Sequence record: OR352941.1
Direction: 5' to 3' (one strand)
Source: Escherichia phage AV111
Length of the DNA stretch: 64,000 nucleotides
Positions 1-64,000 of this stretch are shown one piece after another (the first letter of the stretch is position 1; each line of letters begins with the position of its first letter). Made by a program: the position numbers and the translations under genes. The notes beneath the pieces were generated by a model. The model did not search any database and had not been told where the DNA came from. It worked only from the letters and a program-made list of their open reading frames with translations.

Positions 1-723
1 TACCTCTAGCTTTAGATTTTCTGAATTTATCCTTAAATTCTTTGGTTGCATTTCTTTTCGAAGCTGCGATAGAGGCCTTTGCTCTATTTTCAGGTTTAGA
101 CCAATACAATGTTTTAGATATTTTATTTTATCTTTAACATTAGGAGAATTCATTATATCTTTAAATTTTAAAGCAAAATCTCTATCGCTAAACATTTTTT
201 TAGAACGAATAGAAACTTTCTCTCTTCGTTCTTTGGTCCAATATGTTTTTTGAAATTCTCTAATTGCGTTTAAATGATTCTCCGACAATTTGCAATTTTT
301 TCTAACACCGACGTAATCTTCATTTATTTCGTTTTTAGAAAGTTTTACTATTTTGCCTGTTTTTAAATTTTTATACGGTGCATATCCTTTAGCTGATATT
401 CTAGACTTCTCGTTAGCATAAGCCTTATTAAAATATTTTTCATTTGAAACGGCTTTAACATTGAGTTGGAATAGTCTTTCTATTCTTCTAGGGTCTAATG
501 TGGTTTCGCCTAAAATTTTTACAGAATATTCGCCTTGGTCTATTAATCTGTTATATAAAGGAGAATACGAGGAATTAACACTACCGGTATATATTTTACC
601 GGTAGAATCTTCAATAATATCCTTTCCATTAAAATGACACGAAACTTTAGAACCTATATAATAACACGGGTATTCATTTTTAATCTCACGATTATAAAAG
701 GTTATAAGATATATTAAATTCAT
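1..723 (-). CDS. GIY-YIG (Seg-like) homing endonuclease, C-terminus cut by window edge
   Basis: Hand translation from ATG at 723: MNLIYLITFYNREIKNEYPCYYIGSKVSCHFNGKDIIEDSTGKIYTGSVNSSYSPLYNRLIDQGEYSVKILGETTLDPRRI...; frame stays open to position 1; YYIGS and YFNKAYAN motifs shared with ORF 11839-12660. Confidence 0.5.
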   Translation of the reverse strand, partial: MNLIYLITFYNREIKNEYPCYYIGSKVSCHFNGKDIIEDSTGKIYTGSVNSSYSPLYNRLIDQGEYSVKILGETTLDPRRIERLFQLNVKAVSNEKYFNKAYANEKSRISAKGYAPYKNLKTGKIVKLSKNEINEDYVGVRKNCKLSENHLNAIREFQKTYWTKERREKVSIRSKKMFSDRDFALKFKDIMNSPNVKDKIKYLKHCIGLNLKIEQRPLSQLRKEMQPKNLRINSENLKLEV

Positions 724-728
724 AATTA

Positions 729-1145
729 TCAAGCAGCAACCATCTGCTTTTTAATAGCTTCAGGCAGTGATTCAATATATTCTGGAATTTTAGAAGCAAC
801 AATTTCGCCAGCTGCAATTAGTTGTTCGTCGGCATCAACACAGTAAAAATCTTCAAGGCGTTCAGAACCGTCTTTATCAAGAACGATTTTAGCACCTGCT
901 TCGATAGAATCTTTATAGTGCTTACGCATCAAATGAATCCACATATCAGACACATCGTTATCAATAAAACCATAAATCATAAAACGAGTTTCTTGTGGCA
1001 AAGATTGGAGTTTTTTAGCACTTGCGTCATCACAATGCAGGACCCATGCTTTACGAACACGATTATGGTTATGCGGGTTAGCGTCAGTACGGATAGAAGT
1101 AACTTTCAGATCAGCAGCGGTAAAACCTTTAGCAGTAGTAAACAT
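729..1145 (-). CDS. hypothetical protein in the position of T4 rpbA
   Basis: 138 aa ORF between a 45.2-like ORF and the HEG; size and position fit T4 rpbA, sequence identity not verified. Confidence 0.4.
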   Translation of the reverse strand: MFTTAKGFTAADLKVTSIRTDANPHNHNRVRKAWVLHCDDASAKKLQSLPQETRFMIYGFIDNDVSDMWIHLMRKHYKDSIEAGAKIVLDKDGSERLEDFYCVDADEQLIAAGEIVASKIPEYIESLPEAIKKQMVAA

Positions 1146-1157
1146 ATTATTTCTCTC

Positions 1158-1358
1158 TTATTCGTAGAAGTCGGTAACTGTCCATGCGGAATTGCGATTA
1201 GACATTATTTTATTATACTCATCTTTAAAAGCAGATTTGAGCATTTGTTCAGTGACAATATGTTCTTCACCTGAAAACGTATTGGTCAAAACATATTTTT
1301 TAATTTCAGGGACAACGAGAAGATGTTGTCCAGTTGAATACTCCATGTTGTTCTCCAT
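1158..1358 (-). CDS. small protein, T4 gp45.2-like by position
   Basis: 66 aa ORF immediately downstream of gene 46. Confidence 0.4.
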   Translation of the reverse strand: MENNMEYSTGQHLLVVPEIKKYVLTNTFSGEEHIVTEQMLKSAFKDEYNKIMSNRNSAWTVTDFYE

Positions 1359-1400
1359 TTAATTTGATGTGGTCATTATAACCACATCGTGTTAAAGCGT

Positions 1401-3089
1401 TTATGAAACAGTCATTACAGTAAATCGTCCAACTTTGCTCATTTGCAAATGTTGTCCATAACGTTGAGGGTCATGGTCCCTATGAGAAATAATGAACACG
1501 TTAGTATTTTGTAAACTTCCAAGAATGGTATCTATAGCCTTAACAGCTTCAGAATCAACTGCCCCATCAAAAACCTCATCAAGAATCAGAGTGTTGATTT
1601 TAACACCAGAGACCTTTTCAGCAATATCTCGCCATGTAAACAACAACGCGATATCAATGCGTGCTTTTTCACCTTGACTAAATGAAGCATAACTAAAATC
1701 TTCACGACCACGTGATTTTATAGATTCATTGAATTCTTCATCAATAGAAAACACGTAATCAGCTTCCATAATTTTAAGATAATGGTTAATCTGCTTGTTG
1801 AACAGAGGCACATATTTTTTAATGATAGCACCTTTAATACCAGAATCTTTTAACATATCTGTGATAATACCACGATGGTATTTTTCAAGAACGATATCCG
1901 ATTTTGTTTTAATGATTTTATCAAGTTCTTTTTGAAGCAAAGCTATCTCATCGGCATGGTCGATAAATTCTGCTGAGGCTTGCTCTATTGCAGCTTTAAC
2001 TTTCTTAGCTTTATCAATAGTGGCAATCATTGCTTGTTTCTTGGTACGAATATCGGATGCAAGGTCCTGCTTAGTCTTAACATTAGCTCTATATTCGTCC
2101 ACTAGGACACTCAGATTATCTCTGTGACAGGTAAGTTGCTCGAATGAGTGATTACATTCATGAAGCTTATCGGTAATCTTAGAGACAATAGGGTCACCCT
2201 GGTGCAATTGTGATGCACAAGTAGGACATGTGCCACCGTCATGATACATCTTAATAACTTTGTTATATGAGTCGATTTTAGATTTAATCAAGAATGCTTC
2301 TTGTCCTATCTTGTTGAATGCCTCAGTAGGGTCTTCATCAAGAACGATATTAAGTAGTCGCTCATTAGCTTCTTCGATTTCTGCTTTTAATGAACGAGCT
2401 TCTTTGGCTAGGTCGTCATACATATTCTGTAGACGCGCTACATTATCACCAGATAATTTCTTTTGACGTTCGATATTCTCGTTATAAATCTTAATTTGTT
2501 GGATAACACCATCTTTCTTGGCATCAAGAACTTGTCCCTGAGAATTAAGTTCGCGAACTTGAGACTTATTGATTTTATCCATTTCAGCGAGTGTGCCGAC
2601 TTCTAAAAGGTCTTCGACAAGTTTTCTACGAGCAGGGGTGCTAAGAGCCATGAAAGGGGTATACCCTGCCGTCCCAAGCACAACGATCTGTTTAAAAGAC
2701 GCGTATGACATTCCGATGCTACGTTCAAATTCTTCTTGGAAGTCACGACTGCTGGCAGATTCATCAAGACGAACACCGTCAACGGAGATTTCGAAAATAT
2801 TGGGCTTTTGGCCTCGTTTAATGAAGTATTTTTTATCATCGAATTCCATCCAAAGCTCAACTAAGAGCTCTTTCTTGTTCGTGCTATTAATGATTTGTCC
2901 TTTCTTAACATCACGAAATGGTTTACCGAAAAGTCCGAAAGTAATGGCTTCTAACATCGTAGATTTACCACCGCCATTTTTACCGGTGATTAAGGTCTTT
3001 TGGACTTTATCTAATTGGATATCGATAGGATTCCCACCTACCGACATGATGTTTTGATAACGAACACGATTTAATTTAAATGATTTCAT
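1401..3089 (-). CDS. 46: gp46 recombination endonuclease subunit (Rad50/SbcC-like ATPase)
   Basis: 562 aa; Walker A GKNGGGKST near N-terminus, long coiled-coil middle, C-terminal ATPase half; T4 gp46 is about 560 aa; ATG at 3087-3089. Confidence 0.9.
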   Translation of the reverse strand: MKSFKLNRVRYQNIMSVGGNPIDIQLDKVQKTLITGKNGGGKSTMLEAITFGLFGKPFRDVKKGQIINSTNKKELLVELWMEFDDKKYFIKRGQKPNIFEISVDGVRLDESASSRDFQEEFERSIGMSYASFKQIVVLGTAGYTPFMALSTPARRKLVEDLLEVGTLAEMDKINKSQVRELNSQGQVLDAKKDGVIQQIKIYNENIERQKKLSGDNVARLQNMYDDLAKEARSLKAEIEEANERLLNIVLDEDPTEAFNKIGQEAFLIKSKIDSYNKVIKMYHDGGTCPTCASQLHQGDPIVSKITDKLHECNHSFEQLTCHRDNLSVLVDEYRANVKTKQDLASDIRTKKQAMIATIDKAKKVKAAIEQASAEFIDHADEIALLQKELDKIIKTKSDIVLEKYHRGIITDMLKDSGIKGAIIKKYVPLFNKQINHYLKIMEADYVFSIDEEFNESIKSRGREDFSYASFSQGEKARIDIALLFTWRDIAEKVSGVKINTLILDEVFDGAVDSEAVKAIDTILGSLQNTNVFIISHRDHDPQRYGQHLQMSKVGRFTVMTVS

Positions 3090-3340
3090 ATGTATTCTCT
3101 TCGAATGAAGTCCTCTACATATTTTAACATGTCATCTCTATCAGCAAAATATTCATCTAGTTCTGCATACATAACAACACCTGGTGCATACTCACAGGTA
3201 ACATACATTGTTCCAAAGAAACGAGGAGTTGATTCCTCGTAATTCTCAGTCCATTCAACGATACCAATATAACCGTCACCAATACTAAATTCATGACGAT
3301 GGATTTCATAATCAGTCTTCGTCATTATACGCATCCTCAA
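3086..3340 (-). CDS. hypothetical protein (46.1-like position)
   Basis: 84 aa ORF between genes 47 and 46, start overlaps neighbour. Confidence 0.45.
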   Translation of the reverse strand: MRMRIMTKTDYEIHRHEFSIGDGYIGIVEWTENYEESTPRFFGTMYVTCEYAPGVVMYAELDEYFADRDDMLKYVEDFIRREYI

Positions 3341-3569
3341 TACACGCTTCAGCCATTTTAAGAATAGAGCCGGGAGTATCGTTGTCCATTATATTAAAGC
3401 TAAATTCAATAGCCCAGTCGGTGCAGACATGAACTGCTTTAACTTCATTGCCTTCAACGCGTAATGGCTCAATCCAATACTTGATAGTGTTCTCGAATCC
3501 ATCATCGTCTTTAACGTCCATTTCAACTTCAAGTCCAAGCCCAGCATTATTAAATTCATCTAAAGTCAT
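3312..3569 (-). CDS. hypothetical acidic protein (46.2-like position)
   Basis: 85 aa ORF, stop overlaps gp47 region. Confidence 0.45.
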   Translation of the reverse strand: MTLDEFNNAGLGLEVEMDVKDDDGFENTIKYWIEPLRVEGNEVKAVHVCTDWAIEFSFNIMDNDTPGSILKMAEACIEDAYNDED

Positions 3570-4585
3570 TGTGTTGCCTCAATATAAAGTTCGTTGGAAT
3601 ATTTGACCAGCGCTTCTCTGTCTTCGTCTGAGATATCTGGAATCGCGTCAATATATTCTTTAATGATATCTTGAAGTGATTTAATCTCGATTTCCTGGTC
3701 GTCATCAGATTCAACACTGTTATCAACTTTAGAAACCATGCGAAGAGAGTGAACTACTTTTTCAAGTTCAGATTCAAACTTAGTCAACTCTGAATCAATT
3801 TCTGATACTATAACACGTAAGGCTAGATTAGTATAATCAGAATAATTGATTTTGCCTTTAAACGGATAAGTGATTCGTCGATGCCATGTTGTTTCATTAG
3901 GAATAAATTCCATACGTTCAACATCAGTGTCAAATACCCAGAATCCGCGCGGGTCATTCTCATCACCTGCAGTAAGGGTCCATGGTGTCCCAATATATTT
4001 GACGTTAGCAGCTTCAGAGATTGTGTGGAAGTGGCCGGACCAGACTTGTTTATAGGTCTTTAAGAAATCAGGTTCAAGCCCATGAGACTTCATTCCTTTA
4101 TAGAAATAAAAGCCGTTAAGTTCCCAGTGACCAACACAATACGCAGCAGAAGAAGTCTTGATGTGCTCTAAGATTTCACCTGTATTTTCTTCACACATCC
4201 ATGGAACGATATCAATCAGACATCCGTCAAAATCTACAGTAGTCGGATGCTCGTAAATAGTAAAGTTTTCAAATTGAGTTAACAATTCAGAAACAGTGTT
4301 AGGTGTTATTGTATTCTTAAACGCCATGTCATGGTTTCCTATCGTGACATGAACGTGAATGCCTGCTTTAGAAATCATATCAACGATTTCACGATTGAAT
4401 TCCATTGTACGATGTGTTATTGCTTTACGGACGTCAAACCAATCACCGTACTGAATCCAAGTTTTAATCCCGTGTTTCTTAGAGTATTCAATTGCTTGTT
4501 GAATACCATCACGTTGAATATCTTGAACCCATGGGTCGTCTTGTTTGACTCCGATATGGAAGTCGCCTAAGTGCAAAATTTTCAT
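3566..4585 (-). CDS. 47: gp47 recombination endonuclease subunit (Mre11/SbcD-like phosphoesterase)
   Basis: 339 aa, same length as T4 gp47; N-terminal MKILHLGDFHIG calcineurin-like motif; SD GAGGAAA upstream of ATG 4585. Confidence 0.9.
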   Translation of the reverse strand: MKILHLGDFHIGVKQDDPWVQDIQRDGIQQAIEYSKKHGIKTWIQYGDWFDVRKAITHRTMEFNREIVDMISKAGIHVHVTIGNHDMAFKNTITPNTVSELLTQFENFTIYEHPTTVDFDGCLIDIVPWMCEENTGEILEHIKTSSAAYCVGHWELNGFYFYKGMKSHGLEPDFLKTYKQVWSGHFHTISEAANVKYIGTPWTLTAGDENDPRGFWVFDTDVERMEFIPNETTWHRRITYPFKGKINYSDYTNLALRVIVSEIDSELTKFESELEKVVHSLRMVSKVDNSVESDDDQEIEIKSLQDIIKEYIDAIPDISDEDREALVKYSNELYIEATQ

Positions 4586-4608
4586 ATTATTTCCTCATTA
4601 GTTAATTC

Positions 4609-4633
4609 ATTCTATCATCCGTTTATAAAGCAA
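4609..4633 (-). promoter_or_regulatory. middle (MotA-type) promoter candidate for gene 47
   Basis: Minus-strand TTGCTTTA (MotA-box-like, 4626-4633) 11 nt upstream of TAGAAT (4609-4614), then SD and gp47 ATG. Confidence 0.45.
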
Positions 4634-4656
4634 AAAAGGAACTCCGAAGAGTTCCT
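4631..4656 (-). terminator. intrinsic terminator
   Basis: Minus AGGAACUC-UUCG-GAGUUCCU followed by UUUUUU; immediately upstream of the gene 47 promoter. Confidence 0.55.
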
Positions 4657-4867
4657 ATCCACATAGTACACCGTACAGAGGCTCATTTGAACTTTTAAAT
4701 CGAATGGGCTTGTACGTAATAGTTCCTTCGGCTTTAGCTTTATCATAAGACTCTTTAAAACGTCTCATTCTTTCTGCTTTGCCTTTACGGATTTTATCGA
4801 AATTTTCAGAAGTCGGGATGTTCGTCATGCATAAGCACCTCTCAGAAAATGCCTAAATCGATTTCTC

Positions 4868-5089
4868 TCATCGTTTCCACCATTTCTTAACTTGAAATGA
4901 ATCAACCCACACGAGTTGTTTTGGGTCTGCCTTTACAATAGGCGGACAAATTTCTGTAATAGAACCGTCGTGATATTCCTTTTCAGAAATTTTAACACAA
5001 AGAGGACCACCCAATTTAACGGTGAACCCTGCGTTCAGCTTCAGACGTTTAAACTTTGTTTGAACTAGCGCCATTAATGATGTCCTCAA
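4868..5089 (-). CDS. hypothetical small protein
   Basis: 73 aa ORF; start probably internal because it overlaps ORF 5049-5372. Confidence 0.35.
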   Translation of the reverse strand: MRTSLMALVQTKFKRLKLNAGFTVKLGGPLCVKISEKEYHDGSITEICPPIVKADPKQLVWVDSFQVKKWWKR

Positions 5090-5372
5090 TAGCCTGTCGA
5101 GTAGTAACCCATTGGATTTTAATTAACTTGTCATTGTATGGTTGTCGTAGAATATCCCGAGATTTCTTAATAGCATATTCGTAAGCTTCGAAGTTGTTTT
5201 TAATTGCTGCTTCTTGAGCATGGGCATAAAGACGGTTTAGTTCAAAACGATTCTTTTTAAGAATCTTTTCGGATTTTTTACGTGCTTCAGCTTCATTTTT
5301 CTTTTGGATTTCTTGTAGCATTTTAGCTACTGCATCTTCTGCTTCTTTATTTTCAATAATCTCGGTAGTCAT
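5049..5372 (-). CDS. hypothetical protein
   Basis: 107 aa Lys/Glu-rich ORF on the coding strand of the region. Confidence 0.45.
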   Translation of the reverse strand: MTTEIIENKEAEDAVAKMLQEIQKKNEAEARKKSEKILKKNRFELNRLYAHAQEAAIKNNFEAYEYAIKKSRDILRQPYNDKLIKIQWVTTRQAIEDIINGASSNKV

Positions 5373-5373
5373 A

Positions 5374-5667
5374 TTATCTCATTAAATTAAAATAAAAACG
5401 TCCATCCTCTTCAATACAGAACTCATATTCAACTGGAGTCCCGTTTATCGAAAATGACACGTCATGTGGGTTCAAAGGGTCGATGTCAAAATTAATTTTA
5501 AATTCACGACCCAACAGTTTTACCAAATAAGGGATTGCTTCGTCAAAAGGTTCTTCTAAGTAGTTAGAGATGTCAATTGTCATCCTCATATAAAAAATCC
5601 AAACTAGGCGAATCGCTAACAACTTCCTTCTTTTCAGCCCCAGGAGCTTTATAAGCGGATTCTTCAT
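5374..5667 (-). CDS. hypothetical protein (start uncertain, overlaps gene 55 3' end)
   Basis: 97 aa ORF; first 95 nt overlap gp55, internal ATGs at 5589/5583 may be true start. Confidence 0.35.
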
Positions 5668-6130
5668 AATGCGTCATTTTATCGTAGATGTCTTGAATAA
5701 ATGTTTCATCTACCAACGCTACCATATCATCGTCATGACTGTCGTAGACATTATGAACGAAGTAACTATATTTCTTTGCAACTTCCTTACGTTCTTTTTT
5801 GATACGTTGGACAAAAGCATTAAAACAAGCTCGAGTTATGTATGCATGTGGGTTATTGTACTTAGTTTCGTCGAAATTATGAAGTCCCTTAATAGAGGCT
5901 TCAATCCCATCTGCAATCATCTCCTGCTTCCAAGACTGGGTATATCCTGAAAAGTTGAAACGTTTGGACAGGCCTTCGGCGATAAGCATAATTGCTAAAC
6001 CGATGGTATCATTCTGACGAATAATTTTGTTTGGGTCTTTATTATTTAAGAGCTCCTTTTTCCACTCGATTATAGCGGCGAGAAGCTCTTTATTATTCAC
6101 ATAGTTATTTTTAGGTTTTTGTTCAGTCAT
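5573..6130 (-). CDS. 55: gp55 late-transcription sigma factor
   Basis: Track ORF starts at TTG 6148; ATG at 6130 with SD AAGAGGT gives 185 aa as in T4; [13 protein letters not shown]...[15 protein letters not shown] matches recalled T4 gp55. Confidence 0.9.
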
Positions 6131-6202
6131 AAGTACCTCTTGGCTCAATTCATAGGTCTATTATATCATAATATTTAGAGACCTATCTTAAAGCACGAGA
6201 TA

Positions 6203-6472
6203 CTATCGGAGCAAACAATAAGCCTGAAACACTTTTTCCATTAAACGTTTGAACTCATGGATATCGATATAAAGCTCAGTAAGACCGGCATTATAAAGAA
6301 AATCTAAAAAGTTCTCATGTGTTTCGTTATAGACGCCTTCGTTTAATTGAGATACATGAGTTTCCCAAAAACCAACACCTTTAACGAATGGAAAATACGT
6401 GACTTTCATGTATTCGTCAACATAAAATTCGCCCAGCTTTTCTTCAGTTATACTGATTCGAGTTAATTTCAT
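6203..6472 (-). CDS. hypothetical protein
   Basis: 89 aa ORF. Confidence 0.45.
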   Translation of the reverse strand: MKLTRISITEEKLGEFYVDEYMKVTYFPFVKGVGFWETHVSQLNEGVYNETHENFLDFLYNAGLTELYIDIHEFKRLMEKVFQAYCLLR

Positions 6473-6696
6473 TCTAGTTCCTTTGCTGCTTCAAGAGCAA
6501 CATCCAGCGAATCAAATTGGTCAACGAAATCAATATTCAACGCATCGTCAACCGTAGCATATAACCACCATTGTTTGAATTCGTATTCTAGAATAAATCC
6601 AGGACCTTCAATCTGAGGAAGACCTAGACTATTTGTACCAACTTCGTAACCAGCTAGACGCAGGTCATTAATCAAAGTTTCTGTTAATACGCTCAT
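6469..6696 (-). CDS. hypothetical acidic protein
   Basis: 75 aa ORF, translationally coupled to neighbours. Confidence 0.45.
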   Translation of the reverse strand: MSVLTETLINDLRLAGYEVGTNSLGLPQIEGPGFILEYEFKQWWLYATVDDALNIDFVDQFDSLDVALEAAKELE

Positions 6697-7025
6697 TTTA
6701 CCGCCTTAACAATTTTAAGGTCAACGAATTTTTTCTTACGTTGATTTTTCATACGACGGATAGTCTTTTCAGAGATTTCATGTTTCTGATAAGCTTTAGA
6801 TTCAACACCAAATGCAGCAACGTCAAATTCAGAAAGAATATATTGTACTAGAATTTCACGAATAGAATTACGTCCAATTTTCTGGTCGTGTTTTTGCATG
6901 ATTTCATAAAGACGGAATTCCCACGCATCAAGAACTTGAGGAGTAACAATATTGCCAGATTCCAGAAGAGCAACAACTTTATCGAAAGCGAAAGAATTAA
7001 CTACGTTTTTGATTTTAGTAGACAT
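6693..7025 (-). CDS. hypothetical protein
   Basis: ATG at 7023-7025 with SD GAGGAAA; track start 7073 is upstream of the promoter -10. Confidence 0.5.
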   Translation of the reverse strand: MSTKIKNVVNSFAFDKVVALLESGNIVTPQVLDAWEFRLYEIMQKHDQKIGRNSIREILVQYILSEFDVAAFGVESKAYQKHEISEKTIRRMKNQRKKKFVDLKIVKAVK

Positions 7026-7062
7026 ATTATTTTCCTCGGTTATTTTATTATCCAACGAGAGA

Positions 7063-7091
7063 ATTATACTCATCTCTCAAGAGTTTGTATA
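7063..7091 (-). promoter_or_regulatory. early promoter
   Basis: Minus TATACA-N17-TATAAT; -10 flanked by GAGAGA/TCTCTC inverted repeat. Confidence 0.45.
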
Positions 7092-7331
7092 CTATTTTTT
7101 AAGCATGAAAAGTAAGTAATTTGTATCACGTGGAGTAATATCAACACCCATATCAAAGATGCCTTTATAGATTGGGTATTTGTTTTCGGTTGTATCGAAG
7201 CTGAAACTATTTCCATCACAACTAACAGTAATAGCATCTGTTAAAATGTCATACTCAATCCTAACAATTGAATCCCCAATTTTAACGTCGAGGTGTTTTT
7301 TGAATTTGATAAAATCTAATTCTTGGGCCAT
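7092..7331 (-). CDS. hypothetical protein
   Basis: 79 aa ORF. Confidence 0.45.
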   Translation of the reverse strand: MAQELDFIKFKKHLDVKIGDSIVRIEYDILTDAITVSCDGNSFSFDTTENKYPIYKGIFDMGVDITPRDTNYLLFMLKK

Positions 7332-7394
7332 GATATTTTCCTCATTTTAAGACGATAGGAAGATAATAACATGTCTTCCTATCATTGTACATTA

Positions 7395-7595
7395 TTAACC
7401 GAACTTTTTAGCGCCTTTCCAGCCTTCGTACATAACTGCACAAGTCAGTAGTACAGCTTGCTGGCATTCTTTGTATTTGTAAATCCAGAACCAGCGTAAG
7501 AAGTCTTCATCCTCAACGCCGTTGAGTTTCATATTGGCAAAGAATTCGGCACGTTCTTCACGAAGCTTTTGCGATAACATAGATTCAGGATTCAT
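7395..7595 (-). CDS. hypothetical protein
   Basis: 66 aa ORF. Confidence 0.4.
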   Translation of the reverse strand: MNPESMLSQKLREERAEFFANMKLNGVEDEDFLRWFWIYKYKECQQAVLLTCAVMYEGWKGAKKFG

Positions 7596-7733
7596 TTTGT
7601 GTTCCAGGCCCCATTTTCATCGATGAACTTAATCCAGTCATTTACAGACCATTTAGTTGTATCACCCTTTGGATTAACATTTAAAGTATATAATCCCTGC
7701 TTAAAAAGCATTCGTTTGATATTCATAATTTCC

Positions 7734-8027
7734 TCAACTGTAACGATAACATTCGTTAGCTTTACGTTTGGCTTCAGTATGAGAAGTATTATAATCATAC
7801 TCTTCTTTACTGTAAACATCTTTTTTCAACTTATGAACTTCTTTGCGGAGTTGTCGATTCATTTCATTCTTGACTTCAGAATCAACGCCTTTCATACGTT
7901 TCCATTTATCTGAGCGGAAAATGTTTTCAACCATGTCTTTGTGGCTAACACCGTCAGGAGCTTTACGCTTACCAAAATAGTCATAATCGCGAACTTTCAA
8001 ATCTTTACGACGATACGTTTTACCCAT
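7734..8027 (-). CDS. hypothetical basic protein
   Basis: Internal Met (MGKTYRRKDL) chosen to avoid overlap with 8035-8283. Confidence 0.4.
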   Translation of the reverse strand: MGKTYRRKDLKVRDYDYFGKRKAPDGVSHKDMVENIFRSDKWKRMKGVDSEVKNEMNRQLRKEVHKLKKDVYSKEEYDYNTSHTEAKRKANECYRYS

Positions 8028-8034
8028 AAGTACC

Positions 8035-8283
8035 TCAGAGGTTGATTGATACAACGCGTTTGATAAAATTCACTTCACTTACTGAAAGGTCTTTAAGACC
8101 GATTGATTCTAAACGCTGAGTAAGCGTCAACATCGGGATATAATCCCAATGAGTTTTAGTTGCTTGATAAGTACGAACTCCATTAGCAATTTCAACGTTC
8201 AAATCGGAAATGGTAATGAATATCGGACGTTCGTTATTTACATTAAGAGATAGAACAACTTTCTTTGAATCTAAACTAATCAT
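8035..8283 (-). CDS. hypothetical protein
   Basis: 82 aa ORF. Confidence 0.45.
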   Translation of the reverse strand: MISLDSKKVVLSLNVNNERPIFITISDLNVEIANGVRTYQATKTHWDYIPMLTLTQRLESIGLKDLSVSEVNFIKRVVSINL

Positions 8284-8462
8284 GGCTTAATTTCCTTCGC
8301 AATTGAACAGAAGATACCACGGTCACAAAGCATTTCACCAATTTCTGGATATTTGATTGAACGGTACCAAACATCCAGGCTTGAAACTCTGGTTATCTGT
8401 ACGGCATTACCATTGACAGAATAGTACTGGTCAACCTTAATTTCTTTATCTTCAATTGTCAT
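8280..8462 (-). CDS. hypothetical small protein
   Basis: Track N-terminus looks out of frame; MTIEDKEIKV start at 8462. Confidence 0.35.
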   Translation of the reverse strand: MTIEDKEIKVDQYYSVNGNAVQITRVSSLDVWYRSIKYPEIGEMLCDRGIFCSIAKEIKP

Positions 8463-8611
8463 TTTATTTTCCTCTATAGCAGATGGTTTAATCTTAACAC
8501 ATCTATTGAGGATGTAAACTGTTTTATGAAAATATTTTTTGATTTGAGAGGGGCACAAGGAGATAGTGAAGTGAAGATTCCAATGGATTATATTAGAAAT
8601 GAGATAAAGAA

Positions 8612-8630
8612 GACCAGGCGGCACCTGGTC
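8612..8630 (-). terminator. stem-loop, possible terminator
   Basis: GACCAGG-CGGCA-CCUGGUC hairpin at end of ORF 8629-8952, partly U-rich tail. Confidence 0.3.
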
Positions 8631-8952
8631 AATCTTCTATGATATCAGAGTCATATCCTAATGAAATCAAGGACTTTTTAAACTCTGCAATATTCTTTTG
8701 TTTCTTATCATTTAAAAATATGACAGGATAACGAATATTAAGTGAAGTGAATCCTGCACGTTTAGCAAGAGATACGATTAAAGGACGGTCATATTCAATC
8801 TTACCATTATTAGTGAGGACTTTATAAAATGTATAAGGAGCATTGAGCTCCTTTAAAAGTTTTGTAACAGTATAACATCCTGGACAACGTCCAACTTCTT
8901 CAGGGATGCCATAAATTTCAATCTTGTTCTTTAAGTTCGAGTTTTGTTCCAC
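8629..8952 (-). CDS. thioredoxin-fold CxxC protein (NrdH/glutaredoxin-like), GTG start
   Basis: KIEIYGIPEEVGRCPGCYT redoxin motif; no ATG in frame near the domain; GTG at 8950-8952 with AAGGAA 9 nt upstream. Confidence 0.5.
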   Translation of the reverse strand: MEQNSNLKNKIEIYGIPEEVGRCPGCYTVTKLLKELNAPYTFYKVLTNNGKIEYDRPLIVSLAKRAGFTSLNIRYPVIFLNDKKQKNIAEFKKSLISLGYDSDIIED

Positions 8953-9235
8953 GAGAAATAATTCCTTGGTAAGCCCAATAAGGAGGATTAACAGAATCCT
9001 CACCAGAGTTTTCTTCAGGAAAATAAACCTGGATAACGAAGCCGGATTCATCAAAGGTAAAATAAACCGTAGGCAGTTCACCTAACAAATCGGCACGAGC
9101 GTTGATTTCTTCGAGGTCTTGTTCACGTCCAGCCCAGAAGCTTGGGTTCAGACTACATTCATAGAAATAATAGTCATTACCGAACATATCAAAACCATTC
9201 CAACTCTCTACTACATACCGCTCAAAACTAATCAT
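8918..9235 (-). CDS. hypothetical acidic protein
   Basis: 105 aa ORF; overlaps the nrdH-like gene in another frame. Confidence 0.45.
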   Translation of the reverse strand: MISFERYVVESWNGFDMFGNDYYFYECSLNPSFWAGREQDLEEINARADLLGELPTVYFTFDESGFVIQVYFPEENSGEDSVNPPYWAYQGIISRGTKLELKEQD

Positions 9236-9237
9236 AA

Positions 9238-9453
9238 TTAAGCCTTTTTATCAAGAACAGAATTCAGTTTATTAGTAATTTTGTCCAAACGTTCATTGAA
9301 TTCGCTGGAGGATAAACCCTTTTCTGGAGAAATTAAACTAATCACGAAAAATACACCAGTAAAAGGAATAAGAAAAATAGCTCCAACTGCCATAAACAAA
9401 AAGAACGTTACAGTTGTAAGAAAATCAGCTAAACCTTTACGAAATTTGTACAT
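9238..9453 (-). CDS. small membrane protein
   Basis: 71 aa with one long hydrophobic segment. Confidence 0.45.
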   Translation of the reverse strand: MYKFRKGLADFLTTVTFFLFMAVGAIFLIPFTGVFFVISLISPEKGLSSSEFNERLDKITNKLNSVLDKKA

Positions 9454-9563
9454 ATTTACCCTTAATTAACTAAGCATTGATAATCATTAAACTATATTGC
9501 GAATAAAATTCTGGACCAAAACGAAAAATCATATCATTTATAGTATCCATAATGTAATTCAAT

Positions 9564-10034
9564 TTAATCATGTTTCCACACCCCATCGGTATTTGACCAA
9601 AGTCGCTGATTATCTGATCCTCGCCACAGCTTTTTAGTCGGAAGATTTTTCTCATACTTCCCATCAATAATAACATCAACATATTTAAGCATTTCTAGTT
9701 GTTTAATATCTTCAAACTTATATCCTGTCCACAACCAAATGCTTTTATTGGGATAAAGATTTTTTACTGTTTGAACAATGCAATGAATAACATCTCGATT
9801 ATCAGGATAGAGAGGGTCTCCTCCGGTTATAGTCAATCCTTCTATATAATCGTTATTCAAACATTCAATTAATTGTTCTAGTGTTTCACCAGTGAATGGA
9901 ATACCATTTCTAGCATTCCATGTTGATTTATTATAGCACCCTTCACATTTATGCAAACAACCTGTAACGAAAAGAACGACCCTGCATCCAGGGCCATTCA
10001 CAAAATCGCAAGGATAAAATCTATCATAATTCAT
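9564..10034 (-). CDS. nrdG: anaerobic ribonucleotide reductase activating protein (radical SAM)
   Basis: 156 aa; CLHKCEGCYN radical-SAM cysteine motif; ATGA overlap with nrdD stop. Confidence 0.9.
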   Translation of the reverse strand: MNYDRFYPCDFVNGPGCRVVLFVTGCLHKCEGCYNKSTWNARNGIPFTGETLEQLIECLNNDYIEGLTITGGDPLYPDNRDVIHCIVQTVKNLYPNKSIWLWTGYKFEDIKQLEMLKYVDVIIDGKYEKNLPTKKLWRGSDNQRLWSNTDGVWKHD

Positions 10035-11848
10035 TGGTGTTTAACCCTATGCATGATTTCTTTATTTTTGCCGAGATTAAATCCGCGTTCGTTCGGGTTT
10101 CCCAAATAACCGCATGTTCTTCTTATGGTGTTCATCTTTTTAGGATCAGTTTCTCCGCAAACTGAACAAACAAATCCGTTTTCAGTAGGAGTCATTTCAT
10201 GGGTACTTCCACATGTAAAACATTTATCTACTGGCATATTAACACCAAAATAATCTAAATGTTGTGCAGCATAATCCCACACGGCCTCAAGTCCTTTTAA
10301 GTTATTTTTCATATCAGGAAGTTCAACATAAGAAATGTGACCACCTGTCGCAATGAAATGATATGGCGCTTCACGAGAAATCTTTTCAAACGGAGTAATA
10401 TTTTCTTCTACTGAAACGTGGAAACTGTTAGTGTACCAGCCTTTATCGGTAACATCTTTTACACTTCCATATTTTTCTGTATCGAGTTTACAGAAGCGAT
10501 AACAAAGGTTTTCAGCAGGAGTAGAATACAAACTAAAAGCAAAACCAGTTCTTTCAGTCCACTGCTTAAGATGAGCATTCATTTTAGTTAAAATTTCTTG
10601 CCCAATATCACGGCCGACAAGAATATTCAATTCGTGAATACCAATGTATCCTAAAGACACTGAACTTCTACCGTTTTTAAATAACTCAATTATGTCGTCA
10701 TCAGGTTTAAGACGAACCCCGAATGCACCTTCTTGGTAAAGAATAGGAGCTACAGTTGCTTTAACTCCTTTTAAGGAACTAATTCTACACATCAAAGCTT
10801 CAAAACACAGGTCCATTCGTTCGTTAAATAGCTCAACAAATTTCTGTTCATTGAACTGTGTTCCAATATAAGAATCTAACGCAATACGAGGAAGATTCAG
10901 TGTTACAACACCAAGATTATTACGTCCATCAAGAATTTCATTACCAGTCGAATCTTTCCATACGCTCAAGAAACTACGGCAACCCATTGGAGAAACTGGA
11001 ACTGAAGAACCGGTAATAGCTTTATTATTCTTAACCGAAATAATGTCAGGATACATTCTTTTGCTTGCACATTCTAACGCAAGTTGTTTAATATCATAGT
11101 TTGGATCATCTTTATAAAGATTAACACCTTCTTCAACAAACATAACAAGTTTAGGAAAAATAGGAGTTATTCCATCACGACCAAGACCTTTAATGCGGTT
11201 TTTAAGAATTGCCTTCTGAATCATTCGTTCAGTCCAATCGGTTCCCGTACCAAATGTAATTGTTACAAAAGGAGTTTGTCCGTTTGAACTAAAGAGAGTG
11301 TTTACTTCATATTCATAAGCTTGGAATGCATCGTATACGTCTTTTTCTGTTTTAGATTGAGCATAATTCAACGCGTCAGCGATTTGCCATTTTTCTGCAT
11401 CTTCAACATGTTTAGCGTATGTACGTTTAACATAAGGAGAAAGAACTTTATCGACATTCGCAAAAGTCGTTCCGCCGTATTGGTGTGAAGCAACTTGTGC
11501 AGTAATTTGTGCCATAATTGCAGTAGCAACACCAATCGATTTAGGCGTTTCAATTTGAGCATTGCCTAATTTAAATCCGTTCTCAAGCATCCCTTTTAAA
11601 TCTACTAAACAACAATTAGTAAAAGGCAATGATATACTGTAATCTAAATCATGAAAATGAATTAACCCGGCATTATGAGCATTTACAATATGGCTTGGAA
11701 GAATACTGCAAGCGATATGTTTAGAAACAATACCGGCCATTAAATCTCTTTTTGTTGGAAAGACACGAGAATCTTTGTTGGCGTTTTCGGTATTTAATTC
11801 TTTATCTTTATTTGAAATAAAATTTAAAACATCTTTCTCTAAAGACAT
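10031..11848 (-). CDS. nrdD: anaerobic ribonucleoside-triphosphate reductase
   Basis: 605 aa as in T4 NrdD; C-terminal zinc ribbon and glycyl-radical region RRTCGYLG; no interruption. Confidence 0.9.
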   Translation of the reverse strand: MSLEKDVLNFISNKDKELNTENANKDSRVFPTKRDLMAGIVSKHIACSILPSHIVNAHNAGLIHFHDLDYSISLPFTNCCLVDLKGMLENGFKLGNAQIETPKSIGVATAIMAQITAQVASHQYGGTTFANVDKVLSPYVKRTYAKHVEDAEKWQIADALNYAQSKTEKDVYDAFQAYEYEVNTLFSSNGQTPFVTITFGTGTDWTERMIQKAILKNRIKGLGRDGITPIFPKLVMFVEEGVNLYKDDPNYDIKQLALECASKRMYPDIISVKNNKAITGSSVPVSPMGCRSFLSVWKDSTGNEILDGRNNLGVVTLNLPRIALDSYIGTQFNEQKFVELFNERMDLCFEALMCRISSLKGVKATVAPILYQEGAFGVRLKPDDDIIELFKNGRSSVSLGYIGIHELNILVGRDIGQEILTKMNAHLKQWTERTGFAFSLYSTPAENLCYRFCKLDTEKYGSVKDVTDKGWYTNSFHVSVEENITPFEKISREAPYHFIATGGHISYVELPDMKNNLKGLEAVWDYAAQHLDYFGVNMPVDKCFTCGSTHEMTPTENGFVCSVCGETDPKKMNTIRRTCGYLGNPNERGFNLGKNKEIMHRVKHQ

Positions 11849-12660
11849 AATTCTAATTTATCCTTTTGAAATTCTTCGTCTAAATATGGGTTCCAACCCA
11901 TTTTAAACCTTTTGATGAAATTATCAATTCTAAATTTCGGTAAGTTTAAATCCGCAAAAATAGATGATTTACTTTTAAAATCTGGACCTAAATAATCATA
12001 TAAAATTTCTGCGTATTTTAACCATAATATATAAGTACCAGATTTAATTGCTCTCGGAGTTTTCCAAGGTTTTACACCATACATCGGATTTCCACTTCCT
12101 TTATGCCTGATAGAAGATGAAATTCCAATTTTAATTTTAGCTTCCTCTGTATGCGAAAATCCATGATGTGGATTTTCTTTCCAGTATTTTTTAGAAGCTT
12201 CTGATATTTTCTTTCTGGCTAAATTAGTATGATGCTTTCCATAAAATCCATGATTTTTACCTTTATTACGATTTCTTTTAATCATGGTTATTGATTGCTT
12301 TTTTCTAGTTTCTTTAGAAGGAGAAACACCATACGTTGTAAATTGACCATTAGCATATGCTAAATTAAAATACTCTTTATTCCATATATCTTTTTCTATA
12401 TTCTTTTGAAATTCAGCTTCAATGCTAGTTATTTGCTCATCTCCGACTAATTGAAAATATAATATTTCAACTTTCGGCGTTTCTTTCAACAGGGCTTTTT
12501 GAAATTCGGAAGATGACGAAGACGAATAATAAAATTTACCATTTTTATCAATAATATTCGTTCCGTCAAAAGTGCAATTAGTTTTACTTCCAATGTAATA
12601 ATATGGCGGGGTTTTAGCATTAATTCTATTAATAAATGATAGTTTATATACTACATTCAT
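11839..12660 (-). CDS. GIY-YIG (Seg-like) homing endonuclease with NUMOD3 repeats
   Basis: 273 aa; N-terminal VYKLSFIN...YYYIGS GIY-YIG-type motif; Lys-rich S.E.K.KIS repeats; inserted between nrdD and gene 49. Confidence 0.65.
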   Translation of the reverse strand: MNVVYKLSFINRINAKTPPYYYIGSKTNCTFDGTNIIDKNGKFYYSSSSSSEFQKALLKETPKVEILYFQLVGDEQITSIEAEFQKNIEKDIWNKEYFNLAYANGQFTTYGVSPSKETRKKQSITMIKRNRNKGKNHGFYGKHHTNLARKKISEASKKYWKENPHHGFSHTEEAKIKIGISSSIRHKGSGNPMYGVKPWKTPRAIKSGTYILWLKYAEILYDYLGPDFKSKSSIFADLNLPKFRIDNFIKRFKMGWNPYLDEEFQKDKLELCL

Positions 12661-13130
12661 TTTAAACTCTTTCTAAGCTGCTTTTTGAATGAAGCTATTA
12701 ATTGTGTTTTAGTATCAGATTCATTATATTCAAATCCTCTTTGAAGCATCTCAGCCATCATTTCCTCTTTGCCTAGTCTTGAGAACTCTTTAGTTTTGTC
12801 TGGAACAAAATTAGGATGGATATTATTATCAGAATAATCTTGTTTCAAATAAGCAAGAAGAGCTTCAAGCCATTCGAGGTAGTCAACATCACGTCCTTTA
12901 AGACCGGAACGATTGAACTTATGCTTCATTTGGCCTTCTGCTGCGTTGCACAGAGAACAGAGTAACCCACGAACTCTACCGGCTTTTGGCCCGTTTAATT
13001 CGTGGTCGTGGTCAAGATGGTTACCTTGAACATCAGGGTCTAATTCACGGTGGCAAATAGGACACTTACCATTCTGTGCATCATAAAATTTTTGTTTTTC
13101 TTCTTTGTATAATTTGCCAGATAATAACAT
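12657..13130 (-). CDS. 49: endonuclease VII (Holliday junction resolvase)
   Basis: 157 aa as in T4; CPICHREL...HLDHDH...CSLCN zinc/His motif; late promoter upstream. Confidence 0.9.
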   Translation of the reverse strand: MLLSGKLYKEEKQKFYDAQNGKCPICHRELDPDVQGNHLDHDHELNGPKAGRVRGLLCSLCNAAEGQMKHKFNRSGLKGRDVDYLEWLEALLAYLKQDYSDNNIHPNFVPDKTKEFSRLGKEEMMAEMLQRGFEYNESDTKTQLIASFKKQLRKSLK

Positions 13131-13160
13131 AATAAACCCTTACCATATATAAGATAAGGG

Positions 13161-13168
13161 TATTTATA
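13161..13168 (-). promoter_or_regulatory. late promoter (TATAAATA) for gene 49
   Basis: Exact TATAAATA on minus strand about 30 nt upstream of gp49 ATG. Confidence 0.55.
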
Positions 13169-13359
13169 ATTTAGTAAACGTTATAAAAGTCTCGATGAAA
13201 ACGTTTATACTGTCGAATCATTCTTTTAGTAGGACGTGTTACCGAAATGATTGAAGTCCTCATGTTCGGATTGTTTGGAGCCCCAATCATAATAAATTTC
13301 CAGGATTTTTGGCCGTTTGTTCTTTCGCCATAAAATAGTTCAGTTTTCATAATAAACCT

Positions 13360-13773
13360 TTAACTTAAACGTCTTTCTAAATATTCAATGTATTCCGCTG
13401 CGGCTTGCATCAGATTACCTTCATAACCGTCATTATTTTCTTGGGCGGCTAATTTAGCTAAAGCATAAGAAATACGTTCACCTTCGAATTCGCCAAGTCC
13501 ACCATCACAAACTACTTGGTCAATTTCTTCGAGTTCATCTATTGAATGGGATTCCCAGAAGCACCAAAGAGAAGTATCACGGTCATAGATGCAAAGTTTC
13601 TCACCTGTGTTCAACATCACTTCAATAATGCCATGGTCGCCATAACCATCTTCGGTAGTAGTGCCAATTACCTTGATGATTGTTCCTTTCTTTAATTCAG
13701 GAAACTTATCTTGGAGTTCTTCGTCATCTTTAACAATCTTGAACCACTTACCACGTGTGTCAGAAATATTCAT
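13360..13773 (-). CDS. hypothetical protein (position of T4 pin; start uncertain)
   Basis: Track ORF 183 aa; internal Met MNISDTRGKW gives 137 aa; identity to pin not verified. Confidence 0.35.
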   Translation of the reverse strand: MNISDTRGKWFKIVKDDEELQDKFPELKKGTIIKVIGTTTEDGYGDHGIIEVMLNTGEKLCIYDRDTSLWCFWESHSIDELEEIDQVVCDGGLGEFEGERISYALAKLAAQENNDGYEGNLMQAAAEYIEYLERRLS

Positions 13774-14073
13774 ATCAATATCCTCTATAAAAGTTGCGAT
13801 GCGTGCGTTTCGCTTTGCGAAGCTGACGTTTAGTTGGTCGAACCGTAAATGGTCGTCCGGAGAAAAAATTCGGATCGGTTTTAATAAGCAAATACCAATC
13901 ATGCTTGCCATTTTTTAATAAACGGTACAATAATTTAACTTGCATAATAATCTCTTCCCATCTCCATATCAATTAATTCATTTATTGAAGGTTCATCATA
14001 ACACGTTTCTTCGTCGTTGTAAACTGTTTCGACGTCTGGCTCGACTGTCTCCCATCGAGCCGAATACCATGGC

Positions 14074-14430
14074 TTAACCCCGGAGTTTATTGAGCTCTTC
14101 ATAATCAATCCAGGATTCTAGCCCTGACGGCAGGTCACATTCAATGTTCCACAGAAGCTCTTCAATGGCTTGCAGGCGATTATATTCTTCAACGGTAATG
14201 GTAACCATTGGTGCAACCGGTTCTGCCTTTTTAACCATCATGTCGTTCATCAGGACGTAAAGGTCATCACGAACGACAGTGTCGTTCCATCCCCATGATT
14301 TGGCTTCGTAAGCTAATGATGAAGGGAGCACATTTAAAACTTCAATAATAGTTGGAGCATCAGGACCAAGTTCATTGGCACAAACTTCGTATACATCTTG
14401 GAAATCTTTAAGATTTAATGAATATGTCAT
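14074..14430 (-). CDS. hypothetical acidic protein
   Basis: 118 aa ORF. Confidence 0.5.
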   Translation of the reverse strand: MTYSLNLKDFQDVYEVCANELGPDAPTIIEVLNVLPSSLAYEAKSWGWNDTVVRDDLYVLMNDMMVKKAEPVAPMVTITVEEYNRLQAIEELLWNIECDLPSGLESWIDYEELNKLRG

Positions 14431-14448
14431 TTAAAATTTTCTCGCAGG

Positions 14449-14745
14449 TTATTGTTCTACCCATGAACAAGAGACTTCAAAATCAGGACCACCGTATTCC
14501 CAGTGATATTCACCAACAGGAATCCAGTCACCGTGCTCGTTTTCTTCATAGTCCTCAGGCTCAAGGCCAACGAATCGCCATTGGACACCGATGATTCGAT
14601 TACCCATCATTACTCGAAATTCGCCCCATGGATTATCGATAGCATACTGAATATCGTTCTTGGCACGAGAGCACATTTCTTGATATAATAAAGCTTCTAA
14701 TTCACCCTGGTCATAAGGGCCAGGGAAAGTTAAATCAATACTCAT
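14449..14745 (-). CDS. hypothetical acidic protein
   Basis: 98 aa ORF; ATG overlaps nrdC stop. Confidence 0.5.
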   Translation of the reverse strand: MSIDLTFPGPYDQGELEALLYQEMCSRAKNDIQYAIDNPWGEFRVMMGNRIIGVQWRFVGLEPEDYEENEHGDWIPVGEYHWEYGGPDFEVSCSWVEQ

Positions 14746-15005
14746 TTAAAATATTCTCGCAGTTGATCAAATCCGCCAATGTGACTTCCGTCAGGAGCAA
14801 ACACTTGAGGCATAGTCAATCCAACTTGTGATTCACGTCCAAGCTTAACCAGAAGCTCAGTAATTTTCTCATCATCGAACACACCTTTTTCTGGCATAAC
14901 ATTAATGAATTCGAATGGCTGTTTCTTAACAGTCAGCAATCGTTTCGCATTATCACAATAAATGCATTTATGAATAGTAGAGTCATAACCGTACACTTTA
15001 AACAT
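14742..15005 (-). CDS. nrdC: thioredoxin (phage glutaredoxin)
   Basis: MFKVYGYDSTIHKCIYCDNAKRLL... matches recalled T4 NrdC; ATG 15005 with SD AAAGGA; 87 aa. Confidence 0.9.
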   Translation of the reverse strand: MFKVYGYDSTIHKCIYCDNAKRLLTVKKQPFEFINVMPEKGVFDDEKITELLVKLGRESQVGLTMPQVFAPDGSHIGGFDQLREYFK

Positions 15006-15411
15006 TATTTTTCCTTTCATCGATTAAATATGCAACACCAAATACAATACATGTAATAAAACCTGTGATACCGATAGAGAACATCAACACTGTACCAAAG
15101 AACCAAATCAAGTTATCTTTGGTAGTTTGTTTGATATCCATCTCACGAATTTCTATAGCTATCGTATCACCTTTATTCAGAAGCGTATAAAACGATGGCG
15201 ATACACGCCTGTCAAAAACTCGTCCTTGTTCATCTTTATAAACTGCAATAAATTCCAGTTTAGAATATTTTCCTGTAGATTGGCCTGAGATTAATTCTAC
15301 TACCTCCACAGGAATTACTTTAGTTTCCATGTAAGTATTCTGGCTGTTCCAAATGAATGGAATGATGGCAAAAACTAAAGCTGCAATAAAACAACGAAGG
15401 CTATATCTCAT
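14998..15411 (-). CDS. membrane protein, N- and C-terminal TM segments
   Basis: 137 aa, hydrophobic at both ends. Confidence 0.5.
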   Translation of the reverse strand: MRYSLRCFIAALVFAIIPFIWNSQNTYMETKVIPVEVVELISGQSTGKYSKLEFIAVYKDEQGRVFDRRVSPSFYTLLNKGDTIAIEIREMDIKQTTKDNLIWFFGTVLMFSIGITGFITCIVFGVAYLIDERKNNV

Positions 15412-15716
15412 TATAATGTTCTCTCAAATTTGTGGAAGCATTTACGGCATTTCAATTTCAAGTTATCAGTGGTCCAGTTAACCAGTTGGACTTGGATAGT
15501 TCCACATTCCGGGCATGGATGTTTTGCTGCCGATTTGGCAGCATTTTCACGTCGTTCAACCATTTTCATTATTTCGTTCCATGCCGGAGGAACGAACTCT
15601 TCTTCACCGTGGATTTTATCTCGCTGAACAAATTCAATCTTTGAACTATCGTCAATAAACTTAACCAAGCCATGATTAGTGCTCATATCAATATCCTCTA
15701 AAAGACGTAGTTTCAT
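15411..15716 (-). CDS. zinc-ribbon protein
   Basis: 101 aa; CPECG...CRKCFHKF C4 motif. Confidence 0.5.
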   Translation of the reverse strand: MKLRLLEDIDMSTNHGLVKFIDDSSKIEFVQRDKIHGEEEFVPPAWNEIMKMVERRENAAKSAAKHPCPECGTIQVQLVNWTTDNLKLKCRKCFHKFERTL

Positions 15717-16666
15717 TATAACACCTCAATGGCATTTCGTAAACCGTCCGCTTTCGCATTCAGAGCTTTTAACGATTTAGTTTGTTCTGCAATCTGGGCT
15801 TCGACTTCTTTCAGACGAGATTTGAGGTACTCACGTTCTTCGCTCAAGTTGTCAACTTTTTCTACTTTAGGTTCTTTAATAGTCTTAAGTTTATACTCGT
15901 TAGGGTTCTTCAACTTAATTCGGGTACGAGAACTATATAACATTGAACCGTTATCTTCGGATTCGTCGAACGTTTCAACAACATCCATAGTCTCTAACAA
16001 TGTAATAAGTTTATAAGACAACGAACGAATAGTTTTGTTGTGCTTATTAATTTCTTCGGCTTTCATAGTACCGAGATTACGTGAGTAGTAATAAGGAACC
16101 TGGATATCAATTGACAATGATGCGTTACCATTACCAGTTGGTTTGAATACTGCAGTAACCCAATCTTTAACATGAACTTTATTTGTACGGCCATCACCGC
16201 CAGTGAATAATTTACGAGAATGTTTAAAAAGCATATTCACTTGTTTATTGAATTCACAAGCAAATTTATCAGCAAATTTAGTTTCAGGAATGGTAGATAA
16301 CCAATCAGCCAAATGAGTCTTTTTAACATCATTAACAATAGTGAATTCAACCAAATCGGTTTTAGATGTCACAGATTTAATAAAGCTCGGTTTCATAAAG
16401 TTTTTAATGTTATCGCGAGCTACAGTAGAAGATAATAAACGAGAACGTTTGAACCATTGAAGCAGCGTCCCTAGTGAATGAGAATATGCATTTTGAGTAT
16501 CTTTACAGATATGATTTTCTTGGCCTGTGTATGTACCAAAATCGCGAAGAATACCACTTACTACATCTCGGTGTGGAACATCAAATCCTAGTGCACCAAC
16601 AGCGCGCTGGGCACGAACGTTAGCGATAAGACCGGCAAAGTATTCAATGTAATGTGAACGTGTCAT
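15716..16666 (-). CDS. hypothetical protein with C-terminal coiled coil
   Basis: 316 aa; own early promoter 16695-16724. Confidence 0.55.
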   Translation of the reverse strand: MTRSHYIEYFAGLIANVRAQRAVGALGFDVPHRDVVSGILRDFGTYTGQENHICKDTQNAYSHSLGTLLQWFKRSRLLSSTVARDNIKNFMKPSFIKSVTSKTDLVEFTIVNDVKKTHLADWLSTIPETKFADKFACEFNKQVNMLFKHSRKLFTGGDGRTNKVHVKDWVTAVFKPTGNGNASLSIDIQVPYYYSRNLGTMKAEEINKHNKTIRSLSYKLITLLETMDVVETFDESEDNGSMLYSSRTRIKLKNPNEYKLKTIKEPKVEKVDNLSEEREYLKSRLKEVEAQIAEQTKSLKALNAKADGLRNAIEVL

Positions 16667-16694
16667 AATATTTTCCTCTCGTTAAGATAGATTC

Positions 16695-16724
16695 ATTATA
16701 CTCCAACCATCCTTGGTTGTAAAC
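16695..16724 (-). promoter_or_regulatory. early promoter
   Basis: Minus GTTTACA-N17-TATAAT; spacer holds CCAACCA/TGGTTGG inverted repeat. Confidence 0.55.
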
Positions 16725-16728
16725 CGTT

Positions 16729-17685
16729 TTATGATTTTAATGCATTCATTGCGTTAAAAAGTTTAGAATACTGCAACTGGAGATTCGTTACAACACTTTG
16801 AGCATCACGAAGCTTAGCTTGTGCTTTGTCAAGTTCAACGGACAGTTGGTCTACAGTAGCCTTGATTTGGTTGTAATAATAATCTTCGGCCGGAAGAAGG
16901 TCATTAGAAACATTTAGTTTTACTGCCGACAGTTTGCACACATTTGGCAAACCTTTAAACATATCGGGTTGTGCCGGAGAATATGCGCTTAGAACCTCTG
17001 CATTACCGACTGGTGTTGCTGTGATATTGCCTTCGAACGTTGCATTTTCCTTTTTAAGATTTTGATAGTATTCAGAGTCTTTGTGCCACCATGGCGCAGG
17101 AACCTTTTTACCAATAGATACACGAGCCTGGATAGCGATATGGCCCTTATTCTTGATAATGTCGATAATATTAAGCTCACGAGAATAAATCGCTTTAATC
17201 TGGTGGATATTATCACCTAAAACTTCCAACGCTTGGTGGAATACACGAGCAACGTTATCATTCTTAGGTTTATACGTAAGAGTGAACTCATTCTCACTGA
17301 TAACCATGATTTCCAACTTATCGTAAGTATATTTCAAATGTTTCATGTTAATTGCTTGAGGACGAATACGAGAAGCAATGGCCATCAAATTGTTAAGGTT
17401 ATTTCTGAACTGTTTAGCAAAATATTGTCCGGTGCCGCCGATACAAAAATTACGAAGTTTCTGTTTGGCTAATAAACGGCTGAACTCACCATTTTTAATG
17501 AACTCTTTAACGGGTGTGTTGGTAACGCATTCAAATTGAGTAAACTTACGAGAAGTAATCCCATAATATGAACAGATTTCCTCAATCTCTTCAGGAGTCT
17601 TTACAGGCATACGGATAGGATTAGGTCCTGGAGTATATGCGTTCGAGGTAAATTCTTTAATAAGTTCTCTACGTGTAATAGCCAT
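16729..17685 (-). CDS. hypothetical protein with C-terminal coiled coil
   Basis: 318 aa; own early promoter 17712-17740. Confidence 0.55.
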   Translation of the reverse strand: MAITRRELIKEFTSNAYTPGPNPIRMPVKTPEEIEEICSYYGITSRKFTQFECVTNTPVKEFIKNGEFSRLLAKQKLRNFCIGGTGQYFAKQFRNNLNNLMAIASRIRPQAINMKHLKYTYDKLEIMVISENEFTLTYKPKNDNVARVFHQALEVLGDNIHQIKAIYSRELNIIDIIKNKGHIAIQARVSIGKKVPAPWWHKDSEYYQNLKKENATFEGNITATPVGNAEVLSAYSPAQPDMFKGLPNVCKLSAVKLNVSNDLLPAEDYYYNQIKATVDQLSVELDKAQAKLRDAQSVVTNLQLQYSKLFNAMNALKS

Positions 17686-17711
17686 TTTATATTCCTCATG
17701 TTGAAAAATTT

Positions 17712-17740
17712 ATTATACTCCAACCATCCTTGGTTGTACA
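17712..17740 (-). promoter_or_regulatory. early promoter
   Basis: Minus TGTACA-N17-TATAAT, same spacer as 16695-16724. Confidence 0.5.
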
Positions 17741-18736
17741 TCATTCCTTAAGAAGTTTTACTACCTGAATAAGATTAGCTCGTTCTGTTTTATTTTTACC
17801 GTTTAAGCCTGCTAATCGTGAGATTTCATCGTCAGTCTGCTGAATAGTTACATTAAGTTCGTTAATCAAAGCTTCAAAGTATTTGATTTGCTCAGCATGT
17901 TTTGATTCAAATTTCTGAACCGGAATAACGTCTTGGTTTAGTTCATCAATAAGGTCTTTAAGAGCATCTTCTTGGTTGATATCATATTCAACTTCTTTTA
18001 TTTCTTCAACGAGCTCGTCTTTATATCTAACGTCTTTTAGTCCTGGTGCGGGTCCCGAAATCTCTTCTTTAAGAGTACAAACATATCCAATACGATATCC
18101 AATGCCATCTCGCTTGATATCAACTTCGTCGATAAATCCACAATGTTTAAGTCCAGAGCCGATTATGTCAAAATATCCTTGACGTCGCCCTTCAAACGTT
18201 ACACGAACTACTAAGACGGTTTTACCTGCAACCTTTTGAAGCTCACATTTATAAAAGTCAGTTGAACCTGAATAACGTGGATGAGTTTTAAAGTTCATCT
18301 GACGATCTAGGCCCATTTGTAAACGTGCTGATACAGCCAGAAAACGTGTTTGGTTCTCGTTAAGATGAGCAACAATCTGTTTCAAAGGCATTTTACCCTG
18401 TTCACGACCGAACAAATCGGTACGTCCTAAATTACGCAGGATATTGTTAGAGTTAATCATCGACAGAACGTTAAGTTTATTCAGCGCGCTGAAGATTCCA
18501 TCAGCCATTGATTTTCCATAACCTTTACACGCTTTAATAAGTGCTCGCGGCAGATTAGTATAAATTTCAGACGGCATATGAAAATCAAATTTTCTAACCA
18601 ATAATTGATGAACTTGGATAGCAATTTGCTCATAATTAAGTGCTCTGCGATCGTTATGGTCTTTAAACCACACTTTAATCTGTGAAGCACATAAACCGTT
18701 AATTTCATGTTTTACCGCATCAGATGTAATGCTCAT
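17741..18736 (-). CDS. hypothetical protein with C-terminal coiled coil
   Basis: 331 aa; promoter-like element 18772-18797. Confidence 0.55.
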   Translation of the reverse strand: MSITSDAVKHEINGLCASQIKVWFKDHNDRRALNYEQIAIQVHQLLVRKFDFHMPSEIYTNLPRALIKACKGYGKSMADGIFSALNKLNVLSMINSNNILRNLGRTDLFGREQGKMPLKQIVAHLNENQTRFLAVSARLQMGLDRQMNFKTHPRYSGSTDFYKCELQKVAGKTVLVVRVTFEGRRQGYFDIIGSGLKHCGFIDEVDIKRDGIGYRIGYVCTLKEEISGPAPGLKDVRYKDELVEEIKEVEYDINQEDALKDLIDELNQDVIPVQKFESKHAEQIKYFEALINELNVTIQQTDDEISRLAGLNGKNKTERANLIQVVKLLKE

Positions 18737-18771
18737 AACTATTTCCTCAGATTGAATTGGAACTCAAAACC

Positions 18772-18797
18772 ATTATAACCCGTCCTTGGGTAAAGCG
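18772..18797 (-). promoter_or_regulatory. promoter candidate (middle-type?)
   Basis: Minus CGCTTTAC (MotA-box-like) about 13 nt upstream of TATAAT at 18772-18777. Confidence 0.35.
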
Positions 18798-18798
18798 T

Positions 18799-19326
18799 TT
18801 ATGCGTGAACCGTCTTTAAACGTTCTTCAAATTTCCGAAGAGTACTAATACGTTCTGCTTTCTGTTTTGTATAGTTTGCAATACGTTCTGAAGTGAGAGC
18901 GTATCGTTCGTTTACTGTTTCTTTCATGAAGTCAGGGATTTCACGAGAAGCTTTAATTTCATCAAACTTATCGAGTACCGCCTGGTCTTCAGCGATTAAA
19001 TTTTCGTACATCTCGATATCTTTCTTGATAAACTCGATATCTTCCTGGGTTACTTTGGATAAACGAGATGCTTTATCCTTTTTGTACTGATCGTTAGTTT
19101 CACGAGACCAGAATAATGTACGTTTTTTGTTAGTGTTTTTGTAGACTTCCACAATTCCAACTGAATCGATGATAGCAATCCAATTCCAGCGAGATTTGAA
19201 AATCTGACCTCCGTCCACGGTAATCTCGTTACCATAAGCAATGTCATTAAAGAACTTACTTTGTGCTTCAGATTTAAATTTACCGTCGTTATAATTTACC
19301 AGGTTGAAAATATCTTTAGCGTTCAT
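18799..19326 (-). CDS. hypothetical protein
   Basis: 175 aa; early promoter 19354-19383. Confidence 0.5.
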   Translation of the reverse strand: MNAKDIFNLVNYNDGKFKSEAQSKFFNDIAYGNEITVDGGQIFKSRWNWIAIIDSVGIVEVYKNTNKKRTLFWSRETNDQYKKDKASRLSKVTQEDIEFIKKDIEMYENLIAEDQAVLDKFDEIKASREIPDFMKETVNERYALTSERIANYTKQKAERISTLRKFEERLKTVHA

Positions 19327-19353
19327 GTTTTACCTCCAGTAGTTGATAGGTCT

Positions 19354-19383
19354 ATAATAACATAACCATAGACCTTGTAAACA
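19354..19383 (-). promoter_or_regulatory. early promoter
   Basis: Minus GTTTACA-N17-TATTAT; AGGTCTAT/ATAGACCT inverted repeat. Confidence 0.5.
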
Positions 19384-19384
19384 A

Positions 19385-19672
19385 CTAAAAGAAACTTTTT
19401 TCGGTATTTTTTCCACTGAACCAAACAGACTTCGGGATTTTTTGTAATTTTTCAGATTTAAGTTTCTCTTCCTGTTCTTTCTTATATACACCCTTGTCGT
19501 ACTGGAGCATCTCTATGGCATTCTTTTGCAAACGATCTAAGGTAATTAAGGCTTTAGTTTTTCCTTTCAAGGAAGAGTCCTGGCGAACCTCCTCGCTATA
19601 TTGCATTGTAGAACTAACCATACGATGAGCATAGAGTTCGACTGCGGCTTTAATTTTTTGCATAAAATCCAT
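19385..19672 (-). CDS. hypothetical protein
   Basis: 95 aa ORF; overlapping 68 aa ORF 19567-19773 is an alternative. Confidence 0.35.
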   Translation of the reverse strand: MDFMQKIKAAVELYAHRMVSSTMQYSEEVRQDSSLKGKTKALITLDRLQKNAIEMLQYDKGVYKKEQEEKLKSEKLQKIPKSVWFSGKNTEKSFF

Positions 19673-19810
19673 AACATATCCTCTTTGATTTGTACATCAT
19701 TATTTTTAAATATTTCTATGCCCTCAGTAGGTTCCTGGTGTCCTTCTTTGAGGTAAGCCATATGATTATTCATCTTTATGGCTTTTGTTACCTCAGAACT
19801 TCCTATAAGC

Positions 19811-20812
19811 TTATTTCAGTAAAGTTACTTCAGAGATTTCCTCCCAACCATCTTTATCAGTTGAAATAAAATCTGCTACATAAAGAGCCGTACGTAATGA
19901 TACATTGCGAAGACGAGATACGTTAGCCTTCATCCAGGACAATGCTTTATACGTTTCTGCATCCGTCAGACCACGTTTCTGCATCATGTCAGTAGATAAT
20001 ATTACATCTTCAACTCGAACCATAATCTCTTCATTAGAGTGTACTCCAAGGTCGAGATACACTGAACGAGATACTAAAGCTTGAAGGTGTGGAGCAAGTT
20101 TCGAACCCCGTTCTAACTCTTTATCGATATCAACGTTTGTAATGAAAACGATAGTACCTTCAAACTCAAATTCTTTATCAATACCCTTATCCTCGAGATA
20201 AGATGACGCAGTGCTCCAACAAACTTTGCGTTTATCTCCGGTATCTAATGCTGCTTTAAGAAGGTTCAGGATGTCCATATCTGAGAATACGTCAACGTCA
20301 TCGATTAAGAGAACGCTGTCTGCATCACGGTTGAGCCAAAGTTGTTCGTAAAGGCCAATACCAGAGATTTTACCATTAATGCTTTTGTATTTGATGAAAC
20401 CATTATCATTAGCATTATTAAGTGCTTTATCCAGAGAATACGTCTTACCAATACCAGCTGCACCTGAAATAATGAGTGAACGAATTTTGCCATCGATAAT
20501 GCCATTCGTCATCATGTTCATTACTTTAAAGCGTTTGTTGATACGAGTTTTCATATCTTCAGTGCTTTCAACAACTGCAACTGGTGATGTCTCAACTCCT
20601 TCCATTACGATGTCTGATTTGAAGACCCATACTCCACGTTCAGAACCATCAATCATAACGAAAATTTTACCATCACCTAAGTGTGAACATTCAGGATTAA
20701 GCTTTGCCGGGAACCATGTCTTTGTGGCAACATAAGAACCAGAGATTTCGTTATTACGATAGATACCTTTTTTGATTTGAACGTTGAACATTTTATTCTC
20801 CAATTTACTCAT
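19811..20812 (-). CDS. P-loop NTPase (AAA-like)
   Basis: 333 aa; Walker A ISGAAGIGKT, Walker B VLLIDDVD, sensor-like FITN. Confidence 0.6.
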   Translation of the reverse strand: MSKLENKMFNVQIKKGIYRNNEISGSYVATKTWFPAKLNPECSHLGDGKIFVMIDGSERGVWVFKSDIVMEGVETSPVAVVESTEDMKTRINKRFKVMNMMTNGIIDGKIRSLIISGAAGIGKTYSLDKALNNANDNGFIKYKSINGKISGIGLYEQLWLNRDADSVLLIDDVDVFSDMDILNLLKAALDTGDKRKVCWSTASSYLEDKGIDKEFEFEGTIVFITNVDIDKELERGSKLAPHLQALVSRSVYLDLGVHSNEEIMVRVEDVILSTDMMQKRGLTDAETYKALSWMKANVSRLRNVSLRTALYVADFISTDKDGWEEISEVTLLK

Positions 20813-20829
20813 TTCGTTTCGATAGGTCT

Positions 20830-20858
20830 ATAATAACATATCCTAAAAGCATGTACAC
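20830..20858 (-). promoter_or_regulatory. early promoter
   Basis: Minus TGTACA-N17-TATTAT, same core as 19354-19383. Confidence 0.5.
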
Positions 20859-20886
20859 CACTTTTTAAAAATATTTTATCCCCCTA

Positions 20887-20904
20887 AAGGGCCTTCAGGC
20901 CCTT
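20887..20904 (-). other. GC-rich stem-loop abutting stop codon
   Basis: AAGGGCC-UUCA-GGCCCUU hairpin; no U-tract; near-identical to hairpin 61399-61412. Confidence 0.35.
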
Positions 20905-20905
20905 A

Positions 20906-21895
20906 TCATTTATAGTACGAATTGTGGTTTTCTAAGTAAACTTGCTCAAGGAAATCATCCCAGAAACTCATATCTACTTTTTGTTGCATACCGTTCTTAG
21001 CGGCTTGTTCTGATGCTTGTTCTACCTGGTCAACGATATCTTCTAGGAATTCTTGCACAGTTTTAAACGTATGTTTACCAAGCTTAACATCGAGAATAAA
21101 TGGAGCATCCTGAAGTGGGTAAACCAGGTCACCGGTTTTGTAAATTTCCAATAGTTGAAGTCCACCACGACATGCATGACTCAATGCTTTCCAGTCAATA
21201 CCTTCGTTGGCTTCTGCCTTACGAGCACGTTCACCATAGTTCTCTTCCAGTTTAACCAGGATGGCATTGAACTCTTTATTGGTTAACGTGTCTTGGAATT
21301 TACGGTCTAACAGATTATAGAATGTTTGCTTACCTGTTTTCTCGTTTTCGGTTTCAACCCACGAAGCAAATTCACCTACGGGCAGAACATTCTTCATATG
21401 TGATAAACGAATTACTGCACCATTATCAAAGTATTGTCCCCATTCATTAGAACGTTTAAGGGCTTGACGAAGAACGGCCAGTCGAGAACCCTTGACACCA
21501 TATTTAGAAGCTTGCTTACGGACATACCCTAAATAAGATTTCATGTTAGTGGTATAGAAACGAGACCTGTTATCTTGAATATACTTCCATACATCAGGCA
21601 AATCAGATTTAACTACTAGACTTGGTGGAGTGTGAAGCATATCTAATGCGACGGTTTCACCATCCGCAGCCAGTTTAAAGAAATATTTGAGACTATATAA
21701 CTCATGGTCCACGTCGTCTTTTGTGTTCTTAGAAGATGTGTTATTCGTGTTCTTGCTCATGTGTTCTTTAACGTTACCGGTCAAGATATCACGAGCATGA
21801 GGGACATAAATTTCTTTAAAATCGACGTCAGATTCAGGAGTAGACGTTCCATAAAGGTGGCTACCAAAGTAGCCTTTCATAATTGTTTTCATCAT
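20906..21895 (-). CDS. nucleotidyltransferase-fold protein (Pol-beta-like superfamily)
   Basis: 329 aa; N-terminal FGSHLYGTSTPESDVDF matches the hG[GS]-x(9-13)-Dh[DE] NTase signature. Confidence 0.55.
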   Translation of the reverse strand: MMKTIMKGYFGSHLYGTSTPESDVDFKEIYVPHARDILTGNVKEHMSKNTNNTSSKNTKDDVDHELYSLKYFFKLAADGETVALDMLHTPPSLVVKSDLPDVWKYIQDNRSRFYTTNMKSYLGYVRKQASKYGVKGSRLAVLRQALKRSNEWGQYFDNGAVIRLSHMKNVLPVGEFASWVETENEKTGKQTFYNLLDRKFQDTLTNKEFNAILVKLEENYGERARKAEANEGIDWKALSHACRGGLQLLEIYKTGDLVYPLQDAPFILDVKLGKHTFKTVQEFLEDIVDQVEQASEQAAKNGMQQKVDMSFWDDFLEQVYLENHNSYYK

Positions 21896-22365
21896 TTAGC
21901 CTTATATTCAAGAGTAGGACAGACTTTTTCTTTACGAGCTTTAAGGTATTCGCCTATTAATGATTTCTTACGTTCAATAGGCTCAAGTCCATTTTTAATT
22001 CGTTCTTGGTTTTGCGCAATGAGCTCAATTTCTTTATAATATTTTCTGTCGTTATATTTGTCTAACAACCAAGACGGAACAATTACCAACCCGGTAGAAA
22101 TAAAAGCCATGACTGCTACCATTGAAATGCCTACGCCAATTGAGGCTGGAACTAATGTCCATAGACTGCTAAAAACAAAGAATTTAGTTAAAATTTCATG
22201 GCCAACGATTGTGACTGCTGCTAAAATCGCAAATCCAATAATTGAAACAGACAATACCGGAATTAACGTTTTCCAAAAATAAGCACACAACGTTTTCGGG
22301 CGATTCCATGTACTATTGAACGCGGCATAAATTTTAAAGTGCCAAGAGTTTTCATTGATAATCAT
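21892..22365 (-). CDS. membrane protein
   Basis: 157 aa with three hydrophobic segments. Confidence 0.5.
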   Translation of the reverse strand: MIINENSWHFKIYAAFNSTWNRPKTLCAYFWKTLIPVLSVSIIGFAILAAVTIVGHEILTKFFVFSSLWTLVPASIGVGISMVAVMAFISTGLVIVPSWLLDKYNDRKYYKEIELIAQNQERIKNGLEPIERKKSLIGEYLKARKEKVCPTLEYKAK

Positions 22366-22374
22366 AATAATTCC

Positions 22375-22917
22375 TTATTTCAAAGTCGGGATAATAGAAT
22401 CAAGATAAGCTTTAAGAGCAACTGCTTCATCTTTGTCTAATGTAACGATATGTTGACGAAGGTCATCAATTTGGCGAATAACTACGACATCACCATCTTC
22501 ATAAGAAGGATTAACGCCTAGGACTGTTGTATAGTCAGGGCGGTCCTGATTTGTAATAAAAGCATTACGGCATTTAGCCCATTGAAGTTTGGCCTTTTTG
22601 GCTGTTTCAGATTCCATTAATTCTTTCACCTTATTGACAAATGTTTTCCAATTATTAATAGAAAAACATTCGTCTTCAGTTTCGATATTAACCCCACTAT
22701 AAAGTCCGTGATAAAAACGAACTTGAAGGTCTTCATCAATGTTAATTACAGATGCATGGCCGGGTGGATTGAGTTTCAAAATCTTGTCCAGTTCCATAGG
22801 AAGAATAGTAGCAGCATCATCTTCTTGTGTCAGAACATACACATAACCACGTTTTTCGATACATAAATCACCAAACAACTCGGTTGTTTCAATTACAGTT
22901 TTCATATTATTCACCAA
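22375..22917 (-). CDS. hypothetical protein
   Basis: 180 aa ORF. Confidence 0.5.
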   Translation of the reverse strand: MVNNMKTVIETTELFGDLCIEKRGYVYVLTQEDDAATILPMELDKILKLNPPGHASVINIDEDLQVRFYHGLYSGVNIETEDECFSINNWKTFVNKVKELMESETAKKAKLQWAKCRNAFITNQDRPDYTTVLGVNPSYEDGDVVVIRQIDDLRQHIVTLDKDEAVALKAYLDSIIPTLK

Positions 22918-23221
22918 TTAAAGTTTCAACAAAATTCACCAAATCATTCAGACAAGCATCAACCTGTTTTTCATAAAAGTCTTCGTTATCATTTACTGCA
23001 TGATAAGCTACATCATTCAAATCTGAATCGGCTTCACGTAAGTCACGGATAAGGTCCATCAATTTATTAGCTTGTTCACGGGTCATTTTACCATACTCGT
23101 TTCAATAAGATTCATTATGCCGTTTACCATGTTATAAGTAAACATTGGATAATTGTATTGTACCACAACATAAGCGATAAGCAAAAGTTTCATTTTGTTC
23201 TCCGTTTGTTTTGATAGGACT

Positions 23222-23251
23222 ACTATAACATAGTCCTACCAAGATGTAAAC
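23222..23251 (-). promoter_or_regulatory. early promoter (stem-loop cassette family)
   Basis: Minus GTTTACA-N17-TATAGT embedded in TAGGACTA...TAGTCCTA palindrome. Confidence 0.55.
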
Positions 23252-23511
23252 TACCGATTGTGTTTTAAATGTTGATAAAGTTCTTCAACTTGTTTTGGGT
23301 CCAAAACAATTAGGTCATTTTCTTGACGAAGATAAATCCATCCCTTATCCCCAGGACCATTTTTACAAAACATCACCGTCGTCATATCATCATCTTCAGC
23401 GCTTTCAGGTAAAAGTTCAAGTACACCGTCTTCAGATTTTCCAGTATAATCGTAAAGCATAATATCCTCACATAATCTCGTTAACATACATTTGCAATTC
23501 GGTGTGGGCAT
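23251..23511 (-). CDS. hypothetical acidic protein (start uncertain)
   Basis: 86 aa ORF; overlaps 23468-23647, internal Met at 23460 possible. Confidence 0.35.
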   Translation of the reverse strand: MPTPNCKCMLTRLCEDIMLYDYTGKSEDGVLELLPESAEDDDMTTVMFCKNGPGDKGWIYLRQENDLIVLDPKQVEELYQHLKHNR

Positions 23512-23647
23512 CGGCCATCTTTTTCATAGCTCTGTTAATGTCGATGTCTCCATCTTCGCAACCATGAGCATTTTCCCAATCAGATACCGCATTAGCGTAC
23601 TCTTCAATCAAAAACATTAACTTAGAAATTTTTTCTTTACGTGACAT
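23468..23647 (-). CDS. hypothetical small protein (rI.-1 position)
   Basis: ATG 23645-23647 with SD GAGGAGAA directly downstream of early promoter 23675-23702. Confidence 0.4.
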   Translation of the reverse strand: MSRKEKISKLMFLIEEYANAVSDWENAHGCEDGDIDINRAMKKMADAHTELQMYVNEIM

Positions 23648-23674
23648 AACGTTCTCCTCTAGTAAGTAAGGTTT

Positions 23675-23702
23675 ACTATAACACAACCTGAGGAGAAGTA
23701 AA
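23675..23702 (-). promoter_or_regulatory. early promoter
   Basis: Minus GTTTACT-N16-TATAGT; flanked by CTCCTC/GAGGAG inverted repeat. Confidence 0.5.
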
Positions 23703-23714
23703 CTGATAGATGCC

Positions 23715-23742
23715 AAAAAGCCCCAACCATAAGGAAGGGGCT
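23715..23742 (-). terminator. intrinsic terminator downstream of rI
   Basis: Minus AGCCCC-loop-GGGGCU followed by UUUUU. Confidence 0.55.
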
Positions 23743-23748
23743 AGTAAA

Positions 23749-24051
23749 TTAGATAGATGTAGGCTCTAATTTTATTTTCATGAACTCGGCAAATTGTCTG
23801 GCAGTTTTTATGCCTTGTTCATGACATTCAAATGCATCATCACAGGGACTATTTTTGTAATGCTTTGCCATATACTTATAGAATTTTTCAGAATTCTCGA
23901 CATTTTGAATTTCAAACAAAGTATATACGTTTTTAATCCCTGATTCCATAAAGTTATCAAAATATGGGTCGATATGTGCAATACCAACGATAGGAGTTGT
24001 TGCTGCAAAAAACCCCAGCATCGCTATGACAGCTATCGCTCTTAAGGCCAT
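23749..24051 (-). CDS. rI: lysis-inhibition regulator RI (antiholin)
   Basis: 100 aa; MALRAIAVIAMLGFF signal-anchor then DPYFDNFMESGIKNVY...PCDDAFEC matches recalled T4 RI; sits upstream of tk as in T4. Confidence 0.8.
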   Translation of the reverse strand: MALRAIAVIAMLGFFAATTPIVGIAHIDPYFDNFMESGIKNVYTLFEIQNVENSEKFYKYMAKHYKNSPCDDAFECHEQGIKTARQFAEFMKIKLEPTSI

Positions 24052-24063
24052 ATAGGCCTCCTG

Positions 24064-24276
24064 TTAATTTTGGCCAGTATTTATTTTTCGCCTTTGGACG
24101 GCCTTAACATCTGCGAGGTATTTTTCCAGCTTGCGCTTGCGTGTATAATCAGCTTTAGAACCAGTTTGACGGATATCCTCGTTTAAATGAGAAATAGAAT
24201 GTCCTAATTCTCTTCGGATTTCATCCAATTGGGTTACAGTAAGATTACGAAGTTGTCTTTCGTTTAATTGCTGCAT
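24064..24276 (-). CDS. hypothetical protein (rI.1 position)
   Basis: 70 aa ORF between tk and rI. Confidence 0.45.
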
Positions 24277-24303
24277 ATATACCTCTTGGTTAGATATTAG
24301 TAT

Positions 24304-24885
24304 TTATAACAACCCTGTCAAATCGTTCCAATGCTTCCGGCATAATGACACATATCTATCGGTATCACCAATTTCAATTTGACTGCCATCTGTAATTGGA
24401 AGTCCGTCTTCCGTGACTCTAGCTACCATTGTGGCCTTTTTACCACAATGACAGACACCTTTAAGTTCAACAAGCTTATCGGCAATAGCCATTAATGCTT
24501 GAGAACCTTCAAATAGATTACCTTTAAAATCTGTTCGTAGTCCATATGCCATTACCGGCACATTGTATACGTCAACAATACGACTAAGTTGATACACCTT
24601 TTCAGTAGTTAAGAACTGAGCTTCGTCAACAAATACGCAGTGAATATCCTTTTGTGCTGCAGCCCATTTATAGAATTCAAAGATATCCATGTCTTTTGTA
24701 ATTATATTGGCGTCCTGACGAATACCAATACGAGAGACTATTTCACCTTTTGAATCGCGAGTATCAATAGCCGGTTTAAGAACTAATACACCCATGCCAC
24801 GTTCTTTATAGTTATGTGCGGCAGTAAGTAATGAAGCAGACTTACCAGCGTTCATAGCGGCATAGGTAAAAATTAAACTAGCCAT
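24304..24885 (-). CDS. tk: thymidine kinase
   Basis: 193 aa; P-loop AAMNAGKSASLL and C-terminal Cys cluster typical of TK. Confidence 0.9.
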   Translation of the reverse strand: MASLIFTYAAMNAGKSASLLTAAHNYKERGMGVLVLKPAIDTRDSKGEIVSRIGIRQDANIITKDMDIFEFYKWAAAQKDIHCVFVDEAQFLTTEKVYQLSRIVDVYNVPVMAYGLRTDFKGNLFEGSQALMAIADKLVELKGVCHCGKKATMVARVTEDGLPITDGSQIEIGDTDRYVSLCRKHWNDLTGLL

Positions 24886-24894
24886 AAGAGTCCC

Positions 24895-25077
24895 TTATAG
24901 TGAATTCACGTAGTCAATGAGTTCTTGTTCTTTCCTGTCAAATGATTCCAACAATGCTTGATATTCTTCGTCCGTCAAAGGAGCATATTCATCATACGCA
25001 TTGGTGGCTGCTTGCTCATCCAATAGGTCATGGATAAGTTCAAACAGTTTAGTTTTCTCTTCTTTAGTCAATTTCAT
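24895..25077 (-). CDS. hypothetical acidic protein
   Basis: 60 aa ORF. Confidence 0.4.
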   Translation of the reverse strand: MKLTKEEKTKLFELIHDLLDEQAATNAYDEYAPLTDEEYQALLESFDRKEQELIDYVNSL

Positions 25078-25301
25078 TTAGGTTCACCTTCTTTAACGAA
25101 ATCTGGGTAAGGGTAAAATCCTGAGTAAAACCCTTCACCTTTATGATTGCTACAACCTTTGTTCGAACAGTAACACCAATAATCAAAATCACAAGCCATT
25201 TCGTCATTGCATAAAGCAAAAACTACAGGCCATTCGCATTTTTCGCATTTAGCACCTGTAAGAATTTTTGTTTGACTCATAGCCATGTCACCTTTAAGCA
25301 A
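25074..25301 (-). CDS. Cys-rich small protein
   Basis: 75 aa, about ten Cys. Confidence 0.45.
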   Translation of the reverse strand: MLKGDMAMSQTKILTGAKCEKCEWPVVFALCNDEMACDFDYWCYCSNKGCSNHKGEGFYSGFYPYPDFVKEGEPK

Positions 25302-25504
25302 TATTCTTCTACATGTTGTTTACGGCCTTTCTTATCAATAAAGGTATATTCAACGAATGTTCCGATGTAGTCTTTATCTACATCATGTGGACTATTAATT
25401 GGACATTTAGTACGACAAATGCGTTCCCATTGACGAATAATTACTGCCTTATTCTTTGGATCATATGGATGTGGATAATGTATATTCATAATAACGGTTC
25501 CCAA
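25277..25504 (-). CDS. hypothetical protein
   Basis: 75 aa ORF. Confidence 0.45.
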   Translation of the reverse strand: MGTVIMNIHYPHPYDPKNKAVIIRQWERICRTKCPINSPHDVDKDYIGTFVEYTFIDKKGRKQHVEEYCLKVTWL

Positions 25505-25983
25505 TCAACAATCACAATTTCTAGTTTAGTGGAATACGTATCTAAAATCTCTTCGATGACATCCCAGTTTCCACCGCCAATACCTGCACCAATTCTTGGC
25601 ATATAAATTACAGGCTTTGTTATCTTATTCTTTCCAAATTCATTTAATTCTATTATACAATTCATTAAAGCAGAGTACTCAAAATTAGGTCCCGGCTCAA
25701 ACTGTGTATAAAGATTAAAGCAATAAGCTTTATGGGTCTTAAAATATTTTTCATAAACCGAATAAGTCCCGAGTTTAGACTTGTCTCCGAATTCGGTTTG
25801 AAGTTTATCGGCTTCTAAAATTTTTGGATAAGCCTTTGCTAATTGGCCTGCTACACCGGCGCCCATTGTATGAAAACAATTACACCCATGAGCAATATTA
25901 TTACCTTTAGAAAACAGGGCGACAATATCGCCCTTGATATAGTTTTTAATCACTTGCTGCAAGTCCTCTATTATAAGAGTCAA
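25486..25983 (-). CDS. macro-domain protein (putative ADP-ribose binding / ADP-ribosylhydrolase)
   Basis: 165 aa; Gly-rich motifs HGCNCFHTMGAGVAGQ and MPRIGAGIGGG resemble macro-domain phosphate-binding loops. Confidence 0.55.
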   Translation of the reverse strand: MTLIIEDLQQVIKNYIKGDIVALFSKGNNIAHGCNCFHTMGAGVAGQLAKAYPKILEADKLQTEFGDKSKLGTYSVYEKYFKTHKAYCFNLYTQFEPGPNFEYSALMNCIIELNEFGKNKITKPVIYMPRIGAGIGGGNWDVIEEILDTYSTKLEIVIVDWEPLL

Positions 25984-26293
25984 CTAGACGGTCCACCATA
26001 GAATTGCATGCTGCCTTATCTTTAGGTTCCGCCACCGAGCATTCTAATATTTGCCATTTTTTATAGTATCTTTTAATTAAGGTAGACGCCTTGAACCTAC
26101 TAGACGCCCCATCTTTTTCTCCGTCTTTATACGCGTATAACAATTTTTGTGAAAAATCTACTTTACACTCTTGACTTTTACCACAATAATCAGACGCCGT
26201 TCTGTTTGTATACTCCGTTACATCAGTATATGTAGTATTAGCAAGAGCGTTAAATGAAACCAAGCTAACTATTAAAGCCAACATTTTGGTCAT
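25946..26293 (-). CDS. secreted hypothetical protein (position of T4 vs)
   Basis: 115 aa; N-terminal signal peptide MTKMLALIVSLVSFNALA; identity to Vs not verified. Confidence 0.4.
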   Translation of the reverse strand: MTKMLALIVSLVSFNALANTTYTDVTEYTNRTASDYCGKSQECKVDFSQKLLYAYKDGEKDGASSRFKASTLIKRYYKKWQILECSVAEPKDKAACNSMVDRLVDSYNRGLAASD

Positions 26294-26832
26294 TCTTTTA
26301 TTTCCAGTAGTTTATTTGATTTAAGGTAATTAGCCTTTTCTAGGACTTCAGAAGCATATTTACTTCCGGCACTTGTCTTCCATCCCGCATTATATGAGGA
26401 TATAGCTTTTCTTATATCCCCGTTATGTATATTTAACCAATAAGAAAATTCGATATAAGCCCATCTGGCTGAATTAGACCGCTTAGATAGCATTTTCTTA
26501 ATTTGGGCATCAGTCATATTATAACCAAGCTGGTTAATTCTTGCCCTCATTGTCGGTAGATAATTTTGGAACATTCCATACGCATGGTGACCTTTCTTAT
26601 CTTTAAGATTAATACCGGCAGATGATTCCTGCCATAGTATTGCGGCCATTATGTATCCAAGTCCTTTCTTATGCATATTTTCATGCGTTTTAAATTTTCC
26701 ATCCTTAGAAAACTGTTCCCCAAACTGATAAGCATAATTCAAGTTATCGAGTTGGACATTACTAAAAGTATGCTCGGAGCTATGTGCTGATAATGAAAGA
26801 GCAAATAGACCAGCGAGTAGTGCTTTTCTCAT
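26290..26832 (-). CDS. secreted lytic-transglycosylase-like protein
   Basis: 180 aa; signal peptide then GLGYIMAAILWQESS...YGMFQ resembling SLT/lysozyme-like fold. Confidence 0.5.
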   Translation of the reverse strand: MRKALLAGLFALSLSAHSSEHTFSNVQLDNLNYAYQFGEQFSKDGKFKTHENMHKKGLGYIMAAILWQESSAGINLKDKKGHHAYGMFQNYLPTMRARINQLGYNMTDAQIKKMLSKRSNSARWAYIEFSYWLNIHNGDIRKAISSYNAGWKTSAGSKYASEVLEKANYLKSNKLLEIKE

Positions 26833-26840
26833 GTTTACCT

Positions 26841-27299
26841 CTAGATTTTAATCACTGCTTTAGAAGCTTTTCCTGGTAGTCGTTTACTGTTAATAATAGC
26901 CATTCTGCATTGAAGAGTCTTCATTTTGAATGCTGGATTTTCGCGACAAACTGTAAGTCCTAACCAAAGATTTCCGTCAGTTATTTCTAAACGGCCTGGG
27001 CGATATTCGACACCTTCGACAAAATCTTCATCAACATCTGGACGGGCCGGCATTGATAAAAATTCTGCAACTTCTTTAACATGATTTTTTACTTTACGAA
27101 ATAATTCAAAAACGTAATTCTCATCTATTTCTCTCTGGATGGCACGATCTAAGAGATGTTGAGAATACTTGATATGAAAGCCCGGTAGTCCAAGAGACTT
27201 TGCAGCATCTTTTATACCGGCATTTATTTTGCGGAACTCCGTTTCAAAGATTCGACGGAGTTTATTACGGCGGATAAAAACGTCTGAATTGATAGTCAT
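26841..27299 (-). CDS. regB: RegB site-specific endoribonuclease
   Basis: 152 aa; MTINSDVFIRRNKLRR...QCRMAIINSKRLPGKASKAVIK matches recalled T4 RegB. Confidence 0.9.
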   Translation of the reverse strand: MTINSDVFIRRNKLRRIFETEFRKINAGIKDAAKSLGLPGFHIKYSQHLLDRAIQREIDENYVFELFRKVKNHVKEVAEFLSMPARPDVDEDFVEGVEYRPGRLEITDGNLWLGLTVCRENPAFKMKTLQCRMAIINSKRLPGKASKAVIKI

Positions 27300-27327
27300 T
27301 TTGATTTCTCCTCTAGTTGACAGGTCT

Positions 27328-27355
27328 ATAGTAACACAACTAGAGGAGAAGTAAA
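27328..27355 (-). promoter_or_regulatory. early promoter upstream of regB
   Basis: Minus GTTTACT-N16-TACTAT; 9-bp inverted repeat CTCCTCTAG/CTAGAGGAG pairs spacer with the SD. Confidence 0.5.
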
Positions 27356-27360
27356 CTACT

Positions 27361-27576
27361 TTATTGATAAAATGGAGTTAAAGCCCAAGATTCTTTAGAT
27401 ACCATATTGGCGAAATGCCTCATCTCTTCGATTTGGCGTCGACGCTGGTCAGCATAGTCTTCTTCGCCTTCTTCCTTACAATCTTCAAGGTCTTCTTCAA
27501 GATACTTTAAGTATTCACTACAAATTTTGTTGACCTTTTCTTGAAAGTCCAATAACCCAGTAATAGTAGAAGCCAT
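27361..27576 (-). CDS. hypothetical acidic protein
   Basis: 71 aa ORF. Confidence 0.45.
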   Translation of the reverse strand: MASTITGLLDFQEKVNKICSEYLKYLEEDLEDCKEEGEEDYADQRRRQIEEMRHFANMVSKESWALTPFYQ

Positions 27577-27839
27577 TAGTATTTTTCCTCAGGTCGAAAT
27601 ACTGCACGACATGCCCACATGCTGGCTTCTTTTAGATGTTGCTTAGCATACTTAAGAGCCTGCACTGCATCCATATCTTCTTTGGTTTGTTGCTCTGTTT
27701 CATTTTCTTTCAAGATATATGCTTCTTCAATCAGAGCATCAAACATCAATCCAAGACGGACTTCTGCATCTTTAATAGCGTTCACTTTACCGATTTTATC
27801 GTCGGTATGTGGCTTGTAGCCTTTGATGTCTTCAATCAT
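27576..27839 (-). CDS. hypothetical protein
   Basis: 87 aa ORF, ATGA-type coupling. Confidence 0.45.
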   Translation of the reverse strand: MIEDIKGYKPHTDDKIGKVNAIKDAEVRLGLMFDALIEEAYILKENETEQQTKEDMDAVQALKYAKQHLKEASMWACRAVFRPEEKY

Positions 27840-28069
27840 TTCACTTCCTCGCCGGTTGCGATATCATATTCTACCAAACTAAGTCCGTCGGTCCAACCCT
27901 GAACGGAGATATAAGTGCTAGGATAAACCAGTTCTTTACCGTTCCACTGACCACCGTCCCAACATTCCATAAAGTCCTGTTCGCCTTGACCGTGGAACCA
28001 GTCAACAAACATCTTCAGAGCTTCTTCAGAACCTTCAATAGTCAATTTAGACATATTTTTTCCAGTCAC
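27836..28069 (-). CDS. hypothetical Trp-rich acidic protein
   Basis: 77 aa ORF. Confidence 0.45.
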   Translation of the reverse strand: MTGKNMSKLTIEGSEEALKMFVDWFHGQGEQDFMECWDGGQWNGKELVYPSTYISVQGWTDGLSLVEYDIATGEEVK

Positions 28070-28343
28070 TAATTAATCGCACATCCTGGTCATATGTCAG
28101 GAGGCTACGAGTTATAATACCCTTACATGGTCCAGAAATAAATTCCAAAGTAAAGTAAGGAACCAACTTCATCAAGCGAATACTCGGAGCAGTGCAACGA
28201 AATCTGGACCCAATAAAAGGTCCAGACAAAAACACGTACTCAAAGAAATTTGCTTTATTAAAGATTTCAAAATTCTTTACGAAATCTTCAGACCTAACCT
28301 TTGGAATAAAATAGATTTGGTCAAAAAGCTCTTCATGAGTCAT
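28047..28343 (-). CDS. hypothetical protein
   Basis: 98 aa ORF. Confidence 0.45.
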   Translation of the reverse strand: MTHEELFDQIYFIPKVRSEDFVKNFEIFNKANFFEYVFLSGPFIGSRFRCTAPSIRLMKLVPYFTLEFISGPCKGIITRSLLTYDQDVRLISDWKKYV

Positions 28344-28924
28344 TATTGCATTCCAATCACAAAAAATTGAGGACGAACTGTTCCACCCGTTTTAAAACAA
28401 TGAGCATGACAGCAGTGTTGTACAGTTTTCATATGGATATCGTAAATCTTGTCCATATCAGGAGCTTTAATAGGTTCATCAATTATATACAATACGCGTG
28501 AAAGCGCAAGGCCACGGAATTTAGAACCTTCATTACCGATAAAGCTACGTAATGAATCATGGAAAAGCTGGTAACGAATATCTTCCGCGCTAAAACGAAT
28601 AAAATCATTTTTGATAGAATCGGATGAAATTCTTGCATAAGCAGAGGTATTAGACAGGACAATTACTGTACCTCCGTCATAAATCCAGTTAGCGGCAAAA
28701 TTAGTTACTGCAGTAGATTTACCTGATTGTCGCCCGCCATCCATACGGAGTGTGCAGTATTCTTTGAGCAAGACTTCCATTGGAGGAATATAACAATCGG
28801 TCTTACAAAGTTCTTCTATTCGAGCATCAGAATGGTGGGTAAAAGCATTCATCAGGGATAGATAAGGTCCAGTTAAAAATGTTCTCATATTATTTCTCTT
28901 AAGGTTTGGGCCATTCCGTGGCAC
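28343..28924 (-). CDS. P-loop NTPase, small
   Basis: 193 aa; Walker A DGGRQSGKST, Walker B VLYIIDEP, C-terminal Cys/His cluster. Confidence 0.5.
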   Translation of the reverse strand: MPRNGPNLKRNNMRTFLTGPYLSLMNAFTHHSDARIEELCKTDCYIPPMEVLLKEYCTLRMDGGRQSGKSTAVTNFAANWIYDGGTVIVLSNTSAYARISSDSIKNDFIRFSAEDIRYQLFHDSLRSFIGNEGSKFRGLALSRVLYIIDEPIKAPDMDKIYDIHMKTVQHCCHAHCFKTGGTVRPQFFVIGMQ

Positions 28925-29060
28925 ATGTTAGGTCCTTCGACTCGCTATGTAAACCCATTACCGCATTGCGCTCGACCTTATTACAGGTTGGAAAAGGTAC
29001 ATCACTCAGAGGACTCGACGTTCATAAGGAGAGGTTGCGTTTCCCTTTATTAGGCAAGAA

Positions 29061-29390
29061 TTATACTCGAGGCTTTTGAGCTTGTTTGGTATTGGATTCC
29101 CATGCAGCTTTGGTAATTTTGTTAGCGGCATAACCAAAGGCATTAGATAGAACACCTTTAGAGTTGAATACATCCAATCCAATAAGTACACCGGCTGCGT
29201 TAAATTTAGGAGCAAAGTATGCATTAGTTTTAGAAAGAGCTTTTTTCAATTCAGGGTCTTGAACCAAACCATCAAAAACGCCTTTACTATTTACTTTATA
29301 TGTTACTTTGGGATTTTTACCTTCTTCGATAGCAGCTTTCTGTTCCGCAGATAATGTAACTTCAGTGATAAACTCTTGATACGTTTTCAT
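29061..29390 (-). CDS. internal-protein-like (capsid-targeting leader)
   Basis: 109 aa; N-terminal MKTYQEFITE leader. Confidence 0.6.
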   Translation of the reverse strand: MKTYQEFITEVTLSAEQKAAIEEGKNPKVTYKVNSKGVFDGLVQDPELKKALSKTNAYFAPKFNAAGVLIGLDVFNSKGVLSNAFGYAANKITKAAWESNTKQAQKPRV

Positions 29391-29453
29391 TTTTGTTTCC
29401 TTGTTTATTTTGATAGAGTAATTATACCATATTAATACTTAAGCGTAAACAAT

Positions 29454-29714
29454 TTAAGCTTTACCGCCAGAAATAATTCCGAAGTTGTTAAAATCGTATC
29501 CAATATCGTCAACATCTACTTTAGGGCTTGCTACAACATAAGCAATTTCACTACGTTTTGCATAGGTGTTGATTTCTTTACCATCGCCACCTAAGAAAGA
29601 ATACCCATTACGTTTTAATGAGCCAAAGTCTTCCGCATCACCAATGAAAGCTTTAACTTTAAATTTAGGACCTTTGGCATCTGCTTCAATGATAAATTCT
29701 TGATACATTTTCAT
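29454..29714 (-). CDS. internal-protein-like (capsid-targeting leader)
   Basis: 86 aa; N-terminal MKMYQEFIIE leader. Confidence 0.6.
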   Translation of the reverse strand: MKMYQEFIIEADAKGPKFKVKAFIGDAEDFGSLKRNGYSFLGGDGKEINTYAKRSEIAYVVASPKVDVDDIGYDFNNFGIISGGKA

Positions 29715-29720
29715 TTTTCC

Positions 29721-30134
29721 TTAGTAAATTGATTTGCCATAATATTTATACCAAGACGGCCGTTGAGCAATTTTTTCATCTAAGCGTGCTTGACTTATCG
29801 CAATGGACGCTTCGGACGGGTCATAATTATTACGAAATTCGGCAGGGATGTCGGAAATATCCTGGACTGTCGTGTCCTTGATTTTGAAACCACGTTTCAA
29901 GCATTCAGCGATTAGCTCGATTTGACGTAAACGTAAAAATTCGAGTTTGTCGTAAAAGAATGTTACGTGACCTGTGCCTAAGATAAATGTTGGAGAGATT
30001 TTAAAATCCTTTACACGTTTACCGTTTTGAACATGTTTACGGACTGCACCAAATACGCGTGGTAATTCACGATACTCAGCCATAAGATGTTGGTCGGACA
30101 GTTCAGAAACAAGTGTTAAATTGATACGAGTCAT
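29721..30134 (-). CDS. denV: endonuclease V (pyrimidine-dimer DNA glycosylase)
   Basis: [31 protein letters not shown]... matches recalled T4 DenV; ATG 30132-30134; early promoter 30162-30190. Confidence 0.9.
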
Positions 30135-30161
30135 AATTTCCTCCAAGTAGTTGATGAATGT

Positions 30162-30190
30162 ATAGTATCAAAACCCTTGGAGGAAGTAAA
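30162..30190 (-). promoter_or_regulatory. early promoter upstream of denV
   Basis: Minus GTTTACT-N17-TACTAT; CCTCCAAG/CTTGGAGG inverted repeat overlapping the SD. Confidence 0.5.
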
Positions 30191-30192
30191 CA

Positions 30193-30474
30193 CTATTTTT
30201 CTGAAGCGCCTGAAATATATTTTTCAAGACGTTGTTTCATTAGCGAGCCGTTCTTAGCGATTTCTTCCGGTTTATCGCACATACGTAACAAGGCTTCAAG
30301 CTTAGCGATATCGCTGGTACGTTCAAATTTGCGAGTATCTATCTTACTAGCAAGTTCAGAAATACGTGCTAATAGACTTTCGGCTTCAACCAAAGCTGCA
30401 CCTAGCTTAGTTGCAAATGTGTCAGTAGCTTCGTTAAGAATAGATTCTGATAAAAATTCACTATATGTTTTCAT
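30193..30474 (-). CDS. internal-protein-like (capsid-targeting leader)
   Basis: Start at [10 protein letters not shown] (ATG 30472-30474), ATGA overlap with lysozyme stop. Confidence 0.55.
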
Positions 30475-30959
30475 ATATACGCTTTCCAAGTTCCTGTTTT
30501 AAATGTTGAGATTACGCGTTTCGCGCGATTAGGTGTCTGACGATACCATTTAGATTGGGCTAGATTTACTGCCGCTTCATCCCAACGTTTCTGTTGAAGC
30601 ATACGAAGAGAATTAGTAAAACCGGCGACGCCTGATATACCCATTTGGAAGACCATATTGACCAATGCACACCGACGAACCGCATCTAAAGAATCATATA
30701 CCGGTTTAAGTTTAGCATTACCCAAGATTCCGCGAACGGCTTTATCAACGTCTTCATTAAATAGCTTTTCAGCCTCATCAAGGGTAATTGTACCGTTGCA
30801 TTTACGTCCGATCATTCTGTCAAGTTCAGCTTTAGCTACGGCTAAAGACGGATTCTTTGTTACTAAATGGCCAATGCCAATAGTCCAAAAGCCTTCGGTG
30901 TCTTTGTATAAAATCAGTCTAAGACCTTCGTCATTACGAAGCATTTCAAATATATTCAT
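30471..30959 (-). CDS. e: endolysin (T4 lysozyme)
   Basis: [32 protein letters not shown]... near-identical to recalled T4 lysozyme; 162 aa. Confidence 0.95.
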
Positions 30960-30993
30960 AATACCTCCCACGTTTATAGGAGGTATTTATTAC

Positions 30994-31452
30994 TTATAGG
31001 AGTGTAGTGAGCACCTTATATAATGATTTGCCCATTACATATTCCCATTGAGAAGGTTTAATTAAAGCGAATGCATCAAATTCAGGAATCTGTCGTCCGT
31101 CTGGGAATGTATGATAGGAATTACAAACACTGTTTCTGAATTGCTCGTGCTCTACAGGGATGGTATATAGGAACAGATGAATATTCTTATTGTCTGAGTA
31201 ATGATGTTCACCTAGGTCTTTCAGGAAGGCAGGGTCATATTGTGTAAACCCGGTTTCTTCTTCGCATTCACGAATAGCGGCTTCAATAGGAGATTCGCCA
31301 GGTTCGACACGGCCTTTAGGAATATCCCACCGATGAGCTAAAGAACCTTTAGGACGAGAACCAGTTACACGCCCCATGAATAATTCTTTATCTTCGGTAA
31401 GGAAAATAATACCGGCTGATAGTTCTTTCACTTTATTTTTCTTACTCATCAT
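30994..31452 (-). CDS. nudE: Nudix hydrolase
   Basis: 152 aa; Nudix box GRVEPGESPIEAAIRECEEETGF. Confidence 0.8.
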   Translation of the reverse strand: MMSKKNKVKELSAGIIFLTEDKELFMGRVTGSRPKGSLAHRWDIPKGRVEPGESPIEAAIRECEEETGFTQYDPAFLKDLGEHHYSDNKNIHLFLYTIPVEHEQFRNSVCNSYHTFPDGRQIPEFDAFALIKPSQWEYVMGKSLYKVLTTLL

Positions 31453-31678
31453 CTCGGTCCCATGATTTGGCCATTAATTCGGACATAAATTCTTCAATGC
31501 GCGTTTCTTTAGATGGACTTTCACTATTAGAGACCGCAAGTTTGTAATCTGCAATAGGACAGAACATATCAAGGTCCATATTAAGGTCGTCTTTGATTTT
31601 TTCTTCTGACACATCTTTATCGTATGTGTACAGATAACTATCACATGATTCTGATTTAATGTAAATTGCTATACTCAT
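31442..31678 (-). CDS. hypothetical acidic protein
   Basis: Start at second ATG (MSIAIYIK) overlapping upstream stop. Confidence 0.4.
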   Translation of the reverse strand: MSIAIYIKSESCDSYLYTYDKDVSEEKIKDDLNMDLDMFCPIADYKLAVSNSESPSKETRIEEFMSELMAKSWDRDDE

Positions 31679-32166
31679 CTCAAATTCCTGCATTCGGTAA
31701 TAAAACGTTCAACTTCATTATTCTTGGCCTTTATCTTGTCTTTACGTTCCTGTAAACTACTTTTAACAAGATTAATAATGATGCCTACAGTACCGCCGCC
31801 AATGATGCCACCAACAACACTTATGATAATAGATGCTAATAAGATAGCAATAATATCAACAAAACCGAAAGAACTCACCTTAGTACTAAAAAACCATACC
31901 GATGGTACAAATATAATCCATCCTGCTATCCATTGGCACTTATTGAAAAACTTTTCAAGATCAGCTTGAGTTGTTCGTATTACTTCATCGATAGGTTGAT
32001 AACCGTTAATGTATCTGTTCACGATAATACCTGCTGGCTGGTCGATTTTAAATTCTTGGCAAATACGTTTAACTAAGTAGGATGGACATCCTGTCCAATC
32101 TACTGAATAGTATGAAATACCTTCGTTGCCATCGTCTATATTAGACCAATATGTTTTGTTAATCAT
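31675..32166 (-). CDS. membrane protein with C-terminal ERFITECR tail
   Basis: 163 aa; TM segments in C-terminal half; shared tail motif. Confidence 0.5.
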   Translation of the reverse strand: MINKTYWSNIDDGNEGISYYSVDWTGCPSYLVKRICQEFKIDQPAGIIVNRYINGYQPIDEVIRTTQADLEKFFNKCQWIAGWIIFVPSVWFFSTKVSSFGFVDIIAILLASIIISVVGGIIGGGTVGIIINLVKSSLQERKDKIKAKNNEVERFITECRNLR

Positions 32167-32852
32167 TACCAGCCTTCCATAGGGAATTCCAGATAAACTT
32201 GAGCGTTGACACGAATTTCATTGGTAATCTTTTTAACTCGGTCTGTATTACGAGATACACGTCCGAACCAACGCCATCCATTACTAATTGCACGAGAACC
32301 AGTGTGCCATGTTTGCCAATCAAACTGAAGAAGAGTACGGTCTGGAGCTTCCCATTTCTCTAGTTCACCTTTTTCAATTTTTTCGAGGACTTCTTTGTGC
32401 CACTGGCGATAGATAAGTTCACCATCAGGAATCTGACTGAACTCTGCAGTTCCTGTTGCAAAATGAGTAGGACACACATCAGCGTTAACAAGACCAAGAA
32501 TATGTTCAGATAAATAGCGAGGATTGTCATAATCAGGTTGTCCTGCAGTAATAAAGTGTTGACCAACTGGAATATCAGGGCGTGGTACGTCATCATGGTG
32601 ATAACCTGGGATAGCAGGGTACCAACCGGGCATCAGCATATGAACCCGAGAATCAAATACAACATGTTGATTAGTCCAATCAATTGGGAGATTGGCAATA
32701 AAGCTACGAGTGATTGAGCCACCATTATCCCAAGCAAAACCCAAATCACAATTAAAGAACATTGGTTCATTTTTGATTCGGTCATTTTGTACGTTATGTG
32801 CAAAACTACCAACTGCACGAGCTTGACTATTAAACACTTTAGAACTATTCAT
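32166..32852 (-). CDS. hypothetical protein, His/Asp-rich
   Basis: 228 aa; GYHHDD and WHTGSRA segments. Confidence 0.5.
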   Translation of the reverse strand: MNSSKVFNSQARAVGSFAHNVQNDRIKNEPMFFNCDLGFAWDNGGSITRSFIANLPIDWTNQHVVFDSRVHMLMPGWYPAIPGYHHDDVPRPDIPVGQHFITAGQPDYDNPRYLSEHILGLVNADVCPTHFATGTAEFSQIPDGELIYRQWHKEVLEKIEKGELEKWEAPDRTLLQFDWQTWHTGSRAISNGWRWFGRVSRNTDRVKKITNEIRVNAQVYLEFPMEGW

Positions 32853-32853
32853 A

Positions 32854-33159
32854 TTATTTTCCTCGACATTCTTTAATGAAATTTTCTAGATTGGTAGATT
32901 CAATAGCTTTTTTACGAGCTTCTGCGTGTTCTTCTTCAGACAATTTACATTTATAATTGACCCAGACGTTATGGTCGAAACTAGTCGTGGCATATAATAA
33001 CAATGCTCCAACGAATAGCAAAAACGGCGATAAGAATACAAAACCAGGAACACCATCCATACTGTAAGCCTTTTGTAATACTGCAACAGAAAGAGTTGCG
33101 TAAAAAGGTGATGCAAGTATTGTTAAAAGACCAATTCGATTGGTTTCTGTTAATTTCAT
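32854..33159 (-). CDS. membrane protein with C-terminal ENFIKECR tail
   Basis: 101 aa; two TM segments; SD GAGGAGA; early promoter 33188-33217. Confidence 0.55.
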   Translation of the reverse strand: MKLTETNRIGLLTILASPFYATLSVAVLQKAYSMDGVPGFVFLSPFLLFVGALLLYATTSFDHNVWVNYKCKLSEEEHAEARKKAIESTNLENFIKECRGK

Positions 33160-33187
33160 AATATTCTCCTCATGTTTTAATAGGACT

Positions 33188-33217
33188 ACTATAACATAGT
33201 CCTATAATTGTGTAAAC
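33188..33217 (-). promoter_or_regulatory. early promoter (stem-loop cassette family)
   Basis: Minus GTTTACA-N17-TATAGT in TAGGACTA...TAGTCCTA palindrome, then SD GAGGAGA and ATG 33159. Confidence 0.55.
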
Positions 33218-33229
33218 AGTTTTGTGAAG

Positions 33230-34186
33230 TTATTTGAAAGGTTTTACCATATGGAAATTTTGTTTGAAACGTTTGACGTAATCGTCATGTCCTAAGCTTT
33301 GGTACATACTTACTACTTTGCTGTAGTTTTCCCAGGCGTATTCACGGAACCAACCGGAGGTGATGCTTGTGCAGACTTTTTCCAATGCCATTATGAAACT
33401 GGCTTCAGGGTTAATTTCAAAGTTATTAGGAATCTGAGAACGTTCTAATGCTAGTACACATGATTCTTCATATACACCGGCCAATTTGACCATTTCTGGT
33501 AATGATTCGAACTTCTCGCGTGAGGTCATGACTTCAGAACCATCTTTCATGTAAAATGTATACGCTGGACGGTCAGTTAGTGCAATGGCTTCATGGATAG
33601 TATCATGGTCATATGTATAGATGTCATCTTTAAAGAACGCACTTTTAGAAGTGTCAAGAACTGGGTGAGCATAATTCAAGGTTTCTTTCTGGCGTTTCAG
33701 CATAATTTCAGTAAGTTCATCGTTCAGTGTAACACCTTTACCACGAAGATACTGAATATGGTTCATAGTCTTTAAAAAGAATGGATTATTTTTCTTGAAA
33801 CGATGAGACATCTTAATTGCAAGACATATCTCAGGAGTTGCCCAGTAAAACCCGTTCAAACGGTCTTTAGTCAAATTTTTCTTGGCGTATTTTAAAAGGT
33901 CATAAGAAGACGTGAAATCTTCAGGAGTGAGTTCACCGACTAATTCACGGACATTAGTGATTGCCGGAACAATATATGCTTCAAAATGAGTTTCGCGTCC
34001 ATTATGGAAGCATTTGAAAACTTGGACATCAGGGTTATCTTGGTGAACATATACACCCATCATTTGATTTTTGAATGCATTCCAAGAACATTGGTCCGCA
34101 ATAAAGTCCCAATCACTATTTTTAATAGCGCTAGAATCAATAAGACCGTGATAGTGAAGTGCACGAGAACCAATAACTAACATCAT
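33230..34186 (-). CDS. hypothetical protein with N-terminal NTase-like motif
   Basis: 318 aa; N-terminus VIGSRALHYHGLIDSSAIKNSDWDF resembles the GS...D.D nucleotidyltransferase signature. Confidence 0.5.
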   Translation of the reverse strand: MMLVIGSRALHYHGLIDSSAIKNSDWDFIADQCSWNAFKNQMMGVYVHQDNPDVQVFKCFHNGRETHFEAYIVPAITNVRELVGELTPEDFTSSYDLLKYAKKNLTKDRLNGFYWATPEICLAIKMSHRFKKNNPFFLKTMNHIQYLRGKGVTLNDELTEIMLKRQKETLNYAHPVLDTSKSAFFKDDIYTYDHDTIHEAIALTDRPAYTFYMKDGSEVMTSREKFESLPEMVKLAGVYEESCVLALERSQIPNNFEINPEASFIMALEKVCTSITSGWFREYAWENYSKVVSMYQSLGHDDYVKRFKQNFHMVKPFK

Positions 34187-34214
34187 AATATTTTCCTCGG
34201 ATTAATTCATTAAC

Positions 34215-34466
34215 TTAAATTTCACGACATGCGATATTATATTCATCCCAGAGGTCATCATGTGAAGCCTCTACCAATGGAACGATTGTACCGTTTATGT
34301 CTTCATTATAAGGGCAAATTGTACAGTGCGCATCTTCGAATCGGATGCCTTTGTGTTCAGATTTTTTATAACGCATATCGAATATCTTTGCAAACTTTTC
34401 ACGAGTAATGGTTTTAGCAACTACTTTGGTTCCGATACTTTCGTAATAAATCATTGTGGACTCCAT
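34215..34466 (-). CDS. hypothetical protein
   Basis: 83 aa ORF downstream of early promoter 34483-34512. Confidence 0.5.
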   Translation of the reverse strand: MESTMIYYESIGTKVVAKTITREKFAKIFDMRYKKSEHKGIRFEDAHCTICPYNEDINGTIVPLVEASHDDLWDEYNIACREI

Positions 34467-34482
34467 TTGTTTTGATAGGACT

Positions 34483-34512
34483 ACTATAACATAGCCCTAT
34501 CTTGTTGTAAAC
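34483..34512 (-). promoter_or_regulatory. early promoter (stem-loop cassette family)
   Basis: Near-identical copy of the 33188 element. Confidence 0.55.
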
Positions 34513-34516
34513 TGTT

Positions 34517-34714
34517 TTAGCAAGAATAACTAGATGATACCCAGCCTTGAACAGTGATACTATTGTGGGATAATGAGATCGCGTCCTGGAGATTCAGACC
34601 TGCGTTATCTTCAATCCATAATGTAACTTCTTCGCGTTCTTCTGTTGCAATTTGGAACAGGTTTTCCAGAGCAGCTACTGCCGTACGTACAGCACAATCT
34701 AATTCACGAGACAT
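34517..34714 (-). CDS. small protein, WVSSS-x-x-C family
   Basis: 65 aa ending QGWVSSSYSC. Confidence 0.5.
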   Translation of the reverse strand: MSRELDCAVRTAVAALENLFQIATEEREEVTLWIEDNAGLNLQDAISLSHNSITVQGWVSSSYSC

Positions 34715-34723
34715 ATGGTTTCC

Positions 34724-34996
34724 TTAGCAAGTGTGAGAAGATGCGACCCAGCCGCCATCTTCAAGGCTCAGGTTGTAGTCGTATTGGTAAACGTCAGCCC
34801 ATTCAGCCTGGCCGTTTTTTGTACAACGTTCAAGATCGGCTTTAAGATGTCCGGGTGAATGATAGGTTCCACCCATACCATAAGCTGGATACAAGTTGAA
34901 CGTTGTGTTTTGTTTATCAGCAATTTCTTTGGCAGCCTCAATAGCTGCATAGATTTTTGCTACAGCTTCAGCCAGTTCGGTTTGTTCTTTAGACAT
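34724..34996 (-). CDS. small protein, WVSSS-x-x-C family
   Basis: 90 aa ending DGGWVASSHTC; paralog of 35006-35311. Confidence 0.55.
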   Translation of the reverse strand: MSKEQTELAEAVAKIYAAIEAAKEIADKQNTTFNLYPAYGMGGTYHSPGHLKADLERCTKNGQAEWADVYQYDYNLSLEDGGWVASSHTC

Positions 34997-35005
34997 AATG
35001 ATTCC

Positions 35006-35311
35006 TTAGCACAACGCAGAAGACGAAACCCAAGCACCTTCAGTAATAACGTAACCATTACCTTCACGCTTAACATCGCCACCATTATTTTCAATTTCAT
35101 CTTTCATCCACTGGGATACGATTTCACCCTTAGGATAATAAGTACGGCCGCTACCATAATCACCTACAGAAAATGATACGGCATATTGGTCTGCGATCTT
35201 TGTTGCTTCTTCTTCGATACGTTCAGCTTGATTCAGAAGTTTATAAATTGCATCTGAAGCGGATTTGGCATCATTAAACTCTGGTACTTTAATTTCAATA
35301 ATCTTACTCAT
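35006..35311 (-). CDS. small protein, WVSSS-x-x-C family
   Basis: 101 aa ending EGAWVSSSALC; ATG overlaps upstream stop. Confidence 0.55.
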   Translation of the reverse strand: MSKIIEIKVPEFNDAKSASDAIYKLLNQAERIEEEATKIADQYAVSFSVGDYGSGRTYYPKGEIVSQWMKDEIENNGGDVKREGNGYVITEGAWVSSSALC

Positions 35312-35667
35312 TTTCTACATTCCTTAATAAAGTTTTCGATTGTTTCATTTTCACGTTTAGCTAGAAGTTCATTATAACTAATCATTTGAGAAGCGTAAAT
35401 ATTTTTATTTTTCTTGTTATGGTTTATAAAATCGTAGTAAAAATAGACTACGGTACAAAAGGATGCGATGGATGCAAAGGCTTGGGTATACCGTAAGTCC
35501 TGCCATTGGTCTGTGAATCCACCAGTGTTCCCTATAAATCCTAACACAACGCCGTCAATAAGAAATCCAACTAATCCAAAGGCAAATCCCATGCCAATAC
35601 TCATAATAAAAATTAGAATGTTCTCACCAAGAGAAGGCCATACGGTTAAGAGTTGAGGCTTTTGCAT
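35308..35667 (-). CDS. membrane protein with C-terminal ENFIKECRK tail
   Basis: 119 aa, multiple TM segments. Confidence 0.5.
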   Translation of the reverse strand: MQKPQLLTVWPSLGENILIFIMSIGMGFAFGLVGFLIDGVVLGFIGNTGGFTDQWQDLRYTQAFASIASFCTVVYFYYDFINHNKKNKNIYASQMISYNELLAKRENETIENFIKECRK

Positions 35668-36071
35668 CTTATTTCCTTAACGAATTCCATAGCTTCTTCA
35701 TATTCATACTTTTTAACAGCTTCATCATACTGAGCTTTGGCTTTTGCGCACTGAACTTTCCATTCACGAACTCGAGCTCTGTGATGACGGCCTTGGTACC
35801 AATATCCCACCCAGTTAATAGGCATTAATAAAAATGGCACAATAAACGGCCCGGCTATAACAAGTAAAAACACTGCATCAGACGATATAACTTCACTAGA
35901 ATCTAAAACAGCTCCTATAATCATAAAGATTAAAAATGCTAAAGCTAAAATAGGGCCAAATAGTACTTCGTTTGGGATTAATTTACGTTTGTATTCGTAT
36001 GCCCAGGGCTTACTTGGCATGTATAGGGTTGGCTTTGACATATTCTCTACATTCCATAATAAATTGCTCAA
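35646..36071 (-). CDS. membrane protein (start uncertain)
   Basis: 141 aa with TM segments; N-terminus overlaps 36010-36633. Confidence 0.45.
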   Translation of the reverse strand: MSNLLWNVENMSKPTLYMPSKPWAYEYKRKLIPNEVLFGPILALAFLIFMIIGAVLDSSEVISSDAVFLLVIAGPFIVPFLLMPINWVGYWYQGRHHRARVREWKVQCAKAKAQYDEAVKKYEYEEAMEFVKEIRCKSLNS

Positions 36072-36633
36072 GGATTAAATTGTTAGTGAAATTAGGACTA
36101 ACAACCATAGTTTCATAAAGCGCGTCAATAGCACTTAAAGCATCAACTCTTTTAAGCAAAGGCTTGCCTTCATACATAGTTTCAGAATCGATGATTAACG
36201 TAAAGTAATATTTTTTATTATCGACTAGAACTTCTGTATCGATATAAAACATATTAGACCTCAGAAGCTTATCTCTAAAACCATAATAATCTTCTGAACG
36301 TTCACTGATATATTCCAATTCGGTGTTTAAACAACAAACAGACCACGTAGGAGCAACGAAATCAGTGAATCTAATATCATGGTCTGCAACTAGTTTAGCA
36401 ATAGCTCCGATATCATGAATCATAATACCTGGGGCTAATAAAGATTTTCTGCTATGGCTAGCCGTTTTCTCGGTGGTCTCATAAGAAGACGACCAGTACC
36501 ATTTACGTCCGGTTGCAACATATCGTAATGAATCAACTAAAGACGTAGGTGGATTTACCTTATCTCGGAACTCTTCGAACATTGAGTCAATATCATTATT
36601 TTGGTTTCGCATGTTAACTCCTTTATTATCCAA
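36010..36633 (-). CDS. hypothetical protein with C-terminal ...FIMECR motif
   Basis: 207 aa ORF. Confidence 0.5.
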   Translation of the reverse strand: MDNKGVNMRNQNNDIDSMFEEFRDKVNPPTSLVDSLRYVATGRKWYWSSSYETTEKTASHSRKSLLAPGIMIHDIGAIAKLVADHDIRFTDFVAPTWSVCCLNTELEYISERSEDYYGFRDKLLRSNMFYIDTEVLVDNKKYYFTLIIDSETMYEGKPLLKRVDALSAIDALYETMVVSPNFTNNLILEQFIMECREYVKANPIHAK

Positions 36634-36661
36634 AAGGAGGACCGGAGTCCTCCGTATTATT

Positions 36662-37255
36662 TTATTTCAAAGAGTTAATATATTCTTGTACATCAGCAGA
36701 AGTGGTTTCAACACCAGCTGGAGTGCCATTGAACGTTTCAACACGAGTCAGAGTATCTTCGATATCAACCTTAGTCAGTGCAGCGATTTCAATTACATCA
36801 TCGGCCGTAGAGATACCAAGGGCATTAGCTGCTCGAGTTTCACGAATGTATTCGAGTTTGATTGCCAGATTCTGACGAGCATCATCAAGTTCAACCACCT
36901 TACGAGCAATTTCAATTCGCATAGCGGCATACCCATCAGCTTTTGTATTAAGTTGTTCGGCAGTTCGACGATACAGAAGACCAAGCTTAGCATGCATAGT
37001 AACATCTTGTCCTTCAGCCAGGAGCTTACGAATTTCACGTTCCTTAGAAGCGGCTTGCTTGTTCTTTTCATTAACAAGTTCGCGAATACGTTTTTCTTCA
37101 TTAATAGATTTAACAGAAGCCGTTTTTAGTTCTTTGATTTGGGTAATCAACTTATCTGCAGCTGCGTTATACTGTTCTTCGACAGTCAGATTTTTAGCCA
37201 TAGCAGTACCCAGTTTAGTGCGGATGAATTCAACAAGTTTCTTCAGTGTGTTCAT
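36662..37255 (-). CDS. coiled-coil protein
   Basis: ATG at 37253-37255 with SD AAAGGT; track start at 37270 is TTG; charged coiled-coil throughout. Confidence 0.5.
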
Positions 37256-37296
37256 ATTATTACCTTTCAATTGGTGGTTTATTATCCAACGAGAGC

Positions 37297-37325
37297 ATTA
37301 TACTCTGCTCTCAAGAGTTTGTAAA
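37297..37325 (-). promoter_or_regulatory. early promoter
   Basis: Minus TTTACA-N17-TATAAT with GAGAGC/GCTCTC inverted repeat; paralog of 7063-7091. Confidence 0.5.
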
Positions 37326-37553
37326 TTATTTTTTAATCAAATTGACATAAAACTTGGCGTCTTCGGGGTGCATGCCTTCGCAGTATTCTTCAACCATGAA
37401 CTTCTTAACAGCTTCATAAGGACCACTCAGATTAAGCTCAGTTGTCCAGAACTTGGAATCTTGGGCTGAATCGATACGAACTTCAGGGTGTCGGTTGCGA
37501 ATAACTTCTTCGGTGTATTCATAATCAACGACATCAATACTAACTTTAGCCAT
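37326..37553 (-). CDS. hypothetical acidic protein
   Basis: 75 aa; early promoter 37583-37611. Confidence 0.5.
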   Translation of the reverse strand: MAKVSIDVVDYEYTEEVIRNRHPEVRIDSAQDSKFWTTELNLSGPYEAVKKFMVEEYCEGMHPEDAKFYVNLIKK

Positions 37554-37582
37554 TTTGTTTCTCCTCTTGATTTGATGTGATT

Positions 37583-37611
37583 ACTATAACATAAACGTAC
37601 TTAGATGTAAA
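37583..37611 (-). promoter_or_regulatory. early promoter
   Basis: Minus TTTACA-N17-TATAGT. Confidence 0.5.
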
Positions 37612-37765
37612 TTATTTCAACGTCACCTTTAGCTGCTTTATAACCTTCAGCCCAAGATACAACAGAGTTTTTATCTGAGGATTCAAATTCAGGCATTGGA
37701 CTTTCACCAATATTCACACAGTATGTTTCTTCATTTTCATCAAACCAAATAATTAAAGTAGTCAT
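37601..37765 (-). CDS. hypothetical small protein (53 aa, below ORF-track cutoff)
   Basis: Hand translation MTTLIIWFDENEETYCVNIGESPMPEFESSDKNSVVSWAEGYKAAKGDVEIIYI; SD GAGGAG; early promoter 37796-37824. Confidence 0.4.
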   Translation of the reverse strand: MTTLIIWFDENEETYCVNIGESPMPEFESSDKNSVVSWAEGYKAAKGDVEIIYI

Positions 37766-37795
37766 TTTGTTTACTCCTCTGTAGTTGATAAGTCT

Positions 37796-37824
37796 ATAGT
37801 ATCACCATCCTTGGGGCTTGTACA
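37796..37824 (-). promoter_or_regulatory. early promoter
   Basis: Minus TGTACA-N17-TACTAT. Confidence 0.5.
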
Positions 37825-37832
37825 TCATTATT

Positions 37833-38138
37833 TTATTTTTTCCAACTCAACAACTTGTAGTGCCCTTCATTCGTACGAGGTTTATCCCAAGAAATACTAA
37901 TATATGATTCGCTGTCAATAGAAGTCGCCGGGTTTTTCTCTACCGTAAGACCTTCACTTTCCAGCCACTCAATAGTATTTGCGCATAAATCTGAAGAACA
38001 CCTAATCGGAAACCGGCAAGATTTTTCACCTTTAGCTGCAGCGTTATACATCTTTTCTAAAATACGCTTTTGCACGTTTTTAAAAATAGTTTCAGCAGAT
38101 TCTTCAGATTTTTTATTCAGTTCAGTGTAAAGACTCAT
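37833..38138 (-). CDS. hypothetical protein
   Basis: 101 aa; early promoter 38167-38194. Confidence 0.5.
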   Translation of the reverse strand: MSLYTELNKKSEESAETIFKNVQKRILEKMYNAAAKGEKSCRFPIRCSSDLCANTIEWLESEGLTVEKNPATSIDSESYISISWDKPRTNEGHYKLLSWKK

Positions 38139-38166
38139 AACATTTTCCTCTGTGGTTGATAAGTCT

Positions 38167-38194
38167 ATAGTATCATGTCCTTAGAAGAAGTAAA
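38167..38194 (-). promoter_or_regulatory. early promoter
   Basis: Minus GTTTACT-N16-TACTAT. Confidence 0.5.
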
Positions 38195-38228
38195 CATCTT
38201 TATGAAATATTTTTATGCCCTAGATACC

Positions 38229-38255
38229 AAAAAGCCCCAACCTTTCGGAAGGGGC
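38229..38255 (-). terminator. intrinsic terminator
   Basis: Minus GCCCC-UUCCGAAAGG-UUGGGGC then UUUUU; near-identical to 38763-38790. Confidence 0.55.
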
Positions 38256-38261
38256 ATTCTA

Positions 38262-38525
38262 TTATTTAATTTGTTTAGCAGACCAGATACGGTCTTTAAT
38301 AAGTTTTTGGATATCTTCAACATACTCAAGGCTATGAGCGTGAGGATTATCTTTGAAGCTATGTGCTCGTGCCAGTTTCTGGCCTTCTGTTTTGATTACT
38401 AAAAGCTCTTTAAGAATTGCTTCATACTTAGAAATAATTCCTTTGGCGATATTTTTTTTCTTGAGCTGCTTTAGGGTCCGCTTTTGGCGCAGGTGCTTTA
38501 CCTGTAGCTTTCTGGAACAATTCAC
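38262..38525 (-). CDS. hypothetical basic protein; may be the shifted-frame continuation of 38428-38727
   Basis: 87 aa ORF overlapping the IP-like ORF by 98 nt across a T8 run at 38452-38459. Confidence 0.3.
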   Translation of the reverse strand: MNCSRKLQVKHLRQKRTLKQLKKKNIAKGIISKYEAILKELLVIKTEGQKLARAHSFKDNPHAHSLEYVEDIQKLIKDRIWSAKQIK

Positions 38526-38727
38526 CTGATGCAGCTAGGCTTTTAAAAACTCGGCTAACAGTATTAGCATTAGTAAAACCTTCGGCTTTAAAATCTCTAA
38601 TAAAACGGAAACGTTCTTCATCAGAGGCGTCTTTGTAAGAATATTTACCTGCTTGAATTGCTGCAATCGCAGCGGCTTTTACATCTGAACTAGATTGTTC
38701 AGTCAAAAATTCAGCGTATGATTTCAT
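38428..38727 (-). CDS. internal-protein-like (capsid-targeting leader)
   Basis: 99 aa; N-terminal MKSYAEFLTE; Ala/Lys/Pro-rich C-terminus. Confidence 0.5.
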   Translation of the reverse strand: MKSYAEFLTEQSSSDVKAAAIAAIQAGKYSYKDASDEERFRFIRDFKAEGFTNANTVSRVFKSLAASGELFQKATGKAPAPKADPKAAQEKKYRQRNYF

Positions 38728-38762
38728 GTTGCTTTTCCTAAGTTAATTAACTTATCTATTTA

Positions 38763-38790
38763 TTATTATGCCAAAAAGCCCCGACCTTTC
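38763..38790 (-). terminator. intrinsic terminator downstream of the structured-RNA region
   Basis: Minus AGCCCC-UUCCGAAAGGUC-GGGGCU then UUUUU. Confidence 0.55.
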
Positions 38791-39110
38791 GGAAGGGGCT
38801 AAGCCTTGCGGCAACCTTGTCGGGGTTCCACCTGCTAAGGCAAGTGTTTGTACGAAACGCCGGGATTCGAACCCGGTTATTAAGTAGTTGACGCTACTCA
38901 ATATTTTTAAAAGGCCATATCTCGACCATATCCGAACGTTCCGTCAAAAACGCTACTCGGCTTACGGCAAAGATATTTCCTCGAATCGATAATTCGGTGC
39001 GCCGTTTCTGCTGTGATGTAAGGGGATATTAACGAATCATAAAGATTTATTAAGACCAGTCCTTACTCAGGGAACATCAGTCCGACGACTTACCGGTAGC
39101 GACCCGGCTT
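38791..39110 (-). ncRNA. putative structured stable RNA region with tRNA-like acceptor/T-arm element (38851-38941)
   Basis: No ORF on either strand; perfect T-arm CCGGG-UUCGAAU-CCCGG at 38858-38874 flanked by pairing CGGAACG/CGUUUCG; further hairpins; bounded by tRNA-Arg region upstream and terminator 38763-38790 downstream. Confidence 0.35.
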
Positions 39111-39111
39111 C

Positions 39112-39456
39112 TTATTTTGGCATATCATCAATTTGCTCTCGACGCCGACGCCATAGATTAATCGCTTCATTGGCACATTCTGCGTTTGGTATATGACGGC
39201 AATAATATAATGATTCGCGTTTCTGGAACCGATGTTGTAATGGGATTTCGTTTAAAAGGTCTTTACGGTCAAAGTATTCAAAACTAGTTAACCCGGAACG
39301 GTTTTTAATGAACTTCCAATGTCCAAATTCATTTTGAACATAGATGTAATCGGCATGTTGGTATAACAAATTAATCAATCGGTCTGAAATAACTGTATCA
39401 TGTTCGTTAAAATAAAACGTTAAATCATGAACTACCAGATAAATATTGCCTTTCAT
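39112..39456 (-). CDS. hypothetical protein immediately downstream of tRNA-Arg
   Basis: ATG 39454-39456 with SD GAGGAAA; 114 aa. Confidence 0.45.
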   Translation of the reverse strand: MKGNIYLVVHDLTFYFNEHDTVISDRLINLLYQHADYIYVQNEFGHWKFIKNRSGLTSFEYFDRKDLLNEIPLQHRFQKRESLYYCRHIPNAECANEAINLWRRRREQIDDMPK

Positions 39457-39474
39457 ATTTTCCTCACTTAAAGT

Positions 39475-39550
39475 TGGTGCCTCTAGAAAGATTTGAACTC
39501 TCACCATTAACCTTAGAATGATTATATGCTATCCATTACACTATAGAGGC
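39475..39550 (-). tRNA. tRNA-Arg (anticodon UCU), CCA encoded
   Basis: Hand-folded 76 nt cloverleaf: acceptor GCCUCUA/UAGAGGC, D-stem GUGU/GCAU, anticodon stem UAAUC/GGUUA with loop AUUCUAA, T-arm GAGAG-UUCAAAU-CUUUC. Confidence 0.75.
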
Positions 39551-40201
39551 AATTAAATTATTTACAATATCTTCTTTATAAACTTCAGCATAATGAAGTT
39601 CATATATTTCCCATCCTAATGATTTTATAATATCATGGCGTTCTTTATAATAAGGGGCCAAAATCTTTTTCTTAGGATTGGAGTAATGTTGGTTTCCATT
39701 AACTTCAATAATAATCTTTTTATCTATTAAAGCAATATCCGTGCAATACGCTCGGTTTTTAACCGGTTGGTATTCTTCAATAAATGAAATTCCATTTTCT
39801 ATTAATTTAGATTTCAAAAATTCACAAGGCACAGATTTAAATTTTGTATTTTTCTTCCAAGGATGTTTATCGGGGTTTTCATTCAACCATTTTTTCCGAG
39901 CATTAGATATTTTTATTCTAGCTTCCTCAGAGTGTTCTCTACCTAATGAAGCGGCTGACAATTTTTGTCTAGTCTCTTCCGAAATTACTACAGGAACACC
40001 AGTCTTTTTAGATACAACATACTGGTTTAAATTACCTGAAGCTATACGTGCTTTATTCATTGCTGCAATGGCTGATTTAGAACTTTCTTTATACAATTCC
40101 AATTTAGGGTTGGATTTACACCATCTAGTGTGGTTAGCCATCCATCCTTTAGGTTTATTAGAAATATCAAATTCCATATTACAATGTTTACAAATGCTCA
40201 T
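39536..40201 (-). CDS. homing-endonuclease-like protein: Zn finger + NUMOD3-like repeats + DUF559/Vsr-like PD-(D/E)XK nuclease domain
   Basis: ATG at 40199-40201 (track start is TTG 40207); CKHC...WC; SEETRQKLSAASLG and SEEARIKISNARK; C-terminal IDKKIIIEVNGNQH...ERHDIIKSLGWEI; sits between tRNA genes. Confidence 0.6.
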   Translation of the reverse strand: MSICKHCNMEFDISNKPKGWMANHTRWCKSNPKLELYKESSKSAIAAMNKARIASGNLNQYVVSKKTGVPVVISEETRQKLSAASLGREHSEEARIKISNARKKWLNENPDKHPWKKNTKFKSVPCEFLKSKLIENGISFIEEYQPVKNRAYCTDIALIDKKIIIEVNGNQHYSNPKKKILAPYYKERHDIIKSLGWEIYELHYAEVYKEDIVNNLIASIV

Positions 40202-40275
40202 TACCAATTATCTCCTATAAAATATAGGAGTATTTATTATTTGGATAGAGCACTTAATTTACTTCGTTTAAATTA

Positions 40276-40347
40276 CTGGCGCACTTTGACTCGAACCAAG
40301 ATAAAGGAGTTAACAGCTCCCCGTAATAACCTTTATACGATGCACCA
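40276..40347 (-). tRNA. candidate tRNA-Asn (anticodon GUU), CCA not encoded
   Basis: Hand-folded 72 nt: acceptor UGGUGCA/UGCGCCA (one GU), anticodon stem GGGAG/CUCCU with loop CUGUUAA, T-loop UUCGAGU; one G-A mismatch in T-stem, 3-bp D-stem. Confidence 0.4.
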
Positions 40348-40353
40348 TTTGTT

Positions 40354-40428
40354 TGGTGACCCTGGCTGGTTTCGATCCAGCTACCTATCAGTTATGAGCT
40401 GACAGCTCTCCCATTGAGCTACAGGGCC
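40354..40428 (-). tRNA. tRNA with CAU anticodon (elongator Met or Ile2), CCA encoded
   Basis: Hand-folded 75 nt: acceptor GGCCCUG/CAGGGUC, D-arm GCUC-AAUGGGA-GAGC, anticodon loop CUCAUAA, T-stem GCUGG/CCAGC. Confidence 0.7.
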
Positions 40429-40507
40429 TAAATAACTTTCTATTATGAAAGGCACTTTAGAGCACCTTTGGTAATAGAGGGTATTAATTAATAATAACAC
40501 ATAATTC

Positions 40508-41023
40508 TTAAAGCAAATCAATCATTTTAACAGTTGGCAAAACGATTTCTTCTTCAATATAAGCAAATTCAACACATTCAACTACACGCAAGAAATCATA
40601 ATCATAATATTCAGAAGCATGACCAAGAATATCAATGAGACCTTCTGATACCAAATATCCATTCTCACGGAACAGGTCGAATACACGCGATTCGTCTTCT
40701 TCAGATTTATTACCAAGGTCGACTTCAATATCAAAGACCTTTTTAATGAATTCTGGATAAAGCTGGTCCGAGAACAGTCCTTCAACTAAGTATTCATAGA
40801 TTAAAAGTGAGCAATCACTGAATGGTGTATTACCACAGTAACGTTCAGCTTTAGTGCTGGAATGACGACTCTTAAATTTCTTCAAAAGATATTTAAACTG
40901 TTGGAGCTCATGCTCTTCCACACCAAATAACGTTTTGGTTTTATAGTTGTCGCCGTCATTTTCCCAAGTAGTGACATCAATTACGTAACCCTTAGGAATT
41001 GTACTGCCTAAACAAATATTCAT
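40508..41023 (-). CDS. hypothetical acidic protein
   Basis: 171 aa ORF. Confidence 0.5.
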   Translation of the reverse strand: MNICLGSTIPKGYVIDVTTWENDGDNYKTKTLFGVEEHELQQFKYLLKKFKSRHSSTKAERYCGNTPFSDCSLLIYEYLVEGLFSDQLYPEFIKKVFDIEVDLGNKSEEDESRVFDLFRENGYLVSEGLIDILGHASEYYDYDFLRVVECVEFAYIEEEIVLPTVKMIDLL

Positions 41024-41027
41024 TTAC

Positions 41028-41318
41028 TCACCGTACCATATTAATGTAATTATATTCAATGCAACGTAATTTCAAAGGATTCTTGAAAATATCATATTCA
41101 AGAGGACCTTTTTCTGTTTCAATAAAGAAATCAAAGTTCACACTATTAAATTTGCGGTCTTCCCAAAGTAATTTAACCTGTGAAGATGAACGGTCGACGT
41201 AAACCTTTTCAACTTCAAAGTGGGTCAAAATACCATAGTAATCGACTAGTGCTTTAGCTGCACGTTGATCGCTCTCATATCCGTTCTCGACAGATTTTAC
41301 TTTAGCATAAAGAATCAT
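41028..41318 (-). CDS. hypothetical protein
   Basis: 96 aa ORF. Confidence 0.5.
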   Translation of the reverse strand: MILYAKVKSVENGYESDQRAAKALVDYYGILTHFEVEKVYVDRSSSQVKLLWEDRKFNSVNFDFFIETEKGPLEYDIFKNPLKLRCIEYNYINMVR

Positions 41319-41686
41319 GAATGTTCCACCATTTCAAAGGTATGAGCATCAACAATATGATACCAGTCAAAATTTTCTTCCGCGTTTTTATAAATTTCGC
41401 GAAGAGCCTCAACAGTTTTTCCTGTAGCAACAAGGTCGTCAATACCACCAAGAGGATAACAGTCATAACCAGCAAACAGAAGGAAATTAATAGTTTCTGT
41501 AGGTTCTGGATGCAGTGTACCGTTGTCATCGACTACTTCAAAGAAAGTGTAAGAAGGAGTACAAGTTTTAATCCAAGCCCATGCTTGAGCTGCCGAATCA
41601 AATGGTCTGCGTATTAAACGACAATCAGGGTCTTTAGAAGGATTTGCTTCAAAATCCGCATATACGTGATATTTCATTTTACTCAC
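41315..41686 (-). CDS. hypothetical protein
   Basis: 123 aa ORF, coupled to neighbours. Confidence 0.5.
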   Translation of the reverse strand: MSKMKYHVYADFEANPSKDPDCRLIRRPFDSAAQAWAWIKTCTPSYTFFEVVDDNGTLHPEPTETINFLLFAGYDCYPLGGIDDLVATGKTVEALREIYKNAEENFDWYHIVDAHTFEMVEHS

Positions 41687-41886
41687 CTTTTTGCAATTTT
41701 ATCCATAACGATAGCGATTAAACCGATTAGAAATGCTACTACCAATGAGATAGAATTTTCAGTTGTTGTCAGTAGTCCGCAAATGAATCCTACAAACATC
41801 GAAAAACTAAAAGCCATTGAAGCAATTACTACAGCAACATTACGAATCAGTTCAGCGCGTTTCATTTTATTTCTCCATTTACTCAT
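41683..41886 (-). CDS. small membrane protein
   Basis: 67 aa, two TM segments; early promoter 41903-41932. Confidence 0.5.
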   Translation of the reverse strand: MSKWRNKMKRAELIRNVAVVIASMAFSFSMFVGFICGLLTTTENSISLVVAFLIGLIAIVMDKIAKR

Positions 41887-41902
41887 TTGTTTTGATAGGA
41901 CT

Positions 41903-41932
41903 ACTATAACATAATCCTATCAGCATGTAAAC
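41903..41932 (-). promoter_or_regulatory. early promoter (stem-loop cassette family)
   Basis: Minus GTTTACA-N17-TATAGT in TAGGACTA...TAGGATTA near-palindrome. Confidence 0.55.
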
Positions 41933-41935
41933 TAC

Positions 41936-42223
41936 TTACAGAAGAGTTTTTGCAATAATTTTAAGCTGAGCTACAGAAATATGCTTAGCTTTAAACAGTG
42001 CAGTCTCTTCAGCCGGAGAGATAACAATAGTAGCGCCGTCTTTCTTAGCAGACCATCCATCCCCTAAGTAAACAGTACCTTTTACTTCTTCGCCGTCAAC
42101 CAGACTAATCATTGGTTTACCCTCACGTCCTTTATTTGTTTTAATAACTTCGGAAGTAAGGGTTGCTTCGGTCAGAGTAGAAACGTTAGCATCAGGTGAT
42201 ATAAATTCTTTATAGGTTTTCAT
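41936..42223 (-). CDS. ipI: internal protein I (injected anti-restriction protein)
   Basis: 95 aa as in T4 IPI; MKTYKEFISP leader; adjacent to 57B as in T4; early promoter 42258-42287. Confidence 0.7.
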   Translation of the reverse strand: MKTYKEFISPDANVSTLTEATLTSEVIKTNKGREGKPMISLVDGEEVKGTVYLGDGWSAKKDGATIVISPAEETALFKAKHISVAQLKIIAKTLL

Positions 42224-42242
42224 TTTATTTCCTTGAGGTCGT

Positions 42243-42985
<743 letters not shown>

Positions 42986-42989
42986 TTTA

Positions 42990-43724
42990 TTACCTTAAGA
43001 TTTTTTCAATTTTAGAATAAAGCTCTTCTAAAGAGCCGTCGTTTGTAATAACTAAATCGCCTTCTTCAATAGGCAACCCAGCTTCTGTAATATGTTTATC
43101 AGTGGATTCCGTACCAGAGCGAACCACATGAATAACTGTAGCACCCATCGCTCTAGCGGTTTCCATTTCATGGACTTGGCGTGTATCGGTCACAACGTAG
43201 TAATCGAAATCACTTCCAATATAATCCATATAGTTTAATGCAAAAAGCTTAACCCAATACATACGGTCAAATAAATTAACGACAACATCCGTACCGAGGG
43301 CTTGCATAAGACGGCGGATCGACCACGTGTCGTTGATATTATTTATAGCTTCACGCAGGGCTTCGTACGGTTTAATATCTAGATATGAGTATCCACCTTC
43401 TAAGGATGATAATACTTTAACATTATTAATTGGTAAATATTGACTTTGTAAATAAATTAGCGCTTCTTCCATTAATTCAATAACATCCAACTTATTGATA
43501 TTTAATGGTGTTTCACGGTCATATCCGACACCTTCAAAGTATTCGTATTTCAACTCCGTGAATACATCAGGGTTTTCAGCATGTTTACGCCCCCAGGCTA
43601 TTGCTAGAGCGTCTTTAATCGGATATGCCAATTGATATTTTACGGATTTAAAGTTTGAATTGATGTAATCAGCAGTAGTGTCTTTACCACTACGTTTGAT
43701 GCCGCTTAAAAAGATTAGCTCCAT
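42990..43724 (-). CDS. 1: gp1 deoxynucleoside monophosphate kinase
   Basis: 244 aa; MELIFLSGIKRSGKDTTADY P-loop as in T4 gp1; SD GAGGAAAA. Confidence 0.9.
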   Translation of the reverse strand: MELIFLSGIKRSGKDTTADYINSNFKSVKYQLAYPIKDALAIAWGRKHAENPDVFTELKYEYFEGVGYDRETPLNINKLDVIELMEEALIYLQSQYLPINNVKVLSSLEGGYSYLDIKPYEALREAINNINDTWSIRRLMQALGTDVVVNLFDRMYWVKLFALNYMDYIGSDFDYYVVTDTRQVHEMETARAMGATVIHVVRSGTESTDKHITEAGLPIEEGDLVITNDGSLEELYSKIEKILR

Positions 43725-43777
43725 AGGTTTTCCTCATATAATTTATGAATGATTATAACATACGGAGCTAGAAGCGA

Positions 43778-44362
43778 TTAACGCAAGGAAGGGTGTCTAG
43801 AAATGGATTTAGATTCGACCGCTTGACGTGGTTGTTGAGATACAATGACTTCACCATCCTTTTCTATCGTCATATACGCGTAGTGAATAGTTGCTACGCA
43901 CGTAACGGCAGGGTCAGAGTCTTCAGTGTAACTAAATTCAATTTCACTCAAATCAGAAATCCATGGTTTATAGAAATTTGCCGTCAAAACTACTTCGGTC
44001 TTATTGTTGTTTAAAATGTGCAAAGTAACAAACTCAGGACCATCAGAGTGGGCCGTATTATGTCCTGTTATATAGTTATTAGTGCTGAGCATCCATTTAT
44101 ACATGTTCATCCAGGACGTCATGTCTTCATCAACTATAAATCGTACAACAAAAGGGTCGTATTCAAATGTGGTGCCTGCACGCATTGCACGTCCTAACCC
44201 CATTGTGCCTGTCACAGTTTCAACAACAGGAATTCTCACACCTGGTAATGGTGCCGTCTGGGCATTGAGCACAAAACCTGAAGTTCGTGTACTATCCGGG
44301 ATATCCACAACAAAGTTTGTTATATTTGTTTGGTTAAAAATCTGTCTCGTTGGACGAGTCAT
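43778..44362 (-). CDS. 3: gp3 tail completion / tube terminator
   Basis: Position between genes 1 and 2; ATG 44360-44362 with SD GAGGTG (track start is GTG 44368); about 18 aa longer than T4 gp3. Confidence 0.7.
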   Translation of the reverse strand: MTRPTRQIFNQTNITNFVVDIPDSTRTSGFVLNAQTAPLPGVRIPVVETVTGTMGLGRAMRAGTTFEYDPFVVRFIVDEDMTSWMNMYKWMLSTNNYITGHNTAHSDGPEFVTLHILNNNKTEVVLTANFYKPWISDLSEIEFSYTEDSDPAVTCVATIHYAYMTIEKDGEVIVSQQPRQAVESKSISRHPSLR

Positions 44363-44464
44363 AAGCACCTCAAAAACGCTTTAATAAAAATGCAGTATAA
44401 TGGTTTTAGGTCTCTTCCATTAATCCGGTTCAACAGAATATCAGAAGAACGGAAGAGAATAGAA

Positions 44465-45286
44465 TTAAGATTTCCAAACAGTATTCGCAGAGAAACGTTT
44501 TCCTTTTGACATAAACTGCTGAGTAGGTAACATGATTATGTTAGCCCAGTCTTTAGGAGCTATTTCTGTTATTGTTCCTCTAATGTGGCCTGGCAGGTAT
44601 GCTTTAATCATTTTGTCAGCACCTTGAAATCCTTTCACCTTGCTCCAGTCTATCTTCAACTTTGTGTTATTAGTAATAGTAGTTGTGCTAGCATATTGCT
44701 TCAGCAATTCTTCAAGAAACTGTTGACGTGCTTTAGGTGGGATATAGTGCAAGTTTAACCCGTACATCAAATTATGTTTACCTAATCCCAAATAAATAAT
44801 TAAAGGATATCGGTCCCAGTATGGCAGAGTATCTTTATGTTTAGCATCATACACGTAAGTATAAATTTTGCCTGGCGTAGGCTTGACTACTTTATGGCCT
44901 TTTACACTTTTCTTAATTGTTTCAACGAACCACTTAGATGATTTGTTGTTTACTGCTGCGCCTTCATTTCTAATCTTTTCTCGTATTGAACTGCGAAACG
45001 AGTTTATCATCAGAAGTTGACGTTCTTGCTTATTGAGTTTATTTTTAGGTTTAGATTCAAGCGTTTCAATTTTCTGTGCAGTCTTAATAGATGATGCATA
45101 TCTAGACATTGCAGATGTAAACGACGAGTATTTTATTCCTTTTGATTCTGCAAATGCTTTTGCAGTGATTCCTTTCTCTTTAGCTTTCTTGTATTCTAAT
45201 CCTATCTCAATCCATTTTCTTTCATTCATAGACTGAGCAATCTTAGGGGCTTGTACGCCTTCAGATATAATTTGGAATATGCTCAT
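44465..45286 (-). CDS. 2: gp2 DNA end-protector protein
   Basis: 273 aa (T4 gp2 274 aa), position between genes 3 and 4. Confidence 0.8.
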
Positions 45287-45288
45287 AA

Positions 45289-45738
45289 TTACCCCTTGTA
45301 TCCGAGTTTCCTAAGTCCGTCTTCGGTTAGAACTCGAAATTTTATATTTCTCTTTTCAGCAACAGCTGAAGCAGCTTTCCATTTGTCACAGTTCACAGAC
45401 CAGGTGTATATTTCATTCATATAACGTTTCTTTGCTGCGGTAGTAAGATTTGCAGGCTTAATAGGTGGCTGAGTTTCTTTCTTTGGTTTTATTTCTACAA
45501 AGAACTCTTGGCCTGATGCATCTTTCATCCATATGTCCATATAGTATCGACGTTTCTTGCCTTCAGCATTACAAAAATATGGAATTACTGCTGTTTCACT
45601 ACCCCATGCAATAATTTCTGGATTTTTATCCAACCATTCGAAAAAGAATTTTTCCCAGTTTGAACGATACGTTATTTTGGTATGGTCTCCACGGTATTTT
45701 TTTAAATTTTTCGGGACCCATTTACCAGAGTAGGCCAT
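45289..45738 (-). CDS. 4: gp4 head completion protein
   Basis: Start at MAYSGKWVP (ATG 45736-45738) with SD AAGGAGG gives 149 aa; late promoter upstream. Confidence 0.8.
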
Positions 45739-45749
45739 GTTGTCCTCCT

Positions 45750-45757
45750 TATAAATA
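45750..45757 (+). promoter_or_regulatory. late promoter (TATAAATA) for gene 53
   Basis: Exact TATAAATA on plus strand 42 nt upstream of gp53 start; divergent from the gene 4 late promoter. Confidence 0.55.
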
Positions 45758-45764
45758 GTATTAT

Positions 45765-45772
45765 TATTTATA
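45765..45772 (-). promoter_or_regulatory. late promoter (TATAAATA) for gene 4
   Basis: Exact TATAAATA on minus strand 27 nt upstream of gp4 ATG. Confidence 0.55.
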
Positions 45773-45799
45773 CCAATTTCATATTGGAAGGAGACTATC

Positions 45800-46375
45800 T
45801 TGTTATTTACATTCTTCGACCCAATAGGATATAGTGCTAAAACAGTTAATAAGAATGCACCTACTATTCCTATGACAGACATATTTCGTAACTATAAAGA
45901 GTACTTTAAGCGTGTGGCTGCCAATTATAGATTACGTTCTTATTACATTAAAGGCTCTCCACGTCCTGAAGAACTAGCGAATATCATTTATGGCAACCCG
46001 CAATTATACTGGGTTCTTTTGATGTGCAACGATAACTACGACCCGTATTACGGTTGGATTACATCTCAGGAAGCAGCGTATCAAGCTTCTATTCAGAAAT
46101 ATGCTAATGCAGGCGGCGACCAAGTTCTTTATCATATTAATGAAAATCGTGAGAAATTTTACAATTTGGTTTCATATCCTGACGAGCCTTTAGTGTGGTA
46201 CGATAAAGGTGATGAAGCTCGTAAGTATCCGCAATATAAAGGACCTTTAGCTGCAGTAGATACTTATGAAGCGGCAGTATTAGATAATGAAAAACTTCGT
46301 AAAATAAAAATTGTTGCAAAAGAAGATATAAACTCGTTTATCACAGATTTGATTCGTGAGATGGAGATTGCATAA
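45800..46375 (+). CDS. 53: gp53 baseplate wedge protein
   Basis: 191 aa; MLFTFFDPIGYSAKTVNKNAPTIPMTDIFRNYKEYFK matches recalled T4 gp53; TTG start with GGAGA SD. Confidence 0.85.
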   Translation: MLFTFFDPIGYSAKTVNKNAPTIPMTDIFRNYKEYFKRVAANYRLRSYYIKGSPRPEELANIIYGNPQLYWVLLMCNDNYDPYYGWITSQEAAYQASIQKYANAGGDQVLYHINENREKFYNLVSYPDEPLVWYDKGDEARKYPQYKGPLAAVDTYEAAVLDNEKLRKIKIVAKEDINSFITDLIREMEIA

Positions 46376-48108
46376 TGGAAATGATTAGCAGTAGCCTTAA
46401 TTGGTTCGTTGGTGTTGTTGAAGACAGAATGGACCCATTAAAACAAGGGCGAGTTCGAGTTCGAGTCGTTGGCCTTCATCCGGCTCAGAGAACACAAGGT
46501 GATGTACAAGGTATTCCTACAGAAAAACTTCCATGGATGACTGTTATTCAACCTATTACGTCTGCATCAATGTCAGGTATCGGTGGTTCTGTTACAGGTC
46601 CTGTTGAAGGAACTCGAGTATATGGTCATTTCTTAGACAAATGGAAAACAAACGGGATTGTACTTGGTACATATGGCGGAATCGTACGTGAAAAGCCTAA
46701 TAGACTTGAAGGTTTTTCAGACCCGACAGGCCAGTATCCGCGACGTTTAGGTAATGATACGAACGTATTAAACCAAGGTGGTGAAGCTGGTTATTATTCA
46801 AACTCTAACGTAATTCAAGATAACAACTTAGATTATGGTATAAACCCAGACGATACAGATTTAGCAAATATTCCAGAAGATGATGACCCTAATTTTACAA
46901 TAACAGAAATGTTACGTCGTGACGAAGGTCTTCGTGATAAAGTGTATTGGGACCATCTCGGATATCCTACCGTAGGTATTGGACACCTTATCGTAATGGA
47001 AAAGACCCGAGATATGTCTCGAATTAATAAATTGCTATCTGATCAAGTAGGGCGTGAAGTAACAGGAAATCCGGGAACTATTACATTAGAAGAAGCAACA
47101 GCGTTATTTGAGAAAGACCTTGCTAAGATGCAGAAAGACATTCGTTCTAATTCTAAAGTAGGTCCTGTTTATGCTAAAATGAACAGATCTCGTCAAATGG
47201 CATTAGAAAACATGTGCTTCCAAATGGGCGTTGGTGGTGTAGCAAAATTCAATACTATGCTTAAAGCAATGGCCGAAGGTGATTGGAAAACTGCATACAA
47301 ATCTGGGCGCGATTCATTATGGTTCCAACAGACTAAAGGACGCGCTTCACGTGTAACAACAATTATTTTAACCGGTAACATGGAATCATACGGTGTTCCT
47401 GTTAAAACACCGCCTTCACCAGGAGTTGGTGCCGATTTAGTTACTAGAAATACCGATTCAGAAGACCCGGCTGGTCCTCCTGTTCCATTAGATTCACGCA
47501 TCCTTTTTAAAGAACCGGAATCAAGTTATCGTGGTGAGTACCCATATGTTCATGCTATGGAAACAGAAAGTGGTCATATCCAAGAATTTGACGATACTCC
47601 AGGTAATGAACGTTATCGCTTAGTTCATCCAACAGGTTCATATGAGGAAGTTTCTCCGTCTGGGCGTCGTACTCGTAAAACTGTAGAAGACCTTTTTGAC
47701 ATCACTAATGGCGATGGGAACTTCTTGATTTCTGGCGATAAGCTTGTTAACGTTGGTGCTAATGAAATATATTATAACATGGCAGACCGCCTCCATCAAA
47801 TAGACGGCAATGACACAATCTTTATTCGTGGTAACCAATCTAAAACTGTTGAAGGCGATGGAACTCTTTACGTTAAGGGTAATATCAAAATAGTTGTTGA
47901 CGGAAATGCAGATATTCTTGTTAAAGGCGATGCTAAAACTCAGGTCGAAGGGAATCATGATTACACCGTCAACGGAAACGTTAAATGGACCGTTAATGGT
48001 AATGTTGATATGACTGTTGCCGGGGATTGGGCAGAAACAATGTCTACAATGAGCTCAGTAGCTTCAGGACAATACACTGTTGACGGATCTCGTATCGATA
48101 TTGGGTAA
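46375..48108 (+). CDS. 5: gp5 baseplate hub / tail lysozyme with C-terminal beta-helix
   Basis: 577 aa; N-terminal OB domain, central lysozyme domain (TITEMLRRDEGLRDKVYWDHLGYPTVGIGHLI), C-terminal VxGxxxxx repeats. Confidence 0.9.
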   Translation: MEMISSSLNWFVGVVEDRMDPLKQGRVRVRVVGLHPAQRTQGDVQGIPTEKLPWMTVIQPITSASMSGIGGSVTGPVEGTRVYGHFLDKWKTNGIVLGTYGGIVREKPNRLEGFSDPTGQYPRRLGNDTNVLNQGGEAGYYSNSNVIQDNNLDYGINPDDTDLANIPEDDDPNFTITEMLRRDEGLRDKVYWDHLGYPTVGIGHLIVMEKTRDMSRINKLLSDQVGREVTGNPGTITLEEATALFEKDLAKMQKDIRSNSKVGPVYAKMNRSRQMALENMCFQMGVGGVAKFNTMLKAMAEGDWKTAYKSGRDSLWFQQTKGRASRVTTIILTGNMESYGVPVKTPPSPGVGADLVTRNTDSEDPAGPPVPLDSRILFKEPESSYRGEYPYVHAMETESGHIQEFDDTPGNERYRLVHPTGSYEEVSPSGRRTRKTVEDLFDITNGDGNFLISGDKLVNVGANEIYYNMADRLHQIDGNDTIFIRGNQSKTVEGDGTLYVKGNIKIVVDGNADILVKGDAKTQVEGNHDYTVNGNVKWTVNGNVDMTVAGDWAETMSTMSSVASGQYTVDGSRIDIG

Positions 48109-48111
48109 TAT

Positions 48112-48627
48112 ATGGCACAAATACTTCCTTTAAATACCGACTTAGGAGAAGACATGGAAGGGGCGTCTATTGACGTCCTTTTTACTCCACAGTTAGAAAC
48201 AACCGAAACTTTAGTGTCAATAAATATAACAGATTATGAACCGACACAAGGCATTACGGTAGATGGTAATCGTTTATATGGAACATATGAAAGTGTGTTT
48301 AGCTTTTCTTCGGACGCATTGAAATACCGATTAAATGATGATTTTGAAACCGCATCTTCATGGGATGATTTACCAAAAGATGAGTCCACACAGTTATATT
48401 TGTGGAGAGCTCCTCAGAATCTTCGTAAAGTGTTTAGTTATACGGTTGAAATGATTTATAACTACCAAGAAGAAAGTTCATCAGGAGGTTCTAGAAGTGA
48501 CTCTGGTACAGAACCTCCACCAGCTCCAGTACAAAAAACTCTTACTAAGGTTTATACAAAAACTATAGTAGGAAATTGGAGCAAATGGGCTCATCAATTA
48601 CGAAACTATGTTTATGTGAGGCCGTGA
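48112..48627 (+). CDS. gp5.1-like hypothetical protein
   Basis: 171 aa ORF between gp5 and the PAAR gene. Confidence 0.5.
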
Positions 48628-48629
48628 AA

Positions 48630-48923
48630 ATGTCTGGCTTAAGTTACGACAAGTGCGTTACAGCAGGTCATGAAGCATGGCCTCCTACTGTAATAAATGC
48701 TTCCCAATCTAAAGTATTCACCGGCGGTATTCCTGTTCTTGTAGCAGGAGACCAAATAACACCTCATACAGAAATTAAAAAACCGTACGAGACTCATGGT
48801 GGTGTTACTGAACCTCGTACATCTAAAGTATACGTCACCGGTAAAAAGGCTGTTCAAATGGCTGACCCAATTTCATGCGGGGATACTGTTTCTCAGGCCT
48901 CGTCAAAAGTCTTTATAAAATAG
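48630..48923 (+). CDS. 5.4: gp5.4 PAAR-repeat spike tip protein
   Basis: Start at [21 protein letters not shown] (ATG 48630); 97 aa as in T4 gp5.4. Confidence 0.85.
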
Positions 48924-48931
48924 GAATTAAA

Positions 48932-50902
48932 ATGGCAAACACTCCTGTAAATTATCAATTAACCCGAACAGCGAATGCTATTCCCGAGATTTTTATCGGG
49001 GGCACATTTGCCGAAATCAAACAGAACATTATCGAATGGCTCAACGGGCAGAATGAATTTCTTGATTATGATTTTGAAGGTTCACGTTTAAACGTATTGT
49101 GTGACCTTTTAGCATATAACACTCTTTACATCCAACAGTTCAGTAATAGTGCAGTGTATGAAAGTTTTATGCGTACTGCAAACTTGCGTAGTTCTGTTGT
49201 ACAAGCGGCTCAAGATAACGGATATCTGCCTTCATCTAAATCAGCAGCACAAACAGAAATTATGCTCACGTGTACGGATGCATTAAATAGAAACTATATC
49301 ACCATTCCACGCGGCACTCGTTTCTTAGCATACGCTAAAGATACTTCTGTTAACCCGTATAACTTTGTTTCTACTGAAGATGTCATTGTAGTTAAAGACA
49401 AAAATAACCAATATTTTCCACGTCTTCGATTAGCTCAAGGACGCATTGTTCGCACTGAATTAACATTTGATAGATTAAAACCTATCATTATTCGTGATAA
49501 GAATATTGACCGTAATTTGGTTAAGTTGTATGTTGACGGAGCAGAATGGATTAACTGGACTCGTAAGTCGATGGTTCACGCTGGTTCTACGTCAACAATC
49601 TATTATATGCGTGAAACAGTTGATGGGAACACCGAATTTTATTTTGGTGAAGGCGAAATCTCTATTAACACATCAGAAGGTGCGTTAACATCTAACTATA
49701 TTGGTGGCCTTAAACCTGTTCAGGGTTCTAAAATCGTAATTGAGTATATTTCTACTAATGGCGCAGATGCTAATGGTGCTGTAGGATTCTCTTATGCTGA
49801 TACATTAGCTAATATCACAGTTATTGGAATTAATGAAAACCCAAGTAATAACCCTGACTTCGTTGGTGCGGATGGCGGTGGCGACCCTGAAGATATTGAA
49901 CGTATCCGTGAATTAGGTACAATTAAACGCGAAACTCAACAACGATGTGTGACTGCGACTGATTACGACACATTCGTCTCTGAACGATTTGGTTCTATTA
50001 TTCAAGCGGTTCAGACATTTACGGATTCATCTAAGCCTGGGTACGCATTTATTGCTGCCAAACCTAAGTCTGGGTTATATTTGACTTCTGTCCAACGAGA
50101 CGATATTAAAAATTATCTTAATGAGTATAACTTAGGGACGATAACTCCTGTTGTTATTTCTCCTGATTATTTGTTTATTAAAATGAATATTCGCGTTACG
50201 TATGCATTGAACAAATTACAGGAATCTGAACAATGGTTAGAAGGCCAAATTATTAATAAAATCGACCGTTATTATATTGAAGACGTGGAAATTTTTAACT
50301 CGTCATTCGCAAAATCTAAAATGTTAACGTATGTCGATGACGCAGATATTTCTATCATTGGTTCGTCTGCGACTATTCAAATGGTTCGCGAGGTACAGAA
50401 CTTCTACAAAACACCTGAAACAGGTATTAAATACAATAACCAGATTAAAGATAGAACATTAGAATCTAACGTGTTTTCATTTGATAGTTTACGCGTTGAC
50501 CCTGAAACGGAAGCTACTATTAAATACGACGTTCGCATTGTAGGTTCAGATAGAAATGACCGCGGCATTGGACAAGTTATTATTGGCCCGTTTGCAGATG
50601 GCGACGTTATAGAAAACGCTTATATTCAACCATATACTGGTGACGATTTTAATAAACTTCATGTTACGGACGGAAGAAACAAATATTACTCTATAGGTGA
50701 AGTAAATTATCCGGCTGATTCAATTTATTGGAATATAGCTAAAATTGATTTAACTTCTGATAGGTTTGAAGTTCAAACTATTGAACTCTATTCAGACCCA
50801 GCTGATGATGTTATCTTTACTAAAGACGGGTCGTTAATTGTATTTGAAAATGACTTACGTCCGCAATATTTAACCATAGATTTGGAGCCTATTTCACAAT
50901 GA
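48932..50902 (+). CDS. 6: gp6 baseplate wedge protein
   Basis: Start at MANTPVNYQLTRTANAIPEIF (ATG 48932) as in T4 gp6. Confidence 0.9.
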   Translation: MANTPVNYQLTRTANAIPEIFIGGTFAEIKQNIIEWLNGQNEFLDYDFEGSRLNVLCDLLAYNTLYIQQFSNSAVYESFMRTANLRSSVVQAAQDNGYLPSSKSAAQTEIMLTCTDALNRNYITIPRGTRFLAYAKDTSVNPYNFVSTEDVIVVKDKNNQYFPRLRLAQGRIVRTELTFDRLKPIIIRDKNIDRNLVKLYVDGAEWINWTRKSMVHAGSTSTIYYMRETVDGNTEFYFGEGEISINTSEGALTSNYIGGLKPVQGSKIVIEYISTNGADANGAVGFSYADTLANITVIGINENPSNNPDFVGADGGGDPEDIERIRELGTIKRETQQRCVTATDYDTFVSERFGSIIQAVQTFTDSSKPGYAFIAAKPKSGLYLTSVQRDDIKNYLNEYNLGTITPVVISPDYLFIKMNIRVTYALNKLQESEQWLEGQIINKIDRYYIEDVEIFNSSFAKSKMLTYVDDADISIIGSSATIQMVREVQNFYKTPETGIKYNNQIKDRTLESNVFSFDSLRVDPETEATIKYDVRIVGSDRNDRGIGQVIIGPFADGDVIENAYIQPYTGDDFNKLHVTDGRNKYYSIGEVNYPADSIYWNIAKIDLTSDRFEVQTIELYSDPADDVIFTKDGSLIVFENDLRPQYLTIDLEPISQ

Positions 50903-53900
50903 CAGTAAAAGCGCCAGCAGTCACGAGTCTCAGATTATCTAAATTGTCCGCAAACCAAGTTCAAATTCGCTGGGATGAGGTTGGCGCTAATTTCTACTAT
51001 TTTGTGGAAATAGCTGAGACCAAAACAGCTAATGGGGAAGAAATTCCCCGTAATAGTTATAGATGGACTAATTTAGGATATACCGCTGATAACAATTTCT
51101 TTGAGTCTGGTTTAAATTCATTAACAACATATATGATGCGTGTGGCTACAGCAGCGGAGGGATTTGAGCAGTCTGATTGGAGATACACCGAAGAGTTTGA
51201 AACATTTGAAATAAACGCTTACACATTCCAACATATGATTGAAATGCAATTAGCTAACGAGTTTATTTCTGAAAAATTTACAAAAAATAATACAAACTAC
51301 GTTGATTTTAATAATGACACGATCATGGCAGCACTGATGAGCGAGTCGTTCCAATTTAGTCCTGCATACACCGATGTGTCATCGATTAGAAATTTTATAA
51401 TTGGTGAAAATCAGTATCATGAAATCCAGGGGCATATCCAGGACGTATGTAAAGATATAAATCGAGTATATCTAATGGAATCTGAAGGAATTCTTTACCT
51501 TTTTGAAAGATTCCAACCTATTGTAAAAGTGTCTAATGATAAAGGCCAAACATGGAAAGCGGTTAAATTGCTTAATGACCGTGTAGGATATCCACTTTCA
51601 CGAACTGTATATTACCAATCAGAATATACGACGTATTTGCTCGGCTATGATAAGATTTTTTACGGGCGTAAATCATCCGATATTCGTTGGTCTGCTGATG
51701 ATGTTCGTTTCAGTTCACAAGATGTAACATTTGCTAAAATCGGGGACCGATTAAATTTAGGTTTTGATGTAGAGATTTTCGGTACATACGCGTCATTACC
51801 AGGAAACGTATCACGTATTGCAGAAGCTATTACTTGTAATGATGACTATGTTTATATTGCGGCCAGAGATAAAGTTCGCTTCGTTAAAACCAGTAACGCT
51901 CCTATTGATTCAGATCCATTATCTCCGACCTATTCCGAACGGTTGTTTGAACCTGAGACGTTTACAATAACAGGCAACCCTAAAGCAGTTTGTTATAAAA
52001 TGGATTCTGTTGGTGGAAGAATATTCGCTCTTATTATTGGTGAAGTCGAAAATGTTAATGACGACCCAAGAACAAAGCCTATTTTGGATTCCGTTGATAA
52101 AGGTGTATACGTTTTAGACCATGACGCTGGAACATTTAAAAGGATATTTGGTAATACCGAAGAAGAACGCCGTCGTATAGAACCGGCTTTCACTAATATG
52201 TCTACTGATGGTGTTGAGCTTTATATCTCTTCTAGTAATTTTAAATTTTTAGAATCTGATATTGTTGACGACCCAGAAACGCAATCTAAGTATGGACTTT
52301 TAAGAGCAGTTAAGTATGAATATCCTAGAGAATGGCTCGCAGATAAACATTACCATATGATGATTTTCGCATCAAACGAAGAAAGTAATTGGGAAACTTT
52401 TTCACCAACTCCTATGCAGTATTATGCAGAACCTTTCTTTAGTTATTCTAGAAAATCAGGCACACGTTCTTGGATTAATAACTCTGATAGAGCGGTAGTG
52501 ATTTATTCTGATTTGCTTTACACAAAGGTAGTGGAAAGCCACCCTAGCACTTCACCTGATCGTAAAGTTCATGAATACTGGAATGATGGCGATTGTAAGA
52601 TTGTTATGCCGAATATAGAATTCACTGGATTTAAAAAATACGCATCTGGTATGTTGTTTTATAAATCATCAGGTGAAATAATTTCATATTACGATTTTAG
52701 TTATCGTGTTAGAGATAACGTTTCTATAATTTGGAAGCCCACTAACGTATTCTTGACCGCCTCATTACAAAACCAAGAAAAAGAAACTTCTTGGGTTCCT
52801 GTTGAAGAGACAGGTCTAGCTGACCCGGATTTACGCCCATTACTCACTACAATGATGCCAGAGTCTTATCTGTTGGATAATACAAACTTTGAAGCATTTT
52901 GTGAAGCGTATATTCAATATCTTTCTGATGGATACGGGACTCATTATAATAACTTATTGAATTTGATTAAAAATAAATACCCACGAGAAGAACACGCATG
53001 GGAATATCTTTGGTCTGAAATTTATAAACGGAACATTTATTTGAATGCTGAGAAACGTGATTTAGTTTCTAGGTTCTTTGAGTCCAGAAGTTATGATTTT
53101 TATTCTACTAAAGGAACTGAAGCGTCGTATAAGTTTTTGTTTAAAGTTCTTTATAACGAAGACGTTGAAGTGGAAATTGAGTCATCTGCTGGAACAGAGT
53201 ACGATATCATAATTCAATCTGATTCTATAAGTGAAGATTTGGTTGGACAAACTATATACACCGCTACAGGTAGATGTAATGTTACATATTTAGAAAGAAG
53301 CTATTCTAAAGGTAAATTACAATGGACTGTTACTATTCATAACCTTTTAGGTAGGCTTTTAGTCGGCCAAGAAGTAAAAGCCGAAAGACTAGCAGATTTT
53401 GAAGGTGAAATAGTTCGCGGTATTAAAGGTAAAGAACTTGCCCAAAACACTATTGATTATTTTAATCGTGGTAGAGCTTATTACGTCATGAAAATAAAGT
53501 CAAATCTTCCATCCTCTCGATGGAAATCTGACGTACTACGTTTTGTACATCCGGTAGGATTTGGATTTATTGCAATAACCTTATTAACAATGTTTATTAA
53601 TACAGGATTAACGCTTAAACATGTTGAAACTATTATTAATAAATATAAAAATTATAAGTGGGATTCCGGACTGCCTACGGAATATGCAGACCGCGTCGCT
53701 CGTTTAGACCCTCAAGGTAATGTAGAATTCAATCCTGTTACAGGTGAAGTAATTTATGATGCTGGACCTTATGCCGGTATCGAATACCCTTTACCTGCAA
53801 ATTATAACGAAGAAAATGATAACTCTATTTTCCAAGGACAATTACCGTCTGAACGACGCAAGCCAATGAGCCCATTATTTGATGCATCAGGTACAACGTT

Positions 53901-53997
53901 CTCTAGATTTAGAGAGCTTGTTAATGAAAGATTGTTAGATAACGTGGGAAATCCTAGAGACCCGATTAATCCACCACAGGTTAAATTAGATGAATGA
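50899..53997 (+). CDS. 7: gp7 baseplate wedge initiator
   Basis: 1032 aa, identical length to T4 gp7; ATGA overlap with gp6. Confidence 0.9.
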   Translation: MTVKAPAVTSLRLSKLSANQVQIRWDEVGANFYYFVEIAETKTANGEEIPRNSYRWTNLGYTADNNFFESGLNSLTTYMMRVATAAEGFEQSDWRYTEEFETFEINAYTFQHMIEMQLANEFISEKFTKNNTNYVDFNNDTIMAALMSESFQFSPAYTDVSSIRNFIIGENQYHEIQGHIQDVCKDINRVYLMESEGILYLFERFQPIVKVSNDKGQTWKAVKLLNDRVGYPLSRTVYYQSEYTTYLLGYDKIFYGRKSSDIRWSADDVRFSSQDVTFAKIGDRLNLGFDVEIFGTYASLPGNVSRIAEAITCNDDYVYIAARDKVRFVKTSNAPIDSDPLSPTYSERLFEPETFTITGNPKAVCYKMDSVGGRIFALIIGEVENVNDDPRTKPILDSVDKGVYVLDHDAGTFKRIFGNTEEERRRIEPAFTNMSTDGVELYISSSNFKFLESDIVDDPETQSKYGLLRAVKYEYPREWLADKHYHMMIFASNEESNWETFSPTPMQYYAEPFFSYSRKSGTRSWINNSDRAVVIYSDLLYTKVVESHPSTSPDRKVHEYWNDGDCKIVMPNIEFTGFKKYASGMLFYKSSGEIISYYDFSYRVRDNVSIIWKPTNVFLTASLQNQEKETSWVPVEETGLADPDLRPLLTTMMPESYLLDNTNFEAFCEAYIQYLSDGYGTHYNNLLNLIKNKYPREEHAWEYLWSEIYKRNIYLNAEKRDLVSRFFESRSYDFYSTKGTEASYKFLFKVLYNEDVEVEIESSAGTEYDIIIQSDSISEDLVGQTIYTATGRCNVTYLERSYSKGKLQWTVTIHNLLGRLLVGQEVKAERLADFEGEIVRGIKGKELAQNTIDYFNRGRAYYVMKIKSNLPSSRWKSDVLRFVHPVGFGFIAITLLTMFINTGLTLKHVETIINKYKNYKWDSGLPTEYADRVARLDPQGNVEFNPVTGEVIYDAGPYAGIEYPLPANYNEENDNSIFQGQLPSERRKPMSPLFDASGTTFSRFRELVNERLLDNVGNPRDPINPPQVKLDE

Positions 53998-54994
53998 TTC
54001 AAGTGTTGTCTATCGTGCGATAGTTACTTCAAAATTTAGAACTGAAAAAATGTTGAATTTCTACAATTCAATAGGTGATGGTGATAATAAAAACACCATC
54101 TTTATAACGTTTGGTCGGTCTGAACCATGGGCTGCTAATGAAAATGAGGTGGGCTTCGCCCCACCGTATCCAACAGACTCGGTTTTAGGTGTAACAGATA
54201 TGTGGACTAACATGATGGGTTTAGTTAAAGTTATCCCATCTATGTTAGACTCGGTTATTCCTAGACGTGACTGGGGAGATATTCGTTATCCAGACCCTTA
54301 TACATTCAAAATAAATGATATAGTCGTATGTAATACAGCCCCTTATAATGCTACTGAAGTCGGGGCCGGATGGTTAGTATATCGTTGCGTAGATGTTCCT
54401 GATGTTGGGATGTGTTCTATTGAGTCTCTCGACAACAAAGAAGAATGTCTTAAATTAGGTGGTAAATGGACTCCATCTGTTAGGTCTTTAACCCCTCCTG
54501 AAGGCCGTGGAGATGCTGAAGGGATTATCGAAGTTGGTGATGGATATATATGGGAGTATCTTTATGAGATTCCACCTGATGTGTCTATAAACCGATGTAC
54601 TAATGAATATATAGTCGTTCCATGGCCGGAAGAAGTTAAAGAAGACCCTGCTCGTTGGGGATATGAAAACAATCTAACCTGGCAACAAGATGATTTTGGC
54701 CTTGTGTATAGAGTTAAAGCAAACATAATTCGTTTTAAAGCCTATTTAGACTCAGTTTATTTCCCTAATGCAGCACTGCCTGGTAATAAAGGATTTAGAC
54801 AAATTTCTATTATCACAAACCCCTTGGAAGCTAAACTCCGTCCTAATGACCCTAATATAAAGGCTGAAAAGGATTATTATGACCCTAGAGATTTACAGCG
54901 TCATTCTGGTGAAATGATTTATATGGAAAACCGTCCACCTATTATTATGGCAATGGACCAAACCGAAGAGATCAATATTTTGTTTATGTTCTAA
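53990..54994 (+). CDS. 8: gp8 baseplate wedge protein
   Basis: 334 aa as in T4 gp8. Confidence 0.9.
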   Translation: MNDSSVVYRAIVTSKFRTEKMLNFYNSIGDGDNKNTIFITFGRSEPWAANENEVGFAPPYPTDSVLGVTDMWTNMMGLVKVIPSMLDSVIPRRDWGDIRYPDPYTFKINDIVVCNTAPYNATEVGAGWLVYRCVDVPDVGMCSIESLDNKEECLKLGGKWTPSVRSLTPPEGRGDAEGIIEVGDGYIWEYLYEIPPDVSINRCTNEYIVVPWPEEVKEDPARWGYENNLTWQQDDFGLVYRVKANIIRFKAYLDSVYFPNAALPGNKGFRQISIITNPLEAKLRPNDPNIKAEKDYYDPRDLQRHSGEMIYMENRPPIIMAMDQTEEINILFMF

Positions 54995-54997
54995 TTT

Positions 54998-55017
54998 AGG
55001 GAGACTTCGGTCTCCCT
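54998..55017 (+). terminator. stem-loop between genes 8 and 9 (weak terminator / RNA element)
   Basis: AGGGAGAC-UUCG-GUCUCCCU, 8-bp stem with UUCG loop, short U tail, followed by late promoter. Confidence 0.4.
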
Positions 55018-55023
55018 TTCGTG

Positions 55024-55031
55024 TATAAATA
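55024..55031 (+). promoter_or_regulatory. late promoter (TATAAATA) for gene 9
   Basis: Exact TATAAATA 25 nt upstream of gp9 ATG, just after the gp8 stem-loop. Confidence 0.55.
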
Positions 55032-55056
55032 GTATAAACTATTAAGGATTAGCCAC

Positions 55057-55920
55057 ATGTATATTCAAACTCCAAAACAATTGATTGACGTTGGCGAAAT
55101 TGGTAACGCTTCTACAGGCGATATCCTTTTTGACGGCGGTGTTAAAATAAACAATGATATAAATGCTATTTACAATGCGTTTGGTGACCAACGAAAAATG
55201 GCAACTGCTAATGGGACAGGACCGAATGGACAAATAATCCATGCCACTGGATACTACCAAAAAGGAGGCCCTACTGATTATTTCACCCCTGTTCCAGTAG
55301 GAAGTAGACACGACATAGATGCTTCTACCGGTGGTGTTATTGTTACTGTTGCTAGAGGTGAACTCGGCGATTCCGTGGAATTTATAAATTCAAACGGGTC
55401 AATTTCTGTAAACAACCCATTAAGTATCCAAGCATTAGATTCTATTAAAGGTGTTGCAGGTAATTTAGTTATAACCACACCTTATACTAAAGTTACTCTT
55501 CGTTGTATTTCTTCTGGTGCAGGCGGTTCAATATGGGATTATTCTACAGAAAGTATGTTTAGTCATACCGAAATTCCTGTAGACGGGACATGGAATATTA
55601 TTTCAGACTATGTCAATATTCCTCTATTTTATAAAACTGAATATAACGCTGCTAAACTTTTGGTTACATGCCAATCTGCCAACGGTAGAAAAATTAAATC
55701 ATGTGAAATAAATATTCTAATAGATACAATTAATTCAAGAGTTATTTCAACCGAATACGCAGTGATGCGCGTTGGAAATGATAACGAAGAAGATGAAATT
55801 GCGAATATTAGTTTTTCGATAATTAACAATTTTGCCACTATGACAGTTTCTTCACATATAAATGGTCTTCGAGTGGCAGCTAAAGTTATTTCAACTCAGA
55901 AAATTAGGGTCGCTCAATAA
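55057..55920 (+). CDS. 9: gp9 baseplate wedge, long-tail-fibre socket
   Basis: 287 aa (T4 288); SD AAGGA; late promoter 55024-55031. Confidence 0.9.
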   Translation: MYIQTPKQLIDVGEIGNASTGDILFDGGVKINNDINAIYNAFGDQRKMATANGTGPNGQIIHATGYYQKGGPTDYFTPVPVGSRHDIDASTGGVIVTVARGELGDSVEFINSNGSISVNNPLSIQALDSIKGVAGNLVITTPYTKVTLRCISSGAGGSIWDYSTESMFSHTEIPVDGTWNIISDYVNIPLFYKTEYNAAKLLVTCQSANGRKIKSCEINILIDTINSRVISTEYAVMRVGNDNEEDEIANISFSIINNFATMTVSSHINGLRVAAKVISTQKIRVAQ

Positions 55921-57734
55921 TGAAACAAAATATTAAAATTGGGAACGTCGTTGATGACGGACAAGGCGATTACCTTCGTCGTGGTGGTGCAAAAATTAAT
56001 GAAAACTTTGATGAGTTGTATTATGAATTAGGCGATGGCGAAGTTCCATATTCCGCTGGTGCCTGGAAAACATACCATTCTTCAGATGGACTTAATTTAG
56101 CTGCTGAATGGGGTAAATCATACGCAATTGATACTTCAACAGGGCGTGTTTCTATAAATTTACCTAAAGGGACAGTGGAAGATTATAATAAAGTAATTAG
56201 AGCCCGTGATGTATTCGCCACATGGAATATTAACCCTGTAACATTAATTGCTGCCAGTGGTGATACTATTAAAGGTTCTTCTAGCCCAGTAGAAATCAAT
56301 GTGCAGTTTTCAGACTTAGAATTAGTTTACTGTTCTCCTGGGCGCTGGGAATACGTTAAAAATAAACAAATAGACAAAATTACTAGTTCTGATATTAGTA
56401 GTGTAGCTCGTAAAGAATTTTTAGTCGAAGTTCAAGGTCAAACTGATTTTCTTGATGTATTTGGGTCTGTTTCTTATAATGTGAATAATATCCGTGTAAA
56501 ACATCGTGGTAACGAATTATACTACGGTGATGCGTTCAGTGACAATAGTGACTTTGGTTCTCCAGGAGCTAATCCTGGAGAAATCGTTGCATTAGATGGT
56601 AAAAACATCCGTTTAAGACAACCATGTAATATTGGCGACACCGTACAAATTGAAACCTTTTTGGATGGGATTACACAATTACGCAGTTCTTATTCTCGCC
56701 GCCAAATACGTATTTTAGATTCGAAATTAACAACCCGTCCTTCCTTAGAAGGAAGTGTATATGTCGCGGATTTGTCAACTTTGAAATCTATTCCTTTTTC
56801 GGCATTTGGAGTTAATCCTTCAGAACCGGTCAATACTAATTCTTTAGAAGTTCGTTTTAACGGTATTCTTCAAGAATTAGCTGGTACTGTTGGTTTACCT
56901 ATGTTCAGATGTGAAGGCGCTGATGCAGAAACTTCTACCGAGTGTTCAGCTTTAGGTGGGACTTGGGTTACATCTAACACCGATTATTCTATTGAATATG
57001 ATGATAACGATGCAACTATTGCACGTGCTTTAGTCTTTGACCGTAAGTTTGAAGACCAAGACATTATTGATATTACATGGTTTAATAACGATTTAGGCAC
57101 TTTATTAAGTATCGATGACATTTTAGATACAACTGATGAAAGGTATGTCGCACAAGGTGCAACCGTAAATGTGACCGGCGATGTGGCTTTGACCGATTTC
57201 AATAATATCGGATGGCCTAATGTAGAATCTGTTCCGGCATATAGCAGGGAATTCTCATCTATTGCAAATATTTTTAACACTATTTACCCTGTCGGTACTA
57301 TTTACGAAAATGCAGTGAACCCTAATAACCCAGCCACGTATTTAGGATTTGGTTCTTGGAAATTATGGGGACAAGGAAAAGTATTAGTTGGATGGAACGA
57401 CGATATTAGCGATCCTAATTTTGCATTAAATAATAACGACCTTGATTCTAGCGGGAATCCTACACATACCGCCGGTGGAACAGTCGGAACAACGTCTAAC
57501 ACACTAACTAATTCTGATTTACCTCCTACTCAAACTGACGAGAAAGTTCTTATTTCCGATGAGAACGGTACAATTATTATTGGTGGCTGTCAATACGACC
57601 CTGATGCAGAAGGTCCTATATACACCAAATACCGTGAAGGCCACGCCACAACGAATAGTACACACGTACCGCCTCAAGCCGTAAATAATATTCAACCGTC
57701 AATTACCGTATACCGTTGGGTAAGGATTGCATAA
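55920..57734 (+). CDS. 10: gp10 baseplate wedge protein
   Basis: 604 aa (T4 602). Confidence 0.9.
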
Positions 57735-58393
57735 TGACCATACTTAATACTAAAGCGGGAGTAATATCCCGCGAAGCAGATTTTTTAGGATTTAGAAAAA
57801 ATCCTACTAAAATTGATATTTTAAACAACCAAGGCGTAGGTTCTGTAACCATTTCTCAATTGGCAAAAGGATTCTACGATGATAACGTAGAATCTGCAAT
57901 AAACGATGTTCATAATATTGCTAGAGCAGATGTAGGAACAGTTACAATTAACACCTCAGGTGTATCTCCTGAAGGAACTTCACAGGTAGATTATTGGTCC
58001 TTTAGTGGAAGTGTAACTGACCCTAGTTTGCCCGATGGAAGCCCTGTTATTGTAAAAGTTTACGGGCTTCCTGTTAATGCTACTGTAGGTATGACAGCCG
58101 ACGAATTTGTTGTACAATTACGTACTACTCTCCAGAATGCGATTTCAGACCAATTGGCTATTGCAGAGTATAAAGATGACCCTACTGTTGGGACTAAATT
58201 ACAAATAACATATTTAGATAACCAAAGACACGTACTCCCAACGTATTCCGCTTATGGTATCACGGTTTCTCAAGAAATAGTGTCTCAGGCTAAGTCTGGG
58301 TACGGCACTTGGAATTTACTAGGTGCGCAAACCCTTACTCTTGACAACCATACTTCACCTACAACCTTTTATTATTTTGTGAGAACCGCATGA
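57734..58393 (+). CDS. 11: gp11 baseplate wedge / short-fibre attachment
   Basis: Start [20 protein letters not shown] (ATG 57734, TAATG overlap with gp10); 219 aa as in T4. Confidence 0.9.
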
Positions 58394-59940
58394 GTAACAA
58401 TACATATCAACACGTTTCGAACGAATCTGTATATGTTGAATTTGACCCTACTGGGTCAAATTTTGATAGTTCAATAACCAATGTCCAGACGGCCTTAGCC
58501 TCAATTAGCGCATATGGTGTTAAAGGTGTTCCGGACGCAAGTGAAACAGAAAAAGGTGTAATTCAATTAGCGACGGAACAAGAAGTTCTTGACGGTTTTA
58601 ATAGTACTAAGGCCGTTACACCTGCCACATTAAATGCAAGACTTCAGTATCCGAATGCATCAGAAACACAATACGGCGTAACTAAATATGCAACACAAGA
58701 GGAGGCCATTGCTGGCACTTTAGACACTGTTTCTATTACTCCGCTTAAATTAAACCAAACTATTGATAACACGTTCTCTACTCGTTATTCAACAGAAACA
58801 ACTAACGGTGTTATTAAAATTGCATCTCAAACCGCTGCACTTGCCGGGTCTGATGACACCACGGCAATGACTCCGCTTAAAACGCAACAATTAGCAATAA
58901 AATTAATTTCTCAAATAGCTCCTAATAACGACCCGGCTTCAGAATCTATTACCGGTGTTGTGCGTTTAGCTACGGTGGCTCAAACACGTCAAGGAACTCT
59001 TCGCGAAGGATATTCAATTTCCCCGTATACCTTTATGAATTCTGTTGCAACACAAGAATATAAAGGTGTTATACGTCTAGGAACACAAGCGGAAATTAAT
59101 AGTAATTTGGGAGATGTTGCTGTAACAGGTGAAACGCTAAATGGTAGAGGAGCTACCGGTTCTATGCGTGGAGTCGTAAAATTAACGACGCAGGCCGGTG
59201 TTGCACCAGAAGGCGATGGCTCTGGAGCATTAGCATGGAACGCAGATGTAATTAATACACGCGGTGGGCAAACTATTAATGGTTCTTTAAATTTAGATCA
59301 CCTCACAGCAAATGGAATTTGGTCGCGTGGCGGAATGTGGAAAAATGGTGACCAGCCAGTTGCAACAGAGAGATATGCATCTGAACGTGTTCCTGTTGGA
59401 ACAATTCAAATGTTCGCAGGTGATAGCGCTCCTCCAGGTTGGGTTTTATGTCATGGTGGGACCGTTTCTGGAGACCAATTTCCGGACTATCGAAATGTGG
59501 TTGGAACGAGATTTGGCGGTGATTGGAATAATCCTGGAATTCCAGACATGCGCGGTCTTTTTGTTAGAGGAGCTGGTACTGGCAGTCATATTTTAAATAA
59601 TCGTGGCCAAGACGGCTATGGAAAGGATAGATTAGGTGTAGGATGTGACGGCATGCATGTTGGCGGTGTCCAAGCACAGCAAATGTCATATCATAAACAC
59701 GCTGGTGGATGGGGTGAATATCAACGTCATGAGGCACCATTCGGAGCATCCGTATATCAAGGTTATTTGGGTACTAGAAAATATTCCGACTGGGACAATG
59801 CTTCATACTTCACCAATGATGGATTTGAATTAGGTGGACCGAGAGATGCCCTTGGTACACTTAATCGTGAAGGACTTATCGGATATGAGACTCGTCCATG
59901 GAATATATCTTTAAATTATATTATTAAAGTCCATTACTAA
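58390..59940 (+). CDS. 12: gp12 short tail fibre
   Basis: 516 aa; position and collagen-like/beta-helix repeats; C-terminal receptor domain. Confidence 0.85.
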
Positions 59941-59949
59941 GGGTAAAAA

Positions 59950-61392
59950 ATGATCGAATTAAAAAGTCTACCATATGTTGATGGCCCTCCTGACGAGGGT
60001 CAAAAACGTTTAAACTGGATTAAAAATTCAGAAGAAATAACTGGTGCTGACACGTTATATGGTTCTGAAGGAGTAATGAACCGTCCAATAACAGAAGTTC
60101 AACGAAATGTGGAAACAATTAACGATAACGTTAAGACTATCGCAGAATCTTTAGATACCGCTAATGCCGATATTGCCACAATTAAAGGTATCTTGGATGT
60201 TTCTGGTGACGTAGATGCTTTAGCACAAATTGGACATAACACTGATGATATTGAAGTATTAAAACATACTGTAAATTCACACGGTGTTGATATTTTAAAC
60301 ACTGAAGAAAAACTAGATGATACTATTGCTAATATCGGAGTAGTTAATCCAGAAACAGATTCGGTGTATCGTACGGTGCGTAACGACCTTCTTTGGATTA
60401 AAACCGAATTAGGGCAATATACTGGACAAGATATTAATGGAGTCCCGACCGAAGGTAATGAAAGCACCGGGATGAAACGACGTATTATTACTAACAGCTC
60501 AGTGTTGGTTGACCAAGGCGTTCGTTTAACCGAGTTGGAAAATAAATTTGCCGATTCTGATGTTGGGGCTCTGACAACTGAAGTTGAAAACCTCCGCCAA
60601 GAAATGGGTCCTAGACCATCGTTAACAGTACCGGTTTACACTCGTTTATCTGGTATTGATTCATCCATTTCTATCCAAACCAGAGATATTGCGGCATTAA
60701 AAGATTTTGTTGGATATCCTAATTCAACCGCTATTAAAACTCAAGTCGAGGCCAATCGTCTTTCTATATCAACAATAAATTCAGACATTAACTCGCCTGG
60801 TGGTATTAAACCACGTTTGACAACGTTAGAAACTACTATAGGCTCTCCAGATTTACCGACTACTCTTCAGGGTAAGATCAAATTAAATACCGATTCCATT
60901 TCAGGTATTAACACAGTTTTAGGTGTTGATTCTTCTAGTGGTTTACGTTTTAACGTAGCATGGCTTAATCAGGTGGTTGGCGTTGATTCAAATGGTGGAC
61001 AACCTGAACCGGCTGGTTCACTTTTATATAGGACTCGTATTCTTGAAACTGGTGTTATTGACCTAGGCAATAACATTCAAAACGTTCAAACCGAATTGGG
61101 AACTAATTCGTCCGGTATTAAAGGACAAGTGACTAGTTTAAATAAACTTATAAGCGGCACTAACCCAAACGGTCAAACCATAGAAGAACGTGGTATATTG
61201 CCAACAGTTAAAAACCATGACACGACAATTACGGATTTAACTACGCGTGTTACCACTTTAGAAACAGACCTTGCTGCAGCAGAAGCAGAAATTCAAGCCC
61301 TTAAAGAGGCCGGATATATCGAAGACGCTCCTTCAGACGGTAAATTCTATGTTCGTAAAGATGGTGCTTGGGTTGAACTTCCTACAGCTTAA
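59950..61392 (+). CDS. wac: fibritin (whisker antigen control)
   Basis: 480 aa segmented coiled coil; C-terminal foldon-like GYIEDAPSDGKFYVRKDGAWVELPTA. Confidence 0.9.
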   Translation: MIELKSLPYVDGPPDEGQKRLNWIKNSEEITGADTLYGSEGVMNRPITEVQRNVETINDNVKTIAESLDTANADIATIKGILDVSGDVDALAQIGHNTDDIEVLKHTVNSHGVDILNTEEKLDDTIANIGVVNPETDSVYRTVRNDLLWIKTELGQYTGQDINGVPTEGNESTGMKRRIITNSSVLVDQGVRLTELENKFADSDVGALTTEVENLRQEMGPRPSLTVPVYTRLSGIDSSISIQTRDIAALKDFVGYPNSTAIKTQVEANRLSISTINSDINSPGGIKPRLTTLETTIGSPDLPTTLQGKIKLNTDSISGINTVLGVDSSSGLRFNVAWLNQVVGVDSNGGQPEPAGSLLYRTRILETGVIDLGNNIQNVQTELGTNSSGIKGQVTSLNKLISGTNPNGQTIEERGILPTVKNHDTTITDLTTRVTTLETDLAAAEAEIQALKEAGYIEDAPSDGKFYVRKDGAWVELPTA

Positions 61393-61398
61393 TGAAAA

Positions 61399-61412
61399 GG
61401 GCCTTCGGGCCC
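61399..61412 (+). other. GC-rich UUCG stem-loop between wac and gene 13
   Basis: GGGCC-UUCG-GGCCC immediately before the gene 13 SD. Confidence 0.35.
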
Positions 61413-61424
61413 TAAAGGATTTAT

Positions 61425-62351
61425 ATGTCAGGTTATAATGCACAAAACCCTAAAGAATTAAAGGATGTAATATTACGTCGTTTAGGCGCTCCTATTGTAA
61501 ATGTTGAATTAACTGCAGACCAAATTTATGATTGTATTTCACGAGCGTTAGAACTTTATGGCGAATACCATTTTGACGGGTTGAATAAAGGTTTCCACGT
61601 ATTTTTTGTTGATGACGAAGAAAAATACCGTCACGGCGTATTTGATATGCGTGGTTCTAACGTATTTGCTGTAACAAGAATTATAAGAACAAACGTTGGC
61701 TCTATTACTTCAATGGATGGTAATGCAACTTATCCATGGTTCACTGATTTCCTTTTAGGAATGGCCGGTGTTTCAGGTGGTATGGGTAGTAATTGTGGTA
61801 AATTCTACGGTCCGAACGCTTTTGGCGCTGATCTCGGGTATTATTCTCAATTAGTATCTTATATGGGTATGCTTCAAGATATGATTGCTCCTCTTCCAGA
61901 TTTTTGGTTTAACTCTGCAAACGAGCAATTAAAAGTAATGGGTAACTTTAGACAGAAAGATGTCATTATCGTTGAATCGTATGTTCGCTCTTATATCGAG
62001 ACCCATAAGATGGTAGGAAATACAATAGGTTACGGACAGGTCGGTCCTCGTGATTCATGGTCTATTTCTGAGCGGTATGACAACCCGGACCATAATTTGG
62101 TCGGACGACGAGTTGGTGAAGATCCTGCAACCAAACAAGGCGCATATAACAACCGCTGGGTTAAAGATTATGCAACTGCATTAGCTAAAGAGCTTAATGG
62201 ACAAATTCTTGCTAAACATCAAGGTATGATGTTACCTGGTGGTGTCACTGTTGACGGTGTTCGATTAATTGAAGAAGCCCGTTTAGAGAAAGAAGCTTTA
62301 CGAGAAGAGTTATATTTACTAGACCCTCCTGCAGGTATTTTGGTAGGTTAA
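61425..62351 (+). CDS. 13: gp13 neck protein
   Basis: 308 aa (T4 309), position after wac. Confidence 0.85.
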
Positions 62352-62352
62352 T

Positions 62353-63117
62353 ATGGCAACTTATGATAAAAATCTTTTCGCCAAACTAGAAAATCGCGGT
62401 GGGTATTCTCAGACAAATGAGACCGAAATCCTCAATCCATTTGTCAATTTTAATAACTATGAGAATAGTCAGACATTAGCCGATGTTCTAGTGGCAGAAA
62501 GCATACAAATGCGCGGTATTGAGTGTTTTTATGTTCCACGTGAATATGTTGCCGTGGACCTTATCTTTGGTGAAGACCTTAAAAATAAATTTACTAAAGC
62601 ATGGAAATTTGCTGCATATCTGAACTCTTTTGAAGGTTATGAAGGAGCGAAATCGTTCTTCAGCAACTTCGGAATGCAAGTTCAAGACGAAGTTACATTA
62701 TCTATTAACCCGGGTCTTTTCAAACACCAGGTCAACAATCAGGAGCCTAAGGAAGGTGATTTAATATACTTCCCAATGGACAACAGTTTGTTTGAGATTA
62801 ACTGGGTTGAACCATATGACCCATTCTATCAAGTAGGTAAAAATGCGATTCGTAAAATTACTGCAGGCAAGTTTATTTACTCTGGCGAAGAAATCAATCC
62901 GGTGCTTCAGAAAAATGAAGGTATCAATATACCTGAATTTAGTGACTTGGAACTTAACCCTGTTAGAAATCTTGACGGTATCCATGACATTAATATCGAT
63001 GAATATTCTGAAGTTGAGCAAATCAATTCAGAGGCAAGTGAATACGTTGAACCGTACGTAGTAGTTAACAACCGTGGTAGACAAAATTCACCATTTGACG
63101 ATGGGTTTATGAATTAA
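62353..63117 (+). CDS. 14: gp14 neck protein
   Basis: 254 aa (T4 256). Confidence 0.85.
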
Positions 63118-63169
63118 TAAATAAATAAGATAAAGCAAACACCGGTCGAAAGGCCGGTTAGGAGAAATG

Positions 63170-63991
63170 ATGTTTGGCTATTTTTACAACTCGTCGTTCA
63201 GGCGATATATCACAATGATGGGCGATTTGTTTTCAAATATCCAAGTTAACCGTCAATTGTCTACAGGCAATAAATTAATTAGAGTTCCTATTACTTATGC
63301 ATCTAAAGAGCACTTTATGATGAAACTTAATAAATGGACCTCTATAAACTCACAAGAAGATGTGGCTAAAGTCGAAACTATTCTACCACGTATAAATCTC
63401 CAAATGGTAGATTTCGTTTATAACCCAACGTTTAAAACGAATATATTGAATAACTCTCTTTTGAGTAAATCGACTAAGGATATTGTAGACCAATACAACC
63501 CATCACCAATTAAAATGATTTTTGAACTGAGCATCTTTACTCGTTATGAAGATGATATGTTCCAAATCGTTGAGCAAATTATTCCATATTTTCAGCCGCA
63601 TTTTAATACGACTATGATTGAGCAATATGGGCAGGATATTCCATTTGAAAGGGATATTAAAGTCGTATGGATGGCAGCAGCAATGGATGAACAAATAGAC
63701 GGTGATAATTTATCTCGTCGACGTTTAGAGTGGTCATTAACATTTGAAGTAAATGGATGGATGTATCCTCCGGTAGGCGCAGCCGAAGGCCTTATTAAAA
63801 CGACTTATCTTGATTTTCATGCTAATGAACGAGACCTTCAAACAGCCGCCAGTGTTTTTGAATCAGTTGATACAGAAATTAAACCGAGAGACGTTGAAGC
63901 ACAAGATTGGAATGGTGAAGTTGAACAAACCTATACTCATGATATTCCAATCCCGACTCCACCAACCCCTCCTGGTCCTAGAAAACAATAA
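63170..63991 (+). CDS. 15: gp15 tail sheath stabilizer / tail terminator
   Basis: Start at second ATG (MFGYFYNSSFRRY) as in T4 gp15; SD GGAGA. Confidence 0.9.
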   Translation: MFGYFYNSSFRRYITMMGDLFSNIQVNRQLSTGNKLIRVPITYASKEHFMMKLNKWTSINSQEDVAKVETILPRINLQMVDFVYNPTFKTNILNNSLLSKSTKDIVDQYNPSPIKMIFELSIFTRYEDDMFQIVEQIIPYFQPHFNTTMIEQYGQDIPFERDIKVVWMAAAMDEQIDGDNLSRRRLEWSLTFEVNGWMYPPVGAAEGLIKTTYLDFHANERDLQTAASVFESVDTEIKPRDVEAQDWNGEVEQTYTHDIPIPTPPTPPGPRKQ

Positions 63992-64000
63992 GAGGTAAAT

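Follow-up and report, generated by a model that had tools for sequence, protein, structure and literature searches.

One internal-protein-like gene split by a single extra adenine at a length-variable tract in Escherichia phage AV111

Homopolymer tracts and internal proteins of T-even phages

A-runs in the rII and e genes of T4 are frameshift hot spots of the Streisinger type, hypermutable poly-G tracts with mixed populations occur in Campylobacter phages, and dnaX-type systems give short and long products. According to the main text of Gomez, Barrick and Waters (bioRxiv 2025, PMC12633550), reversible ±1 frameshifts occur at ~3e-4 per read in T2, T4 and T6 homopolymers of at least six bases, and the tracts of agt (A9) and rIIA (A6) act as contingency loci, which was shown functionally. 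An internal-protein-like gene is not mentioned in the part of that main text examined. The T4 internal proteins IPI, IPII and IPIII are capsid-targeted and injected with the DNA, and IPI* inhibits the GmrSD restriction enzyme (PMC3012670). The internal proteins are known to have just their leader in common and to serve as injected anti-restriction factors (PMC3012670).

The locus described here lies in Escherichia phage AV111 (OR352941.1), within a 64,000-nt (64-kb) stretch of DNA that was analysed as a whole and is called the window. Like the T4 internal proteins, the gene product carries a leader of the form MK[ST]Y.EF[IL].E with L/I-x-E (compare MKTYQEFIAE), its body is small and non-conserved, a late-promoter-like motif precedes the gene, and the surroundings are the variable tRNA / e / ip region. 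Unlike IPI, IPII and IPIII, to which it has no sequence or fold similarity past the leader, it stands apart in its body; this difference is weakly defining, because the known internal proteins are mutually unrelated beyond the capsid-targeting sequence (PMC3012670). The resemblance to the T2, T4 and T6 contingency loci, as the main text of PMC12633550 presents them, consists of a poly-A tract of at least six bases in an accessory ORF, ±1 off alleles with presumed DNA polymerase slippage, and a preserved downstream frame, as reversible switching predicts. In contrast to agt and rIIA in that text, the tract is known here from cross-genome polymorphism, and the N-terminal module, which may be functional, is retained in the off allele. 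Single-base gains and losses at A-runs replicated by a T4-family DNA polymerase are also the hallmark of the Streisinger hot spots, which were recovered by laboratory mutant selection, whereas the tract described here shows standing variation in natural isolates. The Campylobacter phage tracts likewise vary in homopolymer length within structural or accessory phage genes, but they consist of G, belong to another host and phage lineage, affect receptor-binding proteins and have a shown phenotype. The arrangement recalls dnaX-type genes in that an A-rich tract lies between two modules and the shifted frame ends a few codons on, giving a truncated product; unlike in those genes, the normal allele is in frame, stimulatory elements are absent and the out-of-frame length is not conserved.

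A single gene interrupted by one adenine

The window comes from a T4-like phage of the Straboviridae, genus Mosigvirus, and nucleotide comparison of the region gave 96-99% identity to many Mosigvirus genomes. The minus-strand interval 38262-38727 is one gene with a +1 A insertion, split by one extra A. Its first reading frame, ORF1 (38428-38727, minus strand; 99 aa), starts at an ATG and comprises the leader, the N-terminal module (N-module), a linker and eight out-of-frame residues, KYRQRNYF, followed by a stop. The downstream ORF (38262-38525, minus strand; 87 aa) has the GTG at 38525 as its sole start candidate. The two ORFs overlap over 38428-38525 (98 nt) in differing frames and meet at a homopolymer at 38452-38459, T8 on the plus strand and A8 in the mRNA, which is the longest homopolymer of the 64-kb window. 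The initial annotation, made from the sequence alone, had reported both ORFs, their 98-nt overlap, the absent ATG and the T8 run, and every one of these was confirmed on the minus strand. Removal of one A from A8 joins the frames into a 154-aa ORF, and the frame change required at A8 is +1 (or -2), not -1. In the intact gene the run is A7 and encodes E90-K91-N92 (GAA AAA AAT). The coding sequence for the C-terminal module (C-module), N92-K154 plus the stop (38262-38453, minus strand), is read in the +1 frame with respect to ORF1 and contains no internal stop; the module is probably untranslated in the A8 allele, because it has no start codon of its own.

The relatives of the phage carry the gene in one piece. 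The 466-nt frameshifted allele aligns with the 465-nt CDSs of a20, JK36 and O157tp3 (O157 typing phage 3), and a single 465-nt CDS with A7 at the same place is present in these three as well as in F31 and phiE142. Against these relatives the window gene shows 1-3 substitutions and a single indel, A8 in place of A7; compared with a20 and F31, the difference is one substitution besides the extra A. An 81-nt query centred on the run had an exact A8 match in none of the 75 INPHARED Mosigvirus records, and the span was 80 nt in all 60 of the matches listed. The repaired protein aligned end to end with phrog_2280 (residues 1-154, E 1e-53). By tblastn it matched 511 phage records, 469 of them with coverage of at least 80%, including many Tequatrovirus genomes whose orthologs have 157 aa and ~74% identity, and full-length clusters of 154-157 aa predominate in a large protein database. 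The search for a single long ORF in related phages, proposed in the initial annotation, was thus answered with A7 and a 465-nt CDS. Its suggested fusion product of about 150 aa is what the orthologs encode as one ORF of 154-157 aa, and they agree with its view that the capsid-targeting-type N-terminus and the C-terminal part are halves of one protein on either side of the run.

That the interval instead holds two separate genes, the downstream ORF using its own start, is extremely improbable. A GTG-initiated ORF of 87 aa does exist, but inspection of the sequence found no Met codon anywhere in its frame and no Shine-Dalgarno sequence at the GTG at 38525. No ortholog has an annotated or conserved separate downstream gene, the intact orthologs all read through the run, and the 11 Tequatrovirus records with A8 (see below) all annotate the truncated upstream CDS of 97 aa and nothing further at the locus.

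The encoded protein and its surroundings

The leader MKSYAEFLTE (38698-38727, minus strand) resembles a capsid-targeting sequence and contains an L-x-E motif (L8-T9-E10) of the type cut by the T4 prohead protease. The pattern MK[ST]Y.EF[IL] is common to four ORFs of the window, this gene included; the other three are at 29061-29390, 30193-30474 and 41936-42223 (minus strand). ORF 41936-42223, which lies 3.2 kb from the gene, is a true IPI (PF11634, E 6e-50), and the remaining two (109 and 93 aa) matched no Pfam family. Judged by these leaders, at least four internal-protein-type genes appear to be encoded in the window. The repaired protein likewise had no Pfam family, and residues 1-43 weakly matched phrog_7857, an 'internal virion protein' (E 0.008). 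Its AlphaFold model (pLDDT 74, pTM 0.41) consists of a helical N-module (residues 13-71), a disordered linker (72-84) rich in Lys, Ala and Pro, and a helical hairpin that forms the C-module (85-151), with the A-run falling just past the linker. Fold searches with this model against BFVD and the PDB returned its own family only, with no fold match in the PDB. Going by sequence resemblance, the protein may enter the head, undergo cleavage by gp21 and be injected together with the DNA.

The two modules may have separate histories. Matches found by tblastn in Klebsiella phages are limited to residues 1-71, i.e., the N-module, and the database protein P0010 (94 aa) carries the last ~30 residues of the C-module behind an unrelated N-terminus (PF26894, Y07C-like). 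Together, the N-module-only matches and P0010 suggest that the N- and C-modules shuffle within the family. A further broken allele, P0006 (Logan, 119 aa), has a frameshift inside the N-module and likewise hints at such shuffling.

The gene follows the tRNA cluster and the rnaD/rnaC-like RNAs and precedes an e.8-like gene and FRD3; in RB68, rnaD and rnaC are annotated immediately upstream of it. This slot, from rnaC to e.8, is presumably not among the three places of ip genes in T4. A T4 late-promoter-like element, AATAAATA (38757-38764, minus strand), starts 37 nt upstream of the ATG and agrees at 7 of 8 positions with TATAAATA, as a motif match only; in Tequatrovirus orthologs the corresponding position, 36-48 nt before the ATG, holds a perfect TATAAATA. 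A Shine-Dalgarno-like AGGA, read from the sequence, lies 9-12 nt upstream of the ATG (38736-38739, minus strand). Terminator-like elements flank the gene on both sides: a G+C hairpin with a T-run after the rnaC-like region (38773-38799, minus strand) and, downstream, its near-repeat GCCCCTTCCGAAAGGTTGGGGC with a T-run (38229-38255, minus strand). Terminators are annotated in G28 at places equivalent to both hairpins. The gene looks like a small, monocistronic, late-promoter-driven unit that would encode a late-expressed internal head protein. The hairpins at 38229-38255 and 38773-38799 are near-identical, both reading GCCCCTTCCGAAAGGT[T/C]GGGGC, then a T-run, and such flanking copies could promote recombination or deletion of the cassette.

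The neighbouring tRNA cluster is highly variable between near-identical Mosigviruses. ARAGORN found three tRNA genes only (Arg, Asn and Met) in 39475-40428, and the same locus holds ten in JK36 and two in a20 and O157tp3. Between tRNA-Asn (40276-40347) and tRNA-Arg (39475-39550) lies ORF 39536-40207 (minus strand, 223 aa), which from its weak NUMOD3, DUF559 and RAP-domain matches looks like a homing endonuclease. A stretch of ~870 bp (39478-40353) is absent from F31, where the tRNA genes are adjacent, and probably arose when a mobile endonuclease gene inserted into the cluster.

Length variation of the tract and its origin

Other phages carry the same insertion. By a query that extends fully only through A8, the A8 tract was found in 11 of the 469 INPHARED records holding the gene, corresponding to 10 phages: T4_ev240, teqhal, EC128, PYps55T, AUBRB02, SF2-1, G28, ph0021, ECO07P3 and PsgM02F. 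In PsgM02F (OR584013.1, labelled a Pseudomonas phage), the gene is identical to that of the E. coli phage ph0021, A8 included, and the locus is otherwise Tequatrovirus; the host may have been misassigned, or the sample may have been contaminated. The tract is A9 in ECO4. It is one base short in SfPhi01 and 235Ecol030PP, both with 100% identity over QEKISL..., and F26 may belong with them. Since low-complexity filtering masked half of the -1-frame tail used as tblastn query, the count of -1 alleles is a lower bound. A DNA query with A6 yields no A6 count, the interrupted runs of RB68 type aligning with a bridged gap. Two protein clusters, P0007 with 6 members and P0009 with 10, likewise stand for alleles one base short, and one metagenome contig has A6. 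Scans of IMG/VR and of metagenomes (8 loci each, a small sample for frequency) gave 13 A7, 1 interrupted and 1 A6 tract. Overall, ~96% of the orthologs have an in-frame A7 and ~3% an out-of-frame length, an elevated ±1 frequency that refers to comparison between genomes. In a large RB68-type clade the run is broken synonymously by GAG, GAGAAAAA. Within Mosigvirus, the identical 99-aa product is encoded, also with A8, in the Logan assemblies SRR32320485 and SRR32320486, two runs from one study and one sample, whose DNA shows 59 differences from the window over 1598 positions, 9 of which fall inside the gene.

The A8 alleles appear to have arisen repeatedly. They are spread over many haplotypes, and their closest relative is frequently A7, which argues for independent events; teqhal (A8) differs from an A7 metagenome allele by 0 substitutions. 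Repair of one base restored an intact downstream frame in 15 of 15 frameshifted alleles, and such undamaged frames indicate that the alleles are recent, reversible or artefactual rather than old pseudogenes.

Whether these lengths are real was assessed at runs of equal length in the same phages. Since no A7 run was found in any essential Tequatrovirus gene in 50 kb of teqhal, agt was chosen as the control; it is the site that, in the main text of PMC12633550, was experimentally shown to switch in T2. In the same Tequatrovirus record population, the A7 run of agt had +1 alleles in 0 of ~420 closely matching records, compared with 13 of ~394 at the tract described here (Fisher p = 7e-5), and at the A7 run of the essential gene 4 no +1 allele occurred in a set of at least 152 records. 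Downstream of gene 43, at teqhal 14104-14110 and the orthologous positions, an intergenic A-run is freely polymorphic in Tequatrovirus (A6, A7 and A8), so true length differences do reach the databases wherever selection permits them; the query for this run matches ~8 places per genome, and the run is apparently part of an element repeated in promoter regions. Additionally, alignment of the window with F31 over 61 kb revealed no further conserved ORF broken by a homopolymer indel. Taken together, the agt, gene 4, intergenic and F31 controls indicate that generic sequencing error is not the explanation of the pattern.

Runs of at least 7 bases are scarce in the window. Only T7 at 195-201, T8 at 38452-38459 and T7 at 45697-45703 were found, against ~30 expected from base composition (a rough i.i.d. 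estimate made without a shuffle), an approximately tenfold depletion; runs of six are common (43 T6 and 13 A6). The T7 at 45697-45703 falls within codons 12-14 of essential gene 4, and its length does not vary among relatives. At 41692 the window has T5 where F31 has T4, near the 3' end of a Y07D-like membrane-protein ORF (41683-41886, minus strand); the difference alters the last few residues and the length (67 versus 61 aa), and the ORF survives.

For the AV111 record itself, a consensus or assembly error, with a phage that is truly A7 and an intact 154-aa gene, has to be considered, and we regard it as unlikely. Consensus errors concentrate at sites such as this tract, the longest single-base run of the 64-kb window, the run is shorter in all 75 INPHARED Mosigvirus records, only one substitution and the extra A separate the gene from a20 and F31, and artefacts would equally leave the downstream frame undamaged. 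Support for A8 in Mosigvirus comes from the window and one other sample (two runs of one study). On the other hand, the 61-kb alignment with F31 is clean elsewhere, the other two 7-base runs of the window are normal, A8 was assembled from two separate read sets of another strain, and the A7 runs of agt and gene 4 lack +1 calls in hundreds of records where this tract has 13. The homopolymer error suggested in the initial annotation therefore fails as a general cause, given the clean A7 runs of agt and gene 4, and for this window is the less likely reading.

Rescue of the long product by recoding is far less probable still. RNA polymerase would have to delete an A, or the ribosome shift +1, at A8, so that a short product and a fused long product are both made. 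A8 is at the lower edge of slippage-capable lengths, the shift would fall just after the inter-module linker so that both products are sensible, and short and long products have precedents of the dnaX type. However, out-of-frame A8 is rare against ~96% in-frame A7, and a large clade carries the GAG-interrupted run. The site needs +1 or -2 and has no in-frame stop, no Shine-Dalgarno-like stimulator and no known +1 signals, and the downstream RNA structure is not stable (z = -0.12). Deletion slippage by E. coli RNA polymerase is undetectable on poly(A) of up to 8 (PMC6260861). The rarity of A8, the GAG clade, the lack of downstream structure and the lack of deletion slippage by RNA polymerase together make such a rescue unlikely. 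A dnaX-like -1 ribosomal frameshift on the intact A_AAA_AAT, which would give the same truncated tail, was also considered and rejected, as stimulators are absent and the heptamer is lost in the GAG clade. The programmed slippage put forward in the initial annotation thus finds no support, given an in-frame A7 as the norm, the interrupted clade, the missing stimulatory signals and the undetectable deletion by E. coli RNA polymerase on such poly(A) runs. The A-tract is an ordinary mutational hot spot rather than a programmed recoding site.

We therefore favour, with a probability of about 0.7, a real +1 A slippage allele at a hypermutable tract in a single internal-protein-like gene. The 154-aa protein of the intact gene would run from its leader through a helical N-module and a disordered linker to a helical C-module. 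The A7 tract would gain one A, most likely by slipped-strand mispairing during replication of the phage DNA. Translation past K91 would then run out of frame and reach a stop 8 codons on, giving the 99-aa product; this product would retain the leader and the N-module and may still be packaged, and the C-module, having no start codon, would presumably not be made. The tract would be a recurrent mutational hot spot and a putative contingency locus, caught in AV111 in an 'off' or truncated state.

A stronger proposal, that selection maintains the poly-A tract as an on/off or long/short switch for an internal protein that is injected, is tentative, and we consider it rather doubtful. Slippage between A7 and A6, A8 or A9 would let T-even-type phage populations continuously produce virions with either the two-module protein or the N-module alone, and might hedge against hosts with defence systems that the C-module blocks or triggers. 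Such a switch would agree with three findings: off alleles at ~3% across haplotypes, a C-module frame that has not decayed, and retention of A7 despite the depletion of long runs. The phase-variable gene raised in the initial annotation holds as a mutational phenomenon, with A6, A8 and A9 recurring on many haplotypes; an adaptive role is hypothetical.

In annotations, the entry for 38262-38727 should be a single frameshifted gene, or else a low-quality or pseudogene call, instead of two hypothetical proteins. The findings at the tract leave the understanding of recoding unchanged. The locus provides a natural case of homopolymer-length polymorphism in an accessory gene of T-even phages, seen across public genomes. 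Polymorphism at this tract and its absence at equal-length runs in constrained genes support the contingency-locus claim, as put forward in the main text of PMC12633550. Since the T4 internal proteins are injected anti-defence effectors, a switchable one would be a tractable lead to a host defence that selects for or against it.

Follow-up and report, generated by a model that had tools for sequence, protein, structure and literature searches.

The gene-free stretch at positions 38791-39110 of the window, the 64,000-nt piece of Escherichia phage AV111 DNA (OR352941.1) that was analysed, is shown by comparison with phage T4 to carry the copies of two T4 RNAs, RNA D and RNA C, on the minus strand, which is also the strand of the genes around it. 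Covariation among homologues shows that RNA C is a 139-nt tRNA-like four-way junction, in which an acceptor-like stem and a T-arm are combined with one long and one short arm and followed by a U-N-C-A tail. The small stable RNAs of T4 have been described since the 1970s, so the region is already known and the RNAs themselves are not new. We consider it very probable that one joint explanation covers the stretch: RNA D and RNA C of T4 have their orthologues here, RNA C has a tRNA-like fold and would be excised by tRNA enzymes, and, as the weakest step, it may mimic the top half of a tRNA.

The initial annotation of this DNA, made from the sequence alone, had proposed that the stretch is a non-coding structured RNA whose T4 counterpart is a pair of small stable RNAs beside tRNA-Arg, and had left a different tRNA-like RNA as the alternative. 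The T4 segment 3' of tRNA-Arg aligns with the window nearly base for base, beginning where rnaD begins and continuing through the terminator, and rnaD and rnaC are annotated there in T4; the suggestion of T4 orthologues is therefore correct, the object is a known one, and the alternative falls away, this being the same RNA as that of T4. The rnaC orthologue lies at 38851-38989 (minus strand) and is identified by its identity to T4, its fold and a covariance model score of 176 bits. All 139 nt align with the annotated T4 rnaC (species 1 RNA, 139 nt; NC_000866.4 70908-71046) at 99.3% identity (138/139 bases), as they do with RB3 and others. The single difference from T4 is a U there and a C here in the 3' strand of helix P2, opposite the same G either way. 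The predicted fold is shared, and so are the neighbours, with rnaD upstream and a trailer and terminator downstream. T4 rnaD (species 2 RNA, 119 nt; NC_000866.4 71053-71171) is likewise immediately upstream of rnaC, and is annotated in NC_000866.4 as beginning 1 nt past tRNA-Arg and stopping 6 nt short of rnaC. Here the rnaD/rnaC junction is a 6-nt A/U-rich spacer, GAAUUA (38990-38995, minus strand; placed from the sequence and the T4 coordinates), which is the 5' leader of RNA C; a similar AAUUA-like spacer is found 3' of a tRNA ending in ...CCA in Moonvirus- and Karamvirus-type phages. The window phage is Mosigvirus-like, its nearest record being that of Shigella phage JK36 (Mosigvirus), with 98.6% identity over 501 nt. 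When a second copy of rnaC was sought in the window, none was present. In T4, RNAC and RNAD have been seen by northern blot as late RNAs and accumulate as stable species (PMC9697503), and publications from 2010, 2022 and 2025 call their function unknown (PMC3014915, PMC9697503, PMC12685909).

Homologues were taken from GenBank phages, from pattern scans of IMG/VR and metagenomes, and from 78 loci found via the neighbouring dNMP kinase gene, which were searched with a covariance model built in this analysis. RNA C is present in about 750 phage records, all of them enterobacterial Tevenvirinae where a taxonomy is given. Its conservation greatly exceeds that of the sequence around it: 680 of 747 phage records reach at least 95% identity over rnaC, but only 107 of 802 do so over the whole 501-nt stretch. 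Divergent full-length copies were found in Moonvirus, Karamvirus and Tegunavirus, in Gelderlandvirus- and Kanagawavirus-type phages, and in further contigs. Few new variants were gained from the viral and metagenome pattern scans, and one candidate homologue, L034, was rejected as a chance match of the pattern scan. The Gelderlandvirus, Kanagawavirus and Citrobacter NM4.3 variants had been candidates for 5'-truncated copies with a small ORF, which was also rejected; the covariance model shows them to be full-length, with a different long arm and the UUGACG loop kept.

The support for the fold comes from pairs that have changed on both sides. With the plain MAFFT alignment of 28 distinct sequences 95.5% of the cells are paired, and 18 pairs have changed on both sides, compared to 7.8 +/- 1.6 after shuffling and at most 3 in slid controls. 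When the set is enlarged to 38 distinct sequences from several Tevenvirinae genera, 94.3% of the cells are paired and 45 of the 53 pairs have changed on both sides (22.1 +/- 2.6 shuffled, at most 19 in slid controls). This larger alignment was fitted to the model and so favours the stems; the plain MAFFT alignment of 28 sequences gives the same picture. These counts, set against shuffles and slid controls, should be read as a strong signal rather than as a calibrated test. Additionally, the minimum free energy fold of the single full-length 139-nt sequence (-50.2 kcal/mol, z -4.56) is the covariation-supported structure.

The acceptor-like stem of 7 bp, P1, pairs CGAUUCG (38982-38988, minus strand) with CGUUUCG (38853-38859, minus strand), and six of its seven pairs have changed on both sides. 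Here it is made of five Watson-Crick pairs and a tandem U.U. The pair at column 6 is A-U in 14 and G-C in 14 of the 28 sequences, with no exception, and the central U.U mismatches of most lineages are replaced by Watson-Crick pairs in three: Tegunavirus (CAGUCCG/CGGACUG), L068 (CGGUAUG/CAUACCG) and L080 (AGGUUCG/CGAAUCU). The T-arm CCGGG-UUCGAAU-CCCGG, with 5 bp, occupies 38860-38876 (minus strand). The initial annotation had recognised a perfect tRNA T-arm, which is real and carries compensatory changes, but had placed it at 38858-38874, 2 nt off. Its helix is 100% paired, and at alignment columns 134-146 a GC pair is seen in 18 sequences and a UA pair in another 18. The 11-mer GGTTCGAATCC has an expectation of 0.72 by chance in 64 kb with one mismatch allowed, and the motif alone is unremarkable; the significance of the T-arm region rests on homology and covariation, not on the motif. 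The tail UACA (38849-38852, minus strand) is a form of a U-N-C-A that, by comparison of lineages, is conserved in every lineage but one. It is U-ACA in the window and in T4 and U-UCA in Tegunavirus, and in three divergent lineages the closing stem is followed by UCCA, a true tRNA 3' end that is encoded (homologues at L068 14496-14648, L069 13898-14047/L070 14144-14294, and L080 15220-15368). The annotated 3' end of T4 rnaC falls after the UA of this tail (38851), giving ...GUA, and the independently annotated T4 ends lie just outside P1, by 1 nt on the 5' side and by 2 nt on the 3' side.

Where a tRNA would have its D and anticodon arms, RNA C has two other arms, one of about 65 nt and one of 10 bp. 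The long arm (38912-38981, minus strand; covariation and fold) starts with P1b, AGG/CCU, continues through four helices, P2-P5, and ends in a 6-nt tip loop, with a conserved UGG at 38917-38915 just 5' of the P1b 3' strand. An A/U-rich linker (38904-38911, minus strand) is followed by P6 (38878-38903, minus strand), a 10-bp hairpin with a 6-nt loop at the position of a tRNA variable arm; it is supported by covariation, with both sides changed in 8 of 10 pairs among the 28 sequences and in all 10 among the 38. The Enterobacter phage IME523-like L006, L017, L019 and L045 have UGCAUGC in place of the T-loop UUCGAAU and also UCG in place of the conserved UGG before P1b. Their joint loss of both motifs weakly hints at a tRNA-like elbow between GG and T-loop in the other members, with the caution that it represents a single evolutionary event.

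The initial annotation had drawn the molecule differently, with a 7-bp acceptor-like pairing closing a 91-nt element that does not make a normal cloverleaf. This pairing is present, CGGAACG (38943-38937) with CGUUUCG (38859-38853), 7 bp including one G.U, and the 91 nt folded in isolation reproduce that annotation's non-cloverleaf picture (-28.4 kcal/mol, z -2.9). The full 139 nt, however, prefer closure by P1, and forcing the CGGAACG/CGUUUCG stem in the full-length RNA gives -36.9 against the minimum of -50.2, a cost of 13 kcal/mol. The stem shows zero compensatory changes in the 28 homologues: its third pair (3:70) is G.U in 14, G-C in 1 and an A.C mismatch in 13, and Tegunavirus breaks two further pairs. 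CGGAACG (38936-38943, minus strand, including the neighbouring base of its helix) is divided by covariation into the 3' strand of P5 (38941-38936) and two bases of the tip loop (38943-38942). The column of G51 within it covaries with U44 (UG 15, UA 10, AU 3) and not with the CGUUUCG strand. Covariation and thermodynamics thus agree in supporting that CGUUUCG pairs with the 5' end of mature RNA C and that CGGAACG pairs in a local hairpin. The idea that G3.U70 marks the RNA for alanine, its exchange for A.C then being isosteric covariation, was rejected; both columns covary with other partners.

These results bear on the proposal that 38943-38853 stands apart as a tRNA-like element of 91 nt with a 7-bp acceptor stem of its own, in effect a tRNA that is degenerate or unusual, for instance a tRNA-Lys or tRNA-Met of class II or with an intron. 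Besides the isolated fold, it can call on a weak Rfam match to tRNA-Sec (17 bits) and on two relatives in which ARAGORN and GenBank call the same part a tRNA. These are Enterobacter phage Ecl_id4496 (PQ824230.1; L004 1254-1348), where the 3' two-thirds of rnaC are annotated as tRNA-Met, and phage G29 (MK327940.1; L029 545-638), where they are annotated as tRNA-Lys(ttt) and where the loss of one base from the linker suffices to bring about the ARAGORN call. Yet the "anticodons" of these orthologues differ, Met (CAU) in the one and Lys (UUU) in the other, most loci have no ARAGORN call, and the mature T4 RNA is 139 nt, not 91. With its closing stem lacking compensatory change, the two strands of that stem covarying with different partners, and the 13 kcal/mol penalty, we regard this proposal as very improbable. 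The ARAGORN calls of tRNA-Lys and tRNA-Met in relatives were rejected as sporadic and mutually inconsistent, and the tRNA-Lys, tRNA-Met and 'hypothetical protein' annotations over rnaC look like a recurrent GenBank misannotation.

Within 38791-39110 ARAGORN made no tRNA or tmRNA call and Rfam at gathering thresholds gave no match, in keeping with the earlier view that this is no normal cloverleaf; the covariance-model check that had been proposed for the stretch thus returned no family. Relaxing Rfam to E <= 10 brought only chance-level matches, the best being the tRNA-Sec match, which scores 17 bits where the threshold is 47 (E 1.3). ARAGORN run on rnaC of the window, T4, JK36, Moon, L068, L069, L072, L080 and L092 also made no call. 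Looking for the parts of a canonical tRNA, we find in RNA C the 7-bp acceptor-like stem directly adjoining a T-arm of 5 bp with its 7-nt T-loop, and find neither a D arm nor an anticodon arm with a 7-nt loop. RNA C therefore shares with canonical tRNA (RF00005) the 7-bp stem on a T-arm with the UUCGAAU loop, the U-N-C-A tail and the location in a tRNA operon, and its conserved GG could dock on the T-loop; it differs in being 139 nt long, in the tandem U.U of its stem and in scoring below threshold in Rfam. As for a tmRNA, there is no ARAGORN call, no tag reading frame and no Rfam match for RNA C. The tRNA-like domain of tmRNA, the bacterial Y RNA-like YrlA, the 3' tRNA-like structures of plant viruses and the MALAT1 mascRNA are examples of a non-decoding acceptor/T-arm module that is recognised by tRNA-processing enzymes. 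RNA C may be likened to these in having an acceptor/T-arm without decoding, with no match to them in sequence or covariance model. In every genus rnaC is located in or beside a tRNA cluster, often flush between two tRNAs. The linker after P1b (38904-38913, minus strand) reads C-UUUUAA in the window, a heptamer that also makes up the anticodon loop of E. coli tRNA-Lys(UUU). A role as a PrrC decoy through this CUUUUAA was rejected, as the sequence is not conserved outside T4-type phages.

What takes the place of the missing anticodon half is suggested by the loops of the two arms. The tip loop UUGACG of the long arm (38942-38947, minus strand) and the P6 loop CGUCAA (38893-38888) are 6 nt each and fully complementary, and five covarying loop pairs occur: UUGACG/CGUCAA, UUGAUG/CAUCAA, UUGGCG/CGCCAA, UUGCAG/CUGCAA and UUAGCG/CGCUAA. 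This is not an artefact of the alignment, because the covariance model treats both loops as unpaired. The loop covariation indicates a probable kissing-loop contact in RNA C. The long arms of Kanagawavirus- and Gelderlandvirus-type phages are unrelated in sequence, with length and loop kept, which fits an intramolecular contact that probably closes a ring; a dimer is the alternative. HIV TAR-TAR* and ColE1 RNA I-RNA II are known kissing complexes in which all 6 to 7 loop bases pair. RNA C resembles these in having two 6-nt loops complementary at all six positions, and differs from them in that both loops are in one RNA, probably closing a ring. We know of no counterpart among tRNA top-half mimics to a kissing-loop ring that replaces the anticodon half. 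A description of the contact was sought in the searchable literature and none was found, while parts of the secondary structure may appear in the original work of the 1970s.

The companion RNA is built in another way and has a fast-evolving hairpin. The rnaD orthologue (T4 species 2 RNA) occupies approximately 38996-39115 (minus strand), with ends inferred from the T4 coordinates, and consists of two conserved blocks, one at each end, with a variable apical hairpin between them; it folds at -33.1 kcal/mol (z -1.7). Fold and relatives define hairpin H1, GCCGG-GUCGCUA-CCGGU (39092-39108, minus strand), with 5 bp and a 7-nt loop. Its form among relatives is RCCGG-GUCGCUA-CCGGY, in which the closing pair varies between A-U, G-C and G.U and so covaries. 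They also define a long hairpin (38997-39089, minus strand) with the base GUCGUCG/CGGCG(C)AC and a hypervariable tip, of which four unrelated versions are found among near-identical phages, each foldable as a hairpin. T4 rnaD shares the 5' block AGAARCCGGGUCGCUACCGG...CCCUG and the 3' block AUCACAGCWGAAACGGCGCAC with the window, and differs in the sequence of the apical hairpin and in its 3' end, which is ...CACCA in T4 and ...CACCG here. The possibility that rnaD is a tRNA was rejected, there being no tRNA-like closing stem and the T4 ...CACCA end not being conserved. Only genomes of the T4 and Mosigvirus types have RNA D; in the others RNA C comes straight after a tRNA or a coding gene. In L069 (about 13834-13897) and the equivalent part of L070, the interval between a tRNA-Met ending in ...CCA and rnaC holds a GC-rich hairpin of ~60 nt, GGGGUGG...CCCACCCC, which sits in the slot of rnaD in T4 and may be the counterpart of RNA D there. 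In a published evolution experiment on E. coli ECOR34, 3/3 lines of a T4-like phage acquired one convergent rnaD SNP as they adapted to this host (PMC12685909); by our own reading of the published coordinates it falls in the hairpin region of RNA D described here.

T4 rnaD starts 1 nt after tRNA-Arg, whereas here an ORF of 114 aa (39112-39456, minus strand) lies between tRNA-Arg and rnaD. It matches phrog_3355 (unknown function), has no Pfam match, and has a good Shine-Dalgarno; its stop codon abuts the start of rnaD, whose 5' end overlaps it. The presence of this ORF therefore lowers our confidence in the 5' end of rnaD, and not in the homology. A different ORF ends in the tRNA-Arg/rnaD slot in L007, L008, L020, L040 and L044, and the slot is empty in T4, so that the junction looks like a putative recurrent insertion site. 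Further upstream are tRNA-Arg (39550-39475), tRNA-Asn (40347-40276) and tRNA-Met (40428-40354), all on the minus strand and called by ARAGORN and Rfam. These three (39475-40428) are the only tRNA genes in the window, compared to ten in the homologous cluster of JK36 and eight in T4. The position of T4 segB is taken by an ORF of 223 aa (39536-40207, minus strand) with weak matches to phrog_9084 (homing endonuclease), NUMOD3 and DUF559, which is not clearly GIY-YIG and which at its 3' end runs into tRNA-Arg, sharing the first 15 nt of that gene (39550-39536).

Downstream of RNA C is a conserved 3' trailer (38800-38850, minus strand) with the hairpins CACUUGC-CUUA-GCAGGUG (38846-38829) and GCC-GCAA-GGC (38812-38803). 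The trailer of L046 has an A-U in place of a G-C pair of the first hairpin and lacks the second hairpin. The trailer is followed by an intrinsic terminator (38773-38799, minus strand; sequence and relatives) with the stem GCCCCUUCC-GAAA-GGUCGGGGC and then UUUUU. The initial annotation was right about this terminator but about 10 nt off in its position, 38763-38790, the hairpin being at 38799-38778 and the U run at 38777-38773. The stem has a 2x2 mismatch (UU/UC) in the window and none in T4. The trailer segment CCCCGAC (38819-38825, minus strand) is complementary over 7 bp to GUCGGGG in the 3' half of the terminator (38779-38785), as it is in T4 over 7 bp with a G.U; this pairing is a possible alternative to the terminator hairpin. 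No late-promoter motif TATAAATA was found near rnaD or rnaC in the window. In L092 (about 12505-12530) a T4 late-promoter-like TATAAATA is located ~20 nt upstream of rnaC.

The claims that the stretch is without an ORF and is a non-coding structured RNA have both held up, in the folds, in the compensatory changes and in the lack of any long ORF. There are only mechanical ORFs of 24 to 49 aa, on both strands, and these together with the many records that annotate 'hypothetical protein (x2)' under the match are what a small-protein reading of the stretch can draw on. The substitutions in the RNA stems are compensatory, however, the 1-nt and 9-nt indels of close relatives fall inside these ORFs and break them, the ORFs start with TTG or run antisense through the terminator, and T4 is annotated with RNAs at this place. 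We give almost no credence to the idea that small proteins are encoded here.

How such an RNA might be produced is suggested by its position and its top half. RNA D and RNA C would be co-transcribed with the phage tRNA genes, in a transcript ending at the intrinsic terminator. The stack of acceptor-like stem and T-arm (7 + 5 bp), together with the A/U-rich leader and the U-N-C-A tail, could make RNA C a substrate for tRNA enzymes. RNase P would cut the 5' end, and an endonuclease and 3' exonucleases would trim back to the stem. A tRNA-like top half would then explain how a non-tRNA is cleanly excised from tRNA transcripts. Several observations speak against this explanation. The tail is UACA, not CCA, both here and in T4, and the T4 3' end is ...GUA. 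The tandem U.U weakens P1 in most lineages, and the T4 5' end is 1 nt upstream of P1. Additionally, the canonical T-loop is not strictly required, as L006, L017, L019 and L045 do without it.

Once excised, stable RNA C might mimic the top half of a tRNA and bind or titrate a host factor that binds tRNA, for example a defence nuclease; this is the weakest step of the model. The fast-evolving hairpin of RNA D could be a second surface of interaction with the host, one that is host-specific. Overall, we propose with low confidence that RNA C may be excised by tRNA-processing enzymes and then, as a top-half mimic of tRNA, interact with a host factor. T4 deletions of the tRNA region grow on laboratory strains, which counts against such a role. 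The main rival to a function in trans is a purely cis role in the processing of the operon, in which both RNAs and the trailer would serve the tRNA operon as elements for its processing and stability, providing entry for RNase P or RNase E and a block to 3' exonucleases, and the free RNAs would have no role themselves. It fits with the RNAs always being within or at the end of tRNA clusters, with ends that coincide with stable stems, and with the terminator directly 3' in T4-type phages. Yet 139 nt of folded RNA, kept at 95% identity or more by hundreds of phages together with covarying tertiary loops and a conserved arm length, exceed what a simple processing signal calls for, and ordinary phage tRNAs are processed without such elements. 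The accumulation of the RNAs as stable species (PMC9697503) and the adaptive SNP in rnaD (PMC12685909) also speak against it, and we consider a role in cis only to be unlikely. The stronger form of the trans proposal would make RNA C an undescribed class of fold, a tRNA top half, possibly with an elbow of GG and T-loop, joined to a kissing-loop ring, acting in trans as a decoy or adaptor, with the RNA D hairpin caught in the same arms race; we hold this tentatively, as a somewhat unlikely possibility.

If RNA C does act in trans, the candidate targets would be host factors that recognise the acceptor/T-arm of tRNA, for example a defence nuclease directed at tRNA, the enzyme that adds CCA, or a synthetase. 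What RNA C and RNA D do has been asked in T4 for some 50 years. What is added here is an architecture backed by covariation, which gives RNA C its true closing stem, a tRNA-like top half ending in the U-N-C-A tail, and kissing loops, and a family that extends across several genera of Tevenvirinae. With this model of the RNA C fold, the old T4 question becomes directly testable.

Follow-up and report, generated by a model that had tools for sequence, protein, structure and literature searches.

In homing endonucleases of the EDxHD family, among which the T-even enzyme Hef is counted, NUMOD modules that bind DNA precede a Vsr-like domain (PMC3239194). The active site of I-Bth0305I (PDB 3R3P) is formed by E170, D196, N208, H213 and D222 (PMC3239194), and Dassa et al. 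(2009, PMC2677866) described two metagenomic Vsr-like endonucleases with tandem NUMOD3 motifs ahead of the catalytic domain; 5' leader hairpins were reported for such enzymes as well (PMC2677866). Here I compare with these systems a gene from Escherichia phage AV111 (record OR352941.1), where "the window" means the whole 64,000-nucleotide stretch that was analysed. The closest DNA matches of the window, at 97-98%, are WFL6982, WFK and F2, of the genus Mosigvirus (RB69-like T-even coliphages). It is likely that the 221-aa ORF encodes a free-standing homing endonuclease that cleaves DNA, belongs to the Vsr-like (EDxHD) class and spreads as part of a cassette. The protein is a member of an already known kind of endonuclease, so that the novelty of its function is a matter of annotation only.

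Like hef of phage U5 and F-LimIII of LIMEstone1, the AV111 gene is a free-standing T4-type phage endonuclease gene of the Vsr-like family, but the loci differ: hef cuts nrdB (PMC2988022), F-LimIII adjoins a baseplate gene, and the AV111 gene stands in a tRNA array. Other EDxHD members, in contrast, reside in a recA intron or between the halves of split inteins. A closer parallel in location is T4 segB, which lies between tRNA-Arg and tRNA-Ile (PMC2988022); the preliminary description had already named it as the occupant of the equivalent spot, and the published map agrees. Both genes share the niche between tRNA(CAU)/tRNA-Ile and tRNA-Arg. SegB spreads with its neighbouring tRNA genes (PMC2330249), as the cassette described here probably does, its regulation through a hairpin in the start region has also been reported (PMC2988022), and the SegB family is likewise enriched near tRNAs (PMC13096335, 2026). 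However, the catalytic domains are unrelated (no GIY-YIG family is among the Pfam matches of the AV111 protein at E <= 1), the SegB target is the T-psi-C motif whereas the AV111 enzyme has a candidate target only, and segB, unlike the AV111 ORF, shares no nucleotides with a tRNA gene. SegB is a functional analogue only, at the same locus.

Table 1. Positions of the cassette, its genes and their parts in the AV111 window
Feature	Position	Strand	Basis or detail
Cassette of 874 bp: tRNA-Asn, leader, endonuclease gene, tRNA-Arg	39479..40352	-	homology breakpoints
Endonuclease ORF	39536..40201	-	666 nt, 221 aa + stop; TAA at 39536-39538
C2HC zinc-finger-like module (C4, C7, H24, C28), codons 1-30	40112..40201	-	homologue alignment, model
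Two NUMOD3-like DNA-binding helices (SEETRQKLSAASLG, SEEARIKISNARK), codons 74-103	39893..39982	-	Pfam, sub-threshold
Vsr-like (EDxHD-type) nuclease domain, codons 105-221	39539..39889	-	putative active site E127, D155, N168, H172, D190
tRNA-Arg(UCU), endonuclease-linked allele	39475..39550	-	ARAGORN; Rfam 57.6 bits
tRNA-Asn(GUU), part of the cassette	40276..40347	-	ARAGORN; Rfam 45.9 bits
tRNA(CAU), T4 tRNA-Ile equivalent, outside the replaced segment	40354..40428	-	ARAGORN; Rfam 59.4 bits
Leader RNA structure; 8-bp inner hairpin 40212-40230	40191..40256	-	folding, orthologue leaders
Late-promoter-like box AATAAATA, immediately 5' of the hairpin arm	40231..40238	-	one mismatch to the T4 box TATAAATA; putative promoter

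The gene, its tRNA overlap and its protein domains

The preliminary description had placed an ORF of 221 codons between tRNA-Asn and tRNA-Arg and had its 3' end running 15 nt into the latter, and ORF calling, ARAGORN, Rfam and the annotation of WFL6982 all agree with this arrangement (Table 1). The protein is 100% identical to WFL6982 QBQ76898.1, which is annotated there as 'hypothetical protein'. Its start is the ATG at 40201, with AGGAG upstream; an alternative TTG at 40207 (223 aa) was rejected because the ATG has this Shine-Dalgarno sequence and matches the annotated orthologues. The overlap (39536-39550) consists of the first 15 nt of tRNA-Arg and the last four codons of the ORF plus its stop, and GCC TCT ATA GTG TAA thus also serve the tRNA as its 5' acceptor strand and D-arm. 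A neighbouring ORF (39112-39507) whose start would lie inside tRNA-Arg was also rejected, as its annotated homologue, the RB69ORF150c-like gene, begins at 39456. The tRNA-Asn of the window has a T-stem mismatch. An Rfam scan of 38000-41000 at E <= 0.1 (tRNA gathering score, 29 bits) returned, beyond the three tRNAs, one sub-threshold chance match only, and no repeats or amplification were seen in the window.

Two N-terminal modules proposed in the preliminary description have likewise stood up. The Cys/His segment has the spacing C4-x2-C7-x16-H24-x3-C28, its CxxC...NHxRWC pattern is kept in those aligned homologues that possess the N-terminal region, and it is modelled at a pLDDT of ~95 as a beta-hairpin and a helix; weak Pfam matches to C2H2 zinc fingers appear in the Rhizobium-phage homologue. 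As for the two NUMOD3-like repeats, one is a sub-threshold Pfam match to residues 87-103 (E = 0.003; 17.8 bits against a cutoff of 20.4, with orthologues at 20.0 and 17.2), and the other, residues 74-87, was seen by eye and aligns with NUMOD3-bearing proteins. The combination of zinc finger and paired NUMOD3 recurs at 27-30% identity in Vibrio phage Kuja gp186 and Citrobacter phage CkP1_0150, which have an endonuclease-I-like nuclease domain instead; both are located in tRNA arrays, and the 3' end of Kuja gp186 overlaps a tRNA.

For the C-terminal domain, Pfam reports DUF559 at 21.4 bits (over its cutoff of 20.6), a weak MTES_1575 match and RAP, which has the best Pfam E-value (4.4e-5) at a score of 23.8 bits, just under its cutoff of 24.2; the Vsr model itself does not match the 221-aa protein at E <= 1. 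An AlphaFold2 model built from a 41-sequence alignment (mean pLDDT 89.6) has a DNA homing endonuclease as its top structural match, and the fold test predicts a Vsr-type fold for this domain. Model and Pfam therefore bear out the earlier proposals that the domain resembles DUF559/Vsr-type PD-(D/E)XK nucleases rather than GIY-YIG or HNH enzymes and that it would model as a PD-(D/E)XK nuclease. The product name 'HNH endonuclease', given to homologues in two GenBank records, is an apparent mis-annotation: there is no Pfam match to HNH, and the fold is Vsr-like.

Among the 41 homologues, D155, N168 and H172 are invariant, E127 is kept in 39 and D190 in 27. These residues, assigned from motif spacing and profile alignment rather than by residue-level superposition, fit the EDxHD composite motif as far as sequence can tell, although the final Asp is only partly conserved in the AV111 clade, a difference from the EDxHD family. 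With I-Bth0305I, whose cuts have 2-nt 5' overhangs, the protein shares the N-terminal NUMOD, the C-terminal Vsr fold and an Asn at the 'x' position (N168 as against N208), but HMMER sees no similarity to 3R3P. Indeed, neither the protein nor the 41-sequence profile found a relative of solved structure among PDB sequences at E <= 10, and the best match, a DNA glycosylase (E = 0.25), was judged to be due to chance; the link to I-Bth0305I is thus drawn from fold, Pfam DUF559 and motifs. F-LimIII of LIMEstone1 served as a proxy for Hef. It aligns with the nuclease domain in hhalign at E = 1.2e-4, with a probability of only 55%, and the motifs (PCE / DI / IE-x-NG...H) are in register, the D, N and H of the proposed active site among them; it, too, matches MTES_1575, DUF559 and Vsr in Pfam. 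The relation is nevertheless remote (24% identity over 111 columns), and the N-terminal region of F-LimIII differs, being DUF7487.

The preliminary description had called this combination of domains unusual, which is not supported, since a NUMOD N-terminal to a Vsr-like domain is the norm of the family and the EDxHD architecture is published (PMC2677866, PMC3239194). The tandem NUMOD3 and the 5' leader hairpin are found in the enzymes of Dassa et al. as well. What sets the AV111 protein apart from EDxHD members is its added C2HC zinc finger and a strongly conserved extension, NPDKHPWK...KFKSVPCE, before the core. [quoted passage not shown]

Could the domain act on RNA instead? The rank of RAP in Pfam, together with the position of the clade inside tRNA transcription units, would suit a RAP/Vsr-like enzyme that processes the tRNA-operon transcript rather than cutting DNA. 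I consider this highly improbable. The RAP score falls below its cutoff, the top structural match acts on DNA, and NUMOD3 and zinc finger are DNA-binding modules of homing endonucleases (PMC3239194, PMC2677866). Furthermore, most relatives have the same kind of tRNA operon without the gene, a dispensability not expected of a processing enzyme, and the cassette replacement and chimeric tRNA described below are DNA-level events.

The cassette and its empty sites

The 2.4-kb tRNA region is matched by 843 phage records, but only nine contain the full insert, and 11 records have the protein. Homology of 97% to the gene-less Mosigviruses moha and PhAPEC2 ends sharply at 39478/39470 and restarts at 40353; therefore, an 874-bp segment replaced 75 or 163 bp. 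At the empty site, moha has tRNA-Arg, 4 bp and tRNA(CAU), and PhAPEC2 has tRNA-Arg, tRNA-Asn and tRNA(CAU) with 4-bp spacing. Comparison with gene-less relatives, which the preliminary description had put forward as a check, thus defines the boundaries of the insertion and reveals that empty-site alleles are the usual state, with 11 carriers against 843 region matches.

The segment from ~39450 to 40429 is 98-100% identical to the Tequatrovirus ELT1, whereas identity in the flanks is 63-75% in the neighbouring gene and ~81% past tRNA(CAU). The tRNA genes follow the same division: tRNA-Arg of the window is 99% identical to that of ELT1 and 58-62% identical to resident Mosigvirus tRNA-Arg genes, and tRNA-Asn is 99% identical to that of ELT1 and 60% identical to the resident tRNA-Asn of PhAPEC2. 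By contrast, tRNA(CAU) is identical whether or not an allele contains the gene. Among 50,697 phage records, the linked tRNA-Arg occurs only in the 11 with the gene. At the protein level, identity is 98-100% in nine records from two genera. These comparisons are strong evidence for mobility, and the gene is probably mobile, although some of its sporadic distribution could reflect vertical inheritance, since the Mosigviruses with the gene possibly form one clade. That the flanking tRNA-Arg and tRNA-Asn belong to the mobile unit is an observation that goes beyond the preliminary description.

Three further phages show other states of the locus, as would suit the life history of a homing element. 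In the Mosigvirus DCP548 (79% identity in the protein) tRNA-Arg is a chimera that ARAGORN does not recognise: its 5' two-thirds match the linked type, whereas its T-arm and 3' acceptor match the resident type. In PTE-Eco05 the reading frame is shifted by +1 within an A-run at codon 64-65, where a sequencing error is possible. AV110 has another nuclease gene beside tRNA-Arg, a GIY-YIG-related T5orf172/MUG113 gene.

A frameshifted relative might be expected if the gene were a decaying remnant of an invasion that no longer cuts and is retained through its overlap with tRNA-Arg, which would shield the 3' end from deletion, and the mismatch in the promoter box of the window (see below) could be read in the same way. 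Against this, all proposed catalytic residues are intact, and the identity of 98-100% holds both for the protein in nine records of two genera and for the cassette DNA between genera, which points to recent transfer and not to long decay. I regard an inactive relic as improbable and return to the reading of an active homing endonuclease.

Leader signals and a proposed homing cycle

The 74-nt leader contains a hairpin, CUCCUAUA / UAUAGGAG, that pairs the Shine-Dalgarno sequence AGGAG, and the AUG lies inside an outer stem. Its minimum free energy, -19.9 kcal/mol (z = -3.9), was reached by none of 200 shuffled sequences, and equivalent hairpins that sequester the Shine-Dalgarno sequence and AUG are found in five orthologous leaders from Klebsiella, Providencia, Acinetobacter and other E. 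coli phages (z from -2.8 to -5.4). The leaders of the window and ELT1 have the AATAAATA version of the late-promoter-like box; among orthologous leaders ATAAATA is present in seven of seven and the full TATAAATA in five. Exact TATAAATA boxes number seven in the window against 8.7 expected, so the count is uninformative and only the conserved position in the leader is informative. A sigma-70 promoter scan of 38600-41100 gave six sites against 9.8 expected and nothing usable. The same design has been described for I-TevI, segB and mobE, whose early read-through transcripts are translationally silent, whereas protein is made from late transcripts with a start inside the hairpin (PMC2988022). This leader hairpin and the tRNA-array habit of the whole clade were both absent from the preliminary description.

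From these features I infer the cleavage activity, target site, promoter and RNase P effect in the following scheme. The C2HC zinc finger and the two NUMOD3 helices would bind DNA, and the Vsr-fold C-terminal domain, through E127, D155, N168, H172 and D190, would cut it. In a mixed infection the enzyme would cut the tRNA region of a gene-less phage, most likely in or beside the recipient's own tRNA-Arg(UCU) gene, a candidate site suggested by the crossover inside tRNA-Arg of DCP548 and by the preference of the clade, and offered as a lead only. Repair from the carrier genome would then copy the whole 874-bp cassette, with tRNA-Asn, the gene and the linked tRNA-Arg, with homology provided by the conserved tRNA(CAU) at one end and by the beginning of the RB69ORF150c-like gene at the other. 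In read-through RNA of the tRNA operon the hairpin would conceal the ribosome-binding site and start codon, following the T4 pattern, and the late-promoter-like box would start transcripts within the hairpin, so that translation would take place at late times. The stop codon falls within tRNA-Arg and would therefore be stripped from the message when RNase P processes this tRNA, and the resulting non-stop mRNA may limit expression further.

Homologues in phage tRNA arrays

In 5.8 billion proteins searched there were 131 homologues, which share a C-terminal core of ~130 aa at ~50% identity, with the consensus NPDKHPWK..KFKSVPCE..F.EE..R.FSIDIA..IEVNGNQHY..YY..RHD.I...GW..E.HY, and when a profile was run against 1.84 billion cluster representatives, 542 clusters (50% identity) matched at E <= 1e-30. 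The N-terminal modules vary, being either zinc finger plus NUMOD3 or helix-turn-helix domains, and many homologues are labelled 'very-short-patch-repair endonuclease' by JGI. By tblastn the protein is present in 38 of the 50,697 phage records, 11 of which are E. coli phage records (ten phages).

In each phage homologue examined, the gene is again found among tRNAs. The order is Leu / gene / Arg in a Klebsiella phage and CAU / gene / Arg in PSD2001, both with a 15-nt overlap, and Asn / gene / Ser in an Acinetobacter phage, while Providencia and Rhizobium phages have tRNA-Arg(UCU) 18-44 nt upstream of the gene. The same tRNA-array pattern is seen in six metagenomic contigs and 48 IMG/VR loci. 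Among 48 non-redundant homologous loci, tRNAs lie within 3 kb in 46 and within 100 bp in 34, and the immediate neighbour is tRNA-Arg(tct) in 19. Counted by tRNA, 19 of 22 tRNA-Arg(tct) genes abut the gene, as against 23 of 261 other tRNAs (odds ratio 65; Fisher p = 3e-15, which overstates the case because the loci are not phylogenetically independent). The association is seen with and without the zinc-finger/NUMOD3 N-terminus, and the 3' overlap with the downstream tRNA is 15 nt at four loci and of other lengths at three.

Does the preference reflect an old partnership between the gene and its tRNA? Across 20 loci, divergence of the endonuclease core did not correlate with that of the adjacent tRNA-Arg(UCU) (Mantel r = 0.11, p = 0.20, at low power; r = -0.03 when the T-even group is excluded). 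A simple ancient linkage is therefore not supported, although the test is a weak one and cannot separate repeated targeting from old linkage.

The tie of the clade to tRNA arrays also bears on a reading that partly overlaps with homing, in which the nuclease has been co-opted for the benefit of the phage, as SegB may be, and helps tRNA genes to be exchanged or amplified; selection would then favour its cargo, the divergent alleles of tRNA-Arg and tRNA-Asn, which would, for instance, allow escape from tRNA-cleaving defences. The cassette alleles are indeed only 58-62% identical to those of residents, SegB spreads surrounding tRNA genes (PMC2330249), and SegB near tRNAs drives a tRNA amplification that defeats Septu (PMC13096335). 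However, a strongly beneficial trait would not be expected to be as rare as 11 gene records against 843 region matches, one copy is frameshifted, one acquisition destroyed tRNA-Arg, the tRNA-Asn has its T-stem mismatch, and the window is free of repeats and amplification. I therefore think it unlikely, though less so than the other alternatives weighed above, that the enzyme chiefly serves the phage.

Taking the gene as a homing endonuclease, I tentatively suggest, as a broader generalization that is plausible yet somewhat doubtful, that the homologues form a distinct clade (~540 clusters at 50% identity) that homes into phage tRNA arrays, preferentially by tRNA-Arg(UCU), with tRNA alleles as cargo and with fusion to the tRNA in several lineages. 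Independently of SegB, such a clade would be a major cause of the swapping of tRNA genes among phage genera and families, and this might in turn affect how phages escape defences that target tRNAs. The AV111 gene would be the clade's experimentally tractable coliphage representative. A literature search found no published description of this clade or of its link to tRNAs.

In the phage records checked, the gene is mostly labelled 'hypothetical protein', a name that can now give way to 'Vsr-like (EDxHD) homing endonuclease'. The locus also amounts to a natural experiment, with gene-plus and gene-less alleles in easily grown coliphages, junctions defined to the base, a private tRNA-Arg marker and one recombinant with a broken tRNA. 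Most worth pursuing are the tRNA-coupled cassette and the restriction of the clade to tRNA arrays. Should the clade be found in tRNA arrays and next to tRNA-Arg(UCU) because its enzymes choose their targets there, tRNA genes would have become landing sites for two unrelated nuclease families by convergence, that of SegB and this one. Such a result would bear on the shuffling of phage tRNA repertoires and on the recent evidence that a homing endonuclease associated with tRNAs aids phages in escaping tRNA-cleaving immunity.

RNA features of the window

Caption: Features in the window and in comparison loci (L-numbers; local coordinates)
Feature	Locus	Position	Strand	Details
Frameshifted endonuclease gene	L072 (Escherichia phage PTE-Eco05)	301-967
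Distant endonuclease homologue	L016 (metagenomic contig)	2001-2687
tmRNA gene	L025 (IMG/VR contig)	2509-2839		ARAGORN; tag peptide AQQQKALIT*
Chimeric tRNA-Arg pseudogene	L010 (Escherichia phage DCP548)	about 2152-2227
Resident tRNA-Arg, moha/AV110 type	L002 (moha)	1276-1352
Resident tRNA-Arg, moha/AV110 type	L004 (AV110)	1816-1892
177-aa ORF, T5orf172/MUG113 (GIY-YIG-related) domains	L004 (Escherichia phage AV110)	1264-1797	minus
Endonuclease-like protein gene	L069 (Vibrio phage Kuja)	1369-2166
Endonuclease-like protein gene	L070 (Citrobacter phage CkP1)	1498-2133
GC-rich, strongly folded segment	window	about 38750-38900	minus	MFE -58.5 kcal/mol, z -3.2

At 40287, on the 3' side of its T-stem, the tRNA-Asn of the window carries a substitution (GAGTCAAAG versus GAGTCCAAG in WFL6982 and ELT1, two phages that carry the endonuclease gene), which is private to the window in this comparison and creates a G-A mismatch; its Rfam score, 45.9 bits, is the lowest among the three tRNAs. 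The folded segment matched no Rfam family. Within it, GGGUUCGAAUCCCGG resembles the T-arm of a tRNA, and a hairpin of terminator type lies at 38779-38794; the segment is the rough counterpart of an RNA annotated as 'rnaC / species 1 RNA' in phage ATK47.

Alleles of tRNA-Arg and of the endonuclease gene

In DCP548, a tRNA-Arg pseudogene joins a 5' part of the endonuclease-linked type, GCTTCTATAGTGTAATGGATAGCATATAATCATTCTAAGGTTAA, to a 3' part of the resident Mosigvirus type, AGGTGAAGGTTAGAATCCTTCTGTCTCGACCA; acceptor stem pairing is lost and ARAGORN calls no tRNA there. This chimera is the mark of a recombination crossover within the tRNA-Arg gene. C56 is near-universal in tRNAs, and GGTTCRANTCC is the core recognised by SegB, the GIY-YIG homing endonuclease of T4. 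The resident Mosigvirus tRNA-Arg of the moha/AV110 type has the T-loop GGTTAGAATCC, with A at the C56 position, and deviates from that core. The endonuclease gene of PTE-Eco05 has an extra A (+1) within an A-run at codon 64-65 that truncates the protein past the zinc finger; the insertion is a sign of genuine decay or else a sequencing error in the homopolymer.

Homologues and other nucleases in tRNA arrays

The distant homologue on the metagenomic contig overlaps its downstream tRNA by 15 nt, the same length as in the window, and this tRNA has the anticodon CTA, of amber-suppressor type (labelled 'Pyl' by ARAGORN). On the IMG/VR contig, the tmRNA gene lies within a phage tRNA array, immediately upstream of an endonuclease homologue. 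The 177-aa ORF adjoins tRNA-Arg in AV110, an otherwise gene-less Mosigvirus, and the tRNA-Arg locus is apparently a hotspot for multiple types of nuclease gene. The Kuja and CkP1 genes both lie within tRNA arrays, that of Kuja overlapping tRNA-Met by 10 nt, and their proteins have in common an N-terminus of a zinc finger and two NUMOD3 repeats (27-30% identity), followed by an endonuclease-I-like nuclease domain. This comparison suggests a common DNA-binding module with exchanged nuclease domains.

Follow-up and report, generated by a model that had tools for sequence, protein, structure and literature searches.

Three tRNA genes and a homing-endonuclease-like gene in a probable T-even-type tRNA and stable-RNA unit of an RB69-like Escherichia coli phage

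The stretch of DNA analysed here (the window, 64,000 nt of a ~168-kb genome) carries three tRNA genes at a place where phage T4 carries eight, and it raises the question of whether this is a T4 set that has been reduced, what the three tRNAs decode and how the set came to differ from those of close relatives. The initial annotation had described it as a reduced set differing from T4 and had suggested an adaptation to codon usage or to tRNA-targeting host defences. The locus is probably a transcription unit for tRNAs and stable RNAs, of T-even type, in an RB69-like Mosigvirus, in which codon supply and mosaic exchange would both play a part. Its features, in minus-strand order from tRNA-Ile2(CAU), tRNA-Asn(GUU), the endonuclease gene and tRNA-Arg(UCU) through ORF150c, rnaD and rnaC to the terminator, are as follows (window positions):

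40354-40428, minus strand: tRNA-Ile2(CAU); ARAGORN (CAT anticodon) and Rfam at 59.4 bits; CCA encoded
40276-40347, minus strand: tRNA-Asn(GUU), 72 nt; ARAGORN (gtt) and Rfam at 45.9 bits; no CCA
40287, minus strand: private tRNA-Asn substitution at tRNA position 62; alignment with Mizar, F2 and STP4-a
40231-40238, minus strand: late-promoter-like AATAAATA; from the sequence
40212-40230, minus strand: 8-bp hairpin CTCCTATA-TTT-TATAGGAG; from the sequence and its fold z-score
39536-40201, minus strand: free-standing homing-endonuclease-like gene, 221 aa from the ATG at 40201; Pfam and PHROG
39475-39550, minus strand: tRNA-Arg(UCU), allele B; ARAGORN (tct) and Rfam at 57.6 bits; CCA encoded
39479-40352, no strand: 874-bp mosaic segment; blastn against ATK47 and RB69
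39112-39456, minus strand: 114-aa ORF, homolog of RB69ORF150c; phrog_3355 at 3.5e-50
38996-39115, minus strand: homolog of rnaD (species 2 stable RNA); 82.6% identity to T4 rnaD
38851-38989, minus strand: homolog of rnaC (species 1 stable RNA); 99.3% identity to T4 rnaC
38779-38794, minus strand: terminator-like GC-rich hairpin with T run; terminator scan

ARAGORN, run on the whole window, called three tRNA genes and no more, each of them on the minus strand, an orientation that the initial annotation had not given. The Rfam family RF00005 recovered the same three genes and no other above its gathering threshold of 29 bits; the count applies to the window, and other tRNAs may lie elsewhere in the genome. 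Both programs thus place the three genes at the coordinates first proposed, and neither of the outcomes named beforehand as counting against the proposal, rejection of the GUU candidate or discovery of additional tRNAs, was observed. The finer details of that proposal likewise hold, namely the 6-nt gap between the CAU tRNA and tRNA-Asn (40348-40353), the single T-stem mismatch of the Asn gene (G52.A62, flagged by the Rfam alignment), the absence of an encoded CCA after its G73, and the eight tRNAs of T4, which lie at the syntenic place. Rfam searches at permissive E-values over 38000-41000 returned no further RNA family, and a 'Plastid-ycf2' match on the plus strand was discarded as merely the antisense of tRNA-Arg. 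The three tRNA genes are real, and a small cluster of this kind is ordinary for E. coli phages like RB69; the same three are also annotated in public relatives.

The surroundings of the cluster are those of the T4-type operon, with a syntenic position, the same strand, and rnaD and rnaC downstream of tRNA-Arg. The rnaD homolog shows compensatory changes in its central hairpin relative to T4 rnaD, while the rnaC homolog, whose identity to T4 was measured over 139 nt and which is annotated in the ATK47 record, contains a tRNA-like T arm (CCGGG-UUCGAAU-CCCGG); neither RNA matches an Rfam family. Between tRNA-Arg and rnaD sits the ORF150c homolog, annotated in RB69, ATK47 and Mizar. T2 has an annotated ORF at the same relative position, a likeness drawn from position. 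The terminator-like hairpin, whose sequence is kept in T4 and RB69, closes the tRNA and stable-RNA unit. A scan for sigma-70 promoters gave fewer matches than in shuffled sequences, and no promoter is claimed; a MotA-box-like ATTTGCTTTA at ~40510-40520 was noted by eye only and is not claimed as an element.

With three tRNAs against the eight of T4, the set is indeed smaller and different, as had been proposed; the word 'reduced' fits less well, since the condition is that of RB69-like Mosigviruses and not of a T4 set that has shrunk. An RB69-like set of two tRNAs has been in print since 2006 (Nolan 2006, PMC1524935), and the small number as such matters little. The window also departs from that two-tRNA set, as it has an additional tRNA-Asn and an endonuclease gene, and its tRNA-Arg is a different allele (allele B). 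It thus carries both core tRNAs already known and, next to a presumably selfish endonuclease gene, tRNA-Asn as an optional third.

The identity of the CAU tRNA determines which codon the first core tRNA would serve. A methionine tRNA, elongator or initiator, is suggested by the anticodon, by the ARAGORN label and by the 'tRNA-Met' annotations that relatives carry in most GenBank records. The acceptor stem (GGCCCUG/CAGGGUC, followed by A73 and CCA) points elsewhere: it has C4-G69 and C5-G68, in common with K-12 ileX, T4 tRNA-Ile, the RB69 CAU tRNA and T5 Ile2, whereas K-12 metT and metU have U4-A69 and A5-U68 (GGCUACG) instead. The pairs C4-G69 and C5-G68 separate tRNA-Ile2 from tRNA-Met, and they are said, from the work of Ikeuchi et al. 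in 2005, to be determinants for TilS. Moreover, G1 and C72 are paired, and the CAU tRNA is therefore no initiator. Its sole blastn matches in E. coli are annotated as tRNA-Ile, as is the T4 homolog at the syntenic place, and all T4-like CAU tRNAs have been assigned to the lysidine Ile class (Nolan 2006, PMC1524935). Codon usage agrees, AUA being enriched 5.3-fold in the phage relative to E. coli and AUG not at all. A methionine tRNA is thus extremely improbable; by its anticodon, C4-G69, C5-G68 and A73, the gene belongs to the lysidine tRNA-Ile2 class and is predicted to read AUA, an assignment that corrects a common mislabel of Ile2 as Met.

The proposed link to codon usage fits well. AGA occurs at 8.6 per 1000 codons in the phage versus 1.5 in E. 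coli (5.6x) and AUA at 12.7 versus 2.4, which makes these the two codons most enriched in the phage among all codons, and AAU is enriched 2.7x. Next in the ranking come ACA, UCA, CCU, UCU, AAU, UUA, ACU and GGA, several of which would be readable by the extra tRNAs of T4: ACA (Thr), UCA (Ser), CCU (Pro), UUA (Leu) and GGA (Gly). Usage per 1000 codons is higher in plus-strand ORFs, which are mainly structural genes (AUA 16.8, AGA 12.3, AAU 42.2), than in minus-strand genes (AUA 10.6, AGA 6.8, AAU 35.0). When expressed, tRNA-Ile2, with lysidine added by the host TilS, and tRNA-Arg(UCU), the predicted decoder of AGA, would supplement the scarce host decoders of the codons that this AT-rich phage over-uses most, with the greatest demand in late structural genes. 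The optional tRNA-Asn would add capacity for the heavily used AAU and AAC, and host enzymes would have to trim its 3' end and add the CCA. E. coli K-12 itself carries at least one tRNA-Asn(GUU) gene on its chromosome (asnT), and the need for an extra tRNA-Asn is therefore less obvious than that for AUA and AGA decoders. Codon supplementation is in all cases a correlative reading, and the correlation between codons and tRNAs has been described as weaker in T4-like phages other than T4 (Nolan 2006, PMC1524935).

The tRNA-Asn gene (UGGUGCA...CUGUUAA...UGCGCCA-G) had been put forward as a weaker candidate. It has U1-A72 as in asnT, together with the GUU anticodon and discriminator G73, which are identity elements for AsnRS in E. 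coli and which predict aminoacylation with asparagine. Across seven distinct homologs, 94.6% of cloverleaf cells are paired, versus 37-45% in slid controls; both sides change in 10 of the 21 pairs, and none of 500 shuffles reaches the covariation score. The D stem has a conserved U13.U22, unmentioned in the initial annotation, that is a family trait (six of the seven sequences). On this covariation the gene is a genuine tRNA, so that 'weaker' does not apply to the family; the T-stem mismatch is private to the window copy. A full-length copy occurs in ~23 phage records versus the 844 that match the region, and most Mosigviruses lack it, which makes it an optional gene in the RB69-like phage group. 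Searches of E. coli genomes by blastn find only prophage-type tRNA-Asn (369 of 5426 genomes), not the chromosomal asn genes.

At position 62 of this tRNA the window has A where every relative has C, which turns the G52-C62 pair into G52.A62 and the T-loop motif GGTTCGAGTCC into GGTTCGAGTCA. This is the sole unpaired cell of the T-stem helix across the seven homologs, and with it one of the four stems of the window copy is not intact. Near-identical copies in the databases each show a single base difference from the window, and none of the records reaches 99% identity. Exact-pattern scans of IMG/VR with the 3' half of the gene, in the window and the consensus variant, gave 0 matches each and are uninformative on the circulation of the variant. 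With the mutation the minimum-energy fold no longer contains the T arm and is 3.1 kcal/mol less stable; this single-sequence fold misses the D and anticodon arms and served only for comparing the T arm with and without the mutation.

Such a change might mean that tRNA-Asn is a dispensable hitch-hiker of recombination that is being lost, with the T-stem mismatch as its first disabling mutation. The change is private among all database copies, it removes a family-invariant G-C pair and destabilises the T arm, and the gene is missing from most relatives; in AV109 a remnant truncated at the T loop is fused to rnaC, and the tools of several annotators did not call the gene (F2, PTE-Eco05, ZQ3 and STP4-a). 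Yet the window copy scores well over the tRNA threshold, and outside position 62 it matches, base for base, copies found in more than one genus, a sign of recent function. Many tRNAs tolerate a single 52-62 mismatch, and a sequencing error could also explain C62-to-A. On balance we lean against loss in progress, while granting it the most weight among the alternatives considered for this gene.

The same base can be looked at from the side of homing endonucleases. The T4 enzyme SegB prefers a site in the 3' portion of tRNA-Asn in T2L, RB1 and RB3, with the essential core GGTTCRANTCC, followed by CCAR (PMC2330249); mapped on T2, it reads GGTTCGAATCCTATCACGTCCGCCAAA. Relatives of the window have GGTTCGAGTCC...GCCAG and the window has GGTTCGAGTCA, with the last core base changed, so that C62-to-A might evade SegB-type endonucleases of co-infecting T-even phages while weakening the T stem. 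A lone mutation, seen in one genome, is all there is to go on, though, and a random change among 72 positions lands in the 11-nt core 15% of the time. Furthermore, SegB sites agree with one another at only 6 of the 11 positions of the core; the window allele belongs to a lineage other than that of the assayed T2L allele, and the possibility of a sequencing error applies here as well. Escape from SegB is accordingly a very unlikely explanation of the change.

A further alternative concerns not the mutation but the retention of the gene: tRNA-Asn(GUU) might be kept for replacing host tRNA-Asn cut by anticodon-arm nucleases, notably AriB of the PARIS system, rather than for codon supply. Asn(GUU) is a secondary target of AriB, which cuts it at U36-A-A-U39-C40|C41; a U39-to-A change abolishes cleavage of tRNA-Lys, and the tRNA-Asn of T5 contributes to rescue from PARIS (PMC12409363). 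The window tRNA-Asn reads U36-A-A-C39-U40-C41, versus U39-C40-C41 in K-12 asnT, a substitution of the AriB-resistant type. None of the coliphage or enterobacterial-phage tRNA-Asn genes examined has U39 (G39 in T5 and T2; C39 in the window, Sf6, KP13-16 and a jumbo phage), and U39 is retained in copies from Providencia, Morganella and Acinetobacter phages. Several points weigh against this explanation. T5 requires its tRNA-Lys to bypass PARIS and rescue by T4 needs tRNA-Lys as well (PMC12409363), but the 64-kb window has neither Lys(UUU) nor Thr(UGU), the partner tRNAs that correspond to the main AriB targets and on which rescue in T5 and T4 depends; no rescue is therefore expected from Asn by itself. 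T5 tRNA-Lys stayed uncleaved even when its cleavage-site sequence was put back (PMC12409363), which makes position 39 an insufficient predictor. Changes of the 31-39 pair are commonly neutral, the sample of tRNAs is small and without phylogenetic control, and the window copy carries a destabilising mutation. A defence role for tRNA-Asn, suggested by the sequence of its anticodon arm, is thus possible, and its being the reason for retention instead of codon supply is unlikely. The literature surveyed offered a foothold for such a role for Asn(GUU) only, and none for tRNA-Ile2 or tRNA-Arg.

How the set came to differ from those of near relatives is answered by the 874-bp segment to which the third tRNA gene belongs. 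The window tRNA-Arg (allele B) has 58-62% identity to the tRNA-Arg of RB69, ATK47 and STP4-a (allele A) and 70% to that of T4; within E. coli phages, allele B is confined to the 11 records with the endonuclease gene. In blastn comparisons, homology to ATK47 ends at 39478 and resumes at 40353, and homology to RB69 ends at 39478 and resumes at 40357. An 874-bp segment comprising tRNA-Arg allele B, the endonuclease gene and tRNA-Asn replaces the ~76-bp tRNA-Arg allele A of these two phages. On the evidence of these boundaries, the difference in tRNA content from close relatives is a mosaic replacement linked to a homing-endonuclease-like gene and not a gradual loss. That tRNA-Asn and the endonuclease form one indivisible unit was considered and rejected, since STP4-a has Asn without the endonuclease and PSD2001 the endonuclease without Asn; the two are separable, and two or more events may thus lie behind the 874-bp difference.

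The endonuclease gene that separates Asn from Arg, which the initial annotation had not mentioned, nor the downstream rnaD and rnaC, encodes a protein with a zinc-finger-like module (CKHC...HxRWC) and a candidate NUMOD3 at its N-terminus and a putative DUF559/Vsr-like PD-(D/E)XK nuclease domain at its C-terminus. The Pfam matches are borderline, with DUF559 (21.3 bits) barely above its cut-off of 20.6, and RAP (23.8, cut-off 24.2) and NUMOD3 (17.8, cut-off 20.4) just under theirs; they recur in 4-5 of 5 homologs, and PHROG 9084 'homing endonuclease' matches at 1.6e-5. Sequence searches of the PDB with the protein and with a five-member profile found no significant relative, and glycosylase matches there at E ~0.3 were rejected as chance. 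Membership of the SegB/GIY-YIG family was also rejected (BLASTP E = 2.1 versus T4 SegB, and no GIY-YIG match in Pfam). The gene has a GC content of 31%, versus 37% for the window, and while the 11 records from E. coli phages have it, RB69 and ATK47 lack it at the corresponding site, with sharp boundaries.

The gene is closely tied to tRNA genes. Its last four codons and stop (GCC TCT ATA GTG TAA) double as the opening 15 nt of tRNA-Arg, and this overlap is kept in a Klebsiella phage (64% amino acid identity) and in an IMG/VR locus (L035) whose nuclease domain differs. Homologs lie inside tRNA clusters of Jiaodavirus, Gaprivervirus, Lazarusvirus and Gualtarvirus phages. Among relatives of the N-terminal module on viral contigs, a tRNA or tmRNA gene occurs on the same strand within 1.5 kb in 38 of 38 IMG/VR loci (a raw count, without a matched background), and in ~17 of them tRNA-Arg(UCU) is directly upstream of the endonuclease. 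The Shine-Dalgarno GGAG of the gene is held inside the hairpin at 40212-40230; the fold has a z-score of -3.9, and none of 200 shuffles folds as well. TATAAATA stands at the late-promoter-like site in homologs of four other genera, and the lysozyme gene e of the window has this arrangement in front of it too. By analogy with the classical arrangement of T4 gene e and I-TevI, these elements may have a comparable function at the endonuclease gene.

A mechanism for the replacement can be outlined on the model of T4 SegB, which recognises a T-loop motif of tRNA genes and drags tRNA genes along in crosses (PMC2330249). The predicted endonuclease would cut the tRNA clusters of related phages in the same cell that lack its gene. 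Repair with the carrier genome as template would then bring in the gene together with flanking tRNA genes, and the linked divergent tRNA-Arg allele would shield the carrier from self-cleavage. One may go further and picture a mobile tRNA cassette, driven by an undescribed tRNA-cluster-specific family of homing endonucleases, in which a CKHC/NUMOD3 DNA-binding module is joined to at least three different C-terminal domains and the gene often ends inside tRNA-Arg(UCU); the cassette would spread a nuclease-resistant tRNA-Asn (C39) among T-even phages, with C62-to-A as an escape from SegB. All parts taken jointly, this picture is improbable, and the plainer reading of codon supply with mosaic exchange is preferred.

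The interest of the locus lies in how tRNA content shifts between near-identical phages, and in a second endonuclease family, unrelated to SegB, which occupies the Ile/Asn-to-Arg interval of SegB and is fused to a tRNA-Arg allele via its stop codon. Recent work has found that phage tRNAs counter tRNA-cleaving defences, and SegB can amplify tRNA genes, leading to escape from the Septu defence system (PMC13096335); such endonuclease-linked cassettes are therefore plausible vehicles for the spread of counter-defence tRNAs.

Five known systems help to place the locus. T5 (PMC11464382, PMC12409363) is like the window in being an E. coli phage with a tRNA-Asn(GUU) that lacks the U39 of the AriB site, but it has the whole target set (Lys, Thr, Asn) and its rescue is experimental, whereas the window phage has Asn only, known from sequence. 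The T5 endonuclease genes hegC and hegD lie within the tRNA region of that phage; they too are free-standing, and as in the window their 3' ends run into a tRNA gene of like orientation. They have an HNH nuclease domain, and the likeness is one of arrangement, with no homology claimed. In the T-even phages T2L, RB1 and RB3 (PMC2330249; T2 AP018813), tRNA-Asn is directly upstream of tRNA-Arg, after which comes an ORF at the position of ORF150c, and a homing endonuclease with tRNA genes as its target has been shown to drive differences in tRNA set between relatives (Brok-Volchanskaya et al. 2008, PMC2330249). T2 has other alleles of Asn and Arg than the window, no endonuclease in the interval and nine tRNAs; homing is demonstrated for SegB and predicted for the window endonuclease. 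The T4 operon (NC_000866, 70.9-72.5 kb) lies, like that of the window, between the e.x genes and ipI on the same strand, and shares with it the order Ile(CAU), homing endonuclease, Arg(UCU), rnaD and rnaC, with SegB in the same Ile-to-Arg interval. Unlike the window, T4 has six further tRNAs (Gln, Leu, Gly, Pro, Ser, Thr), no Asn and no ORF between Arg and rnaD, and its SegB is a GIY-YIG enzyme without detectable similarity to the window protein. The RB69/Mosigvirus locus (AY303349, KT184309) differs in that CAU and Arg are 3-6 nt apart in RB69 and ATK47, without Asn or endonuclease and with another Arg allele; the RB69 CAU tRNA is a T4-type allele, and that of ATK47 is identical to the window's. 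It nevertheless has the same genus-level backbone (96% identity between window and RB69 across 18 kb), the same flanks, ORF151c upstream and ORF150c with rnaD and rnaC downstream, and the same small set centred on Ile2(CAU) and Arg(UCU).

ARAGORN run on the full 64-kb window returned exactly three tRNA genes, all on the minus strand, and the Rfam tRNA model recovered the same three above its gathering threshold of 29 bits, at the positions proposed in the initial annotation. The GUU candidate was retained and no extra tRNA emerged; no other RNA family in the window exceeded any Rfam gathering score, and a permissive Rfam rescan of 38000-41000 gave no credible addition. Two further stable RNAs, rnaC and rnaD, which were absent from the initial feature list, are part of the same unit as the tRNAs.

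Stable RNA genes of the cluster
40354-40428, minus strand: tRNA with CAT anticodon (ARAGORN; Rfam 59.4 bits)
40276-40347, minus strand: tRNA-Asn(gtt) (ARAGORN; Rfam 45.9 bits)
39475-39550, minus strand: tRNA-Arg(tct) (ARAGORN; Rfam 57.6 bits)
38996-39115, minus strand: rnaD (82.6% identity to T4 rnaD)
38851-38989, minus strand: rnaC (99.3% identity to T4 rnaC over 139 nt)

The 6-nt spacer between the CAU tRNA and tRNA-Asn, the T-stem mismatch of the latter (G52.A62) and its lack of an encoded CCA after G73 were likewise found as first described, while CCA is encoded in both the CAU tRNA and tRNA-Arg genes. Among the downstream RNAs, rnaC has a tRNA-like T arm and exceeds in its T4 identity the flanking genes, which are only about 80-93% identical to T4; the central hairpin of rnaD carries compensatory changes relative to T4, and a conserved terminator-like hairpin lies downstream of rnaC/rnaD. 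Rfam holds no family for rnaC or rnaD.

The cluster had been described as a reduced set differing from that of T4. As a count this is accurate, given that the syntenic place in T4 holds eight tRNAs, but the small set is the ordinary one for this genus. By megablast, an 18-kb stretch of the window aligned over 95-97% of its length, at 96-97% identity, with RB69 and further phages of the genus Mosigvirus; a 3-kb stretch surrounding the tRNAs matched 844 phage records, of which only 5 cover at least 80% of that stretch. RB69 and ATK47 carry just two tRNAs, CAU and tRNA-Arg(UCU), 3-6 nt apart, and the public records of Mizar, HY126 and WFL6982 are already annotated with the three tRNAs of the window, so that the supposed reduction represents the normal Mosigvirus state, here with one tRNA added. 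RB69 was reported in 2006 with 2 tRNAs against 8 in T4 (PMC1524935), and the two-tRNA set has been restated in recent Mosigvirus papers, one of which also reports a Mosigvirus with 10 tRNAs. The observation is thus correct and its substance ordinary: RB69-like phages are known to have this small tRNA cluster, and the variant seen here, a minority one, can already be found in public genomes and is partly annotated there.

Judged by its sequence, the CAU tRNA is tRNA-Ile2, not tRNA-Met, and is predicted to carry the lysidine modification. Its acceptor stem (GGCCCUG/CAGGGUC, with C4-G69, C5-G68 and A73) is shared with E. coli K-12 ileX, T4 tRNA-Ile and the RB69 CAU tRNA; the pairs C4-G69 and C5-G68 are reportedly the TilS determinants, as described by Ikeuchi and colleagues in 2005. 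A tRNA-Met identity was rejected, K-12 metT and metU showing U4-A69 and A5-U68 instead, and an initiator identity was ruled out because G1-C72 is paired. All E. coli blastn matches to this gene are annotated tRNA-Ile, and every T4-like CAU tRNA was given the same Ile class by Nolan et al. (PMC1524935). Across the window, ATK47, RB69, T4, PSD2001 and STP4-a, the Ile2(CAU) alleles are distinct and do not track genus boundaries: the window copy equals that of ATK47, RB69 carries the T4/PSD2001 type, and the STP4-a gene is nearly identical to E. coli ileX.

The proposal that the set reflects codon-usage adaptation gained support, of a correlative kind, from codon counts over 94 non-overlapping window ORFs (18,638 codons), set against 50 kb of E. 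coli K-12 processed in the same way. AGA is the most phage-enriched codon (8.6 vs 1.5 per 1000 in K-12, 5.6x) and AUA the second (12.7 vs 2.4 per 1000, 5.3x), precisely the pair that the two core tRNAs read. Next in the ranking come ACA, UCA, CCU, UCU, AAU, UUA, ACU and GGA, a list that includes AAU (37.5 vs 13.8 per 1000, 2.7x) together with five codons that the extra tRNAs of T4 can read: ACA (Thr), UCA (Ser), CCU (Pro), UUA (Leu) and GGA (Gly). In ORFs on the plus strand, chiefly the large structural genes between 45.8 and 64 kb, AUA, AGA and AAU occur at 16.8, 12.3 and 42.2 per 1000, compared with the lower values of 10.6, 6.8 and 35.0 in minus-strand genes.

The GUU gene had been regarded as a weaker candidate, a caution that fits the mismatched window copy and not its family, which is a well-constrained tRNA. 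Cloverleaf scoring used seven distinct homologs, drawn from T4-like phages of E. coli, Salmonella, Providencia and Morganella, a jumbo phage, a Klebsiella phage and Sf6: 94.6% of cloverleaf cells are paired, against 37-45% with the partners slid, both sides change in 10 of the 21 pairs, and none of 500 shuffles matched the covariation score. U13.U22 is a feature of the family. A single base sets the window copy apart from every other near-identical copy: A at tRNA position 62 (window 40287) where Mizar, F2, STP4-a and others have C; this disrupts the otherwise invariant G52-C62 pair, and the T arm is lost from the minimum-energy fold (-23.2 to -20.1 kcal/mol). The change is either a real mutation or a sequencing error. 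The gene is an uncommon one, full-length copies occurring in about 23 records, and several genome annotations omit the gene although it is present. In AV109 (2501-2572 of the retrieved locus), a deletion joins window 40288 to 38873, so that tRNA-Asn keeps its 5' two-thirds, breaks off in the T loop and runs on into the T-arm-like part of rnaC; the deletion takes out the endonuclease-like gene described below, tRNA-Arg, ORF150c (the ORF between tRNA-Arg and rnaD), rnaD and part of rnaC; GenBank labels the chimera tRNA-Asn, and ARAGORN makes no call.

A link to tRNA-targeting host defences had also been suggested, and on this reading the phage tRNA-Asn would counter AriB, the nuclease of the PARIS defence system. 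A U39-to-A change stops AriB cleavage of tRNA-Lys, and T5 tRNA-Asn adds to the rescue (PMC12409363). Position 39 of tRNA-Asn is U in E. coli K-12 asnT and in Providencia, Morganella and Acinetobacter phages, C in the window, Sf6, KP13-16 and the jumbo phage, and G in T5 and T2, a pattern that is suggestive within this small sample; however, position 39 by itself does not predict AriB cleavage, and the window phage lacks the Lys and Thr tRNAs required for rescue, so that we regard this role as improbable. Separately, positions 94-249 of the Shigella phage Sf6 locus hold the two non-Lys PARIS AriB targets, and a prophage-type tRNA-Asn is also present in 369 of 5426 E. coli genomes; the AriB paper makes no mention of Sf6, P22 or lambdoid phages (PMC12409363).

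The added tRNA lies within a sharply bounded mosaic segment. By blastn, homology to ATK47 ends at 39478 and restarts at 40353, and that to RB69 ends at 39478 and restarts at 40357; the 874 bp between the breaks contain tRNA-Arg, a 221-aa ORF (39536-40201, minus strand) and tRNA-Asn, and stand in for the single 76-bp tRNA-Arg of RB69/ATK47. The window tRNA-Arg (allele B) is 58-62% identical to that of RB69/ATK47/STP4-a (allele A) and 70% identical to T4 tRNA-Arg. The mosaicism spans the whole cluster, beyond the Arg gene alone. The RB69 tRNA-Arg(UCU) itself (3284-3362 of its locus) measures 79 nt, with the anticodon at position 37; compared with ATK47 and STP4-a it contains two additional Gs in the region of the anticodon stem, so either the gene may be defective or the 2003 record may contain a sequencing artefact.

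The 221-aa product resembles a homing endonuclease, with Pfam matches to DUF559 (21.3 bits, cut-off 20.6), RAP (23.8, cut-off 24.2) and NUMOD3 (17.8, cut-off 20.4) that recur in its homologs; a PHROG carrying the annotation homing endonuclease is matched weakly, and the gene's GC content is 31%, compared with 37% across the window. Among E. coli phages, Arg allele B and this ORF occur in the same 11 records, and the two are physically coupled by a 15-nt overlap: the 3' end of the ORF, GCC TCT ATA GTG TAA, which encodes its last four residues and stop codon, is also the first 15 nt of tRNA-Arg (window 39536-39550). The overlap is kept in a Klebsiella Jiaodavirus (L012 2143-2157), whose protein is 64% identical, and in IMG/VR locus L035 (2134-2148), where the protein has another C-terminal domain and also ends in LASIV. 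RNase P processing of tRNA-Arg would cut the ORF off from its own stop codon. tRNA-Asn and the endonuclease can occur independently: in STP4-a, Asn is followed after 6 nt by Arg(A) and the endonuclease is missing; in PSD2001 the order is CAU, endonuclease, Arg(B), and Asn is missing.

Homologs 51-82% identical sit within tRNA clusters of phages from four other genera (Jiaodavirus, Gaprivervirus, Lazarusvirus and Gualtarvirus). Scanning IMG/VR with a five-member alignment yielded 38 loci, matching chiefly the N-terminal 100 residues (CKHC...HxRWC plus NUMOD3). By raw count, all 38 have a same-strand tRNA or tmRNA gene within 1.5 kb; chance is an unlikely explanation, because tRNA clusters fill only a few percent of such genomes. 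In about 17 of the 38, tRNA-Arg(UCU) ends 14-130 nt upstream of the ORF, and in three loci (L023-L025) a tmRNA gene lies just upstream. The N-terminal module is attached to at least three distinct C-terminal domains, being DUF559 in one IMG/VR locus, HNH-like by eye in another, and in most unannotated, without a Pfam match and PD-(D/E)XK-like by eye.

Upstream of the endonuclease ORF (window 40212-40238, minus strand) lies the late-promoter-like AATAAATA, followed by an 8-bp hairpin (z = -3.9) that contains the Shine-Dalgarno sequence; lysozyme gene e (about 30935-30999, minus strand) has the same AATAAATA and then a Shine-Dalgarno-sequestering hairpin. The corresponding box in the four other genera is TATAAATA, and in the window lineage AATAAATA takes its place before the endonuclease gene as well as before gene e. 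Pairing a late-promoter box with such a hairpin is how T4 classically restricts translation to the late stage, as in gene e and I-TevI, and by analogy the endonuclease would be translated from late transcripts only.

The core of this cluster is known from earlier work; the cassette, like the endonuclease family it belongs with, is undescribed in the literature as far as could be found. The present analysis adds the assignment of the CAU tRNA to Ile2, figures for the match to codon usage, precise limits for the mosaic segment, the sharing of the endonuclease stop codon with tRNA-Arg, the regular occurrence of the N-terminal module near tRNA or tmRNA genes, and the T-stem mutation private to the window copy.

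The gene order in T4 is Ile(CAU), segB, Arg, rnaD, rnaC, so that two unrelated endonuclease genes share the same interval in T4 and in the window phage; the window ORF shows no similarity to SegB. Homing is proven for SegB, which has the T-loop motif GGTTCRANTCC as its recognition core, prefers as its site the tRNA-Asn gene of T2L, RB1 and RB3, and in crosses swaps out a stretch of about 1250 bp in the tRNA region of T2L (PMC2330249). The C62-to-A change in the window tRNA-Asn hits the final base of this core, which invites a reading as escape from SegB, although this is one event only, of a kind expected by chance 15% of the time. SegB was recently shown to amplify tRNA genes, evading Septu, and is enriched near tRNAs (PMC13096335). 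T2 has the order CAU, Tyr, Asn, Arg, then an ORF at the ORF150c position, its Asn and Arg being other alleles than those of the window; together with the SegB work, this order indicates that both an Asn gene beside Arg and endonuclease-driven differences in tRNA set are established in T-even phages.
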